NCBI GenBank assembly: GCA_903869365.1
Contig: CAIPYV010000009.1
Location: 1,042 to 65,041, forward strand
Reading direction: 5' to 3'
DNA length: 64,000 bases
DNA from: an uncultured Chlorobiaceae bacterium
GTDB taxonomy: Bacteria; Bacteroidota; Chlorobiia; Chlorobiales; Chlorobiaceae
Below the pieces are notes generated by a model that ran no database searches, was not told the DNA's origin, and worked only from the letters and a program-made list of their open reading frames with translations. This document shows, piece after piece, positions 1 through 64,000 of the stretch; within the stretch, counting starts at the first letter, position 1; the number at the start of each line of letters is the position of its first letter. A program made the position numbers and the translations under genes.

Positions 1-277
1 TCATGTTTTTAATGTAGTCAGCGTGACCTGGACAGTCAATGTGTGCGTAATGACGTTTTTTGGTCTGGTACTCAACGTGTGCAGTTGAAATGGTAATACC
101 GCGTTCTCTCTCTTCAGGAGCTTTATCGATACTGCCGAAATCGCGCTGCAGTGCAAGACCCTGCTTTGCAAGAACCGAAGTAATTGCAGCAGTCAAAGTT
201 GTCTTACCATGATCTACGTGACCAATGGTTCCTATATTTACATGGGGTTTATCCCTTTTGTAGGACTCTTTTGCCAT
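1..277 (-). CDS. tuf: Elongation factor Tu, 5' part (runs off window edge; not in ORF track)
   Basis: Manual translation from ATG at 277: [27 protein letters not shown]...ERERGITI...[12 protein letters not shown]; GGAG SD upstream; follows fusA. Confidence 0.98.
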
Positions 278-345
278 AACTTATCTCCGTGACGGTTATC
301 TTTTATTGATTGTAGTAGTTAAAACTGATATTCCCTGTTTCTCGC

Positions 346-2460
346 TTAGTCCGAATCCTTGCTTACTCTCTTCTCCTGCAAAGCCTCCGCAATATTGCGA
401 GGAACTTCGCGATAACAATCAAACTCCATAGAATAATTTGCCCTTCCCTGACTCATAGAACGAAGATCGGTTGAATATCCAAACATCGCTGAAAGAGGTA
501 CCTTGGCATTGACAAACTGAGCTCCTGCTCTCTGCCCCATACCTTCAATATGACCACGACGGCTTGAAAGGTCACCCATAACATCACCAAGATACTCGTC
601 GGGTGTCACAACTTCAACTTTCATGATCGGCTCAAGGAGAACTGGATCGGCTTTTTTAGCAGCTCCTTTGAACCCTATTGAACCAGCAATCTTGAACGCC
701 ATTTCTGATGAGTCAACCTCATGGTACTTACCATCATACAGTGTCACCTTGATATCCTGCATCGGAAATCCTGCAACCACACCACTCTTCATGGCCTGCT
801 GCACACCGGCATTCACTGCAGGGATATACTCTCTCGGGATAACACCGCCTTTGACAGCGTCAACAAATTCATATCCTTTTCCTTCCTCAAGCGGCTCAAC
901 AGTAATATTTACCAGTCCAAACTGACCTTTACCACCCGACTGACGAACAAACTTGCCCTCAAAGTCAACCTTCTTTCTGATAGTCTCGCGGTAGGCAACC
1001 TGAGGCTGTCCAACATTAGCCTCAACCTTGAACTCACGGCGAAGCCTATCAACCAGAATTTCGAGATGCAGCTCACCCATACCAGCAATCAGAGTCTGGC
1101 CGGTTTCATCATCAGTCTTTACTTTAAATGTAGGATCCTCCTCGGCAAGCTTTGCAAGCGACATACCGAGCTTATCAGAATCGGCCTTGGTTTTCGGCTC
1201 AATAGCGATTTCAATAACCGGTTCAGGAAAAACCATTTTTTCGAGAACCACCGGATTATTTTCATCACAGAGGGTATCACCGGTTCTTACATCCTTCAAA
1301 CCTACAGCTGCTGCGATATCTCCGCAATAAACACAATCTATATCCTCTCTCTTGTTGGAGTGCATCTGAAGCACACGACCAATACGCTCTTTTTTGCCGG
1401 TCATTGTATTCAATACATAACTGCCAGCCTTGAGAATACCGGAATAAACCCTGAAAAATGTAAGCTTGCCGACAAACGGGTCGGTAGCAATCTTAAAAGC
1501 GAGAGCAGCAAATGGCTCCTCATCTTTCGGCTCACGTGATATCGACTCTTCTGTACGCGGATGGTGACCCTGAACAGCACCGACATCAACCGGAGAAGCA
1601 AGATACTCGACAACCGCATCAAGCATAAACTGAACACCCTTATTCTTAAAGGATGAACCGCAAAGTACCGGAATAATAGTAACCTTAAGTGTTGCCTGAC
1701 GCAACACATCTCTTACCTCTTTTTCAGTGATATCCTCACCGTTCAAATATTTCTCAAGAAGCGTGTCGTCATGTTCGGAAACAGCTTCAAGCATATTAAT
1801 CCGCCATGTCCTGGCTTCGTTCTGCAGGTCATGAGGAATATCTACCTCTTCGTAGGTGCTGCCGTCTTCTCTATCATAAATGATACCCTTCATTCTGATA
1901 AGATCAACGAATCCGGCAAAAATCTCACCTTCACCAATCGGTATCTGAAGAGGTACAGGATTCGCTCCCAATCTCTCTCTTATAGCCTTAACAGTTTCAA
2001 AAAAGTTAGCGCCGGTTCTGTCCATCTTGTTGACATAGGCAATTCTCGGAACGCCATACTTATTTGCCTGACGCCACACCGTTTCAGACTGAGGCTCAAC
2101 ACCGCCAACCGCGCAAAAAAGCGCAACAGCACCATCAAGCACGCGAAGGGAACGCTCTACCTCAACAGTAAAATCTACGTGTCCAGGTGTGTCAATAATA
2201 TTGATCCTGTGATTAATACCGATATAATTACCAAACTTCGGCATCCAAAAACAAGTTGTAGCGGCTGAGGTGATTGTAATACCACGCTCTTTCTCCTGAT
2301 CCATCCAGTCCATTGTCGCACCGCCCTCATGCACCTCACCCATCCGGTGCAACCGGCCCGTGTAATACAATATCCTCTCTGTCGTCGTCGTCTTTCCGGC
2401 ATCAATGTGAGCCATGATACCGATGTTGCGTACTTTATCTAAATCAACCAGCCTTGCCAT
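346..2460 (-). CDS. fusA: Elongation factor G
   Basis: [14 protein letters not shown] and DTPGH motifs; 704 aa; str operon context. Confidence 0.99.
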
Positions 2461-2501
2461 AAAAATATTTTTGACCTTTTATCCACACTTTAAACAACTA
2501 C

Positions 2502-2969
2502 TTAGAACCTGAAATGGGCAAACGCCTTATTCGCATCGGCCATTCTGTGCACCTCATCGCGCTTTTTCACTGATGCACCCTGCTCATTGGCAGCATCCAT
2601 CAACTCAGAAGCAAGTTTTTCCGCCATGGATTTGCCTCCACGCTTTGCTGCATACATCTTCAGCCAGCGGAACGCAAGCGCACCTCTTCTTGAAGCCTTA
2701 ACTTCCATAGGAATCTGATAGGTCGCACCACCAACCCTCTTACTACGAACCTCAACGACCGGCGCAATATGCGACATAGCCTTGCGATACACCTCCAAAG
2801 GATCTTCCCCTGTCATTTTTTCGGCAATAATAGCGAAAGCATCATAAACAATCTTCGTTGCAACTGCTTTCTTACCATCAAGCATTACAGCATTGATAAA
2901 ACGGGCAACACTTTCATCCCCGTAACGAAAATCAACACCTATTCTTTTATAGCCACCTTTTTTCGGCAT
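2502..2969 (-). CDS. rpsG: 30S ribosomal protein S7
   Basis: [15 protein letters not shown] and [15 protein letters not shown] motifs. Confidence 0.99.
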
Positions 2970-2995
2970 ATTCTTCTATAAATTTATGATTGGAC

Positions 2996-3403
2996 CTATC
3001 TGCCTTTACCCTTGACAGGAGCAGCTACACCGGCTTTCGGCTGCTTGGCCCCATACTTCGAACGACTCTGCTTACGATCAGCAACACCGGAGGTATCCAG
3101 CGAGCCGCGCACAATGTGATAACGGACACCAGGAAGATCCTTTACCCTGCCGCCTCTGATCAAAACAATAGAGTGCTCCTGCAGGTTATGACCCTCTCCG
3201 GGGATATATGCCGTAACTTCAATCTTGTTAGACAACCTTACACGTGCAACTTTCCGTAGCGCTGAGTTAGGTTTTTTTGGTGTAGTCGTGTAAACACGTG
3301 TACAAACGCCGCGCTTTTGCGGACACTTATCAAGCGCCGGTGACGCTGTTTTTGTTACTTTTACACTTCTTCCGAGCCTGATGAGCTGCTGAATCGTCGG
3401 CAT
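2996..3403 (-). CDS. rpsL: 30S ribosomal protein S12
   Basis: [19 protein letters not shown] and [13 protein letters not shown] motifs. Confidence 0.99.
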
Positions 3404-3711
3404 ACTGAAACTCTCTTTCTATTTAAAAACCTCTGATTACAAAAGACGCAATCCTAAAAATCCATAAGGACAACCAATGTAAGAGAATTATAAAAAAAAA
3501 CAAAACCTAAATCATCATTTTTGTTCTCTTGAGAAAAAATCTTTACTCTCTTTTTTTAGCTCAGCATAGAGAGGCCACAATGCCTACAAATACTGGCTTT
3601 CCAATTTCTCCAATTGAACCTAAAGCAATATTAAAACTAACTCCTTGATGAACAAATCGTAACAGCATGATCGGTGTTGTCAGCATACTTGTAACCCTCT
3701 TTTCTCTTGTA

Positions 3712-6078
3712 TTATATCCCGTGCTGTTTCCGGAAATGAACCGCCAGCACACCGACTATAACGAGGAGCAGCGCCAGCACGAATGCGCCGAGAGATATCC
3801 TTTGCCCTGTTTCAAAACCGCTTCGGTCGTAATTAAAGCTAACTTCCCTGCTCCCCGCAGGGACTACGACACCACGAAGTAATCCGTTCACCTTTATCAT
3901 TGATGCTGTCCGCCCATCAACTGTAACTTTCCAGCGCAAGGGATAATAGAGTTCACTGACAACAAGGAATGCCTCGCCTGGAGCTGAAACCTTCAGGATC
4001 ATTGATTCTGGCTGCGCGTCAAGCGCTGTAACTGTTGCGGCAGCATAGGTTCGGCTTCCTGTCCAGAGAGATCCATCGACATACGCCTCACCTGGTGCCG
4101 CCGGGTCTTCAAGAAGCCTGGCAAACAAGGCCTCATCGCTTTTCAATCCTGTAACACGTCTTGCGAACCATGCCCTCGGATTCGTGCCCTGAATCGTATA
4201 GACATAGACGGGAAGCGGACCGTTTACCAGCTGAAGCGAACCCGTCTTGACCAGTTCAAGTGACGGATGCACAACTGGTTCAGGAGTGATGAGATAGGCG
4301 ACATTAAGCATTCTAAGAATATTCAGACTTGCAAGGTTTTCTGTTTTGGCAAGAAACTCTTCATAGAGCTTCAGCTTTGCAGGATGGTAGCCCCCTGTCG
4401 ACTCGATACCGAAAAGAGCAAACTTGTTCTCCGTAAAAAGCAGCCCTGCAGGATAGATTCTGAACAACCCTTTTCTGGAAGCCAGAAAGCTGGTAATATC
4501 ATCGTGGCGGAATGCGCGTTCCACCACCCTGCTATGAGTAGACACAGGGTTACGCAGGGATGCAGCTGATGGATTAATAATCTGCAGGTCAAGCAAGATA
4601 ATATCACCAAGAGCTATCAGAAGAAGCAGCGCAACCGTCAATTTCCTTGAGAGCATGTTTTTTATCAGAAGCCAGAGCACCCCTGCAGATAGCATTACTA
4701 ACAGGATAATGACAAAGAAACTTTCTTTCAGATTCTCCCACCGCATTTTATTGACCATAAAGGCCAGATTAAAGCTTTCGACCGATGGATCAGGAAAAAG
4801 AGAACGGAAAAAACCTTCAATGCTTTGCTCGAACACAAGAAAAAGAAGCAGGATCCCAACAAGAGCAAAAAGCCCTTTATAAAAAGGCTTTTTCAGTCGA
4901 TCCGATTGGCAGTGAAGCAATTCGTGAACTCCGGCGGAAGCAAAAAAAGCCAGAATAAGATAGACCATGATCAGCGCCATCGAAGGAACCCGGAACTTGC
5001 TGAACAATGGCGCGGCATAATAGAAAAGGTTAAACACCGGGCTGAAAAAACTCCCGAACGACAACAGCAGGAAAAGCAACAATCCTGCACCAAAAAACCA
5101 GGTCAACGGCTCTTTTCTGCGCAGTAACAACCCACCAATGGCAAGCAGGAGCACAACAATACCTGCATAATTGGGAAAGTCAGTAAACGGCATAAAGCCC
5201 CAATAGGTAACCCCGCCAAACCCAAAGCAGCCCGGAACAAGAAAGGTCAGCAGCTCCAGGGGGTGCATAGACCACAGGGTAGCATACTCCCATGATGCAC
5301 CTCCCCCACCGGCAGCCATTCCTCTCACCGAATAGGCGGCATACTGTGATGCGGGGATATATATCGATGCTGCCATACCAAGACCACAGGCAAGAGCCAG
5401 CAGAAGGAGTAACGTGAGTCGAAAGTTTTTAAGAAGGGAATCCCTCCGGGCAATAAGCAGGAAAAGAACAAGCAGCAGTGTAAGCATCCAGGAGTAGTAT
5501 GCAATCTGCACATGAGCACGCTGCAGCTGAAAGCCTGCAACAAGAGCCAGAATCCCCGCATCAGTCAAGCCGCCACGCTCAACAAGCCGCATTGCCGCCC
5601 AGAGCATCCACGGTATATATGCCGTCGTCATGAGCTGACTTCCATGACCATGGACAAGCATGGCCGTCATATAGGGGTTGAGCATGAAAACCGCTCCGCC
5701 GAAAACCGCTGCAAGTGTTGTCAGCCGATAACTCCGCAGAAACAGAAATACTCCGAAACCTGCAAATGCCAGGTGAAGCAGTTGCAGGACAATACCATCG
5801 GGATGGAACAGGTTAAAAAACAGGTTCGGAAAATAGAGAGCGCTGAGATAGCTGAATGCTTCTACAGTCGGCATACCTGAAAAAATCCAGGGCTGCCAGA
5901 GCGGATAGTTCCCTGTTGCCTCATGAACCCGGTCAAGGGCAATCGTTGAAGCCAGCGGAACAAGTGTATCGGGTGCAAGCAGAATTTTCGACTGAAAAAC
6001 AAGGGGGTAATAGAGAAGCAATGCCAGAACAGTATAGCCGGCAAAAACAATGAGAAACAGCAGGATGGTTTTCTTCAC
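3712..6078 (-). CDS. YfhO-family polytopic membrane protein (GT-C-like glycosyltransferase)
   Basis: 788 aa with many TM segments; YPLWQPWIFSGMP near the N-terminus; ELYYPLRWKVTVDG...VNGLLRGVVVPAGSREVSFNY C-terminal motif typical of YfhO. Confidence 0.75.
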   Translation of the reverse strand: MKKTILLFLIVFAGYTVLALLLYYPLVFQSKILLAPDTLVPLASTIALDRVHEATGNYPLWQPWIFSGMPTVEAFSYLSALYFPNLFFNLFHPDGIVLQLLHLAFAGFGVFLFLRSYRLTTLAAVFGGAVFMLNPYMTAMLVHGHGSQLMTTAYIPWMLWAAMRLVERGGLTDAGILALVAGFQLQRAHVQIAYYSWMLTLLLVLFLLIARRDSLLKNFRLTLLLLLALACGLGMAASIYIPASQYAAYSVRGMAAGGGGASWEYATLWSMHPLELLTFLVPGCFGFGGVTYWGFMPFTDFPNYAGIVVLLLAIGGLLLRRKEPLTWFFGAGLLLFLLLSFGSFFSPVFNLFYYAAPLFSKFRVPSMALIMVYLILAFFASAGVHELLHCQSDRLKKPFYKGLFALVGILLLFLVFEQSIEGFFRSLFPDPSVESFNLAFMVNKMRWENLKESFFVIILLVMLSAGVLWLLIKNMLSRKLTVALLLLIALGDIILLDLQIINPSAASLRNPVSTHSRVVERAFRHDDITSFLASRKGLFRIYPAGLLFTENKFALFGIESTGGYHPAKLKLYEEFLAKTENLASLNILRMLNVAYLITPEPVVHPSLELVKTGSLQLVNGPLPVYVYTIQGTNPRAWFARRVTGLKSDEALFARLLEDPAAPGEAYVDGSLWTGSRTYAAATVTALDAQPESMILKVSAPGEAFLVVSELYYPLRWKVTVDGRTASMIKVNGLLRGVVVPAGSREVSFNYDRSGFETGQRISLGAFVLALLLVIVGVLAVHFRKQHGI

Positions 6079-6085
6079 AACGGTA

Positions 6086-7576
6086 TCACTTTGTTTCCTT
6101 GTTAATAAAGGGTATGAACCTGAAAATAATCTCTCGTTCCTCCTGTTCCAACTTCAGGAGCAGCATCAAGGTGATATAACTGAACACCGAGAGCAGAGCT
6201 CCCGTCATAAATCCAGCAAATACCGGAAGTCCCAGCAGCCATGGACGTGCAGCCACGAGGAGTAGCGCAGCAAACAGACCTGCAGCAAGAGGCTTCCACA
6301 GTGCTTTGGCGAAAGGATGAATCTTTAAAAGAATGAATATCTCAGAAAGCCTGACCGATGAAAGCAGAACAAAGACAAGCAGTGTCGCAAGAGCTGCTCC
6401 GTTTATGCCCATCCGCGGTATCAGAAGAAAATTCAGAGTGACCTGCAACCCAAGGGCACCAAAAGCGTTGTACAGACAGAGACGCGCATAACCAGTCATG
6501 GCCAACAGTGTCGAAGAGAGCCCGAACGAGACATGGAGGAAAGAAGCGGCCGTCAACAGAACCAGGGCGTTCCTCCCTGGGGTAAACCGTGTACCGAATA
6601 TCCCGAGCACTGGTTCGGGAAGAATCATGAACAGGATAACAGGAGGAACAACAAGTCCGAGAATCCAGCGAGTCAGCATTTTATAGATCCTGCCTATCTC
6701 TGCTTTTTCGCTCTCCGTATGCAGTGCAGCCATCATCGGCGCAGCAATACCGGCAAAAGCAAAAAGCACCGCACGGATAATGCCTGCCGTTCTGGCTGCA
6801 GGATGATAAAGTCCAACAGTTGCCGTATCAGTAAGCATCCCGAGCATGACAACATCAAGCCAGTATGTCATCATACTCAACAGCGAAACCACCATGAACG
6901 GCAATGCATAGAGCATCATGCTCCTGTCGGGAGAAGCACGAACAATATCCATTGGAACTACGCCGCTGATTTTCGACAAATTGGGGCGAATCCAGAAAAA
7001 TGCTATTGCGGCCGATACACCAAAAGGGAAAAAAAGAGCGGCTTCCTGTCCAGCGGTATAGCGGAAGAGAAGTGTCAAAAGGAGCAGCAACAGTGGACTC
7101 ACGACCTGAGTTGCAATAATTTTCGGCTGAAGCTTCCTGAATCCCTGCATCGCATGTCCATACAGCATGGTTGCAACATTGAAGGGGATGGCCGCAGCAT
7201 AACAGCACAGTGTAAGCCGCAGAAGATGGCTTCCATGCAGCATCGAAGCAATGTACCCAGAAAAAAAAAGCAGAAGCAGCCCCACAATGAGTGAAAGAAA
7301 GAAGCTCGTTTTAAGCGCTGAACCAATAACTGCTTTCTGACGGAGAGGCTCGCTGCTGTTCATGCTCACAAAGCGCAGTAACCCCGAATCAAGCCCTGCA
7401 ACAGCAAGCACTTCGGCAATCTGGATAACAGCAACAGCAAGAGCATAAGTACCAAGAGCTGCGGCATCAAGTACTCTGGCCGCAAGCAGGGTAAAAGCAA
7501 ACCGCGAGGCCTGTCCGAAAAGAAATCCGGCAAAGGAAAAGCCTGCCTGACCAGCTATGACTCTATTGCGATTCAT
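6086..7576 (-). CDS. Wzx/MOP-family oligosaccharide flippase
   Basis: About 12-14 TM segments; WLDVVMLGML...VGLYHPA and LIPRMGINGAALAT motifs. Confidence 0.85.
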   Translation of the reverse strand: MNRNRVIAGQAGFSFAGFLFGQASRFAFTLLAARVLDAAALGTYALAVAVIQIAEVLAVAGLDSGLLRFVSMNSSEPLRQKAVIGSALKTSFFLSLIVGLLLLFFSGYIASMLHGSHLLRLTLCCYAAAIPFNVATMLYGHAMQGFRKLQPKIIATQVVSPLLLLLLTLLFRYTAGQEAALFFPFGVSAAIAFFWIRPNLSKISGVVPMDIVRASPDRSMMLYALPFMVVSLLSMMTYWLDVVMLGMLTDTATVGLYHPAARTAGIIRAVLFAFAGIAAPMMAALHTESEKAEIGRIYKMLTRWILGLVVPPVILFMILPEPVLGIFGTRFTPGRNALVLLTAASFLHVSFGLSSTLLAMTGYARLCLYNAFGALGLQVTLNFLLIPRMGINGAALATLLVFVLLSSVRLSEIFILLKIHPFAKALWKPLAAGLFAALLLVAARPWLLGLPVFAGFMTGALLSVFSYITLMLLLKLEQEEREIIFRFIPFINKETK

Positions 7577-8715
7577 GGGGATTGCTCCTGATAAGCGTTC
7601 TGCAATTCCTGCACCATGGCAGCGGCCAGCGTATCCCAGCTATGTTGTCGGGCGAATACCTGACGTGCTTCCCGGCGATTATCGGCAAGTGCTTCCGGAA
7701 TCATGCGGATAAATGCTTCATGCGAAGAAGCAATATGCACTACCTCCCGTGCACGATCAACCGCACTGCAGTAGTTCATCGAAAGCACTGGTATACCCGA
7801 AGCACAATATTCATAGAGTTTGTTCGGATGAGAAACTCCTTTCAGTTCATTATTGAGCAGCGGCATCAATGCAAGGTCAAAGCGCTGAATCCAGGCAGGC
7901 AGTTCAGCGTAGTCTATTTTTCCAACATAGTGCACATTGGGTATCGAATCAAGAGCATGTTGTTTTTTCCACCACTCCCTTTCATAAGCCGGACCGATAA
8001 GGAGAATCGAGTAGTCTGGCCATGCCTTTGCCGTAGCCGCAACAAGAGCTGTATCAAGCCAGTCCATTGCGCCGGCATAGCCGAGAATCGGCCCCTTCAG
8101 TTTGAAAAGTCCTGACGGTGCCTGATGAGTCGGAGTAGCAAAATGACTGAACTCAACACCGTTGCCAAGTTCAATACAGCGTAAACCGGCGGGAACTTGA
8201 AGTCGGGCGGTAAGCTCCGGGCTCACACTGAAAAGCAACTGCACACTCGAAAGACAGGTGTCGAGGTACCCCTTCAACCACACCGGACTCCCGGGAAAAG
8301 CAAGATGATCATCATTGGCATCATAAAATCGGAGACGACAGGGTAATAGAGCGGCAACCCTGCCCCAATAGATATTGCTCAACCCAATGATTCTTTCACT
8401 GGAAGCAAAACCGAGGAGTGTAACCCAGAACAGCATCAGCACAATTCCGGGCAGGGAAACAAGCAATCGAAACAGCGAAATATCAAGCAATCGCCCGATC
8501 CTGTAGGGGACACTCTTTAAAAAGGGCACACTGACGACCCACACCCGCCCTCTTTTGACTGGGAACCAGTGATGGCGACGACCCAGAGCATAGGGCTCAA
8601 TAAAAAGAATCCTCCAGTTTTCAGGAAAACGCCCCAGAATACGCTGCTTACGAGTCGAAAGAAAGTCCCACTGTATCTCAGAAAACCAGATAAGCCGAAA
8701 TAGAGTGTCTGGCAT
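7573..8715 (-). CDS. Glycosyltransferase, GT-B fold (GT4-like); start chosen at MPDTLF (ORF extends to 8757)
   Basis: ELGNGVEFSHF, GPILGYAG and HPNKLYEYCASGIPV motifs. Confidence 0.85.
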   Translation of the reverse strand: MPDTLFRLIWFSEIQWDFLSTRKQRILGRFPENWRILFIEPYALGRRHHWFPVKRGRVWVVSVPFLKSVPYRIGRLLDISLFRLLVSLPGIVLMLFWVTLLGFASSERIIGLSNIYWGRVAALLPCRLRFYDANDDHLAFPGSPVWLKGYLDTCLSSVQLLFSVSPELTARLQVPAGLRCIELGNGVEFSHFATPTHQAPSGLFKLKGPILGYAGAMDWLDTALVAATAKAWPDYSILLIGPAYEREWWKKQHALDSIPNVHYVGKIDYAELPAWIQRFDLALMPLLNNELKGVSHPNKLYEYCASGIPVLSMNYCSAVDRAREVVHIASSHEAFIRMIPEALADNRREARQVFARQHSWDTLAAAMVQELQNAYQEQSP

Positions 8716-8719
8716 TCCC

Positions 8720-9283
8720 TTATTGAGTGATAAGTTCATAGATCTGCACTTTTTCAAACAATGCCCGCAAAAGCGGCTTCAGTCCTTTAAGATAAAACAA
8801 CAAGGGGCGGATACGAAACTCCTCGCTTCTGACAACCCTGAACCCGGCTCGGTTAAAAAGAGAGAGGGCCGATTGACGACTCATCTCATGAAAATGATCG
8901 GGACTTGCAAGAAATGCCGGCTTCCTGAGTGGCATCGACACATAAAGCCGGGCACTTTCGCCCTTCAAGAGCCGTTTGACCTCAACAAGCGCATGAAGCG
9001 GATTGTAGAGATGCTCAAGCACCTCAAAAGCAGTAACAACCCCAAACGATCCTTCAAGCGGTTCAAGATCAAGATCAGCTGTGGTATTCTCGAACTGGCA
9101 CCCGAAAAGTTCTTCAAGCGATGCTGTAAACGGAGTACGGTCACCCAGATCAAGGCCTTTGGAATATGGAGTACCTGAATGCGTAGAACGCCGAATAAAG
9201 TCGATGGTATTCCGCCATCGGACGCTATGGGCCGGATCACTGAGATAGTGAGCATCAATGACGGTTCTGAATGTGCTCTGCAT
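8720..9283 (-). CDS. Class I SAM-dependent methyltransferase
   Basis: GLDLG motif I-like; VVTAFEVLEHLYNP; overlaps neighbouring GT genes. Confidence 0.75.
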   Translation of the reverse strand: MQSTFRTVIDAHYLSDPAHSVRWRNTIDFIRRSTHSGTPYSKGLDLGDRTPFTASLEELFGCQFENTTADLDLEPLEGSFGVVTAFEVLEHLYNPLHALVEVKRLLKGESARLYVSMPLRKPAFLASPDHFHEMSRQSALSLFNRAGFRVVRSEEFRIRPLLFYLKGLKPLLRALFEKVQIYELITQ

Positions 9284-10139
9284 CCGGCACTCTCCCTGTT
9301 TTGTGCATCACTCCATGTTTGATTCTCATCATTTCCGGAAAACTGCCGGCAAGGCGCAGTGGAAAAAGGATAAGATACCATGCCATTCCGTTCCATGCCC
9401 GGTACTTTCTCAGAAGACGAAGCACTCCGAAACTTTTTTTAACCAGCTTCGATAACGGATTTCCATGAAGCGATGCCGATACTTTATGCCACACCCGTGA
9501 AGAGGGCACATATTCAATACTCATTCCTAAAGAGGCAATCCGCAAAGAGAGATCAACATCTTCGGCATACATTGCAAACGTTTCGTCAAAACCGCCGAGT
9601 GCCTGAAAATCTTTGCATCGCATGGCAAGGCAGCATCCTGTTGCATACCCTGTAGTAACGGGACGACTGAACTGCGGGGAATCTTTTTTTCTGAGCCCGA
9701 CATGGCTGATGAGACCGGTCGAAAGCCTGACAATTCCGCCGCCATACCAGAGTGTATCGGGACTGTCAGAATAGAATATTTTCGGCACAGCAATGCCTGC
9801 CAAGGAGTTCCTCTGAAGGGTTTCAACAAGCGGTACCCAAAAACCGGCTTCTACAATAGTATCGTTGTTCAAAAAAACAACATACTCTCCTTGCAGCTCC
9901 ATAACCCTTCTGAACCCTGCATTGTTGCCTGCCGCATAACCACGATTAGCAGGTAAAACAAGCAACTCTGCATCCGCAAAAGCATCTCGGATCAGCTCTG
10001 CAGAGCCATCGGTCGATCCGTTATCAACAACCAGCACCCTGCATAAAGGTGGCCTTTCCCCTGCAAGAGAGTTGAGACAGGCGAGAGTATCTTCTGCACC
10101 GTTCCAATTCAAAACCACGATCCATGTCACAGGATACAT
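9255..10139 (-). CDS. Glycosyltransferase family 2
   Basis: IVVLNWNG, VVDNGSTDGS, FLNNDT and YAEDVDLSLR motifs. Confidence 0.92.
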   Translation of the reverse strand: MYPVTWIVVLNWNGAEDTLACLNSLAGERPPLCRVLVVDNGSTDGSAELIRDAFADAELLVLPANRGYAAGNNAGFRRVMELQGEYVVFLNNDTIVEAGFWVPLVETLQRNSLAGIAVPKIFYSDSPDTLWYGGGIVRLSTGLISHVGLRKKDSPQFSRPVTTGYATGCCLAMRCKDFQALGGFDETFAMYAEDVDLSLRIASLGMSIEYVPSSRVWHKVSASLHGNPLSKLVKKSFGVLRLLRKYRAWNGMAWYLILFPLRLAGSFPEMMRIKHGVMHKTGRVPDAEHIQNRH

Positions 10140-10143
10140 GGCA

Positions 10144-11286
10144 TCACCTCAGGAAAACTTCAGCTTCAAGGAAATTGCCTGCCGCCGAAGCAAAAGCCTC
10201 CCAGGAAAAATCCTGTCGAAACGTTTCTATTGCTGAACGCAGAGGCAGCGGATCTTTCCTGAGGTCAAGAAACTTTCCAACTGCATCAGCAACCCCTTCT
10301 GGCGAACAATCGCTGGCAACCCAACCCGTTTCGCCATGACGCACCATCTCGGGAAGTGAGCCTGCCGGAGTAACAATAACCGGCACTCCATAACCGTAAG
10401 CAAGCTGCAGCACTCCAGACTGCGTTGCACTGCGATAAGGAAGCACGACAGCATCAGCCGCAGCATAAAAAATTGCCGTACGCTTTCTGGAAACATAACC
10501 AGGATAAAGATCAACACTGCCATCAATACCAAGCTGCTCAATCAATCGTTTGTACTTCTCCAGAGGATCAAAAAACTGTCCAGCAACAATAAGCCTGAGT
10601 GCTGGATCTCTCTGAAGAATCTCCGGCATGGCACGAAGCAGAAGATCAAGCCCTTTATAAAAGCGTACATACCCAAAAAAAAGCAGCACCGGCGCTTCTC
10701 CTCCAAGATGCAGAGCACTGCGGGCATCATGCCTTGAAGGAATGTCCCTTTCCGGTTCATAGATCGGGTGAAAAAGCGGAAGCACTGGAATTTCCGGCAT
10801 GGCGGCACTCACCTCCTGAAAAACACTTTTTGAGAGGGTCACAAACCCATCTGCGAAAGCCGAAAGCAGTCGACTCATGAAAGGATCAAAAAAAAATGAT
10901 TCATGAGCTGAAAGATTATGGAGCAATACCACCATCTTGACGCCAGTCAAACGTCGAAGTACATAATAGAATGGCGCCAGCACTCCTGTCCAGTAGGCCA
11001 CAAGCAGAATATCCGGGTGTAATGACCTTATGGACCGGATAGTTCCAAACCAGGAAAAGGGGTTATAGAGCACCAGTCGAACCTCATCGGGAAAAACAGG
11101 ATCGGAAGCAGGATCGGCATCAACGGCACCCTGTGATAAAAAATCAGGATAGAGTGCTTTGAAAGCTACTGGAACCACGTCATAGCCTCTGTCAAGAAGG
11201 GCATCTCTCAAAAGTCCGCTGAATCGGGCTATACCGCCTTTCAGGGGAAAAAAGGGAGTGACGAATGCAATCCGCAACGGTTTCAA
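10144..11286 (-). CDS. Glycosyltransferase family 4
   Basis: LLFFGYVRFYKGLDLL and QSGVLQLAYGYGVPVI motifs. Confidence 0.92.
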   Translation of the reverse strand: MKPLRIAFVTPFFPLKGGIARFSGLLRDALLDRGYDVVPVAFKALYPDFLSQGAVDADPASDPVFPDEVRLVLYNPFSWFGTIRSIRSLHPDILLVAYWTGVLAPFYYVLRRLTGVKMVVLLHNLSAHESFFFDPFMSRLLSAFADGFVTLSKSVFQEVSAAMPEIPVLPLFHPIYEPERDIPSRHDARSALHLGGEAPVLLFFGYVRFYKGLDLLLRAMPEILQRDPALRLIVAGQFFDPLEKYKRLIEQLGIDGSVDLYPGYVSRKRTAIFYAAADAVVLPYRSATQSGVLQLAYGYGVPVIVTPAGSLPEMVRHGETGWVASDCSPEGVADAVGKFLDLRKDPLPLRSAIETFRQDFSWEAFASAAGNFLEAEVFLR

Positions 11287-11310
11287 TTACGCTCTTGGAC
11301 AGATTTCAAA

Positions 11311-11577
11311 CTAAAGTTCTCCAAACCCTTGTTCAAAAAACTCAACCAACTGACGGGCGGCCTCAACAGCATCCTCACCATCAAGCTTGAGTATCAACCG
11401 GGTTCCTTTTGGCGCAGCAAGGCTCATGACACCGATAATTGACTTTGCATTAATCTGAACACCCTGCATTTCGATATAAAAATCTGATTTAAAACGAGAT
11501 GCAAGCTTGACAACTGATGCTGCGGGTCTGGTATGGAGACCGGCCTTGTTTTTAACAATAACTTCCTTTACGATCAC
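11311..11577 (-). CDS. ptsH: HPr-family phosphocarrier protein
   Basis: GLHTRPA (His15) and NAKSIIGVMSL (Ser46) motifs. Confidence 0.93.
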   Translation of the reverse strand: MIVKEVIVKNKAGLHTRPAASVVKLASRFKSDFYIEMQGVQINAKSIIGVMSLAAPKGTRLILKLDGEDAVEAARQLVEFFEQGFGEL

Positions 11578-11634
11578 GAATATGCTTGACCTGTTTGGTT
11601 GATTAACCCACTGCCTCGAAAGGTTACATGATAC

Positions 11635-12102
11635 TTAAAGAGTTTTCACCATGGCAATTTCATCGCACGCCATAAGTTTAGGACAATGAGTGCAATCCCT
11701 CCATATTTTCTGCGGAAAATACTCTTTTTGAATATCAAGGTACCCGAGATGCCTGAAAAACTCACTGTTCAGCGTCAGGACAAAAACTTCACTCACTCCT
11801 TCCTCACGTAAAACCGACTCTGCCTTTTCAACCAGCAATCGTCCGATTCCCTTCATTTTATAACGGTTAAAAACTGCAAGGGAACGGATTTCAGCCAGCT
11901 TTAATGTATAAAATGCAATAGCGCAACACCCTATCACTTCGCCATTATATTCGGCAACAAAAAAATTACGAATATTTTCAACAATGTTGTCACCGGAACG
12001 CTCCAGCATAATTCCCTGACGGGCATACTCCGCCGTTATGGCGGAAATTGCCGCAGCATCAGCAAGACGTGCATATCTGACATAGAGTTCAGTGTGCTGC
12101 AT
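11635..12102 (-). CDS. GNAT N-acetyltransferase, short ArgA-like (N-acetylglutamate synthase type)
   Basis: LAEIRSLAV, GIGRLLV and KIWRDCTHCPKLMACDEIAM motifs. Confidence 0.75.
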   Translation of the reverse strand: MQHTELYVRYARLADAAAISAITAEYARQGIMLERSGDNIVENIRNFFVAEYNGEVIGCCAIAFYTLKLAEIRSLAVFNRYKMKGIGRLLVEKAESVLREEGVSEVFVLTLNSEFFRHLGYLDIQKEYFPQKIWRDCTHCPKLMACDEIAMVKTL

Positions 12103-12105
12103 AAT

Positions 12106-13119
12106 TTACTCGATACCTTCTTCCAACAGTTCGTCAACCCGGATGCGAGCCGATACCTCTTTCCAGAGTTCATCTTTGAGTTCCTTCAATCCCTGTCCGG
12201 ATACACTTGATATCGCAAGCACCTTGACTCCTTCTTCCAACACGGGAATCTCAAGATCCTCGGTCGCTATGTCCATTTTTGTAACAACCACTATCCGAGG
12301 CTTGTCAAGAAGCCCCTTGTTAAATTTCTCAAGCTCTCCGAGAAGCGTCCGGTATTCTTCGGCAATGTCAGGAGCATCAGCAGAAACCAAAACAGCAAGA
12401 ATCTTTGTGCGCTCGATATGACGGAGAAACTGCAAACCCAGCCCCTTTCCCTCTGCCGCGCCCTCAATGATTCCAGGAATATCGGCCATAACAAACGACT
12501 TGTACTCCTCATACCGCACAATACCGAGATTCGGCACCAGAGTGGTAAACGGATAATCGGCAATTTTTGGTTTCGCCGCGCTGATCACCGAGATAAGCGT
12601 CGACTTTCCAGCATTCGGAAACCCAACCAGACCGACATCGGCCATCAGCTTCAGCTCCATTTCGAGTGTCAACTCTTCACCTTTCTGACCTGGTTCAGCA
12701 TACCGGGGCGCCTGACGAACAGGGGTAGCAAAATGCTGATTTCCACGGCCGCCTTTTCCTCCCCTGGCAATGAGAATTTCCTGATCCACACCAGTGAGAT
12801 CAGCAATGATCTCATGGGTTTCAGCATTCCGGACAATGGTACCACAAGGTACATCTATAACAACATCACCACCATCTTTTCCCGTTTTTCGGGCCCCCTG
12901 TCCATGAACGCCGCGCACTGCGACATACTTCTTTTTATACTTGAAATCCAAAAGAGTTGTCAGCTGCCGGTTGGTTCTAAGCCAAACATGGCCTCCACGA
13001 CCGCCATCGCCGCCGTCGGGCCCCCCCTTGGGGACAAACTTTTCCCTACGAAAACTCACACAACCCTTTCCGCCGTCTCCAGCCTGAACAAAAATGGACG
13101 CACTATCAACAAACTTCAC
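12106..13119 (-). CDS. obgE: GTPase ObgE/CgtA
   Basis: Gly-rich Obg fold; [16 protein letters not shown] and DIPG motifs. Confidence 0.98.
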
Positions 13120-13191
13120 TCACACACCTGCCTTTTGAATAATCTTTCTCTTTAACTATTTTCATACACAACATCTAACCTCTTACACCAC

Positions 13192-13449
13192 ATGACATCA
13201 ACCCATTCCGGAAAACCCGCTATCGAAGAACTTATATCGAGGCTTGAGGAGATAACCAGGAACATTGAAAATCCAGAAACCGGCCTTGAAAAATCTATCG
13301 CACTCTATGAAGAGGGACTTACCATCGCAGACAACTGTAAAAAACGACTCTTCGAAGCACGAAAAAAAATAGAGGTTATCAATCCGGAACTTGCAAAAAC
13401 CTGGCCCGATACTCCTCGCATCAAAGACCTCTTCGACAGCGAATCCTGA
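13192..13449 (+). CDS. xseB: Exodeoxyribonuclease VII small subunit
   Basis: LEEITRNIENPETGLEKSIALYEEGLTIADNCKKRL pattern; 85 aa. Confidence 0.88.
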   Translation: MTSTHSGKPAIEELISRLEEITRNIENPETGLEKSIALYEEGLTIADNCKKRLFEARKKIEVINPELAKTWPDTPRIKDLFDSES

Positions 13450-13455
13450 AACCGG

Positions 13456-14883
13456 TCACACCTCAAGTCTCTTGAGAAGAGCCTCATTGACCATCTTAGG
13501 ATTAGCCTTGCCTTTCATGCGACTCATGCACTGTCCCACAAAAAAGCCCAACAACTGGGTCTTTCCGTTGCGATACGCAGCAAGTTGACCAGGATTGGCC
13601 GCAAGAATTTCATCGACAACGCTCTCAATCGCTCGACTATCTGAAACCTGAGCAAGTCCTTCTCTTTCAACAATATCCAACGCGGAGTCTCCATTCTCCT
13701 GCATCAGTTCGAACACCTGTTTGGCAATGGTATTACTAATCATCCCATCACCGATGAGGCGCACCAACCCCCCAAGTCGTATAGGCTCAATCGAGAACTC
13801 TGCAATATCAAGATACTTTTCTTTAAGCGTGCGCATCACCTCACCCATCACCCAGTTCGAGGAAGCTTTTGTATCTCCCGAAACAATGACGGTCTCCTCA
13901 AAATAATCGGCAATCTCCCGCTCAACGGTAAGAACCGCAGCATCATAGGCTGGAATGGCATACTCCGCTACAAAACGGCTTGCACGAACTTCAGGAAACT
14001 CAGGAAGTTCACTCAACATACGATCAAGCATCTCCTGGTCAACAAGTACAGGAATCAGGTCAGGATCAGGGAAATATCGATAATCGTGTGCAAACTCCTT
14101 ACCCCTCATCGAACGGGTCTCTCCCTTGTCAGCATCCCAAAGCCGGGTCTCCTGAACAATGACTCCGCCGCTTTCAAGAATTTCCTGATGGCGCCAGGCC
14201 TCATATTCAATTGCTTTTTCAACATTCTTGAACGAGTTCATGTTCTTGATTTCGGTACGGGTGCCATATTCCGTCGCCCCGACAGGACGAAGAGAAACGT
14301 TGGCATCACAGCGCAAGCTTCCCTCCTCCATGTTTCCATCCGAAATACCAAGATATTTAACAATCTGCCGAACTTTCTGAAGGTATGCCGAAGCCTCCCT
14401 GGGAGTACGCATGTCAGGATAACTGACGATTTCAAGTAACGGCACACCGCTTCTGTTGAGATCGATATAGGTATCCTCACCGATATCATGAATCGACTTA
14501 CCGGCATCCTCCTCAATATGAATTCTGATCAGTCTGATAATCTTTTCACCTTCGCCTGCATCAATGTGAAGCACTCCTTCACTACAGATAGGCTCTTCAA
14601 ACTGCGAAATCTGATATCCTTTCGGCAGATCAGGATAAAAATAGTTTTTCCGGGCAAGAACCGAACTGGATGCAATAGTACAGCCCATTGCAAGCCCAAG
14701 CTTGACCGCATCTTCCACAACACGTCGGTTAAGAACAGGAAGAGCTCCTGGAAGAGCAAGACATACCGGACAAACATTACTGTTGGCAGGTTTTCCAAAC
14801 AGCGCAGAACAACCACAGAATGCCTTGCTCGCTGTATTAAGCTGACAATGGACCTCAAGGCCCACTACTAATTCATACTTCAT
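13456..14883 (-). CDS. gatB: Asp-tRNA(Asn)/Glu-tRNA(Gln) amidotransferase subunit B
   Basis: [26 protein letters not shown] and [10 protein letters not shown] motifs. Confidence 0.98.
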
Positions 14884-14955
14884 TGCAAAAATTAACGTTT
14901 TTGAAAAACACCTGCAGATTTACACTGATGCCTCTCCTGCTTATAAAAAAAATTC

Positions 14956-15492
14956 TCAGTATGATCGATAGGAAAACTTCTGCCCACCTACCGTTGCTTC
15001 AGCCATAACCCCTGCTTTGGGAAGCACAAAAACCGCTACACCATGTGAAAAATCAATAGTGGTGGCTGCCCCCGTATTAGCCAGGATTCCCTCTACCTGA
15101 GCATTAAGCTCATAATTCCCTTGTTTGAAATTATCAAGCTCATCCTTGTCCTTAAAAAATATAATTTCTGAAAAAGACTGGCCACCAAGTTGAGGACCAA
15201 CATTGATCTGCGTGATCGTTGAAAGCCCTACAAGATTATTACGTTCATAGACATAACCATTACCATGTCCTCCACCGAGGATCATGAATCCACCTTTGAA
15301 AACATCAGGAAAAACAACATAACCATAGGCTTTTTCAAAAAAGCGATCAAGCGCCGGTGCGTTCTTCCTGAAATATTCCACGGCCACCCTCGCATGATCC
15401 TGTTCAGCGGGATCCCACCCTGCATGAGCAGTAGAGAAAACCATTCCCGCAAGCATGAATGCAAGGATACCAATTTTCATCATTTTCATCAT
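14956..15492 (-). CDS. Exported Ysc84/SYLF lipid-binding domain protein
   Basis: Signal peptide; AYGYVVFP...KGGF, GPQLGGQSFSEIIFF and GVMAEATVGGQKFSY motifs. Confidence 0.8.
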   Translation of the reverse strand: MMKMMKIGILAFMLAGMVFSTAHAGWDPAEQDHARVAVEYFRKNAPALDRFFEKAYGYVVFPDVFKGGFMILGGGHGNGYVYERNNLVGLSTITQINVGPQLGGQSFSEIIFFKDKDELDNFKQGNYELNAQVEGILANTGAATTIDFSHGVAVFVLPKAGVMAEATVGGQKFSYRSY

Positions 15493-15502
15493 TGACGCGT
15501 AG

Positions 15503-15586
15503 TTACTTGTTTAATAAAATCCCGGTATAGAAACCATTACAATGATATGCAACGAGTAATGTACAGTTTTCACTGCAATAAATCAT
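15503..15586 (-). CDS. Putative 27-aa small protein MIYCSENCTLLVAYHCNGFYTGILLNK
   Basis: AAGGAGGTG Shine-Dalgarno (15590-15598) just upstream of ATG 15586; TAA at 15503-15505; no homology recognised. Confidence 0.3.
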   Translation of the reverse strand: MIYCSENCTLLVAYHCNGFYTGILLNK

Positions 15587-15622
15587 AGACACCTCCTTCT
15601 GGTCGAGATGACAACAGAATAG

Positions 15623-16945
15623 TTATCCTCCGGCTTCAAGTTCGCGTTTGAGAGCTTCGCGTTCGATTTCGAGACGGCGTATCTCACGGTTGATCCTGTC
15701 GAGTTCTTCGGGACTGCTGTCTATCTCCAGTCTGAGACGTGAAGAGGCTTCGTCAATCAGATCGATGGCCTTGTCGGGCAGAAAACGGTCAGCAATATAG
15801 CGGTTCGACAGTTCGGCAGCTGCAACAATAGCTGCGTCCTTGATGCGCACACCATGATGTATCTCGTATTTTTCCTTGAGGCCGCGCAGAATTGAGACGG
15901 TGTCATCCACGCTTGGCTGATCGACCACGACGGTCTGAAAACGGCGCTCAAGAGCTGCATCTTTTTCAATGTGCTTGCGATACTCGTCAAGCGTTGTCGC
16001 ACCGATACAGCGAAGCTCGCCGCGGGCAAGTGCTGGCTTGAGGATATTGGCAGCATCCATTGACCCTTCGGCTGAACCTGCTCCAACAAGCAGATGAATT
16101 TCATCAATAAAGAGAATAATTTCGCCATCCGACGCCTGAACCTCTCGTACAACCGCCTTCAGGCGTTCCTCAAACTCCCCGCGAAATTTTGCGCCCGCAA
16201 CAAGCTGAGCGATGTCAAGAGCTGCAATCTGCTTACTCTTCAGGTTTTCTGGCACATCACCAGCTACAATGCGTTGTGCGATTCCCTCGACAAGAGCGGT
16301 CTTACCGACCCCCGGCTCACCAATCAACACAGGGTTATTCTTGGTGCGTCTGCTGAGAATCTGCAACACCCTGCGAATTTCCTCATCACGTCCGATCACT
16401 GGATCGAGTTTACCCTTGCGGGCCTGGTCATTAAGGTTTCGCGAATATTTTTTCAGCGAATTATAGGTCTCTTCTGCGCTCTGACTGGTCACACGCTGCG
16501 TCCCTCGTATGGTGGCAAGCACCTTGAGAATAGCTTCGCGATTAATGCCTGCATCTTTCAGCATACGAGAAACATTAAGCCCTGCTTCACTCATGGCGAT
16601 AAGAAGGTGCTCTGAGCTGATATAGTCGTCTTTCAGTTTTTCAGCTTCTTTCAAGGCTACGTCAAAAACCTTGCCAAGATTTTGTGACAGATACTGTCCC
16701 GTTGCCGACGCACCAGTGACCCTCGGAATTCTCTCTATTTCACGATCAAGCGCCGCAAGCAGTGTTTCTGCTGGAGCTTCGAGCTTCTGTGCTATCTGCA
16801 CGGCAATACTGCTTTTATCGGCAAGCATCGCCGAAAGTAAATGTTCCGGCTCTATCTGCTGATGCTGCCGGCTGCCGGCAAGCGTTGATGCTGCCTGCAA
16901 TGCCTCCTGGGCTTTTACCGTAAATTTGTTCGGATCAAACTGCAT
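15623..16945 (-). CDS. clpB: ClpB, N-terminal half only (N-domain plus first AAA+ module, stops early in the middle coiled coil)
   Basis: [39 protein letters not shown] and DAALERRF motifs; ends at LKRELEAGG* after 440 aa, with no second NBD. Confidence 0.9.
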
Positions 16946-17185
16946 GATTCTAATTGTTTTGGTTTTCAGTTCTTAACATCGAGGTACATTCCGCACAGAA
17001 ACATACCTCAAGCCATAGAAGCTACTTACTGTATAACAATGTAAATGCAAAGAAAGTTAACACATTCAACCAGACTGCGCACCATACCGGAAAGAAAAAA
17101 AGGTTGCGACATGCTTGACTGCCGTAACCTTTATATAATACTGTTAAAATCGGTTTTCCCTATCCTCGGTCTTACCCTTCCATTC

Positions 17186-17485
17186 TCAAGAATGAGAGGA
17201 ATTGTCCTCTGGCGGTACCGGCCAATTCTTTATGACAGAACTGACAACGTGGCGAAGAATCTGCGCACTGGTAGAAAGAAGTTCAGCACTTTTCTCTTGA
17301 ATGTGTCGCTGCGTATCAAGTTGATCTTTGAAAAGCTCAACACTTGCGGGATCATAATTCCCCTGACTGACGTAGGCATCAATAACTTCCTCAGCTTCAT
17401 TAAAAGGCATGTTGAAAACCCTGAAACCAAGCTTTGCTCTCTCAAGAGAGTCAAGAACTTTCAGACCAGTGTTTTGCTGCTCCAT
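17186..17485 (-). CDS. Hypothetical protein, 99 aa, predicted helical
   Basis: ATG-started ORF filling the gap between batB and clpB; protein-like composition. Confidence 0.65.
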   Translation of the reverse strand: MEQQNTGLKVLDSLERAKLGFRVFNMPFNEAEEVIDAYVSQGNYDPASVELFKDQLDTQRHIQEKSAELLSTSAQILRHVVSSVIKNWPVPPEDNSSHS

Positions 17486-17608
17486 AACAATTCCATTTTT
17501 CTTCTATGAAAAAAAGCACTTCCTCATTTTGATAATAACGGAAATTTAACATTCTTTTTCAACAACTATTAACAGCTCAAACCGTATGGAAGCCGCACGG
17601 GATAGCCT

Positions 17609-18625
17609 TTACTGCAGCTTTGTTCCTCCTCTTTTTGTCATAGCTTCTGCAAGGAGAAAAAAAAGAGCGGCGGCGAGAAAATATTGAGCGAGAGGAACCC
17701 GCTCAACAGGTTGCATCACCCAACGCGAAGCCGCTGCCATGCGGTTAATCCGGTCGGATATTTCACTGTTGACACTATGATCCCCTTTACTGCGAAAATA
17801 TAATCCACCCGCTTCATGAGCGAGTTTCTGCAGAGTTTCGCCCCTGAAACTCGTCATCACCGCTTTGCCGCGTTCATCCATTTTGATTCCTGCCCCAACC
17901 AAAGGAACAACAACAGGCGAACTCATGCCAACTCCAACTACAAACAGATGGATCCCCTCCGTTTTCATCCTTTTCGCCTCAGCGAGAAAATCACCGTCAT
18001 GATCCTCGCCATCGCTTAAAAGCACAACGATCTTCTCTCCTTTTATCCCTGTTTCAGGAATGTTTTCCGTTTCCGCTTTCAGCAGTTTTTCGGAAAGCTC
18101 AAGTGCGGAACGAAACACTGTCCCCTGCTCCTCGATCAAATCAGGTGAGGCCATACCAAGCAAAGCCTCAAATGCTTCCTGATCGGTCGTGAGAGGACAC
18201 TGCACAAGTGGGGCGGCCGCAAAAAGAAGAATAGAGCGTCTACCTCCCTTAACAGCCCGACTGATGCTGATAATTTCCTGTTTGGCCTGACCGAGACGAT
18301 CTGGCAGCACATCCCTAGCTCTCATACTGCGGGAGATATCGAGCACAAAAACCAGATCAGCACCTTTGCGCAATACCGGACGCCCTCCGCTGCAAAGCCT
18401 GGGACCAGTCAAAGAGAAGAGCATCAGACCAATCCCGCAAAACAGCATAGCTTTTTTCAATATAAGAACCCACATCCGTGACCCGGGCATCATGGTATCA
18501 GCCATAAGCTGGCTGGCAACTGCTTCTCGAGCCTGAAGCTGCCTGACAACCCCATAGCCGAGAATCACGGCGAGAGGAATCAAAAGTAACAGGTAGCCAA
18601 TATTTTCAGGCCATGCAAAACTCAT
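17609..18625 (-). CDS. batB: VWA-domain protein, BatB-like
   Basis: N-terminal TM; MIDAS DISRSM; QCPLTTD; VLLSDGEDH. Confidence 0.8.
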   Translation of the reverse strand: MSFAWPENIGYLLLLIPLAVILGYGVVRQLQAREAVASQLMADTMMPGSRMWVLILKKAMLFCGIGLMLFSLTGPRLCSGGRPVLRKGADLVFVLDISRSMRARDVLPDRLGQAKQEIISISRAVKGGRRSILLFAAAPLVQCPLTTDQEAFEALLGMASPDLIEEQGTVFRSALELSEKLLKAETENIPETGIKGEKIVVLLSDGEDHDGDFLAEAKRMKTEGIHLFVVGVGMSSPVVVPLVGAGIKMDERGKAVMTSFRGETLQKLAHEAGGLYFRSKGDHSVNSEISDRINRMAAASRWVMQPVERVPLAQYFLAAALFFLLAEAMTKRGGTKLQ

Positions 18626-18693
18626 ACGTTTACCCCTTTCCAGTTGGCATTTCGGTTACGCAGATTTCAAAACGATAAAGAGATTTCAAGATG

Positions 18694-19710
18694 CTACGGT
18701 ATCCTAAGAAATCGGGTATTTGACAGAAGCATTTCAAGAATAAGCAATGCGAGCACCGTCAACAGTAACTGGGTAAAAAGAGCTGAACGTCGTTCCATAA
18801 TCGTCCCTGAAATCCGTTTTTTCTCCAGCCGGTCGATAGCTCTCATGGTATCATCAAATGCTTGCGGATCATTCACTTCGAAATATCTGCCACCGCTGAT
18901 TCGGGCAATGCCACGAAGAGACTCTTCATCCATCACGGTATTATTGACTTTTTCCCCTGATACATCAAGCCTATGACCTGAGCTGACAGCGCCGGCATTA
19001 ATCGCATATATCCTGATACCGCTCTGGACGGCAAACCCAGCCGCAGTTGCGGGACCGACCTCTCCTGTATTATTCTCCCCGTCGGTAATAAGAATGACAG
19101 CCTTGTGCGAGGACTCCGATGCCTTGAGCCTGTTGACCGCAATCAGAATCGCGGTACCAATGGCAGTGCCTTCGTCCTGTATAACCCTTGGCGTGAGTCG
19201 GTCGATCAACATGGCAAGCACATCATGATCGAGCGTCAGCGGGCACTGCGTATATCCTTTACCGCGAAACACCACCAGCCCTATCCGGTCGTTTGAGCGA
19301 TGAAGCACAAAGTTGCGGGCAACCTCCTTGGCTGCATCAAGACGGCTTTCGCCGGCAAAATCCTTCTGCAGCATTGATTCCGAGATATCAAGCACCAGCA
19401 TGATATCGATGCCCATCGCTTCGGCTTCAGTCTGACGGAAAAGGAGGTGAGGCCCCGAAAGTGCAATAACCGAAAGAAAAAGAGCGCTCCATCGCAGCCA
19501 TTGAGGAAGTAAGCGCAACAGGCGGCCTGCCGCAAAGCCAGAGTCACGCAACTGCTCAATACCAGGGAAAAGTATTGCAGGACGTTTGCCCAATCGCTCA
19601 CGCCTCTCCCTGAACCACGCCGCCACGAAGAGCACGGGCAACAGAAGAAGCCACCAAGGTTCCGCAAGCTCAAGGCCTGGTATATGCGAAAACCACTCCT
19701 GCATAAGCAA
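18694..19710 (-). CDS. batA: VWA-domain protein, BatA-like
   Basis: MIDAS DISESM; DRIGLVVF; TQCPLTLD; GTAIGTAILIAVNRL; LITDGENNTG. Confidence 0.85.
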   Translation of the reverse strand: MLMQEWFSHIPGLELAEPWWLLLLPVLFVAAWFRERRERLGKRPAILFPGIEQLRDSGFAAGRLLRLLPQWLRWSALFLSVIALSGPHLLFRQTEAEAMGIDIMLVLDISESMLQKDFAGESRLDAAKEVARNFVLHRSNDRIGLVVFRGKGYTQCPLTLDHDVLAMLIDRLTPRVIQDEGTAIGTAILIAVNRLKASESSHKAVILITDGENNTGEVGPATAAGFAVQSGIRIYAINAGAVSSGHRLDVSGEKVNNTVMDEESLRGIARISGGRYFEVNDPQAFDDTMRAIDRLEKKRISGTIMERRSALFTQLLLTVLALLILEMLLSNTRFLRIP

Positions 19711-20181
19711 AATATTTTATTTCAAAGATGCAAAATCTCTGGCTAAAATCCCCCTTCAGCACTCTTTTGCATTACCTCATGCTGCCAACAAATAAGCGGT
19801 TGGCAATGCACTGAAAATTTTGACAACTAAACTTCATATCTTATTATAATAATAGTGCGTATTGCCACTGTAAGAATCGGTAAACCGATGTACTTGAAGT
19901 TTGCCCGCTGAGCCGCAGAACAGCACCCCGAAATCAGTTGTCTTTCTTTTACAGAAATCGCAGGTATCATAATACACGAGGGATTGAAATATGCATGAAC
20001 GTGCATGGAAAATTAAGACTACCAGAATCGATGATAAAAAACGTCACTAACCGTAGAGTCAAGCTGTTCATTTTCGGCCCTGAAAGTATTGGAATCTTGA
20101 GACAGGTTCCTGAGTTAACAATAATTTTCAAATACGTTGAACGCAAGACCGCGACCAAACCTCATATCAATCCTGTAGTTC

Positions 20182-22191
20182 ATGCTTAAAAAAAGCTTTT
20201 TTCTTCTCCTTTTAGTATTGGGATGCGCTATCCCTGTGGTTACTGTCTATTCGAAAACAGCTGCACATGTTAACACAGTGATTACCCTCAAGCCTACTTC
20301 GGCTGAAGAGGAGGCTTGCGTCTATATCAGTCAACATCTTCTGCAGAAACATTTTAGAAAGGTATCACCCAACGATTCCCTTTCACAGCAGATTTTTAAT
20401 CGATATCTCGACAATCTTGACCACAACAAAAACTATTTTCTGGCAAGCGATATTGAAAGCCTGAGAAAGAGTTATGGAACCAGGATTGCTGCTGAGCTTC
20501 GTGAGGGTAAGGCAGATGCCGGATTTGCCATTTATAACCTTTTTCTGCGGCGGGCAAAAGAAAAAATGCTGTTCATGAGAGCAGCTGCAGATAGTGTGCA
20601 CTTAAACTTCTCAACACCCGAAACCCTTGACCTTGAACGAAAAGCTGATCCATGGCCTGCCGACAGAAAACAGCTCACAGATCTTTGGAAAAAAGAGCTG
20701 AAGTACCAGTGGCTCAACCTTACCTACTCGGGAGAAAAGAACAAGAACGTTCGCAGTGCCCTTGCCAAAAGCTTTACCAGCAGACTGAACTTGCTGAACC
20801 ACCAGAAGCCAAGTGATGCTTTTCAGGCTTACACCTATGCTGTGACAACATCATTCGATCCTCATACGAGCTATTTTTCTCCTGATGAGTACGAAAATTT
20901 CCAGATAGACATGAGCCGATCACTGGAGGGAATCGGCGCAAAACTGCAGACAGAAAGTGAGTATACGGTTATCAATGAGGTTATTCCAGGAGGGCCTGCA
21001 TTTACCAGTAATCTCTTGAAAAAAGGGGATAAGATTGTGGGGGTCGGTCAGGGAAAAACCACAGAAATTGCTGATGTTGTCGGCTGGAGAATCAATGATG
21101 TCGTAAAACTTATCCGTGGAAAAAAAGGTACGATCGTTCGTCTGAAAATCCTTCCTGCAAGCCAGGCTGGAAGGGGCCCTGCAAAAATAGTTCAACTTTT
21201 ACGAGACAAGGTTGATCTGGTGGAACAGGCGGCAAAGAAAAGCATTATTCCCGCAGGTGGAAAGAAAATAGGTGTGATTACCATACCATCATTTTACCTT
21301 GATTTTGAAGGTGAGCAAAAAAACACAAGCAATTACGCCAGCACGAGTCGTGATGTTAACCGTATTCTGAACGAATTGAATGCTGAGCATGTTGATGGCA
21401 TCGTTATTGACGTTCGCAACAACGGCGGGGGCTCTCTTGAAGAGGCCGTAAGTGTTACCGGCCTGTTTATTCCAAACGGCCCTGTTGTACAGATTAGCGA
21501 TGCAAAGGGTGGAAATACAGTCCTCAATGACGACGACACTCGCCAGCAGTATCGCGGACCGCTTGCTGTGCTTGTCAACCGTTACAGCGCTTCTGCTTCT
21601 GAAATATTTGCAGCGGCAATTCAGGATTACGGCCGAGGTGTTATCATTGGTGAGAGAACGTTTGGGAAGGGCACGGTGCAAAGTATCACAAAGCTCGCAA
21701 GGCCCATTACTTTTTTTGAAAAGTCGCCTGATCTTGGAGAGATAAAGCTGACTATAGCAAAGTTTTACCGGATAACCGGAGAGAGTACCCAGCATAAAGG
21801 GGTTGAGCCAGATATTACCATGCCATCCATGATTGATACCGCCACAATTGGAGAGGATACCTATACGAGCAGTCTGCCATGGAGCAGGATTACGCAGGCA
21901 TTGTATAAGCCAACTGGAGAAATAAGTCCTGAAAAGATCAGCATACTCCGTCAAAAAGAGATAGAGCGTTCATCGAACAGCACCTTGTATCAAAACTATC
22001 TGCATGATCGAAACACTCTTGACCAGATCCGTAACAATAAAGCGGTATCGCTTCAGGAGAGAGCTTTCAAGGCTGAGATTGAAACAATAAAGCAGATTGA
22101 GAAACAGTGGATTCAGGAACCGGATGGAACGAAAGATGTAACCAAGGATGTCCTGCTCAACGAGGCTGCCGGCGTTGTGTCTGATTTGTAA
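20182..22191 (+). CDS. prc: Carboxy-terminal processing protease (S41A, Prc/Tsp)
   Basis: Signal peptide; FDPHTSY; PDZ domain; [17 protein letters not shown] and RTFGKGTVQ motifs. Confidence 0.93.
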
Positions 22192-22267
22192 AAAGGAGCT
22201 TGAATCAAGCAAAAATTTTCTTAAAATTGCAGACATTATAACCTTATCATTTGAACGGAGAGATGCG

Positions 22268-22459
22268 ATGTTTGGACAAATGGATTTGATACTGATTGGA
22301 GGGGTTGCCCTGTTATTGTTCGGGCCAAAAAAAATCCCTGACCTGATGAAAGGACTTGGAAAAGGATTGAGTGAGTTTAAAAAAGCACAGAGTGAATTCG
22401 AAAGCGAAATCAAGAATGTTGTCGATGCTCCTGAGGTAAAAAAAACCAATAAGGAATAA
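22268..22459 (+). CDS. tatA: Twin-arginine translocase TatA/TatE subunit (start at MFGQMD)
   Basis: [26 protein letters not shown] motif. Confidence 0.92.
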
Positions 22460-22494
22460 GGGGTATACATCCACCAATCAAACAAATGTATAGT

Positions 22495-22698
22495 ATGAAA
22501 AAGAATTTTATTGCCGGTTTTATCGTGACTCTTGCAATAACAGGCCTTTTCGGAAGCGTCTCATTTGCTGAAGACAATCAGGCTGCCGATACAAAAACAG
22601 CAGTTACAACCGAAGCAAAAGCTGATACCCCTGCAGCCGAAAAAAATGAGTCAAAAACAGATGAGTGCTGCATTATGGGCGAGTTGAAGCCTCTGTAA
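22495..22698 (+). CDS. Small exported hypothetical protein
   Basis: Sec signal MKKNFIAGFIVTLAITGLFGSVSFA; Ala/Thr/Glu-rich linker; ends DECCIMGELKPL. Confidence 0.6.
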   Translation: MKKNFIAGFIVTLAITGLFGSVSFAEDNQAADTKTAVTTEAKADTPAAEKNESKTDECCIMGELKPL

Positions 22699-22721
22699 GA
22701 AAAAAAGCTAACGCGCCATTG

Positions 22722-25667
22722 TTAATACCCAAAAACCTCTTTAAGCGTCAATTCCCTGACCGTTCCATATTGTTTCAGGGTTTCCATATCAAGATTGCTT
22801 TTTTTGCCCAGGACAAGCATGACTTGTTTTTTGTCGCAGAAATGTTTTTTATGAAAGTCTGCGATATCGTCCAGACTCATAGCAGGTACTTCGATATAGA
22901 TGTGTTTTCTAATGTCATCTCGATGTCCCATCCTGAGTGCTTCTTCATAATTGAACAAGATTTCTGTTCTTGTCAGGCGATTCGTTGATTTATCCTGCAT
23001 AATGCCTTTTTTGGCTGAAGCGAACAGTTTCGTCGATTTCGGCAGATTGGTTGTTAACTTTTTCATTCCTTCCAGTGCCTCGGGGAGCTTGTCTGCCTGG
23101 GTGCCGATATAACTGAGAATAAAGTTTGGCTTCCCTTTCTGCTTGGGAGCTTTGTAACCGGAAAAAACTGAATACGCAAGAGCTTTTGCTTCTCTCAGTT
23201 CCTGAAACACAACCGAAGACATACCTCCTCCATAATACTCATTGAAAAGAGTTACCATCGGCACCATGGAAGGGTCGTAGATCTCATCCCTTGTCAGCAT
23301 GATAACCTCTGCCTGTGTCATATCGTAATCGACAACATAGACAAAATTATCAGGCTGTTCCAATTCCTGAAAAGGGTCGGAAGTCGGCGGATTTTTGAAC
23401 GACTGGGGGTAATGACGTACTGAACGCAACTCACGAAGCACTTCTGAAGAGGAGGCTGGGCCGTAGTAGAGTACTCTATGACGATATTGCAGGAGGCTGT
23501 GAACTTCTTCAAGCAGTTCCTGAGAAGTCAATTGTTCAAGCTCTTCATTGCCAAGCACGTTGGTGAATGGAGAGATCGGGCCAAATTTGCCGTAATTGAT
23601 CAAACCCTCGAACAGGATCTTGTTTTTTGACAGTTTGTCATCGGTTCTCTCTTTTATGACACCGGCCTTGAGCTTTACAAGAGTTTCTTCATCAGGCCTG
23701 GCATCGACAAGAAGATTTTCAAGCATCCGTAGAGCTGCAGGAGCGTTTTTTCCAAGTCCTGAAAGAATTATGGAAACATTACGTTCAGAGGAAGAGACTG
23801 AAAAGCTTACACCAATTTTATAGAGTTCCTTGCTGAACTCTTCATGGGTAAGTTTTGATGTGCCAAGATAGGAAAGATAACGCAGCGCAAGATCGAGTTT
23901 CCTACTGTTGTTACTACCTATATCAAACACATAAGAGAGCGAGAAAAGCTCGTCTTCCCGATTTTGGAGGTAGTGCAGCTTTATCGATGGATTGACCTCA
24001 AGAAAGGTTATGTCCTTCTTGTAGTCAACAAAAGCAGGCTCGAGTTTGTTTGATTTCTGGGCCAGTACTTTTTCAGCAAAGAGGGATGAGGTGTCTCTAT
24101 TAACCTTCAGTGGTGTAATCGGAGGCTTTTGAATTTTTGCTTCACTCACGGCCTTTCCATTTGCTTTGTAGACGGCGACATAAGTTGAGCCATAATGTTT
24201 CCGGGCAAAAGCCACCAGTTCATTTTTTGTGATTTTCTGAAGCCGTTCAAACTGCCTGACGTGCTGCGACCAATCCATACCCGAGATATATGCATTAACA
24301 TACGCATCGACTCGTCCATGGCTCCCTTCGTAGAGTTTCTGCTGCTCGATTTTCATATCATTGATGGCCGCTTCCATCAGCCAATCCGGGAAATTTCCTT
24401 CTTGGAGAAGTTCAAGCTGTTCGAGCAGCAGGGATCTGACCTGGTCAAGAGTTTGTCCTTTCCTCGGTTTGGCGGAGAGAATATGAACGGAGTAGTCTTT
24501 CATCAATGCCAGACTTGAGGTGCCATCAAGCACCTTCTGCTGCTGATTCAGATTGAGATCAATCAGCCCTGCTGTTTTATTGTATAAAAGCTTGTCGATA
24601 AGCATCAAGTAATCGGCATCCGGGCTGTTGATGCCGTTAAAGCGATATCCGATAACAAGTTCTTCCGCTTCAGGACCTGTAATATGGATAATCGATGGCG
24701 TTGTGATAGGATCTTCCTCTGCAGGAGTGAACACAGGAATGATATTTGGCTTGAGACGTGAAAATTTTTCATCGATCAGTTGTATCGTGACATCCGGATT
24801 GAAGTCACCGGCAAGGCAGAGTGCCATGTTGTTCGGGACATACCAGGTGTGGTAGTAGTCTATAACATTTTTTATAGATGGGTTTTTCAGATGCTCCGCC
24901 TTACCGATCGTTGTCTGGGTGCCATAGGTGTGTTTTTTGAAAAGTCCGGCAAAGAGGTTTTCCCATATTTTATTCTGGTCACTGTCCATGTTTCTGTTTT
25001 TCTCTTCATAGACAGTTTCGAGCTCGGTATGAAAAAGCCTCATGACCGGATTGCGGAAACGTTCCGCCTCAATGGTCAGCCATTGATTGAGTTTGTTGGA
25101 CGGAATATCATTTAAAAAGACAGTCTGCTCCGTCCATGTGTATGCATTCGTTCCCTGGGCTCCGATCGAGTTCAGAAGCTTGTCATACTCATTTGGCACA
25201 GTAAAGCGTGCAGCACTATTGGAAATGCTATCAATATTCTTGTAGATAGCAGCTCTTTTGCGGATGTCAGAGGTCAACCGGTAGTTCTCATAGAGTGCTG
25301 TAATCTTATCGAGTTCGACGCGTTCCTTTTCATAGTCAAGAGATCCTAAGGCATCGGTACCCTTGAAAAGCATGTGCTCCAGATAGTGCGCAAGTCCGGT
25401 TGTCTCTGCCGGATCATTTTTGCTGCCAGCGCGAACAGCAATTGAAGTATAGATTCTCGGCTTGTCTTTATACGGACTCATGTAAACCGTCAGTCCATTC
25501 TTGAGGGAATAGATTCTTGTATGGAGAGAGTCGCCCGGGACTGTCGAGTATGGATAGTGCGTGACAGGGTTCTTCAAAGAACTGCAGGAGAGTAACTGCA
25601 AAAATAACATCCCGATAATCAGCTTCGTGATAAAATTGTTCCTGCATACCGGAAAATTGTTGAGCAT
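22722..25667 (-). CDS. M16 (insulinase/pitrilysin) zinc protease, probable lipoprotein; start chosen at MLNNFP (ORF extends to 25793)
   Basis: Inverted zinc motif HYLEH ([14 protein letters not shown]); NAYT; [13 protein letters not shown]; LLSC lipobox-like sequence. Confidence 0.9.
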
Positions 25668-25692
25668 AAAAACGGGAAATGTATTGATAATT

Positions 25693-26655
25693 TTATTCTT
25701 CCGGGGAGTGTGGAATGCGTGCCGAACGGATGAGCTCTTCGGCTTTGCGCAGTGACTGGCGGGACTCTTCAGCATCCGGACGACTATCGGCAAATTTCAC
25801 AAGATCGGCTTGAGCAAGAAGATTCATAATACTTTCAAAGCCTGCAACACCAAGCTTTTTCAGATCACGCTCAATCTCCTGCGTCACCGCCTCAAGTGCC
25901 CTGATACGGTAATGCTTTTCAAGAAAGGTGCGCATAATGTTGCTAAGTTCTTCGTAACATTCTGGCGGCGGCATTCCGGCTGAAAGCCTGGAACCGAGCT
26001 TGCGAAGCTTTCGCTGAGCAACCTGACCGGGATCTACCTTTTCAGCGCTTGTGCGTACGGAGCGTTTCAAAAGAAAAAGGAGAAGCAGCACAAATCCTGC
26101 AATACCAAACACCCCAAGAACAACGGGTAAGAGTAACAGAAGGGGAATCATTGGTTTCAAGGGTGGTTTGATCGGCCTGAGTTCCCTCATTGTAGAATCG
26201 GTAAGCGCTCTTACAAAGACAGCTCTCGACGGCTTGCAGGCCTCCCTGTTTATGACCTTGCCTTCGCTGTTGCGCAGCACCACGGTAAAGGGGGGAATAG
26301 ACTGCCGGCCTCTGCCGAAGACTGCCAGCTCAAAATCAAAACGCTCTTGACGAGTACCCGGAAATACAAGGGCAGAAACTTGTTTGCGATTGATCAGTTC
26401 AAACGGCTGCACGGAGAGGCTGTCAATGCCTTCAAGTGCGACAACAACGTCTGCCGAGTGGCGCACAGCAATGGTGCAATGGATACGGTCGCCGACAAGA
26501 ACAGTGTCTGGAGTAACCGCCACGGTTATAGCAGAAACAGCACCCTCGGCCGCATCAGGATATGCGGACACTGTCACCATCGGAAACGCCGTAAACAGCA
26601 AAAAAAGAAGCCGCTTGAGCAATCCGGATGCAACTCTGTCAAACCTTGCGTTCAC
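25693..26655 (-). CDS. Hypothetical membrane protein of MoxR/DUF58 operons (DUF4381/BatD-like)
   Basis: Signal peptide, central TM, DLVKFAD C-terminal motif; directly follows the DUF58 gene. Confidence 0.7.
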
Positions 26656-27541
26656 GATACCGGAAAAAGGAGTTCAGATCACCGATAAAGGATCGGTCGG
26701 TATCGAGAAAAACGGTATCAATGCGCATGCGCCGGAGTCGCTGCCGAAGTTCTTCATGCTGCCTGGTCTGTTCCTGCCGATAACGGGCAACTTCATGGCG
26801 GCTGCCTGCATCCACTGTTATCCGTAATCCCGTTTCGGGTTCCTCAAGATCAAGCAGGGCACTCAGGGGAAGTGCTTTATCGAGCGGATCACTGATGTGC
26901 ACAAGAATAAAATCGTGACGGGAATTAAGCTGCTTCATACCTTTTTCATAATCACTGGCCACCAGATCAGTTATGAGAAAAATAATGGATTGCCTTCTGA
27001 GAGTATAGCGGATAAAGGAGAGAGCCGGATTGATATCGGTTTTTCGGCTTTGCGGCTTAAAGCGGAAAAGCTCTTCAAGAATGACCAGCACATGATCCCT
27101 CCCTTTTCGGGGCGCAATAAAGGTTTCAACCTGATCAGTAAATACAAGCAGCCCCACCTTGTCATTGTTCTGGATGGCACTGAAGGCGAGTACTGCGCTT
27201 ACTTCAAGTGCAAGCTCCTTTTTGCGGCGCTGCCGGCTGCCGAAAAGCATCGAAGCCGATCCATCAACGACAAGCAGCAGAGTTCTTTCACGCTCTTCGG
27301 TAAAAAGCTTGACATACAATTCATACTTGCGGGCAGAAGTATTCCAGTCAATCGCACGGACATCATCGCCGTACTGATACTCCCTGACATTGCTGAACTC
27401 GATCCCTTTTCCTTTGAACGAAGAGTGGTATTCGCCACTGAACTGCTCACTGGCCATTCGCTTCGATCGAATTTCAACCCGCCTTATGATTTTCTGAAGC
27501 TCTTTCAGATGATCTTCATTCCTTTCCATTACCAACTCCAC
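26639..27541 (-). CDS. DUF58-domain protein
   Basis: GEYHSSFKGKGIEFSNVREYQYGDDVRAIDWNTSAR and EERERT..VVDGSASM motifs. Confidence 0.92.
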   Translation of the reverse strand: MELVMERNEDHLKELQKIIRRVEIRSKRMASEQFSGEYHSSFKGKGIEFSNVREYQYGDDVRAIDWNTSARKYELYVKLFTEERERTLLLVVDGSASMLFGSRQRRKKELALEVSAVLAFSAIQNNDKVGLLVFTDQVETFIAPRKGRDHVLVILEELFRFKPQSRKTDINPALSFIRYTLRRQSIIFLITDLVASDYEKGMKQLNSRHDFILVHISDPLDKALPLSALLDLEEPETGLRITVDAGSRHEVARYRQEQTRQHEELRQRLRRMRIDTVFLDTDRSFIGDLNSFFRYRERKV

Positions 27542-27602
27542 TCATTGTTCTGCCTTTAACAGCTTATGCAGAGGTTTCCGACACCGCACCAAAATAAGGT
27601 TG

Positions 27603-28601
27603 TCAGGGAACCTGCACGTGCTGAAGAATCTGGCGGATTATATCATCAGGCTTAATATTGTCAGCTTCTGCTTCATATCCCGGTCTGATACGGTGCCGAA
27701 GCGTATCGTAGGCGATTGCCTTTACATCCTCAGGTGTTATGTATGCCCGGTGCTGCAGAAAGGCATGAGCCTTGGATGCAAGGAGAAGAAAAATTGAAGC
27801 CCTTGGAGAGGCTCCATACTCAATCATTGCTTCAAGAGAGGGAATACCGTACTGTGCAGGTTTTCTGCTGGCAACAACGAGATCAACGATGTAACGCTGC
27901 ACTCTCGGATCTACATAAATGAGATCAATCAAAGCTCTTGCCCTGGCAATATCGTCAGACTGCACAACCGGAACAATTGGTGCCGGCTTGGCATTAGTGG
28001 CAGACTGCAGCATGATCTCAAGCTCTTCGTCGTACGATGGATAATCAACCAGAACCTTCATCATAAACCGGTCGACCTGGGCTTCCGGCAAAACATAGGT
28101 TCCTTCATGCTCAATAGGATTCTGGGTTGCCAGCACAAGAAAGGGCTCCTGCAGGGGAAAAGTCTGTGTACCGATTGTTACCTGACGTTCCTGCATAGCT
28201 TCAAGCAATGCGGACTGCACCTTGGCAGGCGAACGGTTGATTTCATCCGCAAGGATAACATTGGCAAAAACCGGCCCTTTACGGGGGTAGAACTCCAGGT
28301 CTTTTGGATTATAAATCATCGTACCGATAAGATCTGCAGGAAGCATATCGGGAGTAAACTGTATCCGTTGAAATTTCAGGTTCATCGCTGCAGCAAATGT
28401 CCTGATGATCAGTGTTTTGGCAAGTCCCGGAACACCCTCAAGCAATACATGACCGTTTACCAGCATAGCAATAAAGATCCTCCTGATCACGTCATGCTGG
28501 CCAATAACCCGACGCGACAGCTGTTCCTCCGCCTTTTCAAGAAAATGAGATGCCTCCGTTATCCGCATTCCAAGTTCTTCAAGTTCGACTGCATGCTGCA
28601 T
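27603..28601 (-). CDS. moxR: MoxR-family AAA+ ATPase (start at MQHAVE with GGAGG SD)
   Basis: EGVPGLAKT, RIQFTPDMLPAD, LADEINRSPAKVQSALLEAMQE and ATQNPIEHEGTY motifs. Confidence 0.95.
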   Translation of the reverse strand: MQHAVELEELGMRITEASHFLEKAEEQLSRRVIGQHDVIRRIFIAMLVNGHVLLEGVPGLAKTLIIRTFAAAMNLKFQRIQFTPDMLPADLIGTMIYNPKDLEFYPRKGPVFANVILADEINRSPAKVQSALLEAMQERQVTIGTQTFPLQEPFLVLATQNPIEHEGTYVLPEAQVDRFMMKVLVDYPSYDEELEIMLQSATNAKPAPIVPVVQSDDIARARALIDLIYVDPRVQRYIVDLVVASRKPAQYGIPSLEAMIEYGASPRASIFLLLASKAHAFLQHRAYITPEDVKAIAYDTLRHRIRPGYEAEADNIKPDDIIRQILQHVQVP

Positions 28602-28665
28602 TGCGCCTCCTGATATAATGCTTGTTAAGTAACGCCTTTCCTTGTATCCTCTTGCAGCACAATCT

Positions 28666-28893
28666 TTACAGCTTTTTGTACAGACCATTAAAGCCATAAA
28701 CGAGCATGATAAGACCACCTATCACCGCCGACCATGCATAGAGATCGGGGAAAACAAGAATACTGTTAAGAATACCAAAATCGGGGGCAAGAAGAAGAAT
28801 CAAGTCGGCGCCAAGCAGTATCACAAGAACATGAAATACGCTTACCTTGACCTTCGGTTTGCTATTATTGACCGGTTTGTTAGCTTTGCCCAT
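28666..28893 (-). CDS. Small two-TM membrane protein
   Basis: Basic N-terminus followed by two hydrophobic helices; upstream of moxR on the same strand. Confidence 0.6.
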   Translation of the reverse strand: MGKANKPVNNSKPKVKVSVFHVLVILLGADLILLLAPDFGILNSILVFPDLYAWSAVIGGLIMLVYGFNGLYKKL

Positions 28894-28917
28894 AGCTTCT
28901 TTACAATAAATTAGACC

Positions 28918-29970
28918 ATGAATATTTTAGGCATAGAAACCAGCTGTGACGAAACATCGGCAGCTGTACTGCACGACGGCAGGGTGCGATCGAATATCGT
29001 CAGTTCACAGCGTTGTCATTCCGCCTTTGGTGGTGTTGTACCGGAACTGGCTTCAAGAGAACACGAACGACTTATTGTCTCCATTACGGATTCTGCCGTA
29101 ACTGAAGCCAATATAACAAAAATTGAACTTGATGTCATAGCGGCTACTGCAGGGCCCGGTCTTATCGGTGCCGTCATGGTGGGTCTTTGTTTCGCCCAAG
29201 GCATGGCGTATGCGCTTGAAATACCTTTTGTACCGGTCAATCATATTGAGGCGCATATATTTTCACCCTTTATCAATGAGGGTGACTCTCATCACGCCCC
29301 TGAGGGATCATTTGTCTCTCTGACGGTTTCCGGAGGACATACCCTGCTGAGTGTAGTGGATCAGGATCTTTCCTACGAAGTCATTGGCCGGACACTTGAT
29401 GATGCCGCGGGAGAGGCTTTTGACAAAACAGGAAAGATGCTTGGTCTTCCCTATCCGGCAGGCCCGGTCATCGATAAGCTTGCAGAAAAAGGAGATCCTG
29501 CTTTCCACAAGTTTCCCCGTGCGCTTACCTCACAATCCCAGACAAGCAAAAGCTACATAGACAATTTTGATTTCAGCTTTTCCGGCCTGAAAACCTCAGT
29601 GCTCACCTGGCTGCAAAAGCAAACACCAGAGTTCATAGAACTCCATCTTTCCGATATTGCCGCATCAATCCAATGGGCCATCGTCAGCGTGCTGGTTGAA
29701 AAAACCATGTTGGCCGCCAGAAGCCGTGGTATTAAAAGCGTTTCAATAGCGGGGGGAGTCAGTGCCAACTCAGCACTTAGAAAAGCTATGAAAGAGGAAT
29801 GCGACAACAATGGTGTCACCCTGCATATCCCAGGCACCGTTTACTCTACCGACAATGCCGCCATGATCGCCACGCTTGCAGGGGTAAAACTGTCGCGAGG
29901 CATGAAAGCTGAACGTTTATATAACATAGCACCTTACGCAAGCTTTGCTGCAGGTGCAAGGAAGGCATGA
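28918..29970 (+). CDS. tsaD: tRNA N6-threonylcarbamoyltransferase TsaD
   Basis: [36 protein letters not shown] and TDNAAMIA motifs. Confidence 0.98.
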
Positions 29971-30053
29971 TTGAAATAGTTCTATAAATACATTACATTG
30001 TTGATCATCAAAAAAAGCTTTTCGATTTTTTTTATAAATATCACCAGGCTACC

Positions 30054-30407
30054 ATGCATAACCATATACTCTCTCTGTTCCTTTTCTCACCTTCTGCAGG
30101 AGGCCAGACACCGAACCAATTCATTCAGCTTGTACCGCTTGTCCTTATCTTCGTTGTCTTTTACTTCTTTATGATCCGCCCGCAGCAGAAAAAACAAAAA
30201 GATAGAGAGAAAGTTCTCGACAGCTTAAAAAGAGGTGACAAGGTCATCACCATAGGTGGTGTACACGGCACTGTTGCTGGAATCGATCCAGACAAAAAGA
30301 CTGTTCTTGTTCAGGTCTCTGATACCACAAAAATCAAATTCGACCGCACCGCTATTGCAAATATCGATAAACAGGAATCGGGCGATAAACTCACGACCAA
30401 GGAGTGA
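30054..30407 (+). CDS. yajC: Preprotein translocase subunit YajC
   Basis: [11 protein letters not shown]...[15 protein letters not shown] motif. Confidence 0.95.
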
Positions 30408-30415
30408 CCAGTATA

Positions 30416-31525
30416 ATGCAGCCAAGATCAGCAAAATTGGTATTAGAAAACGGATCCGTCTATAATGGGACAGCGTTCGGCCATATTGGGGAAGCAACCG
30501 GTGAAGTTGTTTTCAATACTTCGCTCACCGGTTATCAGGAAATTCTTACCGACCCGTCGTATGCCGGTCAGATGGTGTTGATGACCTATCCGCTGATAGG
30601 AAACTACGGTATCAATCCTGCCGATAATGAATCAAAAAAGATATGGGCTTCGGCATTTATAGTCCGTGAAGTATCGCGAATCTACAGCAACTACGAAGCT
30701 AACCAGACGCTTGACGCTTGCCTAAACGAGGCCGGAGTCATGGGACTGGCCGGAATTGATACCCGCAAACTTGTTCGAGAGATCCGCGAAAAAGGTGCCA
30801 TGAGAGGCATCATTTCCGCACTTGACGCAAACGATGAAAGCCTGGAAACGAAAGCTCTTCAGATACCTGAGATGAGTGGCAGTGATCTGGTTAAAACCGT
30901 TACCGTCAGTGAAAACTATACCCTTGAGAAAGCCGATGCCCGTTTCCATGTCGCAGCGTTTGATTACGGCATCAAAACCAATATTTTGAGGATGCTGCAG
31001 GAATCAGGTTGTCAGGTTACCGTGCTGAAGGCAGACACAACCGCAGAAGAGGTCATTAAGCTCAATCCTGACGGTGTATTTCTGTCAAATGGGCCGGGCG
31101 ACCCTTCAGCTGTAGGTTATGCAATCGAGACCATCAGAAAACTTGTAGAGTATAACCGTACGGACAGACAACTCCCGATTTTCGGTATCTGCCTTGGGCA
31201 CCAGTTGCTCTCACTGGCTTTCGGTGCTGAAACCTACAAACTGAAATTCGGCCACCACGGAAGCAACCATCCGGTAAAAAACCTTACAAGCAAGCAGATT
31301 GAAATAACATCCCAGAACCACGGCTTTGCGGTTACTATGGAGACACTGCCAGACTGTCTTGAAATGACTCATCTTAACCTCTACGATAATACCGTTGAAG
31401 GTATCAAACACAAGGAGCTGCCTTGTTTTTCAGTACAGTACCACCCGGAAGCCGCGCCGGGACCGCACGACTCGCACTATTTGTTTGAACAGTTCACCGC
31501 GCTTATGGATCAGGCGAAAAACTAA
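30416..31525 (+). CDS. carA: Carbamoyl-phosphate synthase small subunit (start ATG 30416; GTG 30404 is an alternative)
   Basis: [37 protein letters not shown] and [10 protein letters not shown] motifs. Confidence 0.98.
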
Positions 31526-31569
31526 TTTCATAGTATCTCTTTAATCTATTCAAACCACTTTCTGAAGAG

Positions 31570-32709
31570 ATGAAAAAAAGATTATTCACCCCAGGACCAA
31601 CACCTGTGCCCGAAAATGTCATGCTTCGCATGGCAGCTCCGATTATCCACCACAGGAACCCCGAGTTCATGGAAATTTTGACACGGGTTCATGAGGATCT
31701 TAAGTATCTCTTCAGAACCACACAACCGGTTGTTGTCCTCAGTTGTTCGGGAACCGGCGGTATGGAAGCATCAATTTCAAGCATTTTCAAACAGGGCGAC
31801 AAGATCATAACCATCAACGCCGGCAAGTTCGGTGAACGTTGGGGAGAACTTGCAAGACTCTTTACCGGTAACTGCATCGAGGAAAAAGTAGCATGGGGAA
31901 GTGCGATTCAACCCGAGCGGTTGATAGAACTGCTCAAAGAGCATCCGGACGCCAAGGGAGTCTGCCTGACCCATTCGGAAACATCAACCGGCACTGCTGC
32001 CGATATACAGACACTCAGTGCCCTGATTCGTGAACACTCCGAGGCTCTTGTGCTTGTTGACGGTATTACTGCTGTTGGAGCTCACGAGTTCCATTTCGAT
32101 GACTGGGGTGTCGATATCTGTATTACCGGTTCTCAGAAAGGATTGATGATGCCTCCGGGACTTGCTCTGGTTGCCATTTCAGAAAGAGCTCAGGATGTCA
32201 TTAATGGCCAGAGCGGCAAAACTCAGTACTACCTGAGTCTTAAAAAAGCTCTGAAAGCCCATGCCGGTGATGATACACCCTTCACACCAGCTGTTTCACT
32301 GGTTATCGGCCTTGATGAAGCCCTGCAAATGATAAAGGAGGAAGGTATTGAAAATATCTGGAAACGACATGAAAGCCTGGCAAGTGCCTGCCGCCAAGGG
32401 TGTAACGCTCTTGGTATGAAGCTGTTCAGCAACTCCCCTTCATTTGCGGTTACTCCGGTCTGGCTTCCCGAAGGTGTCAAATGGTCAGCATTCAATAAAG
32501 CATTGAAAATCAACAACGGCATCACCGTCGCCGCGGGTCAGGATGAGTATAAAGACAAGATTTTCCGTATTGCTCATCTCGGTTTTTACGATGAACTTGA
32601 CATGCTGACGGTAATCGGAGGGCTGGAACGGGCTTTGAAAGAGATCAACTTTGATTTTGAAATTGGAGTTGGCGTCAGCGCCGTACAGAAAGCATTTCTC
32701 GGCAACTGA
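31570..32709 (+). CDS. Class V PLP aminotransferase (alanine-glyoxylate/serine-pyruvate type)
   Basis: LFTPGPTP, HSETSTG, LVDGIT and GSQKGLMMPPG (PLP Lys) motifs. Confidence 0.9.
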   Translation: MKKRLFTPGPTPVPENVMLRMAAPIIHHRNPEFMEILTRVHEDLKYLFRTTQPVVVLSCSGTGGMEASISSIFKQGDKIITINAGKFGERWGELARLFTGNCIEEKVAWGSAIQPERLIELLKEHPDAKGVCLTHSETSTGTAADIQTLSALIREHSEALVLVDGITAVGAHEFHFDDWGVDICITGSQKGLMMPPGLALVAISERAQDVINGQSGKTQYYLSLKKALKAHAGDDTPFTPAVSLVIGLDEALQMIKEEGIENIWKRHESLASACRQGCNALGMKLFSNSPSFAVTPVWLPEGVKWSAFNKALKINNGITVAAGQDEYKDKIFRIAHLGFYDELDMLTVIGGLERALKEINFDFEIGVGVSAVQKAFLGN

Positions 32710-32737
32710 ATCGGGAAAACGCCTGCATATTGAACCT

Positions 32738-32761
32738 ACCGCCCTTCGGGGCGGTTTTTTT
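32738..32761 (+). terminator. Rho-independent terminator ending the tsaD-yajC-carA-aminotransferase run
   Basis: ACCGCCC-TTCG-GGGCGGT followed by a T tract. Confidence 0.9.
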
Positions 32762-32848
32762 ATGCACCACGAACTCTCTTGTGTACAGCATTTTTTCTCC
32801 TTCTGACTTTGAGTTCATGTTCCTATCTTTCAAAAAAGTACTTGTGTT

Positions 32849-33517
32849 ATGATCAAACTACCTGCACTTCTGCTTATTATCACCTTAGTAGCTTCCATGC
32901 AGGAGATGCTGCGAGATTACCGTCTGCAACTGCGAGCCAATACCCTTTATGAAAAGCACGAATACAGCCTCGCAGAAAGTACGTTACGACAACTTTTGAG
33001 CAGCCTTCCTGAAGGGGAAAAAACGACAGCAGCGACCTTCAATCTTGCCTGTACCCTTTACATGCAAGGCAAATATGCTGATGCTACGGCTATGTTTGCA
33101 CACAAACCCAAAAAGGCAAATGAACTTCATGAGATAACATTGAAATCCCTTTTCAACGAAGGCAACTCACTGGCCATGAGTGCCATTGGAATGACGGTGA
33201 AATCCAGTAAAACAGCGCTGTTCCGATACTCTCTCGAGCGCTTCAAATCAGTGCTGTTGAACACCCCTAATGACGGCGATGCAAAAATCAATTACGAAAT
33301 TGTCAGACGTTACCTCTATGAGCTTGAGACACCTCAACGCGCCTCTTCATCAAGCTCCGAAAAAAAAAACAACCCCCAGCCGAACTCCGGCATCAGTCAA
33401 GCTTTAGCAAAACGTTTGCTTGAACATGTACAACAGGATGAATCCTCACTGATGAAACAACTTCCCCGGAACAGATCAACAGCGGCAAAAAGCGGCAGTA
33501 ATAACAGAGACTGGTAA
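32849..33517 (+). CDS. TPR protein, BatC-like
   Basis: TPR helices (FNLACTLYMQGKY, LFNEGNSL); D.DAKINYE motif; ends ...NNRDW like BatC. Confidence 0.65.
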   Translation: MIKLPALLLIITLVASMQEMLRDYRLQLRANTLYEKHEYSLAESTLRQLLSSLPEGEKTTAATFNLACTLYMQGKYADATAMFAHKPKKANELHEITLKSLFNEGNSLAMSAIGMTVKSSKTALFRYSLERFKSVLLNTPNDGDAKINYEIVRRYLYELETPQRASSSSSEKKNNPQPNSGISQALAKRLLEHVQQDESSLMKQLPRNRSTAAKSGSNNRDW

Positions 33518-33520
33518 AGA

Positions 33521-34963
33521 ATGCAAGCAATAAAAAAGGTCCTGCTGGTTTTTCTGCCTTCTGAAAGCGGTGTGGACGGGGCACGCTCACTGTACAGCGA
33601 AAGGGATCAGAACAACATATTCTCCTGGTTCAACCGTTCGCTGAGAACCATCATCAAGCAAAGCCAGTTCGCTATTCCTCCTCTCTCACTCATGATCCTC
33701 AGTTCTATCGAGGTAGAGGGTGTTGAGCAATCGATCTGCGACATGCGGTTCGAAGAATTTCCCTTGAGTGAATCCTGGGATCTGGTGGGTATCAGCGTGC
33801 AGACCGGTATGGCAAAAAAAGCCTTTGCACTCGCCGATTCACTCCGTTCACGCGGAATCTCTGTAGTCCTCGGAGGGGCACATGTAACGCTGTTTGCCGA
33901 ATCGTGCAGACCTCATGCTGATGTACTGGTCCTTGGAGAGGCTGACGACCTTTGGAAAGAGCTCCTTATCGACCTTACAACAGAGTCTCTCAAGCCGTTC
34001 TATCAAGCGGAGTGTTTTCCTGATCTGGAACGTCCAAGACCAGTTATGAAAACTTCGCTGATCAAAAACCGCTACTTTACCACCAATCTTATTCAGACAG
34101 GAAGAGGTTGTCAGCATAGCTGCGACTTCTGTAATGTGCATGTGCTCAACGGTCATACCCTGCGCAGACGGGCAATCTCCGACATTGTCAATGAAGTCAC
34201 CCGCTTCCAAAAGGATGATCGCAGAATATTCTTTTTTGTCGACGACTCTATCAACGCTGATCCGATCTACGCCCTTGCACTGTTCCGGCAACTCACTCCC
34301 CTGAACATTCGATGGTTCGGCCAGGCCACCACAACCCTCGGCCAACAGCATGAACTGCTTGAAACTTTTGCCCGTTCTGGATGCCAGGCCTTGCTTGTCG
34401 GGATAGAAAGTATTGAAACCATCAGTCGAAATGCTCACAAAAAGAACCAGAACAAAGCCAGTGAGCTCTCTCTTGCCATTAAAACCATCCGAAGTGCTGG
34501 TATAAGCCTTTACGGAAGTTTTATCTATGGACTTGACGGTGATACGCTCGAAACTCCCGCTGCAATCCTTGACTTCATAAGCGATACTCGACTTGATGTT
34601 CCCGGAATCAACATCCTTCGACCTATTCCCGGAACAAGGGTTTTCGAGCGACTCAGGGAAGAGGGACGGCTGCTTTTTGATCCCCTCGACATTACAGCAT
34701 ACCGTTACACCTTCGGTCAGGAAATGCTCTACACTCCTAAAAATATTCCGCTCGATGCCTTTATCGAAAGTTACTCAGTTCTTACGAGAGAGATATTCTC
34801 CATAAAAAACTCAATAGGAAGAGGTTTGGATGCTCCCAGAGCCAAAGCTGCCGTTCTGCTGTTTAATCTTTTTTACACCCACCTCTATTCTCTCTCCCGT
34901 CAAGACTTGAAGCAACAGCTGAAAAAAGAAGCCCATGGAAAAAACCATTTTGCCATACGCTGA
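33521..34963 (+). CDS. Cobalamin-binding radical SAM protein (class B/BchE-like family)
   Basis: B12-binding-like DLVGISV...VVLGGAHVT; CxxxCxxC motif GCQHSCDFC; FVDDS; GSFIYGLDGDT. Confidence 0.85.
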   Translation: MQAIKKVLLVFLPSESGVDGARSLYSERDQNNIFSWFNRSLRTIIKQSQFAIPPLSLMILSSIEVEGVEQSICDMRFEEFPLSESWDLVGISVQTGMAKKAFALADSLRSRGISVVLGGAHVTLFAESCRPHADVLVLGEADDLWKELLIDLTTESLKPFYQAECFPDLERPRPVMKTSLIKNRYFTTNLIQTGRGCQHSCDFCNVHVLNGHTLRRRAISDIVNEVTRFQKDDRRIFFFVDDSINADPIYALALFRQLTPLNIRWFGQATTTLGQQHELLETFARSGCQALLVGIESIETISRNAHKKNQNKASELSLAIKTIRSAGISLYGSFIYGLDGDTLETPAAILDFISDTRLDVPGINILRPIPGTRVFERLREEGRLLFDPLDITAYRYTFGQEMLYTPKNIPLDAFIESYSVLTREIFSIKNSIGRGLDAPRAKAAVLLFNLFYTHLYSLSRQDLKQQLKKEAHGKNHFAIR

Positions 34964-35034
34964 ATAATTTTTAAACTGTTGGTTATAAATTTCCATACCA
35001 CACCCGGCTCAACAATTAAACCAGTATTAAGCAT

Positions 35035-35454
35035 ATGAACATGAAACCTTTCTTGCCTTGTTTGACCTTGGGCCTTGTTTTTCTCGGGGCATGCGGTCTT
35101 GAAAAACCTCCTGCCACTCTTAAATTCCCTGAAGAAAAAAAAGAAGCTGCAGCGCCTGCAGCTGCACCAGTGGCTGAAAAAGCTCCGGCAGACCCTAAAC
35201 TCGCTGCAGGAAAAGCAGTATATGACACAAACTGTGCTGCCTGTCACGAGGCAAGCATGATGGGAGCCCCTAAACCAGGTGACAAGGCTGCATGGAGTGC
35301 ACGTATCCCTCAAGGGGTAGAGACAATGGCTAAAAAATCAATTGCAGGTTTCCAGGGTAAGGTAGGCGCCATGCCGCCAAAAGGAGGAAACGCCTCTCTG
35401 ACAGACGAAGCGATAAACAACGCTGTTGCCTTCATGGTCGACAAGTCGAAATAA
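35035..35454 (+). CDS. Membrane-anchored (lipoprotein) c5/c-555-type cytochrome c
   Basis: Lipobox LGAC; Ala/Pro linker; CAACH heme motif; MPPKGG axial Met. Confidence 0.9.
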   Translation: MNMKPFLPCLTLGLVFLGACGLEKPPATLKFPEEKKEAAAPAAAPVAEKAPADPKLAAGKAVYDTNCAACHEASMMGAPKPGDKAAWSARIPQGVETMAKKSIAGFQGKVGAMPPKGGNASLTDEAINNAVAFMVDKSK

Positions 35455-35533
35455 CTGGAACAGAACTTTGACATTTACCGACACACAACACACGTTCTCA
35501 CAAACCCACAACCATTATCAGGGAGGATTTTTC

Positions 35534-35869
35534 ATGTCTCGTTTTCTGTCCGCTGCACTTTGTGCACTCTTTGTCTGTTCAATGACTTCTGCCGATGCCA
35601 AGGCTGCCGTTGATGCTAAAGCTGGTAAAGCTATTTATGATACCAACTGCGCAGCCTGCCACAAAGATGGCGTTATGGGTGCGCCGAAATTAGGTGACAA
35701 GCCTGCATGGGCTCCGCGTATCAAACAGGGTATTGCTGTCTTGAACAAAAATTCAATTGTAGGATTCAAAGGTAAAGTAGGGATGATGATGGCAAAAGGT
35801 GGTCATCCGAATCTCACTGATGCACAGGTTGGCGACGCTGTAGCCTATATGGTTCAGCAGAGCAAGTAA
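35534..35869 (+). CDS. Soluble periplasmic cytochrome c-555/c-554 (start MSRFLS)
   Basis: Sec signal; YDTNCAACH; MMMAKGG; paralog of the upstream cytochrome. Confidence 0.92.
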   Translation: MSRFLSAALCALFVCSMTSADAKAAVDAKAGKAIYDTNCAACHKDGVMGAPKLGDKPAWAPRIKQGIAVLNKNSIVGFKGKVGMMMAKGGHPNLTDAQVGDAVAYMVQQSK

Positions 35870-35890
35870 GTTCTTCAGCATGTAAAGCTC

Positions 35891-35915
35891 AAAGGCGGGA
35901 CAATCTCCCGCCTTT
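35891..35915 (+). terminator. Probable terminator after the cytochrome genes
   Basis: AAAGGCGGGA-CAATC-TCCCGCCTTT hairpin with a short T tract. Confidence 0.7.
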
Positions 35916-35950
35916 CTGGTTTTCTGCCGTTAATCACCTGCTATCCGATC

Positions 35951-36208
35951 ATGATGCATCAAACAGAATATCTTGGCTATGCTGCAGGAATTCTTACTAC
36001 CCTGGCGTTTCTGCCCCAGGCAGTAAGAATGTTCAGAACGAGGCAAACCCGCGACATCAGTCTGCTTTGGGCTTTTGCCATGAATCTCGGAATTGTGCTC
36101 TGGCTTTTTTACGGTATTGTAAAAAACGATCTTCCTATCGTTGCAGCCAACAGCATCACCCTGGTACTGCTTATCATCATTCTTTACTACAAAGTACGCT
36201 ATAAATAG
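35951..36208 (+). CDS. SemiSWEET/PQ-loop family transporter
   Basis: GILTTLAFLPQA...TRDIS; LWLFYG; IVAANSIT; 3 TM. Confidence 0.88.
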   Translation: MMHQTEYLGYAAGILTTLAFLPQAVRMFRTRQTRDISLLWAFAMNLGIVLWLFYGIVKNDLPIVAANSITLVLLIIILYYKVRYK

Positions 36209-36297
36209 AGAACGAAAACTTGTCCTATGGATGGGAAATCAGCGGAAAAAGCGTACATATCTATACAACCTCTTCATTTTAATCAATACGGCATTCA

Positions 36298-37098
36298 ATG
36301 ACTTATCTTCATATCGGTTTTATAGGAACAGGAAGAATTGCCCGAGCACTTATTGCAGGACTCAGTGAGAAAAAAAACAGTATCATTTCAGGATTTGACA
36401 ACGAGCCGGCCGCTCTCGCTTCCATAGCTGCCGAATACCCCGTTCAACCCTGTCTTTCAATTGAAGAGATTGCCCTGAAGGCACAGGTCATCATCCTTGC
36501 CGTAAAACCCTACCAGATCGTCGAGGTGCTTGAACAGCTGAAACCCTTTCTCACTGCTGATCACCTGATAATCAGCGTTGCAGCGGGAATTTCATCTGAG
36601 TTTATTTTACATAATGCAATAGAGACCCTGAGAGTTATACGGGTAATGCCCAACACTCCTGCATTTGTTGGCGAAGGAATGACCGCTGTCAGCAAAGGAA
36701 AAATGGCGTCAGACGATGATGTAGCCCTTGCCTGTGACCTGTTCAGCTCGATCGGTCGCGTAGCGATTCTCAATGAATCGCAGATGGACGCGGCAACGGC
36801 ACTTTCCGGCAGCGGTCCAGCCTATATGTTCCAGATTCTTGACTCCCTTGCTGAAGGTGGAGTTCAGTGCGGTTTGACAAAAGAAGAAGCCCTCCTTTTA
36901 TGCGCACAAACGATGCTTGGTGCAGCAAAAATGGTACTGACGGGAGAAAAAAGCCCCGAAACACTTAAACGGGAAGTCACAACACCGGGAGGAACCACAG
37001 AAGCAGGCCTGAAGGTTCTTGATGACCATAATATACGGCAGATTCTGGTTGAAACCGTAGCCGCCGCAACGGCACGATCCGTGGAACTGATGAAATAA
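36298..37098 (+). CDS. proC: Pyrroline-5-carboxylate reductase
   Basis: GFIGTG, LAVKP, RVMPNTP, SGSGPAY and VTTPGGTT motifs. Confidence 0.97.
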   Translation: MTYLHIGFIGTGRIARALIAGLSEKKNSIISGFDNEPAALASIAAEYPVQPCLSIEEIALKAQVIILAVKPYQIVEVLEQLKPFLTADHLIISVAAGISSEFILHNAIETLRVIRVMPNTPAFVGEGMTAVSKGKMASDDDVALACDLFSSIGRVAILNESQMDAATALSGSGPAYMFQILDSLAEGGVQCGLTKEEALLLCAQTMLGAAKMVLTGEKSPETLKREVTTPGGTTEAGLKVLDDHNIRQILVETVAAATARSVELMK

Positions 37099-37103
37099 GC
37101 ACT

Positions 37104-38426
37104 ATGACGAGAGGTGTCGTTCATACCCTGTACCGAGCCCTGTTCATGCTCGCGATAGTATTTACCAGTGCTCCGGCAATGGTCAGAGCACAAGTAAATC
37201 GAGGAGATAACATCTTTCTTGCCTCATCGATAAACAACAGTCAGCCTTATGTAGGTCAGGAAATACTCCTCACTTATACACTCTACTTCAAAGAGGTCGC
37301 ACCGAAAATATCCAATGAAACTGCTCCGATGCTCAAGGGTGTCTGGGCAAAAGAAACCGCTCCTGAGCGTTACATTCAAAGCAAACAGACTTCGATTCAA
37401 GGTGAACCGTTTCGATGCGCAGTTGTCAAGCAATTCCGGCTGGTACCTCTCCAAAATGGAAAAATCACTGTTTCAGGATACAGCATTTTATGTAACCTGC
37501 CACAGCAACAGGGAGCTCATGGCGAACAGGCGACAACTGATACCCGGGTTAGGATTACAGCCCATGACGAAGTTTTTTCCGCCCGTGCCCTCCCAGAACC
37601 GGTTCCTGAAGGATTTTCAGGCGCTGTCGGCACCTTTCAGCTGGAACTCTCGGCTGACAAACAGAATCTCAAGACCGGCGAACCTTTATCTCTGACGCTT
37701 GTACTCTCGGGAACAGGAAGTCTGCTTACCCTGAAACTTCCGGATCTTCACCTTCCCGACAACTTCCGCCAGAATCCTCCCGAAGTCACTACCGCGATAA
37801 CAACAAACTCTGTGCCCACGACAGGATCCATAACAGCAAAAATTACTGCCTGGCCGCAATCAGGAGGTAACTATCAGATTCCTGAACTGCGCATGGTCGC
37901 CTTCAATCCCGATAACAGACAATTCACTACCCTTTTATCAAAACCGCTCTCCATAACAGTAGCTCCAGCTGCACAAAAAACAACGACAACAGCCAGAGTA
38001 TCGCCTCTCAGCACAGTTCCTGAAAAAAACACAACCATCTCTCTGCTGCTCATCGTAGTCACTATCGCCGTTCTCTTTCTGGTGATACGAGCAGCAATCC
38101 TCCTGGCAAAAAAAAGAGAGACGAGCACTATTAAGGTTCCGGCTGATAGCGACACCTCTGCAGCAAACCTTAAACAGCAACTGTTTGTCTCTCTGGAAAA
38201 AGCAGGAATAAAAAGTCCCGGAGGCCTGACCAGAATGGAGCTGAAAAATGCTCTCCAGAACATCGGACTCTCCGATGAGGCTCAATCGGCTCTCCCTGCA
38301 GTTCTTGACTCTCTGGACAGAATTCTTTACAGTCCGACCGAAAAAAAAGAAGGCAGAACGCCTGACTCCATTATTTCGAAGGTCAGCACTCTTCTGCAAA
38401 CATTGGAAGCCAAGGCCGTTTCCTGA
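37104..38426 (+). CDS. batD: BatD-like exported protein with C-terminal TM
   Basis: Signal peptide; PYVGQEILLTY; LPEPVPEGFSGAVGTF; YQIPELRMVAFNP motifs. Confidence 0.7.
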   Translation: MTRGVVHTLYRALFMLAIVFTSAPAMVRAQVNRGDNIFLASSINNSQPYVGQEILLTYTLYFKEVAPKISNETAPMLKGVWAKETAPERYIQSKQTSIQGEPFRCAVVKQFRLVPLQNGKITVSGYSILCNLPQQQGAHGEQATTDTRVRITAHDEVFSARALPEPVPEGFSGAVGTFQLELSADKQNLKTGEPLSLTLVLSGTGSLLTLKLPDLHLPDNFRQNPPEVTTAITTNSVPTTGSITAKITAWPQSGGNYQIPELRMVAFNPDNRQFTTLLSKPLSITVAPAAQKTTTTARVSPLSTVPEKNTTISLLLIVVTIAVLFLVIRAAILLAKKRETSTIKVPADSDTSAANLKQQLFVSLEKAGIKSPGGLTRMELKNALQNIGLSDEAQSALPAVLDSLDRILYSPTEKKEGRTPDSIISKVSTLLQTLEAKAVS

Positions 38427-38427
38427 T

Positions 38428-39195
38428 TTAATCTGAAACCTCTTCCTGCAATCCGAAAAGGGAGAGAGCTTGCTCTGGATCATCGGTGATAATACCTTCG
38501 GCACCTAATTGCTTCATAGCCTTCATATCTTCAGTTCTGTTCACCGTCCAGGGAATCATCCTGATCTGCTTTGCGTGGAGATAATCAGTCATCTCACGAT
38601 CAACAAGAGAAAAATGGGGATTGACATACTGAGGAACAAAGCCAAGTGCATGCAGAAACGGTTCCATGTTTTTGGCTTCTTCGATCAACAATCCATAACT
38701 GAGCTGAGAGTTAAGCTTCCAAGCCTCCCGAATCACCCGATAATCGAACGACTGTATCCTGACACGATCCATTACACCCGCATCCGCAATCAGTTGAAGA
38801 ACAAGGTCGGCATACAGGTCTGGCGCTGGATGAAAAATTCTATCTTTATCAGGCCATGACTTTATTTCAAGATTATAGACCATCTGCCCGTTCATCCCTT
38901 CCGATACCATATAGGCATCAACTTTTGTAAAGATGGTAGAAAGAAGAGGTTTGCATGAAGCAATATCGCTATATGCCATATCAAAAATAAGGGATCGCAG
39001 GCGACCTTCAGTGCATGGGCCGGAAAGCCAAGGATCGTGTGATACCACGATCTTGTTATCTTTCGAAACAACAAGATCAAGCTCGACTACCCTGACTCCA
39101 AGATCGGCTGCCTTGAAAAACGCCTGAAGGGTATTTTCAGGGAAGAACAATCTTGCACCTCGATGTGCCTGTATTTCAAAATCCATGAATGCCAT
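38428..39195 (-). CDS. Glycerophosphodiester phosphodiesterase
   Basis: AHRGA...PENT, ELD, HD, NLEIK, QSF, WTVN and GIITD motifs. Confidence 0.9.
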   Translation of the reverse strand: MAFMDFEIQAHRGARLFFPENTLQAFFKAADLGVRVVELDLVVSKDNKIVVSHDPWLSGPCTEGRLRSLIFDMAYSDIASCKPLLSTIFTKVDAYMVSEGMNGQMVYNLEIKSWPDKDRIFHPAPDLYADLVLQLIADAGVMDRVRIQSFDYRVIREAWKLNSQLSYGLLIEEAKNMEPFLHALGFVPQYVNPHFSLVDREMTDYLHAKQIRMIPWTVNRTEDMKAMKQLGAEGIITDDPEQALSLFGLQEEVSD

Positions 39196-39297
39196 GAATC
39201 TTCTTCGAAGGGTTCAAAAAATGAAATAGTATCGAAAAACCCCATCTCAGGAAAGGTTGAGGCCAAAGATTTTCTGACGTTTTCTCAGCAGATCTGC

Positions 39298-39609
39298 TTA
39301 TGCGCTACGTTTGCCGGAAGTGGGACGATATACCTTAGAGGATGTCTTTTTTTTCGGTTTTCTTTTCTGCTGCAGCTTATTGCCGTCAGCGCTTTTCGAA
39401 GCTGACCGAGTCCCAGTTCCACTCACACTGAAAAAATCGGAAGCGTTTTTGCTTCTGCTTTTGTTAAACCGGTTTTTGCGATACTTTTTTTCAAGGTCGG
39501 CGTAAGGGCTTGGCGGCTCTGGCGAGGTATTGAAGTTATTAAAATTTGGTTCTTCAATGAACTCATCTCCATCATCCAAAACCACTTCAGGATGAACTTT
39601 CTTTGGCAA
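39298..39609 (-). CDS. Hypothetical protein with acidic N-terminus and Lys/Arg/Ser-rich disordered C-terminus (TTG start)
   Basis: 103-aa ORF filling an otherwise empty gap; biased composition. Confidence 0.55.
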   Translation of the reverse strand: MPKKVHPEVVLDDGDEFIEEPNFNNFNTSPEPPSPYADLEKKYRKNRFNKSRSKNASDFFSVSGTGTRSASKSADGNKLQQKRKPKKKTSSKVYRPTSGKRSA

Positions 39610-39809
39610 GTTATTTCAATTTATGTTGAACAAATCAAGAGCATTATTTACTCACGATTTTTCTGAAGGGAGTTTAATTTACGAAAATCACATAAAAATA
39701 CAAGCAATACAAGAATCAAATAATTAAGAAATTCGGGATTATGTTTTTGCGTTGCTTGTTGTCAGTTTAAGTATTAAATTTTAGTTATTTCATAAAAAAG
39801 GAGTTTGTT

Positions 39810-39986
39810 ATGGATATTCGCAGATTGATTTTTGCTGTTATTCTTCCACCTTCCGCAGTCATGAACAAGGAAGCGGGAACCATCATGCTCACCGGACTTC
39901 TTACCCTGCTCGGCTGGTTGCCTGGTGTTGTTTTTGCTCTTTTCCTGATATATCAGGAACAATGCAAATGCGGAGCAAAAGCCTGA
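39810..39986 (+). CDS. YqaE/Pmp3-family small membrane protein (58 aa; missing from ORF track)
   Basis: AAGGAG SD; MDIRRLIFAVILPPSAV...LLTLLGWLPGVVFALFLI matches the LPP...LG(W/Y)xPG pattern. Confidence 0.85.
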   Translation: MDIRRLIFAVILPPSAVMNKEAGTIMLTGLLTLLGWLPGVVFALFLIYQEQCKCGAKA

Positions 39987-40053
39987 CACTCTTTTGCTGA
40001 ACATAAAGCGGTTTTTTTAGACCACAGCCCCATTGCACCAAGAGAATCATGCT

Positions 40054-40488
40054 ATGAAGCTTCTCGTTGCACTTGATTTTTCGGAACGTGCTGAAAGGAT
40101 TATTGCTGAAGCGGAAAAACTTGCAAAAGCCCTTCGGGCGAAAGTTTTTTTGCTTCATGTAGTACCGCCACCTTCACCGATTATTGACGTTCCTCCTGAC
40201 GTGGAAGCAGTGGTTCCGCCAGAAAAAGTGTTTAAAAAAGAGACCGAAAAACTTCTTAAGATTGCCCAGCTGCTGCAGGAGAGCGACATTGATACAGCTG
40301 TCATTGTTGCACAAAATGATGAGATTACCGCTATTATCGACGAAAGTAACAAAAATGGTGTCGATATGATCATGCTGGGAACCCAGGGACACGGTGCACT
40401 CTTTCATCTTATCATCGGGAGTGTCTCAGAGGGGGTAATCCGTCGCGCAACCTGCCCTGTTGTCATTGTGCCTTCAATAAAGCACTGA
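40054..40488 (+). CDS. Universal stress protein
   Basis: LLVALDFS; DMIMLGTQGHG...IGSVSEGVIRRATCPVVIVP. Confidence 0.92.
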   Translation: MKLLVALDFSERAERIIAEAEKLAKALRAKVFLLHVVPPPSPIIDVPPDVEAVVPPEKVFKKETEKLLKIAQLLQESDIDTAVIVAQNDEITAIIDESNKNGVDMIMLGTQGHGALFHLIIGSVSEGVIRRATCPVVIVPSIKH

Positions 40489-40535
40489 CCAGCGGCAACA
40501 GATCGAAATAATCAGTTACCGCTGGAAAAATACAA

Positions 40536-42218
40536 TCAAGGAAGCCGGTTCAATGCACTGACCGTGGCTTTGATTGAAGCAAGACTGATATTTGAATCAA
40601 TTCCTGCACCATAAGAAACCCGTCCATCAGCGCAACCGATCTTTATATACGCTATGGCAAGGGCTCGTGCGCTGTGTCCGATAGCATGTTCGACATACTC
40701 GTCAACACTGAATTCAAGATCACTCTCCTTGATAAAACCTTTGACAAATGCATCCAGCGGACCGTTTCCTCTTGCCTCAAAGCTAAACTCTCTCTCCTTC
40801 ATCTGCACGATGCAACTGATCGACGTCGTTTCTTCATCACAACGAAGCGGATCCTCATCATCCCAGCTGAAATGGCACTTTTTGAGGGTAACCGGTTCCT
40901 TGAGTTTCACATACTCAGAATGAAACAGTTCATGAATCTGCTCCGAGGAAAGCTCTTCGCCCGTAGTATCGGCAACTGCCTGAACAGCTTCAGCAAAATC
41001 GGGCTGCATCCATTTTGGAATCTGAAGACCAAAATCCTTTTCAAGCACGTAGGCCATTCCGCCCTTGCCGGACTGACTGTTGATACGCACAATCGCCTCA
41101 TAGGTACAACCGACATCCTGCGGATCAATCGGCAGATATGGAACAGCCCACAAGCCATCAGGGGAAAGAGGCTGGGCTTTCATCCCTTTACTGATAGCGT
41201 CCTGGTGAGAACCTGAAAAAGCTGTATAGACAAGATCGCCCGCATAAGGATGGCGAGGATGAATATCCATGCGGGTGCACCGGCGATAAACCTCGCGCAC
41301 CCGTGGCAGATCTGAAAAGTCAAGTTCCGGATCGACACCCTGACTGAACAGGTTCAAGGCCATGATCACAATATCCATGTTACCGCACCGCTCACCATTC
41401 CCAAACAATGCCCCCTCAATACGGTCAGCCCCAGCCAACAAGGCTAATTCAGCAGTAGCTACTGCCGTACCTCGGTCATTATGGGCATGAACGCTGATCA
41501 GAACAGCATCCCGATTCTTGATGTTTCTGGAGAACCATTCAATCCGATCGGCATAAATATTTGGCCGCGACATTTCAACCGTTGAGGGCAGATTGAGAAT
41601 AATTTTTTCATTTACAGATGCTCCCCAGGTATCCATGACAGCGTGACAGACATCAAGCGCATAATCAAGCTCTGTACCGGTAAAACTTTCAGGGCTGTAC
41701 TCGAAACGAATACCAGCATTGCCACTCGTCTCCTTCAATCGGCGAACAAGCGCTGTACCCTCGACCGCAATAGCCTTGATCTCCTCCTTGTCTTTACGAA
41801 ACACGACATCGCGCTGTAACCGTGACGTCGAATTGTAGAGGTGAACAATGGCATGCTTCGCTCCGCTGATGGCATCAAATGTTTTTCGTATTAGGTGTTC
41901 GCGCGCCTGAGTGAGCACCTGGATGGTGACATCATCCGGTATCAGATTATCCTTGATCAACCGCCGGACAAACGCATACTCTGTGGCGGATGCTGATGGA
42001 AAACCAACCTCGATCTCCTTGAACCCCACCGAAACCAGAAGCTGAAACATGGAAACCTTTTCCTCCACACTCATTGGAACTGGAAGCGCCTGATTTCCGT
42101 CACGAAGATCCACACTGCACCATATCGGCGCTTTCGTGATAGTGTTGTCCGGCCAGCTTCTTGCGGGAATAGCAACCGCAGGGTATGCTGTATATTTTTG
42201 ATAATTCATTTTTTTCAT
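40536..42218 (-). CDS. leuA: 2-isopropylmalate synthase (yeast/actinobacterial-type LeuA)
   Basis: WCSVDLRDGNQAL, HAHNDRG, GNGERCGN, AFSGSHQDAI, RINSQSGKGG and GNGPLDA motifs; regulatory domain present. Confidence 0.96.
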   Translation of the reverse strand: MKKMNYQKYTAYPAVAIPARSWPDNTITKAPIWCSVDLRDGNQALPVPMSVEEKVSMFQLLVSVGFKEIEVGFPSASATEYAFVRRLIKDNLIPDDVTIQVLTQAREHLIRKTFDAISGAKHAIVHLYNSTSRLQRDVVFRKDKEEIKAIAVEGTALVRRLKETSGNAGIRFEYSPESFTGTELDYALDVCHAVMDTWGASVNEKIILNLPSTVEMSRPNIYADRIEWFSRNIKNRDAVLISVHAHNDRGTAVATAELALLAGADRIEGALFGNGERCGNMDIVIMALNLFSQGVDPELDFSDLPRVREVYRRCTRMDIHPRHPYAGDLVYTAFSGSHQDAISKGMKAQPLSPDGLWAVPYLPIDPQDVGCTYEAIVRINSQSGKGGMAYVLEKDFGLQIPKWMQPDFAEAVQAVADTTGEELSSEQIHELFHSEYVKLKEPVTLKKCHFSWDDEDPLRCDEETTSISCIVQMKEREFSFEARGNGPLDAFVKGFIKESDLEFSVDEYVEHAIGHSARALAIAYIKIGCADGRVSYGAGIDSNISLASIKATVSALNRLP

Positions 42219-42251
42219 GGTACGTCACTCTCCTTTTGTTCCTATTACATG

Positions 42252-42286
42252 AAAAAAGCCACCAACCCTAAGAGGCTGGCGGCTTT
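42252..42286 (-). terminator. Attenuator terminator (3:4) in the leuA leader
   Basis: mRNA AAAGCCGCCAGCC-UCUUAG-GGUUGGUGGCUUU-UUU; about 34 nt upstream of the leuA ATG. Confidence 0.85.
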
Positions 42287-42316
42287 AACAACGTTCTTTC
42301 TATCGACAACAACGAA

Positions 42317-42409
42317 CTAAAAAGCACCTCCCCTTAGAGCCATCACACTCCGAAGCAGCAGGCCCTGGGTAAGCAGAAGGTTGTTAAGGTTCGTTGCACG
42401 CATGGTCAT
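42317..42409 (-). CDS. Leucine-rich leader peptide (LeuL-like) MTMRATNLNNLLLTQGLLLRSVMALRGGAF
   Basis: 30 codons with 8 Leu including two LLL runs; immediately upstream of the terminator and leuA. Confidence 0.8.
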   Translation of the reverse strand: MTMRATNLNNLLLTQGLLLRSVMALRGGAF

Positions 42410-42628
42410 AAAAAAATAATTCAGCATATCTGATAAATAATGCTGTAGTAAAAATACAAAAAATGCGAACGCTTGCAAGACAAGCTTGAATATTTATCTG
42501 CGACAAAACCCATTATCCCTTAGTTATACCTTGACCGGTAAGATCACAAAAGGAATACCTTGAACATAGAGATTCTGCTGTACAGCAAAAAAAAAGAAGA
42601 AATAACAAGGGTAGGATCTGTATAAAAC

Positions 42629-42667
42629 AAAAAAAAGGAAGCTCACCTTATCAGTGAGTTCCTTTTT
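42629..42667 (-). terminator. Terminator downstream of tRNA-Asn
   Basis: AAAAAGGAACUCAC-UGAUAAG-GUGAG(C)UUCCUUUUUUUU. Confidence 0.8.
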
Positions 42668-42668
42668 C

Positions 42669-42743
42669 TGGCTCCGCGGGAAGGACTCGAACCTACAACC
42701 CTGCGATTAACAGTCGCATGCTCTACCATTGAGCTACCGCGGA
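42669..42743 (-). tRNA. tRNA-Asn (GTT), CCA encoded
   Basis: TCCGCGGTAGCTCAATGGTAGAGCATGCGACT-GTT-AATCGCAGGGTTGTAGGTTCGAGTCCTTCCCGCGGAGCCA cloverleaf. Confidence 0.97.
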
Positions 42744-42915
42744 ATATGCTATCAGCATTATTTCTGCTGATGGGCTGATAATATAAAACGGTTTTTTTTA
42801 AATACAAACCCTCTTTTGCTTTTTTTTGATTTATGTTAAGAGTTGTAGCTTCAACCATTTTCATTTTCCATAATAATTTTTGTACATTGGTGTTCTTTTA
42901 CTGAAAAGAGGGTAT

Positions 42916-43443
42916 ATGCATAAAGAAAAATCGCACATAGCGATCCGGATTGCGGATCTTATGCAGGGAATCCATGAGTTTGATTTTACCTGCAATGCCT
43001 CGGATTTTGAAGGCTGGCAGTTACATGAGGCTGGTTTTACCCGGGATATAACGATCAGTGTCATTGTTGATAAAAGTGAAAAAGAACTCACTGTCACGAT
43101 TAAAACATGCACTGTGGCAGATTTCGCCTGTGATATTTGCCTTGCGCCGATAGCAAGGACTCTTTCCGGATCGCTCAAGCTCCATTATTTATCAGGTGTA
43201 CCTGTTGAAGAGGCTCAAGACTGGGATGAAGAGTACCGTTTCCTCGGCAATAAGGACGAATCCATAGATCTTACTGGCGATGTTTGCGAAACACTGCTGC
43301 TCTCGCTACCATTGAAGGTAGCCTGTACTGATAATGCGGATTGCAAGCTTTTTGGACGTAATGAAAAAAATGAAGGGTTTCATGCCGATGAGATAAGTTC
43401 CTGGCAGGAGTCTCTTAAACAGCTGAAATACAAGTATCGTTAA
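42916..43443 (+). CDS. yceD: DUF177/YceD family protein (start MHKEK)
   Basis: CDICL and IDLTGDVCETLLLSLPLKVAC motifs; directly upstream of rpmF. Confidence 0.85.
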   Translation: MHKEKSHIAIRIADLMQGIHEFDFTCNASDFEGWQLHEAGFTRDITISVIVDKSEKELTVTIKTCTVADFACDICLAPIARTLSGSLKLHYLSGVPVEEAQDWDEEYRFLGNKDESIDLTGDVCETLLLSLPLKVACTDNADCKLFGRNEKNEGFHADEISSWQESLKQLKYKYR

Positions 43444-43468
43444 CCGACTATAAATAAAGAGTACCGCT

Positions 43469-43660
43469 ATGGCCAATCCTAAAGCCAAAATGTCTAAATC
43501 CAGACGGGATAAAAGACGAGCCCAGTTCATTGCCCGTACCAAGCCGGCGACCACTGTCAACTGCCCTAACTGCGGTGAACCAACCCTTCCGCACCGTGCC
43601 TGTCGCCATTGCGGACACTACCGCGGCAGATGTGTTGTCAATAAATTAGCAAAGAGCTGA
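43469..43660 (+). CDS. rpmF: 50S ribosomal protein L32
   Basis: [17 protein letters not shown]; [17 protein letters not shown]. Confidence 0.98.
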
Positions 43661-43687
43661 TAACCCTAACAAGACTAAAACCCCATC

Positions 43688-44713
43688 ATGTTGACCATTG
43701 TTGTTGACGCCATGGGCGGAGATAACGCTCCTGCCTGTGTGATAGAGGGAACGATTCAAGCTCTGCAGGAAAGCAGTAACAGGTTTGAGATCGTGCTTAT
43801 CGGCCAATCGGAAAAAGTTGCACCACTGCTTGCCGCGCATGATATCGGTATGCTCAATCTTAAGTTTCTGCACGCCCCTGAAGTTGTGACAATGGAGGAC
43901 ATTCCAGCCACTGCGGTCAAAACGAAACAAAACTCATCGCTTGTCAAAGGGTTGCAACTCTGCAAGTCGAAACAGGCACAGGCCTTCGTCAGCGCAGGCA
44001 ATACCGGTGCACAGATGGCTGCCTCCCTCTTTGTCCTCGGTCGCATTCCCGGTGTCCTGCGCCCGACCATTTATGCTTATTTCCCAAGGTTAGGGGAAGG
44101 GCTGACCAATATTGTCGATGTAGGGGCAAATGTTGACTGCAAACCGGAAAACCTTGTCCAGTTTGCAGAAATGCTGACTATCTATCAGCGCTATGGCGCA
44201 GGAATAGACAAACCGCTTACGGGACTGCTCAATATCGGAGAGGAAGAGGGGAAAGGGTCTGAAATGCTCAAACAGGCATTCAGGCTTCTGAAAGAGGCGG
44301 ACAGCAAAGGAAAAATAACCTTCATTGGAAACATTGAGGGGCATGACATTCTGAAAGGACGGGCAAGCATAGTCGTTTGCGACGGTCTTGTCGGCAATAC
44401 CATCCTGAAATTCGGTGAAAGCATCCCTGAGTTTCTTGGAACCCTGTTCAAACAGTCACTCGATAAATTTATTGCCTCAGCTCAGATGGACCAATCGACC
44501 GCAACGCTAACAACCAATATGTTCAAGGGGATGCTGGAACCATTTGATGTCGAAAAATTCGGCGGTGTTCCTTTTCTTGGAGTTGACGGCATCTCTATTG
44601 TCGGCCATGGCAGATCTTCTTCCAGGGCGATTAAAAACATGATCTATATGGCAGAACATATGATCGAAAGACGAGTCAACGAACATATCGCGGATGTTCT
44701 TTCCGAAAAGTAA
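43688..44713 (+). CDS. plsX: Phosphate acyltransferase PlsX
   Basis: [36 protein letters not shown] and VCDG motifs. Confidence 0.97.
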
Positions 44714-44809
44714 TATCGTTCTCTCTGCACCACTCTGCAACTGAGTTATTACAACAAAGCTGCGGGGCATTTTTTTTCTTATCCTGCATGAAATAACGGC
44801 CAACAACGC

Positions 44810-45799
44810 ATGAAAGCTGCAATTACAACTACAGCCAAATATTTACCTGACACTATTCTGAGCAATCAAGATCTGGAACTCATGCTCGAAACCAACGATG
44901 AGTGGATTCGATCGAGAACAGGTATCAGTGAACGAAGGATACTCAAGGATCCGGACAAAGCAACATCATACATGTGTGGAGAAGTTGCTCGCCAGCTTCT
45001 TGAAAAAAGGCAGATTGGAGCCGATGAGATTGACTTGATCATTGTTGCCACCATGACTCCTGATATGCTCTTTCCGTCCACAGCATGTCTTGTACAGAGC
45101 ATCATCGGCGCCACAAAAGCATGGGCATTCGATCTTAATGCCGCCTGCTCCGGTTTTATCTTTGCACTGAACGCAGCTGCACGCTTTATAGAGTGCGGAG
45201 CCCATAAGAAAGTCATGGTTATCGGCGCAGACAAGATGTCATCGGTTATTGATTATACCGATCGCTCAACAGCCATTCTTTTCGGAGACGGCGCTGGTGG
45301 TGTCATTCTTGAACCTGCAAAGGAGGAGGGATTCGGCATTCTTGATACGCGCATGTATTCCGATGGAGAGAACGGCAAGCATCACCTTCTTATGACTGGC
45401 GGCGGGAGCCTTCATCCGGCATCCCATGAAACCGTTGATAAACGAATGCATTACATCTATCAGGACGGTCGTCAGGTTTTCAAGTCGGCCGTCATTTCTA
45501 TGGCCGAGGTATCCGCTGAAATCATGAGCCGCAACAACCTCACGGCTGATACTATCGACTTCCTTGTCCCGCACCAGGCCAATCAGAGAATCATCAACGC
45601 CACAGCCGAACGAATGGGTATTGATGAGACAAAGGTCTACTCTAACGTAGCCCGCTATGGCAACACAACGGCGGGAACCATACCGATCTGCCTTGCTGAA
45701 CTTGACGAACAGCAGAAACTGCACTCCGGCTCAAACCTTGTGCTGGTCAGTTTTGGTGCAGGATATACCTGGGGCGGCATCTACCTTAAATGGCAATAA
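44810..45799 (+). CDS. fabH: 3-oxoacyl-ACP synthase III
   Basis: [26 protein letters not shown] and GNTTAG motifs. Confidence 0.97.
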
Positions 45800-45833
45800 T
45801 ATCGTTTCACCCTTTATCAGAACGATCGCATTC

Positions 45834-46742
45834 ATGAAAGCATTTGTATTTCCAGGACAGGGCTCACAGTATTGCGGCATGGGCAGGGATATTTTCGAAA
45901 ATTTCCCCGCTGCCCGTGCCATGATGGAGCATGCAAACGAACTCCTCGGTTATTCGATAACCGATATTATGTTTTCGGGCAATGAAGAGGAGTTGCGCCA
46001 GACAAAATATACCCAGCCAGCCATCTTTCTGCACAGTATAGCTATAGCCACTCTGCTCGGCAGCAAGGATATCGCCATGACGGCCGGCCACAGCCTCGGT
46101 GAATACACCGCGCTTTGCTTTGCCGGTTCCATTGGATTTGATGATGCATTGCGTATTGTAGCCAAGCGTGGCGATCTCATGCAGAATGCCGGCACACAGA
46201 ACCCCGGAACCATGGCTGCCATTATCGGTATGCCTGATAGTGCGCTTGAAAGCCTCCTTGCCGAAGCAGGTCAGGAAGGTATCATTCAGGCGGCTAATTT
46301 CAACTCTCCCGGTCAGGTTGTTCTTTCCGGTGATATCGCGGCTGTAAAAAAGGCTGTTGAACTTGCGCCTTCCAAAGGCTCCCGCATGGCAAAAGAGCTG
46401 GTTGTTTCCGGTGCATTCCATTCGCCGCTCATGAAGCCCGCAGAGCAGGAACTTTCAGCAGCTCTTGATCACATTGACATACAGCCGGCGGCAATACCTG
46501 TTTGCATGAACGCCACAGCCCAACCCGTCACCAGCGCTGCTGAAATACGAAAAAACCTTATTCTGCAGCTTACCAGTTCTGTTCTCTGGGCCCAGTCCAT
46601 AGAAGTAATGGTGCAAAGCGGTATTTCAGAATTTATTGAAATCGGGCCTCAAAAAGTTTTACAGGGCCTGATTAAACGGATCGATAAAACAGTCACGACC
46701 CGAGGCTTCGACACGGCACGGGACATTCAACCGCATATTTGA
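45834..46742 (+). CDS. fabD: Malonyl-CoA:ACP transacylase (start MKAFVF)
   Basis: FPGQGSQ, TQPAI, GHSLGEY and VSGAFHS motifs. Confidence 0.97.
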
Positions 46743-46783
46743 GAGTCGCTCTATGAGCTCATTAACATCAACCGAAAGAAACT

Positions 46784-47521
46784 ATGTTTGAAGGAAAAAT
46801 TGCAGTTGTAACCGGAGCTGCCAGAGGAATCGGGCAAGCTATCGCTTTTAATCTGGCATCTCAGGGTGCAGATGTTGTCCTTTGTGACATCAAGGCTGAA
46901 TGGCTTGAAGAAACCGCAGAAGGGGTTAAAAAGCTCGGCAGAAAAGTCTTCTGCTATGAACTTGACGTCACCAATACAGAAGCTGTACAAAGAGTTTTCG
47001 CCGCCATTGCTGCGGAAACCGGCAGAATTGATATTCTCATCAACAATGCTGGCATAACTCGCGATGGCCTCCTGATGAGAATGAGCGAAGAGGACTGGGA
47101 TGCCGTTCTTACGGTCAATCTGAAAGGAACATTTGCCTGCACCAAAGCAGTCAGCCGTATCATGATGAAACAGCGTTCGGGCGCTATCGTTAATATCGCT
47201 TCTGTTATCGGCATCATGGGAAACGCCGGACAGGCCAACTATGCCGCGTCAAAAGGCGGAGTCATCGCCTTCACAAAATCGATCGCCAAAGAGCTTGCAT
47301 CCCGCAACATCAGAGTAAATGCCGTAGCACCGGGATTCATCGCTTCTAAAATGACTGATGCACTCTCTGAAGAGGTGAAACAGAAAATGCTTGATGTTAT
47401 TCCCCTTGCCCGCTTCGGCCAGCCTGACGATGTAGCAAATGTAGTATCATTCCTTGCCAGTGACCAGTCAGCCTATATTACAGGCGTTGTCATCAACATC
47501 AGCGGTGGCATGGTCATGTGA
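46784..47521 (+). CDS. fabG: 3-oxoacyl-ACP reductase
   Basis: [16 protein letters not shown] and YAASK motifs. Confidence 0.96.
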
Positions 47522-47608
47522 TTTGGGCAAGCTTATTTTCTTTGTATATTGACTGACTTTTTCAACTTTTTTTATCAGCAACCAACTATTAATCTGGAGA
47601 ACAAAACA

Positions 47609-47845
47609 ATGACTGAATCACAAATCAAGGACAAAGTTTACGATATTATCGTCAGCAAAATGGGTGTCAACAAAGATCAGATCAAACCGGAATCGAAATT
47701 TTCCGATGATCTCGGTGCAGATTCACTTGATACTGTTGAACTGATTATGGAACTCGAAAACGAGTTTGGAGTGCAGATACCTGATGAAGATGCTGAAAAG
47801 ATCGGCACCGTTCAGCAGGCCATCGATTATATCCTTAAGAAGTAA
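47609..47845 (+). CDS. acpP: Acyl carrier protein (start MTESQ)
   Basis: [17 protein letters not shown] phosphopantetheine motif. Confidence 0.98.
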
Positions 47846-47889
47846 ATTATATATCACTTATACGCAGGCAAACGTTTAAATCAAAACAG

Positions 47890-49143
47890 ATGGGTCAGGC
47901 GCTCAAAAGAATAGTTGTTACCGGAATAGGTGTGTTATCCCCTATAGGTCTTAATAAAGAAGAACTCTGGGCCGCTCTTTATCAAGGAAAGAGCGGTGCT
48001 GCTCCTATAACCTATTTTGATACAACTGATTTTGCCACAACTTTTGCCTGTGAATTGAAAGGATTTTCGGCTGAAAACTTTATTGACAGAAAATCTGCAG
48101 ACCGAATGGATCCTTATTGTCAGTATGCAGTCATAGCTGCAGATCAGGCACTGAAAGATTCAGGACTGGACCTGAAGGAGATCGATCCGCTCAGAATCGG
48201 AGTTGTTCATGGCTCGGGAATTGGAGGCATGACCACCTACGATAAACAGTTCAGGAACTATCTTGAACGTGGACCGAGACGGATCAGCCCCTTCTTTATT
48301 CCCATGCTTATTCCGGATATTGCTGCCGGCCAGATTTCAATCCGAAACGGACTTATGGGTCCGAACTATGCTACAGCTTCTGCCTGTGCAACTTCGCTGC
48401 ATGCCATCATCGACTCCTATATGCTTATCCAGACAGGAATGGCAGACTATATGGTTGCCGGCGGGTCAGAAGCACCAATCACCCAGTTGAGTGTCGGTGG
48501 TTTCAATGCCGCCAAGGCACTCTCTACTGCAAATGACCGTCCGCAACAGGCATCACGCCCGTACGACCGAGACCGAGACGGTTTTGTGATGGGTGAAGGA
48601 GGCGGATCGTTGATCCTTGAATCACTTGATTCAGCTAAAGCACGCGGAGCAAAAATTTACGGTGAAATTGTCGGAGTCGGAGCAACTGCCGACGCTTATC
48701 ACTTGACAGCACCCCACCCTGAAGGCATAGGTGCGGTCAATGCCATGAGAAATGCACTCGCCTTAGCAGGACTTACTCCTGATAAAATTGATTATATCAA
48801 TACCCACGGTACATCGACGCCGCTGGGTGATATCGCTGAAATTAAAGCCATTAAAACCGTCTTTGGTGATCATGCTTACAAACTGAATATCAGTTCCACC
48901 AAATCAATGACAGGACATCTTCTTGGTGCTGCAGGTGTGGTTGAATCAATAAGCTGTCTGCTTGCGTTGGAGAACCAGACTGTTCCACCGACAATCAACT
49001 GCGATAATCTTGACCCTCAGATTGATGTCGATGTAACACCAAACACACCGAAAAAACGCTCTATAGAGTACGTTCTCAACAATGGCTTCGGGTTTGGCGG
49101 CCATAATGCATCATTGATTTTCAGGAACGGTTCATCGCTCTGA
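47890..49143 (+). CDS. fabF: 3-oxoacyl-ACP synthase II
   Basis: [24 protein letters not shown] and [10 protein letters not shown] motifs. Confidence 0.97.
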
Positions 49144-49160
49144 TAAAACCTTTCCGGCCA

Positions 49161-49982
49161 ATGGAGCAATTCTGGCAAAAAGTCACATCCTTTGCATTTC
49201 CCCGATCAGAGGATAACTCTATACCTTACAAAATCGAGGACAATCATCCTTTGATAACGGCCGGACTGTCTGAAAAAACCATCGACTACCTGCAAAAACT
49301 TGTCAGAGTACCCGGTATCAACCTGCCTCTCTATCTTACCGCGCTGACGCATCGCTCTGTCGTTCATGACCCTGCCACACCAGCTCTTATCGAATCAAAC
49401 CAGCGGCTTGAATTTCTGGGAGACTCAGTGCTTGACCTGTTGATTTCCGAATATCTTTTCAAACGTTTTCCTGAAAACGCAGAAGGTGAGCTTTCAAGCA
49501 ATCGGGCTAAAATAGTCAATCGCAAATCCCTTGCCGGATTTGCCCGAAGCATTGACTTGGGCGAACATCTTCTTATTGGCGATTCGGCTGATGAACTCAA
49601 AATCAGAAGCAGTGAGTCAGCACTTGCAGACGCTTTTGAATCACTGATTGGAGCAATTTATCTTGACAAAGGAATCCAGGAAGCTTCCGACTTTATCAGC
49701 CGCCATATCATAGAGCATGTTGATTTCACGACGATTGTAAGCGCGGAACATAACTATAAAAGCCGTCTCATCGAGTACACACAGTCGAACCACCTCCCAC
49801 CGCCAGTCTACTCAGTAATGACCGAAGCAGGGGCCGAGCATGAGAAAACCTTTACAATAGGGGTAACATGCACTGATTATTTTCTTGGCAAGGGCACTGC
49901 ACAGAGAAAAAAAGATGCAGAACAACTTGCTGCAAAAGAGGCCATGGAACGTCTCGCCACGGAAGATATTGAATGGAGTTGA
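49161..49982 (+). CDS. rnc: Ribonuclease III
   Basis: NQRLEFLGDSVL and LADAFESLIGAIYLD motifs; dsRBD. Confidence 0.97.
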   Translation: MEQFWQKVTSFAFPRSEDNSIPYKIEDNHPLITAGLSEKTIDYLQKLVRVPGINLPLYLTALTHRSVVHDPATPALIESNQRLEFLGDSVLDLLISEYLFKRFPENAEGELSSNRAKIVNRKSLAGFARSIDLGEHLLIGDSADELKIRSSESALADAFESLIGAIYLDKGIQEASDFISRHIIEHVDFTTIVSAEHNYKSRLIEYTQSNHLPPPVYSVMTEAGAEHEKTFTIGVTCTDYFLGKGTAQRKKDAEQLAAKEAMERLATEDIEWS

Positions 49983-50091
49983 AGTAACAGCTTCTTTTTT
50001 TCTGATTGTTTTGAGCTTGTCTCAGCCTTCCTCTATATTGACGTACAGGTTTATTATCACGTAAAAGCCCACTCCTGAAGCAGTAAACACC

Positions 50092-51552
50092 ATGAGAGAA
50101 AAACTTATTTTTGATTTATCAAGAGGCGGACGTAAAGGGTACACCCTCTCCGGTCATGATCTGCCGGAAATTCCTATGGAAACTATTCTGCCCTCAAAGT
50201 TTCTTCGCTCAAAACCCGCTGAACTTCCTGAGGTTTCCGAAAGTGAAGTTGTCCGTCATTTTGTGCGTCTCTCGACCATGAACTACCATGTTGATAAAAA
50301 CATGTACCCTCTGGGAAGCTGCACCATGAAATATAATCCCAAAATAAATGATTATACCTGTGACCTGCCGGGATTCAGCGCACTGCATCCCCTGCAGCCC
50401 TCTGAAACAACACAGGGTGCACTGCAACTCATGTATGAACTTGCTGAAATGCTTCGAGAAATTGCGGGCATGGCAGCAGTAACCCTGCAACCTGCAGCTG
50501 GTGCCCACGGAGAACTAACCGGCATCCTCCTTATAAAAAAGTACCATCAATCAATTGGATCAAAGCGCACAAAGCTTCTTGTCGTTGACTCGGCACATGG
50601 CACCAACCCTGCTTCAGCTGCTCTTGCCGGATACCAAATTATTTCGGTCGCAGGCAACAGTGACGGCCGCACCGATCTTGATGACCTCCGGTCAAAGCTT
50701 GACAGCGATGTTGCCGCACTGATGCTTACCAATCCGAATACCATCGGCCTTTTTGAAAAAGAGATCCTGCAACTCGCAACAATGGTGCATGATAACGGCA
50801 GCCTGCTCTATATGGACGGTGCCAATATGAATGCACTGCTCGGCATTACCCGTCCTGGAGATATGGGTTTCGATGTGGTTCATTACAACCTGCACAAAAC
50901 GTTTGCAACTCCGCATGGCGGCGGTGGCCCTGGCAGTGGCCCGGTCGGCGTCAGCGAGAAACTGATCCCTTTTCTCCCTGTACCGGTCATTGAAAAAAAC
51001 AAGAGCACTGAAGGAACAACTTATTCACTCTGTTACAACCGTCCTGACAGCATCGGCAGGATGATGAATTTTTACGGAAACTTTGCTGTACTGGTCAGGG
51101 CATATACCTATATCCGAATGCTGGGCCCTGAAGGACTGCGCAGGGTTTCTGAAAATGCCATCATCAATGCAAACTACCTGTTAAGCCGCCTGCTGGAACG
51201 CTATGATCTGCCTTATCCTAAACCGGTCATGCACGAATTCTGCCTTTCGGGTGACCGTCAGAAAAAAGCGCACGGCGTCAGAACGCTTGATATCGCAAAA
51301 AGGCTGCTTGACTACGGCTTTCATGCTCCAACCATTTATTTCCCGCTCATTGTCAGCGAAGCAATAATGATAGAGCCTACAGAAACTGAATCAAAAGAGA
51401 CGCTCGATGTTTTTGCCGAAGCCCTGCTCAGTATCGCGGACGAAGCTGAATCAAACCCTGCACTTGTACTTTCAGCTCCTGTAACAACACCGGTCAAACG
51501 ACTTGACGAAGCTCTTGCTTCAAGGCAACTGAACATTTGCTGCTCTTTGTAA
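50092..51552 (+). CDS. gcvPB: Glycine dehydrogenase (decarboxylating) subunit 2
   Basis: [21 protein letters not shown] and [16 protein letters not shown] motifs. Confidence 0.96.
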
Positions 51553-51640
51553 GAGTCTGTAAAACATTTAACTGAAATTTTACCTAAGCTCATTGTGCAA
51601 GACAAATTCATGCTGTTATACTATAAAGAAACTCGAGGAT

Positions 51641-52153
51641 ATGCTTTTACATCGCACGAAAGTACTTGTACTCAACAGCAGCTATGAACCTTTAAGTATT
51701 TGTGACGCTCAAAAAGCCATTCTTCTGCTCTTTGGAGGCAAAGCCGTGCCGGTCGCCCACCATCCAGAACGAGTCATCTGCACGGTTTCCCGCAGCTACC
51801 CCCTGCCGAGTATTGTTCGATTGACCTTTTTTGTAAGGGTACCCTACAAAAGAATTATACTGAACCGGAAGAACATTCTCATCAGAGACAGTTTCCAGTG
51901 TCAGTATTGCGGGAAAACCGATCACCCCTTAACCATTGATCACATAGTGCCACGCTCCAGAGGCGGGGAATACTCCTGGGAAAACCTGATAACAGCATGC
52001 CCGCGCTGTAATTCAAAAAAAGGAAACAGAACACCTCGCGAAGCTGGAATGCACCCTTTAAAAGAACCGATCAGACCAAATAACCTGATGTTCATGCAGC
52101 AACTGACGGCAGCAGTTTCCGACGAATGGAAACCTTATCTTTATATGAGCTGA
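51641..52153 (+). CDS. HNH endonuclease domain protein (start MLLHRT)
   Basis: [11 protein letters not shown]; [39 protein letters not shown]. Confidence 0.9.
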
Positions 52154-52275
52154 AAAACTTCAGCCTCTTACAAACTGCAGAATTCTCCTTTCTGAGAAAG
52201 ATATTATTTTACTTCACAGTCAAAAACCGAAGGCTTTTCAACAATTGCAGGAATAGCGAAACAATTAACAACCGA

Positions 52276-54027
52276 ATGAATAAAAAATATTCTCTCTTTT
52301 TTCCCGGATTATTCAGCCTTCTGCTCTTCATTCCGGTAGCATTGATCGGGTCTGCTCCAGCAAAACCAGGTACAGAAACATGGACTGCCCAGAAAATTTT
52401 CAATGTTACTGATTCCGGTATCGAAAAGGCCCTGAAAAACCTGACTCTTTCGGAAAAGGTCGGAGAGATGATCATTGCAGAATCCGATGGCCATTACAAC
52501 AGCTATGATGACACCGCCTACAGGAATCTTGACCGACTGGTCATACAAGGTAAAGTCGGTGGCATCATGTTTCTCAAAGGCGATGCCTTCAGCGCTGCCA
52601 TGCTGTCAAACCATTTTCAGGCTCTGGCACCACGACCTCTTCTGATGAGCGCCGATATGGAACGAGGACTGGCCATGAGACTCACCGGAGCTACCGAATT
52701 TCCGCCAAACATGGCCGTTGCTGCAACACAGGACTCTAAAATGGCTGCTACAATGGCACAAGCCATTGCTCAGGAGGCAAAAGCCGTGGGACTTCAACAG
52801 AGCTACGGGCCTACCCTCGACTTGAACATCAACCCCTTGAACCCAATCATCAACACCCGTTCTTTCGGTGATAATCTCCCTTTAACCATTGCATTATCCC
52901 ATGCAGTTATTGAGGGACTCCAGTCAAACGGCATTATTGCAACCGCAAAGCACTTTCCCGGGCACGGTGACGTGAGTGTTGACAGTCATATTTCGCTTCC
53001 TGTGCTCAAAGCAGACCGTCAGCAATTAGATGAGTACGAACTGAAGCCTTTTAAGGCTGCTATAGAACAAGGAGTCATCAGCGTTATGATCGGGCATCTT
53101 GCCGTTCCGAAATTAACCGGCACCATGGAACCTGCCTCAATTTCAAAAGTCATCGTCACCGACCTGCTTCGCAAGGAACTCGGATTTCAGGGTCTGATCA
53201 TTACCGACGCCATGAATATGAAAGCACTCTACAACGGTCAGAATGTACCTGACATTTCCGTTAAAGCCATTCAAGCAGGAAACGATCTGTTGCTCTTTTC
53301 CCCCGACCCCGAACTTGCGCACCGTTCGATTGTCCATGCCGTTGAAAAAGGAGTGATCCCGATAGAGCAGATCAATGACTCCGTCCGAAGAATCCTTCTG
53401 GCAAAACAATGGCTCGACATAGAACACCGTAAGCTGGTCAATCTGAACAGGGGCAAGGATGACGCCAGTCCTGAATCACACAGAGATCTTGCAAAAAAAA
53501 TTGCTGAAGCCTCAATCACGCTGGTGAAGGATGAAAACCACTACATGCCCCTGAAACGAGTATCGTCAGGCAACCTGCTTAATATTATCCTGCAGGATAA
53601 AACAGATCTTGAAGTCGGCAATGGCTATATCAAAAACATCAACAACTTCTATTCAGCCGACCATATCCGGATTGATCCTGCAGCTGACTCTCTTCGTTAT
53701 GCTCAAGCTGTGGAGATGGCATTGAAAGCTCCGGCCGTTCTTGTCACCTCTTATGTTCAGGCGCTCTCCGGTTCAGGAACCCTGAAGCTTACCGAAAAGC
53801 AGCAGGAGTTCATCCACACTTTGGCCAGGATGATGCCGAAAGAAAAGCCACTGATCTTTATTTCGCTCGGAACCCCTTATCTGATCAACTATTTTCCGGA
53901 AATAACGACCTATCTCTGCACCTATTCATCTAAAGAAGCAAGTGAAGAGTCTGTTGTAAAAGCGCTGAAAGGAAAACTTAAACCCCGCGGTATCCTCCCT
54001 GTTTCGCTGCAGGGGAATTCCCGCTGA
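52276..54027 (+). CDS. GH3 beta-N-acetylhexosaminidase, exported (start MNKKYS)
   Basis: ADMERG, RSFGD, AKHFPGHGDVSVDSH (NagZ-type His/Asp) and IITDAMNM motifs. Confidence 0.9.
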   Translation: MNKKYSLFFPGLFSLLLFIPVALIGSAPAKPGTETWTAQKIFNVTDSGIEKALKNLTLSEKVGEMIIAESDGHYNSYDDTAYRNLDRLVIQGKVGGIMFLKGDAFSAAMLSNHFQALAPRPLLMSADMERGLAMRLTGATEFPPNMAVAATQDSKMAATMAQAIAQEAKAVGLQQSYGPTLDLNINPLNPIINTRSFGDNLPLTIALSHAVIEGLQSNGIIATAKHFPGHGDVSVDSHISLPVLKADRQQLDEYELKPFKAAIEQGVISVMIGHLAVPKLTGTMEPASISKVIVTDLLRKELGFQGLIITDAMNMKALYNGQNVPDISVKAIQAGNDLLLFSPDPELAHRSIVHAVEKGVIPIEQINDSVRRILLAKQWLDIEHRKLVNLNRGKDDASPESHRDLAKKIAEASITLVKDENHYMPLKRVSSGNLLNIILQDKTDLEVGNGYIKNINNFYSADHIRIDPAADSLRYAQAVEMALKAPAVLVTSYVQALSGSGTLKLTEKQQEFIHTLARMMPKEKPLIFISLGTPYLINYFPEITTYLCTYSSKEASEESVVKALKGKLKPRGILPVSLQGNSR

Positions 54028-54068
54028 ACAGAACTACTTGACCAACAACCCTTTATCAGTTTTGGATT

Positions 54069-55478
54069 ATGGGAAAAACCGTTAGGGACGAATCCACCGC
54101 AAGCGCCTACTGGGCCGCTGTCAATACCTTTTGTTCACTGAAGGACGTGCACGTCATTGCTGATGCTCCTGTCGGCTGCTACAATCTTGTAGGTGTTGCC
54201 GTCATAGACTATACCGATGCAGTTCCCTACCTTGAAAACTTTACGCCGACAAGCCTGACCGAAAAGGAGATCGCCTCTTCAGGCAGTTCTGAAATTGTCC
54301 GAGAGACCATTGAAAAACTTCAGGCACCGGGACGGCAGCTGATTCTGGTATCAAGTGCCGAGAGTGAGATGATAGGGAGCGACCATGAGCGAATGCTGAA
54401 CATGAAATACCCTGACATCAGATTTTTTCCATCGAACTCACTCGGTGAAAATGAATGGCAAGGGCGAGACCGCGCGCTGCAGTGGCTGTATCAACAATTC
54501 GATGATCATAAACCTGCTGCCGTAGAGCCCTGTTCTGTAAGCATTATCGGCCCTACTTACGGCTGCTTCAACACTCCCTCAGATCTGGCCGAACTCAAGC
54601 GCCTGATTGCAGGGGTTGGCGGGAACCTCCGTCATGTCTATCCCTATGAAAGCTCACTGCATGATATCGCCGACCTTAAAAACTCCGAGGTCATTGTCGT
54701 CATGTACCATGAATTCGGCAGTACCCTGGCCGGATTACTGAAGAGACCGGTGCTGCAAGCTCCTTTCGGCATGGATGAAACAAAGAATTTTATTCTGGAG
54801 CTTGGGCGACTGCTGAACAAATATGAAGCGGCGGAGGCATTTCTTAAAGAAGAAAAACGCACCACACTCAAACCAATATGGGATCTCTGGCGGGGGCCCC
54901 AGGCTGAATGGTTTCCAACAATACGATTCGGAGTAACCGCCGCAAAAACCTATGCCCTCGGATTGAACACCTTTCTTGCCGGGGAGATGGGAATGCTCTG
55001 CATGTTCAGCCACGACTCGGCAGAGGCCGACAACACCCTGATCCGTGATGAGATTCAGCAGAAACAACCGCAGTTCCTCTTTGGCAGAATTGTCGATAAA
55101 ATCTATCTGGCCGAAATTGATTCCAAAACACGATTTATCCCGGCAGGGTTTCCCGGCCCGATCGTCCGCAGAGCTCTCGGTACGCCCTTCATGGGTCATA
55201 GCGGCGCAGTCTATCTCCTCCAGGAAATTGTCAATGCACTCTACGACATGCTGTTCAACTTTCTGCCTCTCAACCGTCGCGGCCTGTCCGGAGAAGACAC
55301 CGCTGGTAAAGTTTCCTGGAGTACTGAAGCCAATGCCCTTTTGAACGAAATAGTTAAAAAAGCACCATTTATCAGCCAGATCTCTTTTGGACGCGAACTG
55401 AAAAGAAAAGCCGAACAGTTGACCTTAAAACAGGGTAAGGATACCGTATCCCCTGATATCATACGAATGATCAATTGA
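54069..55478 (+). CDS. bchZ: Chlorophyllide a oxidoreductase subunit Z
   Basis: Nitrogenase-like fold (DAPVGCY, IIGPTYGCFN, GTPFMGHSGA) with a C-terminal PCP-red-like tail; recognised as the Chlorobi BchZ type. Confidence 0.85.
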   Translation: MGKTVRDESTASAYWAAVNTFCSLKDVHVIADAPVGCYNLVGVAVIDYTDAVPYLENFTPTSLTEKEIASSGSSEIVRETIEKLQAPGRQLILVSSAESEMIGSDHERMLNMKYPDIRFFPSNSLGENEWQGRDRALQWLYQQFDDHKPAAVEPCSVSIIGPTYGCFNTPSDLAELKRLIAGVGGNLRHVYPYESSLHDIADLKNSEVIVVMYHEFGSTLAGLLKRPVLQAPFGMDETKNFILELGRLLNKYEAAEAFLKEEKRTTLKPIWDLWRGPQAEWFPTIRFGVTAAKTYALGLNTFLAGEMGMLCMFSHDSAEADNTLIRDEIQQKQPQFLFGRIVDKIYLAEIDSKTRFIPAGFPGPIVRRALGTPFMGHSGAVYLLQEIVNALYDMLFNFLPLNRRGLSGEDTAGKVSWSTEANALLNEIVKKAPFISQISFGRELKRKAEQLTLKQGKDTVSPDIIRMIN

Positions 55479-55663
55479 TTTGGAATAGTTCAATTTTTTA
55501 TGTATAGTCCAAGTCCACTTTCCGGAACCGGGGATAGCATTGTATTATATGCTCAGCCCTCCCGGCCCGGCATTGCTAACGTAAAGAGGCTGTATAAGAT
55601 TTTTCCTGCGAAGATGCTGCAATCGCATCACGCTTTGCATTGAGTGAAACGACAAGAAACAGA

Positions 55664-57637
55664 ATGTCTGAAAATCAGGAACAACTGGCTTTTGTAGCCC
55701 TTACCCTGCCGGACGGGAGAGTTAAATCATTCCCATCAGGCAGTACCGGTCTGGATATTGCACTTTCTATTGGACGCAAACTTGCCCAGGATTCGCTGGC
55801 ACTGAAGATTAACGGAACACTTGTTGATCTCACCACGCCACTGACCGCTGATGCTGCGATTGAAATCATTACCTTTGATTCCACTGAGGGTAAAGACATT
55901 TTCTGGCACAGCTCAAGCCATATTATGGCCCAGGCAATTGAAGAACTTTTTCCAGGCAGCAAATTCGGTGCCGGCCCATCAATAGAGCAGGGGTTCTATT
56001 ATGATGTTGCCTCCGACCACCGGTTCAGGGAAGAGGATCTCCGCACGATTGAAGCAAAAATGCTGGAGATCAGCAAGCGCGATATACTCATTCAACGGGA
56101 AGAACTGGCCCGTACAGCAGCCATCGACTTTTTCAAGCAGAGGAGAAACGATCCTTATAAGGTTGAAATTCTTGAAGATACCTTGAAAAACGTCGACACT
56201 GTTTCTCTCTATCATCAGAACGGTTTTACCGACCTGTGCATCGGTCCGCATCTGCCGTCCACATCGAAACTCAAGGCAGTTCTCCTGACCAATATCTCCT
56301 CGTCCTACTGGCGCGGCGATTCATCACGGGAGAACATGCAGCGCATCTATGGCATTACCTTTCCTTCTGACAAGCTGCTGAAAGAGTATGTCGCACGTCT
56401 TGAAGAGGCCAAACGCAGAGATCACCGGAAGCTCGGAGCTGAGTTAGAACTCTTTATGCTCACTCCGGAGGTTGGAAGCGGTCTTCCGATCTGGCTGCCA
56501 AACGGCGCCATTATCCGCAATGAACTTGAATCCTTTTTAAAAGAGGAACAGCGCAAGCGTGGCTACCTGCCAGTCTATACTCCACATATCGGCAATATTG
56601 AACTTTACAAGCGTTCAGGCCACTATCCGTATTACAGTGATTCCCAGTTTCCGCCTCTGACCTATCATGATGAGGATGGCAAGCAGGAGCAGTATCTTCT
56701 TAAGCCGATGAACTGCCCGCACCATCACCTCATCTACAGCTCCAAAATGCGCAGTTACCGCGATCTGCCGATCCGACTGACTGAGTTTGGAACGGTCTAC
56801 AGGCACGAGCAGTCAGGAGAACTCAACGGCCTTGTGCGTGCCCGTGGCTTTACCCAGGATGACTCGCACATTTACTGCCGTCCAGACCAGCTTGTCGATG
56901 AGATCTGTAGCGCTATCGACCTGACTCAGTTTGTTTTTGGCACACTTGGCTTTTCTGATGTACACACACGCCTCTCCATGCATGATCCTGCCAATCAGGC
57001 CAAATACGGCGGGACAGAAGAGGTATGGGAACAGGCGGAAAAGGATGTCAAAGAGGCCGCTGACCGTATGGGTATTGAATATTATATCGGCGTCGGCGAA
57101 GCAAGCTTCTACGGCCCGAAAATAGACTTTATCGTGCGTGACGCTTTGGGCAGAAAATGGCAGCTCGGTACCGTTCAGGTTGATTATGTCATGCCTGAGC
57201 GCTTTGATCTCACCTATATCGGAAGCGACGGACAAAAACATCGCCCTGTTGTCATTCACCGGGCACCTTTCGGTTCCATGGAGCGATTTATCGGGGTACT
57301 CATTGAGCATACTGCCGGTAATTTCCCGCTATGGCTTGCACCGCTTCAGGCTGTTGTCCTGCCGATTGCCGAAGATGTTCATGACTATGCAAAAACTGTA
57401 CACCAGGCCCTCCATGCGGCAGGAATCCGATGCGAACTTGACACCAGAAGTGAAAAAATCGGAAAGAAAATACGCGATGCCGAAATAGGCAAGGTACCCT
57501 GTATGATCGTTATCGGCCAGAAAGAGCAGGAAAGCGGCGAGGTTTCGCTGCGCCGTCATCGCATTGGTGATGAAGGGCGCTTCAGCGTAAGCGGACTTAT
57601 CGAAAAGCTCCTGAAAGAGATTACCGGAAGAACCTGA
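55664..57637 (+). CDS. thrS: Threonyl-tRNA synthetase (start MSENQ)
   Basis: TGS domain; WHSSSH; RDHRKLG; KPMNCP; RARGFTQDD; WQLGTVQVD. Confidence 0.99.
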   Translation: MSENQEQLAFVALTLPDGRVKSFPSGSTGLDIALSIGRKLAQDSLALKINGTLVDLTTPLTADAAIEIITFDSTEGKDIFWHSSSHIMAQAIEELFPGSKFGAGPSIEQGFYYDVASDHRFREEDLRTIEAKMLEISKRDILIQREELARTAAIDFFKQRRNDPYKVEILEDTLKNVDTVSLYHQNGFTDLCIGPHLPSTSKLKAVLLTNISSSYWRGDSSRENMQRIYGITFPSDKLLKEYVARLEEAKRRDHRKLGAELELFMLTPEVGSGLPIWLPNGAIIRNELESFLKEEQRKRGYLPVYTPHIGNIELYKRSGHYPYYSDSQFPPLTYHDEDGKQEQYLLKPMNCPHHHLIYSSKMRSYRDLPIRLTEFGTVYRHEQSGELNGLVRARGFTQDDSHIYCRPDQLVDEICSAIDLTQFVFGTLGFSDVHTRLSMHDPANQAKYGGTEEVWEQAEKDVKEAADRMGIEYYIGVGEASFYGPKIDFIVRDALGRKWQLGTVQVDYVMPERFDLTYIGSDGQKHRPVVIHRAPFGSMERFIGVLIEHTAGNFPLWLAPLQAVVLPIAEDVHDYAKTVHQALHAAGIRCELDTRSEKIGKKIRDAEIGKVPCMIVIGQKEQESGEVSLRRHRIGDEGRFSVSGLIEKLLKEITGRT

Positions 57638-57660
57638 TTATCTAAAACAAACCTGAACGC

Positions 57661-58302
57661 ATGAAGAAACAGAAGGTTACGACTCAAAAGCCAAAACTTA
57701 CCTATCGGGTCAATGAACAGATCCGTGTTCCGGAAGTACGAATTATCTTTCCGGACGGAACACAGGAGGTGATGAAAACCATTGATGCAAAGCGTGTAGC
57801 CGAAGAGCGGAATCAAGACCTTATCGAAGTACAGCCAAACGCCGAACCACCGGTTTGTAAATTTGACAACCTCGGCAGGCTGCTCTATAAAATGGACAAA
57901 AGGGACAAGGATCTCAAGAAAAAGCAGAAAACAACCACCCTTAAGGAGCTGCGGTTTCATCCGAATACCGACAAGCATGATTTTGATTTCAAGAGTGCTC
58001 ATCTTGAAGAGTTTCTACGCAAGGGAAACAGGGTTCGCGCAACGATTGTCTTCCTGGGCCGCTCAATCATCTATAAGGATAAAGGACTTGAGCTTGCCGA
58101 ACGCTTGACCGAGCGCCTCAGCATTGTCAGCAATCGTGATGGTGATCCGAAATTTGAGGGAAAGAAACTGTTTGTCTATTTCGAGCCCGACAAGAAAAAA
58201 ATAGATGCCTACGAGCGTATTAAAGCAAAAACAAGCACTCCGCTGTCGTCTGAACCAAGTAAACCGTCGAAACCGACTGAGCAGGCAGAACCGGCTGAGT
58301 AA
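57661..58302 (+). CDS. infC: Translation initiation factor IF-3 with a low-complexity C-terminal tail
   Basis: [19 protein letters not shown] and KELRFHP motifs. Confidence 0.97.
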
Positions 58303-58347
58303 GCAAGAATATTTGAACATTTTTATATAAAACAATCAAGGACGATC

Positions 58348-58542
58348 ATGCCTAAAATGAAATCCCACCGCGGAGCATGCAAACGGTTCAAAACCACTGC
58401 CTCCGGAAAAATCAAGCGTGAACGAATGAACGGATCACACAACCTCGAGCACAAAAACAGAAAACGCACACGCCGTCTGCATCAGGCAACACTGCTTGAA
58501 GGTAAAAAAGCAAAGCAGATCAAGCGGATGATCCTGGCATAA
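58348..58542 (+). CDS. rpmI: 50S ribosomal protein L35
   Basis: MPKMKSHRGACKRFK motif. Confidence 0.98.
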   Translation: MPKMKSHRGACKRFKTTASGKIKRERMNGSHNLEHKNRKRTRRLHQATLLEGKKAKQIKRMILA

Positions 58543-58568
58543 ATTTTTAACATTAACTCTACACAACG

Positions 58569-58916
58569 ATGCCTAAATCAAATAATGCCGTAGCCTCAAA
58601 AGCACGGAGAAAAAGGATTTTAAAAAAGGCCAAGGGATTCTGGGGATCTCGTGGTAATATTCTGACCGTCGTAAAGCACGCCGTCGATAAAGCAGAGCAG
58701 TACGCCTACCGTGACCGCAGGGTTAAAAAACGTACCTTCCGGGCACTCTGGATCATGCGTATCAATGCTGCTGCGCGCCTGAACGACACCACCTACTCCA
58801 AGCTTATCAATGCCATGCTGAAGAAGAATCTCGAAATAGATCGCAAGGCTCTTGCTGAAATAGCTGTGAAGGATCCTGCAGCATTTACCCAGATCGTCAA
58901 AGCCGTCATCGAATAA
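58569..58916 (+). CDS. rplT: 50S ribosomal protein L20
   Basis: [25 protein letters not shown] motif. Confidence 0.98.
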
Positions 58917-58933
58917 GAATTACACCTGTATCA

Positions 58934-59959
58934 ATGGAAAACACCATTCGCAGTTTACAGCAGGAGATCATTGATTTTGAGATTAACACTCCGGAAGATC
59001 TTGAAACCTTCCGCCTTCGGTATACGGTTAGAAAAGGGCTCATAGCCGCCCTGTTCGGCCAGCTCAAGTCAGTTGAACCTGCTGAAAAACCGCGGATCGG
59101 CCAGCTGCTCAACGAACTCAAGCAATCGGCTGACACCAGAATCAGCGAAGCAGAAGAAAAGCTTGCCGCGACTGCAAGTGAGAGCAGCAAAGGGATTGAC
59201 CTGACACTGCCGGGACGTCGTTATTTTACCGGCAGTGAGCACCCTGTGCAGAAAGTACTTGGCGAGATGAAGAAGATTTTTTCGGACATGGGCTTCGGTA
59301 TTGCTACCGGTCCGGAAGTTGAACTCGACCACTTCAACTTCGACATGCTCAACTTTCCACCCGACCATCCTGCCCGCGACATGCAGGACACCTTTTTCAT
59401 TACCAATGGAAACACCGAGTCGGATGTGCTCCTCAGAACGCATACATCACCGGTGCAGGTCAGGGTCATGCTCGACCAGAAACCTCCCATACGGGTCATC
59501 TGTCCCGGGAAGGTCTATCGGAACGAAGCAATCAGCGCCCGAAGTTACTGCGTGTTTCACCAGCTTGAAGGACTCTATATCGATAAAAATGTTTCATTTG
59601 CCGACCTGAAGGCTACCATCTATTCATTTGCCCGACAGATGTTCGGCACCGACGTCAAACTCCGGTTCCGACCAAGCTTTTTCCCTTTTACCGAACCTTC
59701 AGCTGAAGTCGATGTCACCTGCTACCTCTGCGGCGGCAAGGGATGCCGTGTCTGTAAAAAATCAGGCTGGCTCGAAATCATGGGCTGCGGCATGGTACAC
59801 CCCAACGTCATGCGCAACTGCGGGATAGACCCCGAAACCTGGTCTGGCTACGCCTTCGGTATGGGAGTTGACCGTACGGTACTGCTGCGATACAAGATTG
59901 ACGATATCAGGCTGCTGTTCGAAAATGATTTGCGGATGTTGAAGCAGTTTACTGCGTAA
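58934..59959 (+). CDS. pheS: Phenylalanyl-tRNA synthetase alpha subunit
   Basis: [26 protein letters not shown] and AFGMGVDR motifs. Confidence 0.99.
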
Positions 59960-60036
59960 GAGTTCGCATCATTTGTTTTTACGATGGCGGCATCTATCTG
60001 CACAAGTTTTTCCAAGAGAGATGCTTTGTCATACAT
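59960..60036 (-). pseudogene. Truncated HEPN/DUF86 toxin remnant (MYDKASLLEKLVQIDAAIVK...)
   Basis: ATG 60036 overlaps the MNT stop (ATGTATGA), the usual MNT-HEPN coupling; the N-terminus resembles DUF86 starts; the frame enters pheS antisense after about 25 codons; no RxxxxH motif. Confidence 0.6.
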
Positions 60037-60316
60037 AACGAGCCTCACGATCAATGCATGCCTTGAGGTAAGGGTTCATTCTTTTCCAATACCTGATCAG
60101 GTCAACTTTGCTGCCAAGCAATTGCTCCAGTTCTTCCTTAAATTGAACCTTTAGCAAGATATTCGGCTCCATTTCAACAACAATATCAATATCGCTGTCA
60201 TCTTTGGCAGAATTTCTGGCAACGGATCCAAAGATACCGACTTTTTGCAAACGATAACGTTGTTCAAGATCTATTTTATGACTACTCAGAATGCTGAGTG
60301 CTTGATCTCGCTGCAT
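60029..60316 (-). CDS. Minimal nucleotidyltransferase (MNT/MntA-type antitoxin)
   Basis: GIFGSVARNSAKDDSDIDIVVE (GS..DxD) and LLGSKVDLI motifs; 95 aa. Confidence 0.92.
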   Translation of the reverse strand: MQRDQALSILSSHKIDLEQRYRLQKVGIFGSVARNSAKDDSDIDIVVEMEPNILLKVQFKEELEQLLGSKVDLIRYWKRMNPYLKACIDREARYV

Positions 60317-60454
60317 GGTTCACTGTCAATACCTGTTGATTATTATCCATATTATTTTTAGAATATAAACATAGATATCGAAAAATCTGGTATGTGCATG
60401 GCCGGACAGGTGAACAGAACAACACCAACTTCAATAAACAGAGGAGGCAGAACA

Positions 60455-60808
60455 ATGGATACCCGACAATTGATTGAGAAATATCACCATGCCTGGACAA
60501 ACGGCGATTTTGTTACAGCGCGCGCCTGTCTTGCTGATAACCTTGATTTCCGTGGCAGTATTGATACCTTTTCGAAGGCAGACGATTTCATTGCAGCTCT
60601 GACACACTTCAAGCAGATGTTAACCAGCGTAACCATACTGAACAGCTTCTATGATAGCCACGGTGCCGCTCTGCTCTACGACTGCGATTCTGCAAGTCCG
60701 GCTGGTATCATTCGCACAGCCGAGTTTTTTACCGTGTCTGACCAAAAGATTGCTGCAATCCGCCTGGTTTTTGATGCCACTGAATTGCGAAAATTAATGC
60801 CTGCATAA
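60455..60808 (+). CDS. SnoaL-like/NTF2-fold protein (start MDTRQ)
   Basis: GAGGAGG SD; YHHAWTNGD...LADNLDFRG; EFFTVSDQKIAAIRLVFD. Confidence 0.8.
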   Translation: MDTRQLIEKYHHAWTNGDFVTARACLADNLDFRGSIDTFSKADDFIAALTHFKQMLTSVTILNSFYDSHGAALLYDCDSASPAGIIRTAEFFTVSDQKIAAIRLVFDATELRKLMPA

Positions 60809-60924
60809 GGGAGAACTTAACTTTTCCGTTCACCATCTCCATTACTTGTTGTTCTTGATGCCGTACATGGTTACCTTAAATTTTAACACAGCTTCTTATC
60901 CCATAAATAAAAACATATTATCCT

Positions 60925-61149
60925 ATGGCAAACAACAATGGTGTCTTTTCCGATCTCTTCAATGCGGTCGGCACTCCGGTACAGAATGTAGCTGATACCG
61001 TGTGTAACGGCATTGATTCAGCTGGTTCGATTCTCGGATCCGGCATTAATCTCTATACAACAATCTTAAGCAGCACTGCAAACGCAGGCATTCAGCTCAT
61101 CCAGGGTGTTCTAACCGGCATCACATCAGCCATCACCCCGAAAAAGTAA
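60925..61149 (+). CDS. csmF: Chlorosome envelope protein, CsmB/CsmF family (CsmF-like)
   Basis: 74 aa; N-terminal GVFSDLFNAVG and C-terminal ITSAITPKK match my recollection of the CsmF/CsmB termini; amphipathic and rich in Ala/Gly/Thr. Confidence 0.65.
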   Translation: MANNNGVFSDLFNAVGTPVQNVADTVCNGIDSAGSILGSGINLYTTILSSTANAGIQLIQGVLTGITSAITPKK

Positions 61150-61167
61150 ACACCAGCTTCCCTGATT

Positions 61168-61202
61168 AAAGCACCCTTCCATACTCGGCGCAAGGGTGCT
61201 TT
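61168..61202 (+). terminator. Terminator after the csmF-like gene
   Basis: AAAGCACCCTT / AAGGGTGCTTT 11-bp stem with a 13-nt loop. Confidence 0.75.
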
Positions 61203-61263
61203 ACTGGTATCCGCCTCAAGCATCTCAGCGCTGTTATTGTCATTTAGACATGGAGTTTTTTAC

Positions 61264-61283
61264 ATTGAGTAAAATTACTCAAT
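61264..61283. promoter_or_regulatory. Perfect inverted repeat (operator-like) upstream of the AAA-DUF4143 gene
   Basis: ATTGAGTAA-AA-TTACTCAAT, ending 18 nt before ATG 61302. Confidence 0.55.
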
Positions 61284-61301
61284 ACACTGAGCATATTTGT
61301 C

Positions 61302-62489
61302 ATGCTGATAGAAAGAGCACAAAAATCGCTCCTGACAAAGCGAATCGAATCTGAACCTCGGCAATTCATTCAGGTTCTTTACGGCCCCCGTCAAGTAGGC
61401 AAAACCACAGTTGCGCAGCAGTTTATGCAAGCGACTTCCCTTCCGACCCATTTCGCCTCGGCTGACCTCGTTGGCGCCGGACAATCCAGTTGGATAAGTC
61501 AGCAATGGGAAGCTGCCCGGATTAAACTCCTGAAGTCTGAACAGCAGGAGAGCGTGCTTATCATTGACGAGATTCAAAAAATCAGCAACTGGAGTGAAAC
61601 AGTTAAAAAAGAGTGGGATGCTGACTCAGTCAATCAAAAAAACCTCAAGGTTATTCTTTTGGGTTCATCCCGATTGTTAATCCAGCAAGGACTTACAGAA
61701 TCACTTGCAGGCAGATTTGAAACAATCTACCTGGGCCACTGGTCATACGGGGAAATGAAACATGCTTTTAACTTTACCCCTGAGCAATACGTCTGGTTTG
61801 GCGGATATCCTGGTGCAGCAACATTGATAGACGATGAAGAGCGATGGGCAAGATACATTGTCGATTCTCTCATCGAAACAAGCATCTCAAAAGATATTCT
61901 GATGCTTACCCGAGTCGACAAACCCTCACTCATGAAACGGCTGTTTGAACTTGGATGCGGCTATTCAGGACAGATTCTTTCCTATACAAAAATTCTTGGT
62001 CAACTGCAGGATGCTGGAAATACAACAACACTGGCGCACTATCTTCATCTGCTTGATACCGCCGGATTATTAGGGGGGCTCGAAAAGTATCATCCCGGGA
62101 ATTTACGATCAAGGGCATCAAGCCCGAAGTTTCAGGTACATAACACCGCACTGATAAGCGCACAGCAGCAGCACACTTTTCACGATATCTCAGAAAATCC
62201 AGAACTGTGGGGCCGATGGGTTGAATCATCAGTTGGCGCTCATCTCATTAATCATACCCGTACTGATGCACTCAAGCTCTATTACTGGCGTCAGGGAAAT
62301 CATGAAGTTGATTTTGTCCTCGAGCACAAAGGGAAAATAATCGGTCTGGAAATCAAAAGCGGTCGATCACAACATGCATCAGGCATGGCTGCATTTTGTA
62401 AAGAATGTAATCCCTACAAAGTTCTTCTTGTCGGCAACTCCGGTATCCCCTGGCAGGAATTCCTTGAACTCAATCCGCTTGAGTTATGA
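61302..62489 (+). CDS. AAA_14 ATPase plus DUF4143 protein with a C-terminal PD-(D/E)xK-like motif
   Basis: Walker A GPRQVGKTT; Walker B LIIDEIQK; LLGSS; ESLAGR; GGYP; EVDFVLEHKGKIIGLEIKSG. Confidence 0.88.
   Translation: MLIERAQKSLLTKRIESEPRQFIQVLYGPRQVGKTTVAQQFMQATSLPTHFASADLVGAGQSSWISQQWEAARIKLLKSEQQESVLIIDEIQKISNWSETVKKEWDADSVNQKNLKVILLGSSRLLIQQGLTESLAGRFETIYLGHWSYGEMKHAFNFTPEQYVWFGGYPGAATLIDDEERWARYIVDSLIETSISKDILMLTRVDKPSLMKRLFELGCGYSGQILSYTKILGQLQDAGNTTTLAHYLHLLDTAGLLGGLEKYHPGNLRSRASSPKFQVHNTALISAQQQHTFHDISENPELWGRWVESSVGAHLINHTRTDALKLYYWRQGNHEVDFVLEHKGKIIGLEIKSGRSQHASGMAAFCKECNPYKVLLVGNSGIPWQEFLELNPLEL
62291..62374 (+). repeat. 84-bp direct repeat, copy 1 (inside the AAA-DUF4143 3' end)
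   Basis: 78/84 identical to 63400-63483 by manual alignment. Confidence 0.92.
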
Positions 62490-62505
62490 ATAACGTCCCG
62501 GACCC

Positions 62506-63009
62506 TTAAGGATCCGTTCGGCGAAGATCTTTGAGCAGAAGAAATAAATGGTATGGGTCTGTCGGGGAGGGAATAAAATTAAAATGCGTGTAAAACTGCC
62601 GCGCCGCATCATCTTTTGCATGGGCTGCAATGGCTCGTATCCCTGCAATATCTGCAGCCTGCATAGTTCGTCGCATAGCATCTTTTAATAGACCAGCACC
62701 TATTCCTCTATTTTGCCAGTCAATACTCACAGCCAAACGCGCCAGCAACATTATGGGAACAGGGTGCCTGGCCAGCCCTTTTGTGAGACGTTGCGGGGAG
62801 TCCTCGAAATTTACCTGACCTACAGCCAGGGTATAGAATCCAGCAATGGCTCGATCTGCCATACCTAAGTAGGTTTGCGATGAAGAGGCCTGCTGGCTTG
62901 TAAGGGCAAAACGGATAAGAAATCTATTGAGCGCCTGGCTACCGCAATCAAAATCATCAAGATTGTGACCGCTGCCAAGCTTTTCTATGGAGAAGTGCGT
63001 GGTCATCAA
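62506..63009 (-). CDS. GNAT toxin (AtaT/TacT type)
   Basis: FDCG..ALN.FL, AGFYTLA, PIMLLARLAV..QNRGIGAGLLKDA and FYTHFNF motifs. Confidence 0.9.
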   Translation of the reverse strand: MMTTHFSIEKLGSGHNLDDFDCGSQALNRFLIRFALTSQQASSSQTYLGMADRAIAGFYTLAVGQVNFEDSPQRLTKGLARHPVPIMLLARLAVSIDWQNRGIGAGLLKDAMRRTMQAADIAGIRAIAAHAKDDAARQFYTHFNFIPSPTDPYHLFLLLKDLRRTDP

Positions 63010-63012
63010 TGG

Positions 63013-63291
63013 TTAATCGTTCTCAAAAATACTTTTTTCCTGAAAAAGCTTCTTGAGTCTGGGCAATTCACGCGGCGAGGCATCCAGTGCCTCCATAAAT
63101 AAGCTCCATTGCGGCCCATCAAGTTGAAATGAACGACGGTCTGCCAAGGTTTCCTCAGCTCGGGAAAGGGCGCTCTCAAGCACAAACTCACTGACGGAGC
63201 GTTGTGCTGCAGCAGCCGCACTTCGAAGCACCTGCTTCGCCTGCTTGGAGAGACGAAGGTCAAGTTTTTCGGTTCTGGTTGTTGTTGCCAT
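63013..63291 (-). CDS. DUF1778 RHH antitoxin (AtaR/TacA type)
   Basis: KLDLRLS..KQVLRSAAA..RSVSEFVLESAL motif; 3 nt upstream of the GNAT gene. Confidence 0.92.
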   Translation of the reverse strand: MATTTRTEKLDLRLSKQAKQVLRSAAAAAQRSVSEFVLESALSRAEETLADRRSFQLDGPQWSLFMEALDASPRELPRLKKLFQEKSIFEND

Positions 63292-63323
63292 AGGTAAAGG
63301 AGTCTTGGTTCTGCTTCTCCGAT

Positions 63324-63355
63324 AATATACAAGAAACGCCAGACATCGTCATGAC
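63324..63355 (-). promoter_or_regulatory. Putative sigma70 promoter of the TA operon, with a palindrome over the -35
   Basis: ATGACG-N17-TATATT on the minus strand; GTCATGAC palindrome at 63348-63355. Confidence 0.35.
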
Positions 63356-63399
63356 AAAAAAATCTCTTCGACAGACTTATGCCCGTAGTATATCCAGCA

Positions 63400-63483
63400 T
63401 CAAGGAAATCATGAAGTTGATTTTGTTTTCGAGCACAAAGGGAAAATATTCGGTCTTGAAATCAAAAGCGGTTGATCACAACA
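63400..63483 (+). repeat. 84-bp direct repeat, copy 2 (degenerate fragment of the AAA-DUF4143 nuclease motif with in-frame TGA)
   Basis: Translates QGNHEVDFVFEHKGKIFGLEIKSG*; CGA>TGA at 63473-63475. Confidence 0.9.
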
Positions 63484-63500
63484 AGTGAAGAATCCACTCT

Positions 63501-64000
63501 TTAGCCATTGACTTTTTCGGATAAGGTGAGAAACTTTTCCTTCTGCTTATAATCATAGCTGCTATCAATCCCAACCAGCCCAGTTTTGATCAGATGCGCA
63601 TTGACAAATGTCTTGTTCTCAAGATAGAGGTAACAGAGCAGGTCGTTTTCTTCGTCATGTTTCAGCTTGTCATACTTCAGGAAGATACGCTTACCCTTTA
63701 TCTTTTCCGTCAGATACCCGACCGCCTTGTCGTGCGTGAACGCCTCGCCCTTGATGCCGATCAGTTTTATCGTTAACCCATTGGATAACCTAACTTTTTC
63801 GGGGCTGAGCACCTCCTTGACGGTAAAATACTCTTCGCGTTGTGCCTCACTCTCCTTTTCAATCCTGGAGCCAAAGGTGAGTTTTCGGGGATCGGTTTTT
63901 TTATCGAGTTTGTGGGGATCTTTGAACTGATAGGGTAACTGCTCAATGGCTGCGGCAAAATCACCCTTGACCGTGTCATACAGAAACTCGTATTCTGTCC
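63501..64000 (-). CDS. 3' end of a larger gene ending in a thermonuclease (SNase)-like domain; possibly a DNA methyltransferase-SNase fusion
   Basis: Frame stays open from the window edge (TEYEFLY...LPYQFKDPHKLDKKTDPRKLTFGSRIE...YFTVKEVLSPEKVRLSNGLTIKLIGIK...LLCYLYLENKTFVNAHLIKTGL); MTase part lies outside the window and is inferred. Confidence 0.7.
   Translation of the reverse strand, partial: TEYEFLYDTVKGDFAAAIEQLPYQFKDPHKLDKKTDPRKLTFGSRIEKESEAQREEYFTVKEVLSPEKVRLSNGLTIKLIGIKGEAFTHDKAVGYLTEKIKGKRIFLKYDKLKHDEENDLLCYLYLENKTFVNAHLIKTGLVGIDSSYDYKQKEKFLTLSEKVNG

Follow-up and report, generated by a model that had tools for sequence, protein, structure and literature searches.

The 64-kb window, by which we mean the whole stretch of 64,000 nt from an uncultured Chlorobiaceae bacterium that was analyzed here, carries on its reverse strand an open reading frame (ORF) for the N-terminal half of ClpB, followed by a short spacer and an unrelated gene (Table 1). 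When full-length E. coli ClpB was used as a tblastn query against the window, its residues 4-432 aligned to this ORF, referred to below as the N-half. An NBD2 was found in no frame of the window, either by that search or by a six-frame scan for NBD2 motifs.

Residues 8-437 of the N-half correspond to positions 1-429 of the 853 positions in the ClpB model (NCBIfam TIGR03346), with a score of 669.2 bits, and the protein aligns with residues 5-425 of T. thermophilus ClpB (1QVR) and 5-434 of E. coli ClpB (4D2Q). All of its motifs are intact, namely the Walker A (GEPGVGKT, residues 209-216), the Walker B (FIDEIH, 279-284), the pore loop (AGAKFRG, 250-256), and the Arg-finger segment (DAALERRF, 329-336).

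Table 1. Features at and around the clpB N-half gene; positions are those of the window
Feature	Position	Strand	Basis or remark
Ysc84-like putative lipoprotein gene, 178 aa	14956..15492	(-)	Pfam PF04366, weak match
Spacer, 130 nt, 37% GC	15493..15622	(-)	Downstream of the N-half; sequence composition and tblastn
clpB N-half gene	15623..16945	(-)	ATG start, TAA at 15625-15623, 440 aa; N-domain, NBD1, and middle-domain helix 1
Tail LEAGG (5 residues, lineage-variable) and TAA (15625-15623), the fission point	15623..15640	(-)	Alignment
Middle-domain motif 1, helix 1 (residues 413-435)	15641..15709	(-)	Alignment and residue numbering; last conserved residue E435 = E. coli E432
NBD1, AAA+ module 1 with lid (~residues 160-409)	15719..16468	(-)	Pfam AAA and AAA_lid_9; columns invariant vs. 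full-length ClpBs
NBD1 Walker A	16298-16321	(-)	Motif position
Clp N-terminal domain (~residues 8-146)	16508..16924	(-)	Pfam PF02861 Clp_N, two stretches; alignment with the E. coli ClpB N-domain
Promoter-like motif TTAACT..TTGCATTTACATTGTTATACA, 84 nt before the N-half ATG	17030..17060	(-)	P. luteolum has a near-identical block upstream of its own N-half; putative
Terminator-like hairpin and T-run, end of the upstream 99-aa gene	17107..17124	(-)	Consensus match only

The locus had previously been described from its letters alone. That sequence-only reading saw an intact N-domain and NBD1 (with Walker A/B, pore loop, and Arg finger), on which Pfam, TIGR03346, and the motif positions now agree; a clean TAA early in the middle domain, which we place just past E435; an AT-rich intergenic region ahead of an unrelated gene, which are the spacer and the Ysc84-like gene of Table 1; and no out-of-frame continuation of ClpB, in keeping with the empty tblastn search and motif scan across the frames of the window. 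The description is correct in all details that can be checked.

A sequencing or assembly error as the cause of the half length was ruled out by recurrence. The public assembly collection has the identical 440-aa protein on contigs in 260 of its blocks, and the DNA contigs of two independent lake metagenomes match the region with 0 differences within the N-half ORF. The stop codon is kept in every aligned DNA and RNA contig.

The spacer downstream of the N-half lacks both ClpB-like coding sequence, whatever the frame, and a terminator-like hairpin, and a contig from an RNA run (14870-16348) leads from within the N-half over the spacer into the Ysc84-like gene, which is possibly co-transcribed with the N-half. 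Upstream, the terminator-like hairpin closes the 99-aa gene, so that the N-half would have its own upstream control region. Pelodictyon luteolum DSM 273 has the same arrangement: in its complete genome (CP000096.1), the N-half lies at 168,098-169,426 and the local order (100-aa ORF, N-half, Ysc84-like gene, gatB, xseB, obg) matches that of the window, the Ysc84-like gene included.

The breakpoint is conserved across Chlorobia

A homologue search restricted by length returned half-length proteins of 437-443 aa, 83-98% identical, from Chlorobium, Pelodictyon, Chlorobaculum, and Prosthecochloris, and half-length homologues at 73-80% identity from Chloroherpetonaceae, Thermochlorobacter, and unnamed Chlorobiales. 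Aligned with full-length ClpBs, the split N-halves all end in ...LEIEREAL(K/R)RE, followed by L and 1-6 variable residues. The end residue, equivalent to E. coli E432, is the same in all of the named Chlorobiaceae genera that were recovered and in the deeper Chlorobia; that is, the cut point is identical from Chlorobium through to Thermochlorobacter.

In E. coli ClpB, motif 1 of the middle domain comprises E410-Y455, and K431/E432 are at the motif end (Carroni et al., 2014, PMC4023160). The last conserved residue of the N-halves being the E432 equivalent, at the motif 1 tip, the break in the chain falls in the turn that joins helix 1 to helix 2. As judged from these alignments, the clpB reading frame of the class Chlorobia is cut right after the E432 equivalent, at the distal tip of motif 1.

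A scan of genome contigs with the N-half yielded full-length outgroups and two further split lineages (L003, L005), with no Chlorobia among the matches listed and a best identity of 66%. A search of representatives at 50% identity gave only distant or fragmentary matches, and a scan of viral contigs gave nothing relevant.

Identification of the complementary half

For the first query for a partner, we took the full-length ClpB from Ignavibacterium album (locus L006) and used its C-terminal half. This query returned families of stand-alone 440-446-aa proteins of the Ignavibacteria type with AAA_2 and ClpB_D2-small domains, which start exactly at the N-half end point (MAK...(A/P)T..RLEEIE...); there were no Chlorobia C-halves among the homologues found with this query. 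The C-terminal half of the Rhodothermus protein, used in the same way, retrieved C-halves of 436-442 aa from Chloroherpetonaceae, Candidatus Thermochlorobacter, and '[Chlorobium] sp. 445'. The C-half alignment contains a Chlorobia-specific Tyr-to-Phe change within the otherwise invariant RRxPYSV motif, and a degenerate DNA pattern of RRxP(Y/F)SV with the Chlorobia-specific Phe was scanned over the metagenome collection. The pattern matched one Chlorobiaceae contig, Ga0209083_1001003 (hereafter L221). Lake-metagenome contigs at 80% likeness on a heterologous clpB (L043) are a mixture of many organisms.

The sequence-only reading had predicted an ORF of roughly 430 aa that starts in the middle domain and carries NBD2. 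Such an ORF exists at L221:6700-8022, which encodes a stand-alone C-half of 440 aa that matches TIGR03346 with 616.8 bits and E. coli 4D2Q over residues 437-856. Its domains are AAA_2 and ClpB_D2-small; the motifs GPTGVGKT, LLDEIEKAH, GYVGY, MTSN, RPEFLNR, and GARPL are present, and the motif-2 tyrosine is kept (IRYGK, the Y503 equivalent). The protein belongs to a 90% cluster with 141 members, under the names 'AAA family ATPase [Chlorobiaceae bacterium]' and '[Chlorobium sp.]', and the exact sequence is found on contigs in 110 blocks.

The two halves tile one ClpB

Together, the halves cover positions 1-429 and 431-852 of the 853 in TIGR03346, and residues 5-425 and 426-841 of 1QVR, an exact tiling. 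By this mapping, nothing is missing and nothing overlaps. The Clp N-terminal domain and an NBD1 with its catalytic motifs are carried by the N-half. The long coiled-coil middle domain, with motifs 1 and 2, is present only in the pair, helix 1 being in the N-half and everything from helix 2 onward in the C-half. NBD2 and the D2-small domain, which are missing from the ORF and from the window, are encoded at L221:6700-8022. Each half scores below the single-chain cut-off of TIGR03346 (1232 bits), and the sum of the two, 1286, is above it. By the family model, the departure from the definition of ClpB is thus the lack of one ~850-870-aa chain that scores above the cut-off.

ClpB was the best match of both halves, and ClpA models scored far lower. 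ClpA and ClpC lack a full middle domain, and an [LIV]-G-[FL] loop sets ClpA, ClpC, and ClpX apart from ClpB. In a search for a ClpP-docking loop, no [LIVM]G[FL] tripeptide was found in either half.

Both genes occur in one population and are under purifying selection

In two DNA metagenomes, 99-100% of the words sampled from the window are present, and in both of them contigs with 0 differences cover L221:5700-8502. The depth in run X5 was 283-309 over the C-half locus and 293 over the N-half of the window; in run X1, it was 62-83 and 77-87, respectively. Equal depth of the two halves in samples that are about four-fold apart in absolute depth indicates one population genome. We consider this strong evidence that the two genes belong to one population genome, while identity and depth leave their location on one chromosome unproven. 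The complementary half-gene, on whose existence the sequence-only reading turned, is therefore present in the same population as the N-half.

Both genes are also covered by the metatranscriptome assemblies X16 and X17, at a depth of 8.7-17.5 (N-half) and, for the most part, 5-15 (C-half), such assemblies being able to contain DNA. In Chlorobiaceae, the halves are on different contigs, and a comparison of their upstream regions found no common motif of 8 nt or longer and no shared CIRCE.

No relaxation of selection was seen. Strain variants were synonymous in 5/5 cases in the N-half and in 26/27 in the C-half, and the dN between the N-half and its P. luteolum counterpart was 0.057, with dS saturated, lower than that of the neighboring genes gatB (0.116) and obg (0.166). 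By these measures, both halves are under purifying selection, the opposite of relaxed selection.

Co-occurrence and history of the split

The halves co-occur in every split lineage that was checked (four lineages). Both were found in Chloroherpetonaceae; a Thermochlorobacter metagenome-assembled genome (MAG) has the two on one contig of 98,173 bp (N-half, MFN3428094.1; C-half, MFN3428062.1); and in the Ignavibacteria MAG GCA_017303675.1 (L090), a 438-aa N-half and a 443-aa C-half share a strand, with 7.6 kb between them.

Maximum-likelihood trees were made separately for the N-halves and the C-halves, each with the matching parts of ~65-77 full-length ClpBs. The two trees agree on a well-supported Chlorobia clade (Chlorobiaceae plus Chloroherpetonaceae/Thermochlorobacter) with the same internal order, and the halves have thus been passed on together. 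In both trees, the split proteins of the Ignavibacteria, Kapabacteria, and Kryptonia types make up a second clade, within which the full-length I. album gene is nested. ClpB is full-length in Rhodothermota and Bacteroidota. A single clade of all split C-halves was rejected (AU test, delta lnL 48.3, p = 0.0015), and the split state requires at least two changes on well-supported branches. Judging from the trees, the history may have been one of repeated fission at the same turn, or of an early fission with later re-fusion or replacement.

Discussion

Based on the findings above, we consider it likely that the ORF encodes one subunit, the N-terminal one, of a ClpB disaggregase made from two genes. 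The sequence-only reading had proposed that NBD1 and the middle domain/NBD2 are separate polypeptides, and two complementary, intact, and conserved genes have indeed been found. The gene in the window would supply the N-domain and NBD1 along with helix 1 of the middle domain; the unlinked C-half gene would supply helix 2, motif 2 with its DnaK-contacting Tyr, NBD2, and the C-terminal small domain. In single-chain ClpB, as in the 1QVR structure, the WTGIP segment, which comes after the middle domain, belongs to the small subdomain of NBD1 as its last segment; the ..DIVSKWTGIPL.. segment of the C-half would likewise be expected to complete the NBD1 small subdomain. The two chains would pair 1:1 through the antiparallel coiled coil of the two motif 1 helices (1 and 2), with the interface between NBD1 and NBD2 helping to hold the heterodimer together, and a hexamer of such heterodimers (12 chains) would be predicted to thread aggregated proteins, together with DnaK, in the manner of ordinary ClpB.

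According to the title of Beinker et al. (2005, J Biol Chem 280:37965), as given in the reference list of PMC4239642, covalent linkage of the NBDs is unnecessary for chaperone activity, and if unlinked NBDs are enough, then a two-chain assembly is plausible. ClpB is held in a repressed state by motif 1, and the enzyme from which this motif has been deleted is hyperactive and toxic (PMC4023160). The cut falls within this repressive motif, and by analogy the two-chain form may therefore be regulated differently from canonical ClpB.

Could the halves instead be functionally independent single-ring AAA+ proteins that form no obligate complex, with the N-half serving as an N-domain/NBD1 ring for substrate binding or unfolding and the C-half as an NBD2 ring? 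Their genes are unlinked and have no upstream motif in common, each half has a complete AAA+ module, and Hsp100 relatives with a single ring, ClpX and HslU, are known. However, neither half has gained or lost a domain since the cut, and their tiling is still exact to the residue. Each has kept one highly conserved strand of the motif 1 coiled coil, which would be an orphan helix in a protein without a partner, and the C-half has retained the WTGIP segment of the NBD1 small subdomain. Moreover, co-occurrence was found in 4/4 of the lineages checked and the trees are congruent, and we regard independent rings as unlikely.

It is highly improbable that the ORF is a decaying clpB pseudogene, created by a nonsense mutation or a rearrangement, in a genome where another full-length clpB, or none, supplies the function. 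The half length would fit such a pseudogene, as would the report of a foreign, full-length clpB in one species of Chlorobi (PMC1887533), but decay is at odds with 83-98% amino acid identity and a common end point across the Chlorobiaceae genera, with a dN below that of essential neighbors, and with strain variants that are all synonymous. The motifs are all intact, the gene is present in assemblies from RNA runs, and the complementary half is equally conserved. We likewise attach next to no probability to the halves being rejoined post-translationally by split-intein trans-splicing, or to the stop being bypassed by recoding. Split inteins do rejoin the products of split genes in some bacteria (PMC2677866). 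However, a 'fractured' gene of this kind was sought here and rejected, as intein fragments were not found at the break: only 5 residues follow the last ClpB residue of the N-half and ~7 precede the point at which ClpB resumes in the C-half, which leaves no room for intein halves. Read-through or frameshifting, for its part, cannot join halves whose genes are on different contigs, and the spacer downstream of the N-half holds no ClpB-like coding sequence in any frame.

The proposed two-chain disaggregase has the same domain order and the same ATPase, pore-loop, and Arg-finger motifs as canonical ClpB (E. coli 4D2Q/4CIU, T. thermophilus 1QVR), and the E. coli protein is ~55% identical over each Chlorobia half. 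It differs in that canonical ClpB is a single chain, whereas the Chlorobiaceae have two unlinked genes, with the break at the tip of motif 1 and each product at about half of the equivalog cut-off. The two-fragment ClpB engineered from T. thermophilus likewise consists of NBD1 and NBD2 pieces without a covalent link, but is a laboratory construct and not a natural one. In that construct of 2005, Beinker, Schlee, Auvula, and Reinstein reportedly cut the protein after the middle domain, into NBD1-M and NBD2, and not inside motif 1. The ClpB-deltaM1 (E410-Y455 deleted) and E432A-type mutants concern the same element as the natural cut; in those variants, however, the motif is removed or mutated and the enzyme is hyperactive or repressed (Carroni et al., 2014, PMC4023160), whereas Chlorobia keep both strands and only the turn is opened.

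The split halves of Ignavibacteria and of Kapabacteria-like, HR21-like, and Kryptonia lineages (P0211-P0240, P0228/P0229, P0489-P0495, P0486; L090) share the cut position, are of similar size (438-443 aa plus 440-446 aa), and, as in Chlorobia, occur together in one genome. They fall into other clades in both half-trees, and their genes can be close to each other, as in the 7.6-kb case above, unlike the Chlorobiaceae genes on their different contigs.

No published description of a naturally split ClpB was found in the literature. The Swiss-Prot entries CLPB1_CHLTE and CLPB2_CHLTE ('Probable chaperone protein ClpB 1' and 'ClpB 2' of Chlorobaculum tepidum) are presumably two such half entries of ~440 aa each, so that annotators would already have noticed this arrangement. 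Papers that name them were not found in the literature, and we know of no functional study of C. tepidum ClpB 1 or ClpB 2. In their work on a ClpB indel located at exactly the break region, Gupta and Lorenzini (2007, PMC1887533) stated that C. phaeobacteroides is the sole species of Chlorobi with ClpB, and that its full-length protein is Bacteroidetes-like. The halves of other Chlorobi do not span the indel region, and that study may have missed them for this reason.

A bolder proposal, which we advance as speculation and think rather doubtful, is that several independent fissions took place at the motif 1 tip in Chlorobia, Ignavibacteria, Kapabacteria, and Kryptonia, and that the split, beyond being tolerated, is put to use as a zipper, for dosage control, or through activities of the free halves. 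If so, the regulatory coiled coil would serve a second purpose as a reversible zipper between chains; the supply of one half, from unlinked genes with different upstream regions, could set both the amount of disaggregase and its repressed or active state; and free N-half or C-half rings could have activities of their own.

ClpB/Hsp104 is the model disaggregation machine, and its middle domain is the switch for activation by Hsp70. A whole bacterial class with a two-chain ClpB cut at the tip of motif 1 would amount to a natural experiment. It opens the questions of whether a coiled coil by itself is enough to keep NBD1 joined to NBD2, of what becomes of the head-to-tail repression between motifs 1 and 2 when motif 1 is inter-molecular, and of how AAA+ double rings tolerate fission. 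The two proteins are small and easy to express, and Chlorobaculum tepidum is genetically tractable. For annotation, the finding means that it would be wrong to call the half-length clpB genes of Chlorobia and related lineages pseudogenes or assembly errors, and that surveys which demand a full-length ClpB would wrongly score lineages of the Chlorobia type as ClpB-less.

Conservation around the N-half gene

Both genes that directly flank the 440-aa ORF for the front half of ClpB (N-half) recur in Pelodictyon luteolum (locus L087). The upstream 99-aa ORF has a counterpart at the equivalent position, the alignment being clear by eye, and has kept its place beside the N-half; synteny likewise holds for the downstream Ysc84-like putative lipoprotein gene. 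Because a single contig from the RNA run covers both the N-half and this latter gene, the two may be co-transcribed. The upstream regions of the N-half in the same two species also have in common a 21-nt block, TTGC(A/G)TTTACATTGTTATACA, which is a candidate promoter or operator. In comparison, the region upstream of the C-half, the separate ~440-aa gene for the back half of ClpB, bears only a loose resemblance to this block (TTGCAC..GTTGTTAT).

Features near the clpB half genes
Feature	Position	Strand	Placement	Pfam	P. luteolum (L087)
99-aa ORF	window 17186-17485	-	directly upstream of N-half	no match	9526-9828
21-nt block	window 17030-17060	-	84 nt before N-half ATG		about 9930-9965
178-aa putative lipoprotein gene	window 14956-15492	-	directly downstream of N-half	weak Ysc84 match	
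gpsA-plsY	L291 12953-14676		near C-half		
gpsA-plsY	L086 8081-9771		near C-half		

Other forms of ClpB

Gupta and Lorenzini (2007; PMC1887533) reported that, among Chlorobi species, ClpB is found only in Chlorobium phaeobacteroides, as a Bacteroidetes-like copy presumed to have arrived by LGT. Since our homologue search returned an N-half (P0083) under that species name, C. phaeobacteroides may possess both split and full-length ClpB. A large set of ClpB-like proteins of 728-729 aa (P0399-P0426), encoded on long contigs of as much as 5 Mb, carries NBD1 and NBD2, seemingly without the N-domain, as judged from the listed Pfam domains and length. These may represent a natively N-domain-less ClpB family, or else mis-called starts.

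Origin of the split

The Candidatus Kryptonium-type proteins P0485, P0482, and P0486 include one 477-aa call whose sequence (...LEIEREAVKRELTSNYATDIDRKATEKKLEDIE...) continues across the usual breakpoint, which lies after the equivalent of E. coli E432, and has an extra insert; its relatives begin immediately past the breakpoint. Adjacent or unsplit intermediates of clpB fission may be present in the Kryptonia.

A gpsA-plsY pair lies 0.2-3 kb from the C-half gene in the Chlorobiaceae, where it is downstream and convergent, and in the unrelated split lineage "group 2", where it is upstream and divergent. When gene neighbourhoods were compared, gpsA-plsY was not adjacent to the full-length clpB of Ignavibacterium album or Rhodothermus. 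The pairs beside the C-halves are possibly a vestige of the ancestral locus of clpB.

Follow-up and report, generated by a model that had tools for sequence, protein, structure and literature searches.

The leader of leuA in a 64,000-nt stretch of DNA from an uncultured Chlorobiaceae bacterium (hereafter the window) very probably is a ribosome-mediated, leader-peptide transcription attenuator that tunes leuA to the supply of charged tRNA-Leu. The logic of ribosome-mediated attenuation had been put forward in a preliminary description of the same sequence, and it is supported by the conservation of CUN codons in the leader, the preservation of its reading frame, a terminator, an antiterminator with compensatory changes, a 1:2 hairpin, the position of the stop codon and the co-transcription of the leader with leuA.

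In the proposed mechanism, transcription would start about 40 nt 5' of the 28-codon leader ORF, and a ribosome would translate the leader during its transcription. When leucine is plentiful, the ribosome would pass both runs of Leu codons, reach the UAG at 42319-42317 and cover segment 2 (42341-42321), and when no ribosome is present the Leu-codon strand would hold segment 2 in the 1:2 hairpin. With segment 2 either covered or held, the terminator hairpin (42286-42255) would form and transcription would end at the U tract, short of leuA. When leucine is scarce, the ribosome is predicted to stall at CUU-CUG-CUU (42379-42371) or CUG-CUG-CUU (42361-42353), so that segment 1 would be occupied and segment 2 free. 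Because segment 2 resembles the 3' arm of the terminator, it could then capture the emerging 5' arm and loop, and the resulting 19-bp antiterminator would allow the polymerase to continue into leuA. The stalling and the response of the attenuator to leucine are predictions made from the sequence. The features are collected in Table 1.

Table 1. Features of the leuA leader region, in coordinates of the window.
Feature	Position	Strand	Basis or remark
Candidate sigma-70-type promoter: TTGCAA (42478-42473), 16-nt spacer, TATTTT (42456-42451)	42451-42478	minus	Motif; start predicted near 42444
Outermost 5' ends of metatranscriptome contigs over leader and leuA	42426-42430	minus	Contig ends, distinct from mapped transcription start sites
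Putative leader peptide ORF, 28 aa and stop, MRATNLNNLLLTQGLLLRSVMALRGGAF	42317-42403	minus	Conserved start is ATG 42403
Base helix, 5' strand, GCAACGAAC, Thr-Asn codons	42389-42397	minus	Pairs with 42317-42309 (stop-codon G and UUCGUUGU)
Leu run 1, CUU CUG CUU, codons 9-11; also segment 1, the 5' strand of the 1:2 hairpin	42371-42379	minus	C and U at codon positions 1 and 2 in 34-43 of 46 sequences
Leu run 2, CUG CUG CUU, codons 15-17	42353-42361	minus	C and U nearly invariant at codon positions 1 and 2
Segment 2, GGCUCUAAGGGGAGGUGCUUU; alternative partner of segment 1 or of terminator 5' arm and loop	42321-42341	minus	Folding
Base helix, 3' strand, GUUCGUUGU, overlaps and directly follows the stop codon	42309-42317	minus	Folds, RNAalifold, pairing counts
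Segment 3, AAAGCCGCCAGCCUCUUAGGGU, terminator 5' arm and loop; pairs with segment 2 when the antiterminator forms	42265-42286	minus	Pairing across 46 sequences
Intrinsic terminator, 14-bp stem, 4-nt loop, U6 tract (42257-42252)	42252-42286	minus	Terminator scan
leuA Shine-Dalgarno AAGGAG	42235-42230	minus	Sequence
leuA, 2-isopropylmalate synthase, 560 aa, long TIGR00970 type	40536-42218	minus	TIGR00970 match

Conservation and distribution

A homologue of the leader lies directly upstream of leuA at about 80 of 85 Chlorobiaceae loci, which come from Chlorobium, Chlorobaculum, Pelodictyon and Prosthecochloris. The profile of 46 related leaders has exactly one copy in the window (E = 2.7e-47) and one copy upstream of leuA at nearly every related locus, and genera that were omitted from the profile were still matched with E values of 1e-8 to 1e-17. 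There were at least 120 protein matches, and among the matches listed all were from Chlorobiales. Its conservation at a fixed position throughout the family shows that the element is an old one in Chlorobiaceae rather than one acquired recently. Acquisition had been suggested as one of two possible origins and is not upheld in its recent form; as for the other, independent evolution, the element has no similarity to the enterobacterial Leu leader that was detectable by cmscan at E values up to 10.

A further reading goes beyond this and is possible but rather unlikely, namely that green sulfur bacteria invented the element independently, as a device specific to the family, in which the Leu codons form an anti-antiterminator strand and a copy of the terminator 3' arm forms the antiterminator, confined to stand-alone leuA, and with the leader RNA or peptide possibly also functioning in trans. 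If so, LeuBCD would not be under leucine-only control because they are shared with isoleucine synthesis by the citramalate route, and the element would for that reason be confined to leuA. Abundant terminated leader RNA or peptide might then act in trans, as in the rhizobial trp attenuator.

Terminator and antiterminator

The terminator hairpin at 42286-42255 has 14 pairs, of which 7 are G-C, with a dG of -23.0 kcal/mol. A terminator with a U tract had been recognised at 42286-42252 with its stem counted as 13 bp; the stem has one pair more, and the terminator is conserved in the relatives. The terminator scan over 1.1 kb gave four terminator-like sites compared to 0.9 expected.

Segment 2 is an imitation of the terminator 3' arm. 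When segment 1 was masked and the 3' arm was not yet transcribed, folding gave a 19-bp helix between segments 2 and 3 (dG -21.3 kcal/mol alone and -28.8 kcal/mol with the inner hairpin), and the antiterminator was still predicted with a ribosome placed on any codon of the runs. The antiterminator pairs 42340-42321 with 42286-42265 and thus spans the whole 5' arm of the terminator, which makes the two mutually exclusive. The shorter pairing proposed earlier, 42341-42330 with 42275-42264, is correct as far as it goes (12 of 12 positions paired, 4 of them G-U, dG -13.2 kcal/mol), but the antiterminator extends well beyond these 12 bp. The same architecture was found in 69 of 69 sequences that were tested individually.

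Aligning leuA leaders for covariation had been suggested as a check, and the alignment of 46 sequences bears the structures out: 93.6% of the cells are paired in the terminator, 86.2% in the antiterminator and 78.9% in the 1:2 hairpin overall, compared to 30-61% in slid controls for the terminator, 42-63% for the antiterminator and 30-63% over the three structures. Pairs changing on both sides number 7 in the antiterminator and 17 in the 1:2 hairpin, and covariation is seen in the middle of the antiterminator, as in CUAAG:CUUAG versus CUGAG:CUCAG. The compensatory changes are modest in extent because most of the paired positions are conserved. Shuffling of dinucleotides gave a mean z of only -1.2 for the 2:3 duplex (shared ancestry ignored), a control that discriminates poorly because composition by itself is enough for a G-rich strand to pair with any C-rich arm. 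A permutation test of same-species against different-species pairs was used in its place, in which segments 2 and 3 of the same species paired 1.1 kcal/mol better than cross-species pairs (p ~2e-4, shared ancestry again ignored).

Promoter and transcripts

A motif of the form TTGCA(A/T)-N16/17-TAT(T/A)TT recurs in most loci of the Chlorobium type with the same spacing to the leader ATG, and we infer that TTGCAA/TATTTT is the promoter of the leader in the window, with a score of 8/12 that is under the 9/12 threshold of the scan. Assembled metatranscriptome contigs from runs X13, X14 and X21, all of one sample, extend from inside leuA to 42428-42430, and the X13 contig continues into Illumina adapter sequence. 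Because leader and leuA lie together on these contigs, read-through transcripts do occur in nature, and in pure-culture RNA contigs of a related species the leader is likewise joined to leuA. Leaderless translation from the ATG at 42427, which adjoins the 5' ends of the contigs, is unlikely, as this ATG lacks conservation and a start near 42444 is expected from the conserved promoter.

Two observations were made at other loci. A low-depth sediment contig that covers only the leader of locus L069 ends inside the terminator hairpin, which is a weak hint of attenuated RNA. At loci L028, L032 and L035 the tRNA-Asn gene abuts the leader/terminator region.

We give little credence to the alternative that the hairpin and U tract are a constitutive, partly efficient terminator or an RNA stabiliser, perhaps a back-up for tRNA-Asn, and that the Leu-rich uORF acts in some other way (translational effects, a small peptide) with no leucine switching. 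The close position of tRNA-Asn at the three loci speaks for a back-up function, but in the window the tRNA-Asn upstream of the leader has its own terminator at 42658-42642 and is separated from the leader by a conserved promoter. At L049, L083, L035 and L048 the Leu runs are weak or absent, yet the terminator is retained. Read-through transcripts were readily assembled, and at L035 and L048 the terminator remains although there is no Leu leader, both of which would fit a constitutive terminator. Trans-acting roles have been described for peptides and RNAs of attenuators in Sinorhizobium (PMC7298713), which would also suit this alternative. In every lineage, however, the antiterminator takes in part of the terminator, its 5' arm, and shows covariation with the terminator loop, which would be purposeless in such a case, and the regulatory codons correspond to the pathway product of the downstream gene.

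Leader peptide and the 1:2 hairpin

If attenuation depends on a ribosome, the leader should be translated. Read from the ATG at 42409 to the TAG at 42319-42317 on the minus strand, it gives MTMRATNLNNLLLTQGLLLRSVMALRGGAF, in which 8 residues are Leu and LLL occurs twice (42379-42371 and 42361-42353). The preliminary description was right about the leucines and the two runs but placed the start at 42409, whereas the conserved start is the second ATG at 42403, giving a peptide of 28 aa. The alignment column of this ATG is invariant (46/46 sequences), and the in-frame ATGs further 5', at 42409 and 42427, are both without conservation. The TAG stop is nearly invariant, and the distance from ATG to TAG ranges from 69 to 87 nt and is a multiple of three in 42 of 46 sequences. 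Third codon positions of run 2 vary freely (codon 17 ends in A in 13 sequences, C in 16, G in 9 and T in 8, with an entropy of up to 1.94 bits), and all six kinds of Leu codons are in use across the species. Codon periodicity together with the preservation of frame suggests that the leader is translated. Being rich in pyrimidines, segment 1 would in any case be read as Leu, Pro, Ser or Phe, and some of the excess of Leu in run 1 could therefore have come about through pairing; run 2 is free of this caveat.

The coding signature is restricted to the Leu codons, and the 3' half of the ORF differs in having all three codon positions conserved. In one clade a -1 indel alters the frame and shifts the stop into segment 2, yet the nucleotide sequence is kept. 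This half of the leader ORF is conserved as RNA.

In the 1:2 hairpin, Leu run 1 pairs with AAGGGGAGG of segment 2 (83.7% of cells paired in 46 sequences). The base helix ACGAAC:GUUCGU is a consensus helix by RNAalifold (84.7% of cells paired), and AGTTCGTT of its 3' strand is nearly invariant in alignment A1. Two sets of contacts in the hairpin are the best conserved, those between Leu run 1 and the G-rich sequence of segment 2 and those between ACGAAC and GUUCGU. They are not those of the protector as it was first drawn: its pairing of AGGGCC (42366-42361) with GGCUCU (42341-42336) is present in the minimum-energy fold, but its C(UUCG)G loop is not conserved. With dG values of -29.7 kcal/mol for 1:2, -23.0 for 3:4 and -21.3 to -28.8 for 2:3, the predicted energies follow the classical attenuator pattern. 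The folding that had been recommended as a check agrees with this, as minimum-energy and masked folds give the 1:2, 2:3 and terminator alternatives, and the whole leader folds with -60.3 kcal/mol compared to a shuffled mean of -46.5 (z = -3.5, 1 of 200 shuffles as good). Segment 2 lies 2-22 nt 5' of the stop codon, a position within the footprint of a terminating ribosome, given the usual size of such footprints.

In the window, no clear Shine-Dalgarno sequence is found 5' of the leader ATG, where the sequence is A/U-rich, and the relatives have at most a weak GUGAU. A second ORF following the Shine-Dalgarno-like GGAGGUG of segment 2 was considered and rejected, as its UUG about 13 nt downstream has no conservation in the relatives.

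The lack of a clear Shine-Dalgarno sequence would suit an RNA-only regulator, in which a riboswitch, a tRNA-sensing or a protein-binding element switches between terminator and antiterminator without translation and the small ORF is incidental, as would the conservation of the ORF 3' half and the flanking ACGAAC/GUUCGU as RNA rather than peptide. In addition, a riboswitch-like pseudoknot has been proposed for the upstream region of actinobacterial leuA, where the results of mutations in Streptomyces do not fit classical attenuation (PMC1262725). We nevertheless find this very improbable, as without translation it would be difficult to account for the CUN periodicity of the Leu runs and their free third base, for the invariant ATG, the nearly invariant TAG and a frame kept in 42 of 46 sequences despite changes in length. 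Between the helices there is no conserved unpaired core of the kind typical of a ligand pocket, and no T-box or riboswitch family matched at E values up to 10.

leuA and its surroundings

The gene downstream of the leader had been described as coding for a yeast-type LeuA, which is confirmed by a match of its product to TIGR00970 leuA_yeast with 738 bits (cut-off 697). It is a monocistronic, single-gene unit that converges on a Usp-family gene at 40033-40488 on the plus strand. The predicted folds leave the leuA Shine-Dalgarno (42235-42230) unpaired, in a stretch without structure 3' of the terminator. Although the G-rich segment 2 (GGGGAGGUG) is Shine-Dalgarno-like and pairs with Leu codons, which echoes the actinobacterial LEU element where a run of Leu codons pairs with the leuA Shine-Dalgarno box (PMC1262725), it is very unlikely that Leu-dependent stalling in the leader controls leuA through Rho-dependent termination or through leuA translation initiation, as has been proposed for the LEU element, instead of the intrinsic terminator, since the Leu codons here pair with an internal G-rich segment, the leuA Shine-Dalgarno is free and the terminator, which the LEU element does not have, is strong and conserved.

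Significance

The element is probably an attenuator of a conventional type, and it is absent from Rfam. To our knowledge, very little of gene regulation in green sulfur bacteria has been characterised. No Chlorobi leuA attenuator is described in the literature searched; the comparative-genomics survey of Vitreschak et al. from 2004 (FEMS Microbiol Lett 234:357), which reportedly predicted attenuators for amino acids "in some cases" in Bacteroidetes/Chlorobi, may already include one, that of Chlorobium tepidum leuA. A RegPrecise-type survey of Chlorobiales relied on Rfam motifs only (PMC3766115). Annotation of Chlorobiaceae thus gains an unannotated regulatory element and a small ORF, and a new Rfam family could be started from the alignment, which comprises more than 70 sequences. 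Our results predict that green sulfur bacteria regulate leucine synthesis at its committed step through tRNA-Leu charging. Another clear case of classical attenuation outside Proteobacteria would also imply coupled transcription and translation in the phylum. Concepts are not changed by the element, and its value lies in the annotation and in a test system that is ready for use in the genetically tractable Chlorobaculum tepidum.

Comparison with known systems

A cmscan of 41500-43500 against Rfam with E values up to 10 gave no Leu (RF00512), His, Trp or Phe leader, no T-box (RF00230) and no riboswitch on the leader, and the minus-strand matches in this region were only weak and terminator-driven (E > 3). 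On the plus strand, a weak Thr_leader match at 42564-42670 is the tRNA-Asn terminator read backwards.

Leader-peptide attenuators outside Proteobacteria include the leu/phe leader of Lactococcus. The leucine-rich attenuator peptide of ilv-leu in Staphylococcus aureus is reported to be another (PMC5794164), and the Bacteroid-trp leader (RF01692) is listed in PMC2864571. These share with the present element the regulatory codons and the switch between terminator and antiterminator, and they show that the mechanism is widespread, occurring in Gram-positives and Bacteroidetes. They differ in controlling other operons and in having unrelated sequences, the latter only probably so for Staphylococcus and Lactococcus, and none of them was matched in the window.

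The actinobacterial LEU element (Seliverstov et al. 2005, PMC1262725) is found upstream of the same long-type leuA. It has been described as a pseudoknot in which the base stem sequesters the leuA Shine-Dalgarno box and which has no obvious terminator (PMC1262725). In our element, by contrast, segment 2 provides an internal G-rich partner for the Leu codons and is followed by a strong intrinsic terminator, and predicted folds leave the leuA Shine-Dalgarno unpaired, which sets it apart from the LEU element.

Compared to leuL of enterobacteria (Leu_leader, RF00512), the present element has no sequence or structure similarity by cmscan at E values up to 10, and its host belongs to Chlorobiaceae instead of Gammaproteobacteria. 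It contains two runs of three Leu codons where leuL has four consecutive ones, and it controls a monocistronic long-type leuA (TIGR00970), whereas leuL controls leuABCD. The two have in common a short leader peptide with consecutive Leu codons, the 1:2, 2:3 and 3:4 pairings, stalling at Leu codons that favours the antiterminator (which is predicted in our case) and a leader that shares its transcript with the first leucine-specific gene.

Results

On the minus strand, an A/U-rich stretch is followed by a leader ORF, a 30-nt spacer, a hairpin, the sequence AAGGAG and the leuA ATG, and the elements of a leucine attenuator listed in the preliminary description were all found at the coordinates it gave, by sequence, terminator scan, fold and TIGR00970 match. 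The terminator scan gave 14 pairs in the hairpin, 7 of them G-C, the leuA product reached 738 bits against TIGR00970 (cut-off 697), and the 176-nt leader has a folding energy of -60.3 kcal/mol (z = -3.5 against dinucleotide shuffles). leuA is monocistronic, with a Usp-family gene convergent to it. About 260 nt upstream lies a tRNA-Asn gene that is followed by a separate terminator. The LeuA N-terminus reads MKKM..., the second in-frame ATG being codon 4 (42207-42218, minus strand), and the start codon is uncertain by three codons because several relatives' LeuA align from the second Met only.

Features of the leuA leader region, all on the minus strand; the 1:2 helices are from the full-length minimum-energy fold and the antiterminator from the fold with a ribosome on a Leu-run codon, energies are in kcal/mol, and paired cells (slid controls in brackets) refer to A1, the alignment of 46 Chlorobium-type leaders
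Feature	Position	Sequence or product	Energy	Paired cells	Pairs changed on both sides
tRNA-Asn(GTT) with own terminator	42642-42743	precedes the leader			
Promoter-like motif	42478-42451	TTGCAA-N16-TATTTT			
Leader ORF	TAG 42319-42317	begins ATGACCATGCGT..., encodes MTMRATNLNNLLLTQGLLLRSVMALRGGAF			
1:2 (anti-antiterminator) hairpin			-29.7	78.9% (39-56%)	17
1:2 base helix	42397-42389 with 42317-42309	GCAACGAAC with GUUCGUUGU			
1:2 Leu-run-1 helix	42381-42371 with 42335-42326	ACCUUCU/CUU with AAGGGGAGGU			
1:2 third helix	42366-42361 with 42341-42336	AGGGCC with GGCUCU			
2:3 antiterminator	42340-42321 with 42286-42265	GCUCUAAGGGG-GGUG-CUUU with AAAG-CGCC-CCUCUUAGGGU	-21.3 alone; -28.8 with inner hairpin	86.2% (42-63%)	7 (34 cells)
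3:4 terminator hairpin	42286-42252	AAAGCCGCCAGCCU-CUUA-GGGUUGGUGGCUUU, then more U residues	-23.0	93.6% (30-61%)	2
leuA Shine-Dalgarno	between terminator and leuA ATG	AAGGAG			
leuA	ATG at 42218	560-aa ORF, 2-isopropylmalate synthase, long type			

With LeuA as query against species-representative genomes, 80 Chlorobiaceae loci (74-94% protein identity) were obtained, together with three Prosthecochloris-type loci from the protein database (69-71%), and in almost all of them leuA is preceded, at 165-215 nt, by a small Leu-rich ORF. The peptide reads MRxTNxNNLLLxLxLLL...ALRGGAF in the Chlorobium type, M..NNMLLL(L)xLxLxG..LRGxAL in the Chlorobaculum type and, for example, MNGIRLHSLLLTGLLLLHEGGCGEGVS in the Prosthecochloris type. 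A profile HMM trained on the 46 Chlorobium-type leaders alone gave one full-length match per locus, on the strand of leuA and always immediately upstream; E values were 1e-9 to 1e-17 for Chlorobaculum and 4e-15 to 6e-8 for Prosthecochloris loci. The 64-kb window has just one match (E = 2.7e-47). Since the match recurs per locus across genera upstream of leuA, the leaders are one homologous family, old within Chlorobiaceae. By HMM and locus inspection the element is absent from one locus (L030), two others (L035 and L048, the latter a Chlorobium chlorochromatii MAG) keep the terminator hairpin and lack the Leu-rich leader, and in L049 and L083 the Leu codons are dispersed, not in runs. Chlorobium chlorochromatii is the epibiont of a phototrophic consortium, and relaxed leucine regulation might be the cause of its leader loss.

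Per-column conservation statistics were used to tell coding from RNA constraint. In the second Leu run (codons 15-17), codon positions 1 and 2 are near-invariant C and U while position 3 is near random (codon 17: A13 C16 G9 T8), and across species all six Leu codons are in use. No sequence departs from the ATG at 42403, and the TAG is almost as constant; the two are 69, 81, 84 or 87 nt apart, a spacing divisible by three in 42 of the 46 sequences, the other four being one clade with a -1 indel. Leaders with this indel (L001, L003, L005, L006, L044) stop five codons early, at a TAA inside GGCUCUAAGGGG, which still lies inside segment 2, the RNA sequence being otherwise unchanged. A switch made of RNA only would leave the codon periodicity at the Leu codons unexplained. 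In the five final codons, as in the Thr-Asn codons, all three positions are conserved; these are RNA elements incidentally read as ALRGGAF and TN. The ORF of the preliminary description is present, but its 30-aa start did not hold: a 28-aa peptide (MRATN...) is likelier because relatives begin at the second ATG, 42403. Two extra in-frame ATGs upstream (42427-42425 and 42409-42407, minus strand) are not conserved in relatives; the former adjoins the 5' ends of RNA contigs, raising the possibility of leaderless initiation there. The case for translation is weakest at the leader start, which no strong Shine-Dalgarno precedes.

In the full-length minimum-energy fold, the terminated state, a long imperfect hairpin encloses the whole ORF and is followed by the terminator. 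For read-through, a ribosome was placed on any Leu-run codon, with 16 nt masked from the A-site codon and the terminator 3' arm untranscribed; the predicted 19-bp antiterminator then uses up the entire terminator 5' arm and loop. The 12-bp pairing proposed earlier is real (dG -13.2) but only the core of this structure. Segment 2 (AGGGGAGGUGCUUUUU) effectively duplicates the terminator 3' arm (AGGGUUGGUGGCUUUUUU). By these energies termination is the thermodynamically preferred outcome, and read-through needs kinetic capture, as in the trp and leu paradigms.

The centre of the antiterminator alternates A-U, G-U and G-C (CUAAG:CUUAG versus CUGAG:CUCAG, for example). If the terminator were constitutive and the upstream ORF unrelated to it, the covariation of the antiterminator with the terminator loop would have no explanation. 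The best-kept 1:2 helices are the base helix (84.7%) and that of Leu run 1 with the G-rich strand (83.7%), whereas AGGGCC:GGCUCU, the protector originally described, does occur in the minimum-energy fold but is the least conserved (66.7%). RNAalifold recovered the base helix and terminator unaided, and alignment-free RNAduplex on 69 sequences gave the same segment 2-segment 3 duplex in every lineage, this pairing being 1.1 kcal/mol stronger within than between species (permutation p ~2e-4, kinship uncorrected). We grade the covariation evidence as moderate because phylogenetic dependence persists in the controls and simple conservation accounts for most paired columns. The main argument, a strong one, is that three mutually exclusive predicted structures are kept in the same register across genera.

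The transcript data are assembled contigs. In three metatranscriptome runs of one freshwater sample, contigs that start inside leuA cross terminator and leader unbroken and reach 42428-42430; one of the three runs on into adapter sequence. Read-through leader-leuA mRNA therefore exists in situ, with its start at or upstream of about 42428. RNA contigs likewise link leader and leuA in a related Chlorobaculum in pure culture. Most Chlorobium-type relatives share the promoter-like motif at a fixed distance, some 45-50 nt before the ATG of the leader. It scores 8/12, under the promoter-scan threshold, and predicts a start near 42444; the ~15-nt gap to the contig ends is within usual assembled-contig end loss. 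As an example of a housekeeping promoter in Chlorobiaceae, the motif may be useful. At a related locus (L069, 2760-2908), a 223-nt sediment metatranscriptome contig of ~3x depth with 100% identity covers the leader only and, within the terminator hairpin, gives way to adapter sequence. This is a weak hint, as the contig could be a short terminated leader RNA fragment or a reverse-transcription stop. In L028 and L032 the tRNA-Asn directly adjoins the leader without an intervening promoter motif, and in L035 its neighbour is the bare terminator, so leuA may be co-transcribed with the tRNA at these loci.

Discussion

Most probably the element is a classical ribosome-mediated attenuator sensing charged tRNA-Leu, and we judge this reading of the preliminary description correct: the anatomy, its conservation and the co-transcription of leader and leuA are observed here, and we infer leader translation, ribosome stalling and a leucine response. 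With plentiful Leu-tRNA, the ribosome at UAG would cover segment 2, whose end lies 2 nt before the stop codon, and the terminator would form; with no translation, segment 2 would be held in the 1:2 hairpin and the terminator would form again. A stall at either LLL run would occupy segment 1 and free segment 2, which could then capture segment 3 while segment 4 is still untranscribed. Isoleucine in green sulfur bacteria is reportedly made via citramalate with LeuBCD, and because LeuBCD serve that route, leuA might be the sole leucine-specific step and hence the only regulated gene.

A leucine attenuator is a known type of regulator and no surprise to a specialist; the value here is for genome annotation and as an Rfam seed. 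A 2004 survey reportedly includes candidate attenuators in 'Bacteroidetes/Chlorobi'; in the searchable literature no description of the present element was found. Firmicutes and Bacteroidetes are known to have leader-peptide attenuators (PMC5794164, PMC2864571), and a Chlorobiales regulon survey drew on Rfam motifs only (PMC3766115).

The element has the same logic as the enterobacterial leu leader and works like that family but is no detectable member of it, cmscan of the leader giving no match to RF00512, other curated leaders, T-boxes or riboswitches. A Thr_leader hit on the plus strand (42564-42670; 21 bits, E = 0.5) is spurious, being the tRNA-Asn terminator hairpin and A/T runs read backwards. 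In Actinobacteria, the LEU element likewise stands before a leuA of the long type, and there too Leu codons pair with a G-rich sequence resembling a Shine-Dalgarno; it is described as a pseudoknot in which the leuA Shine-Dalgarno box is sequestered and which has no terminator (PMC1262725). Control via Rho or the leuA Shine-Dalgarno, as in that element, would however not account for the Chlorobiaceae arrangement: here the leuA Shine-Dalgarno is free and lies beside a strong intrinsic terminator.
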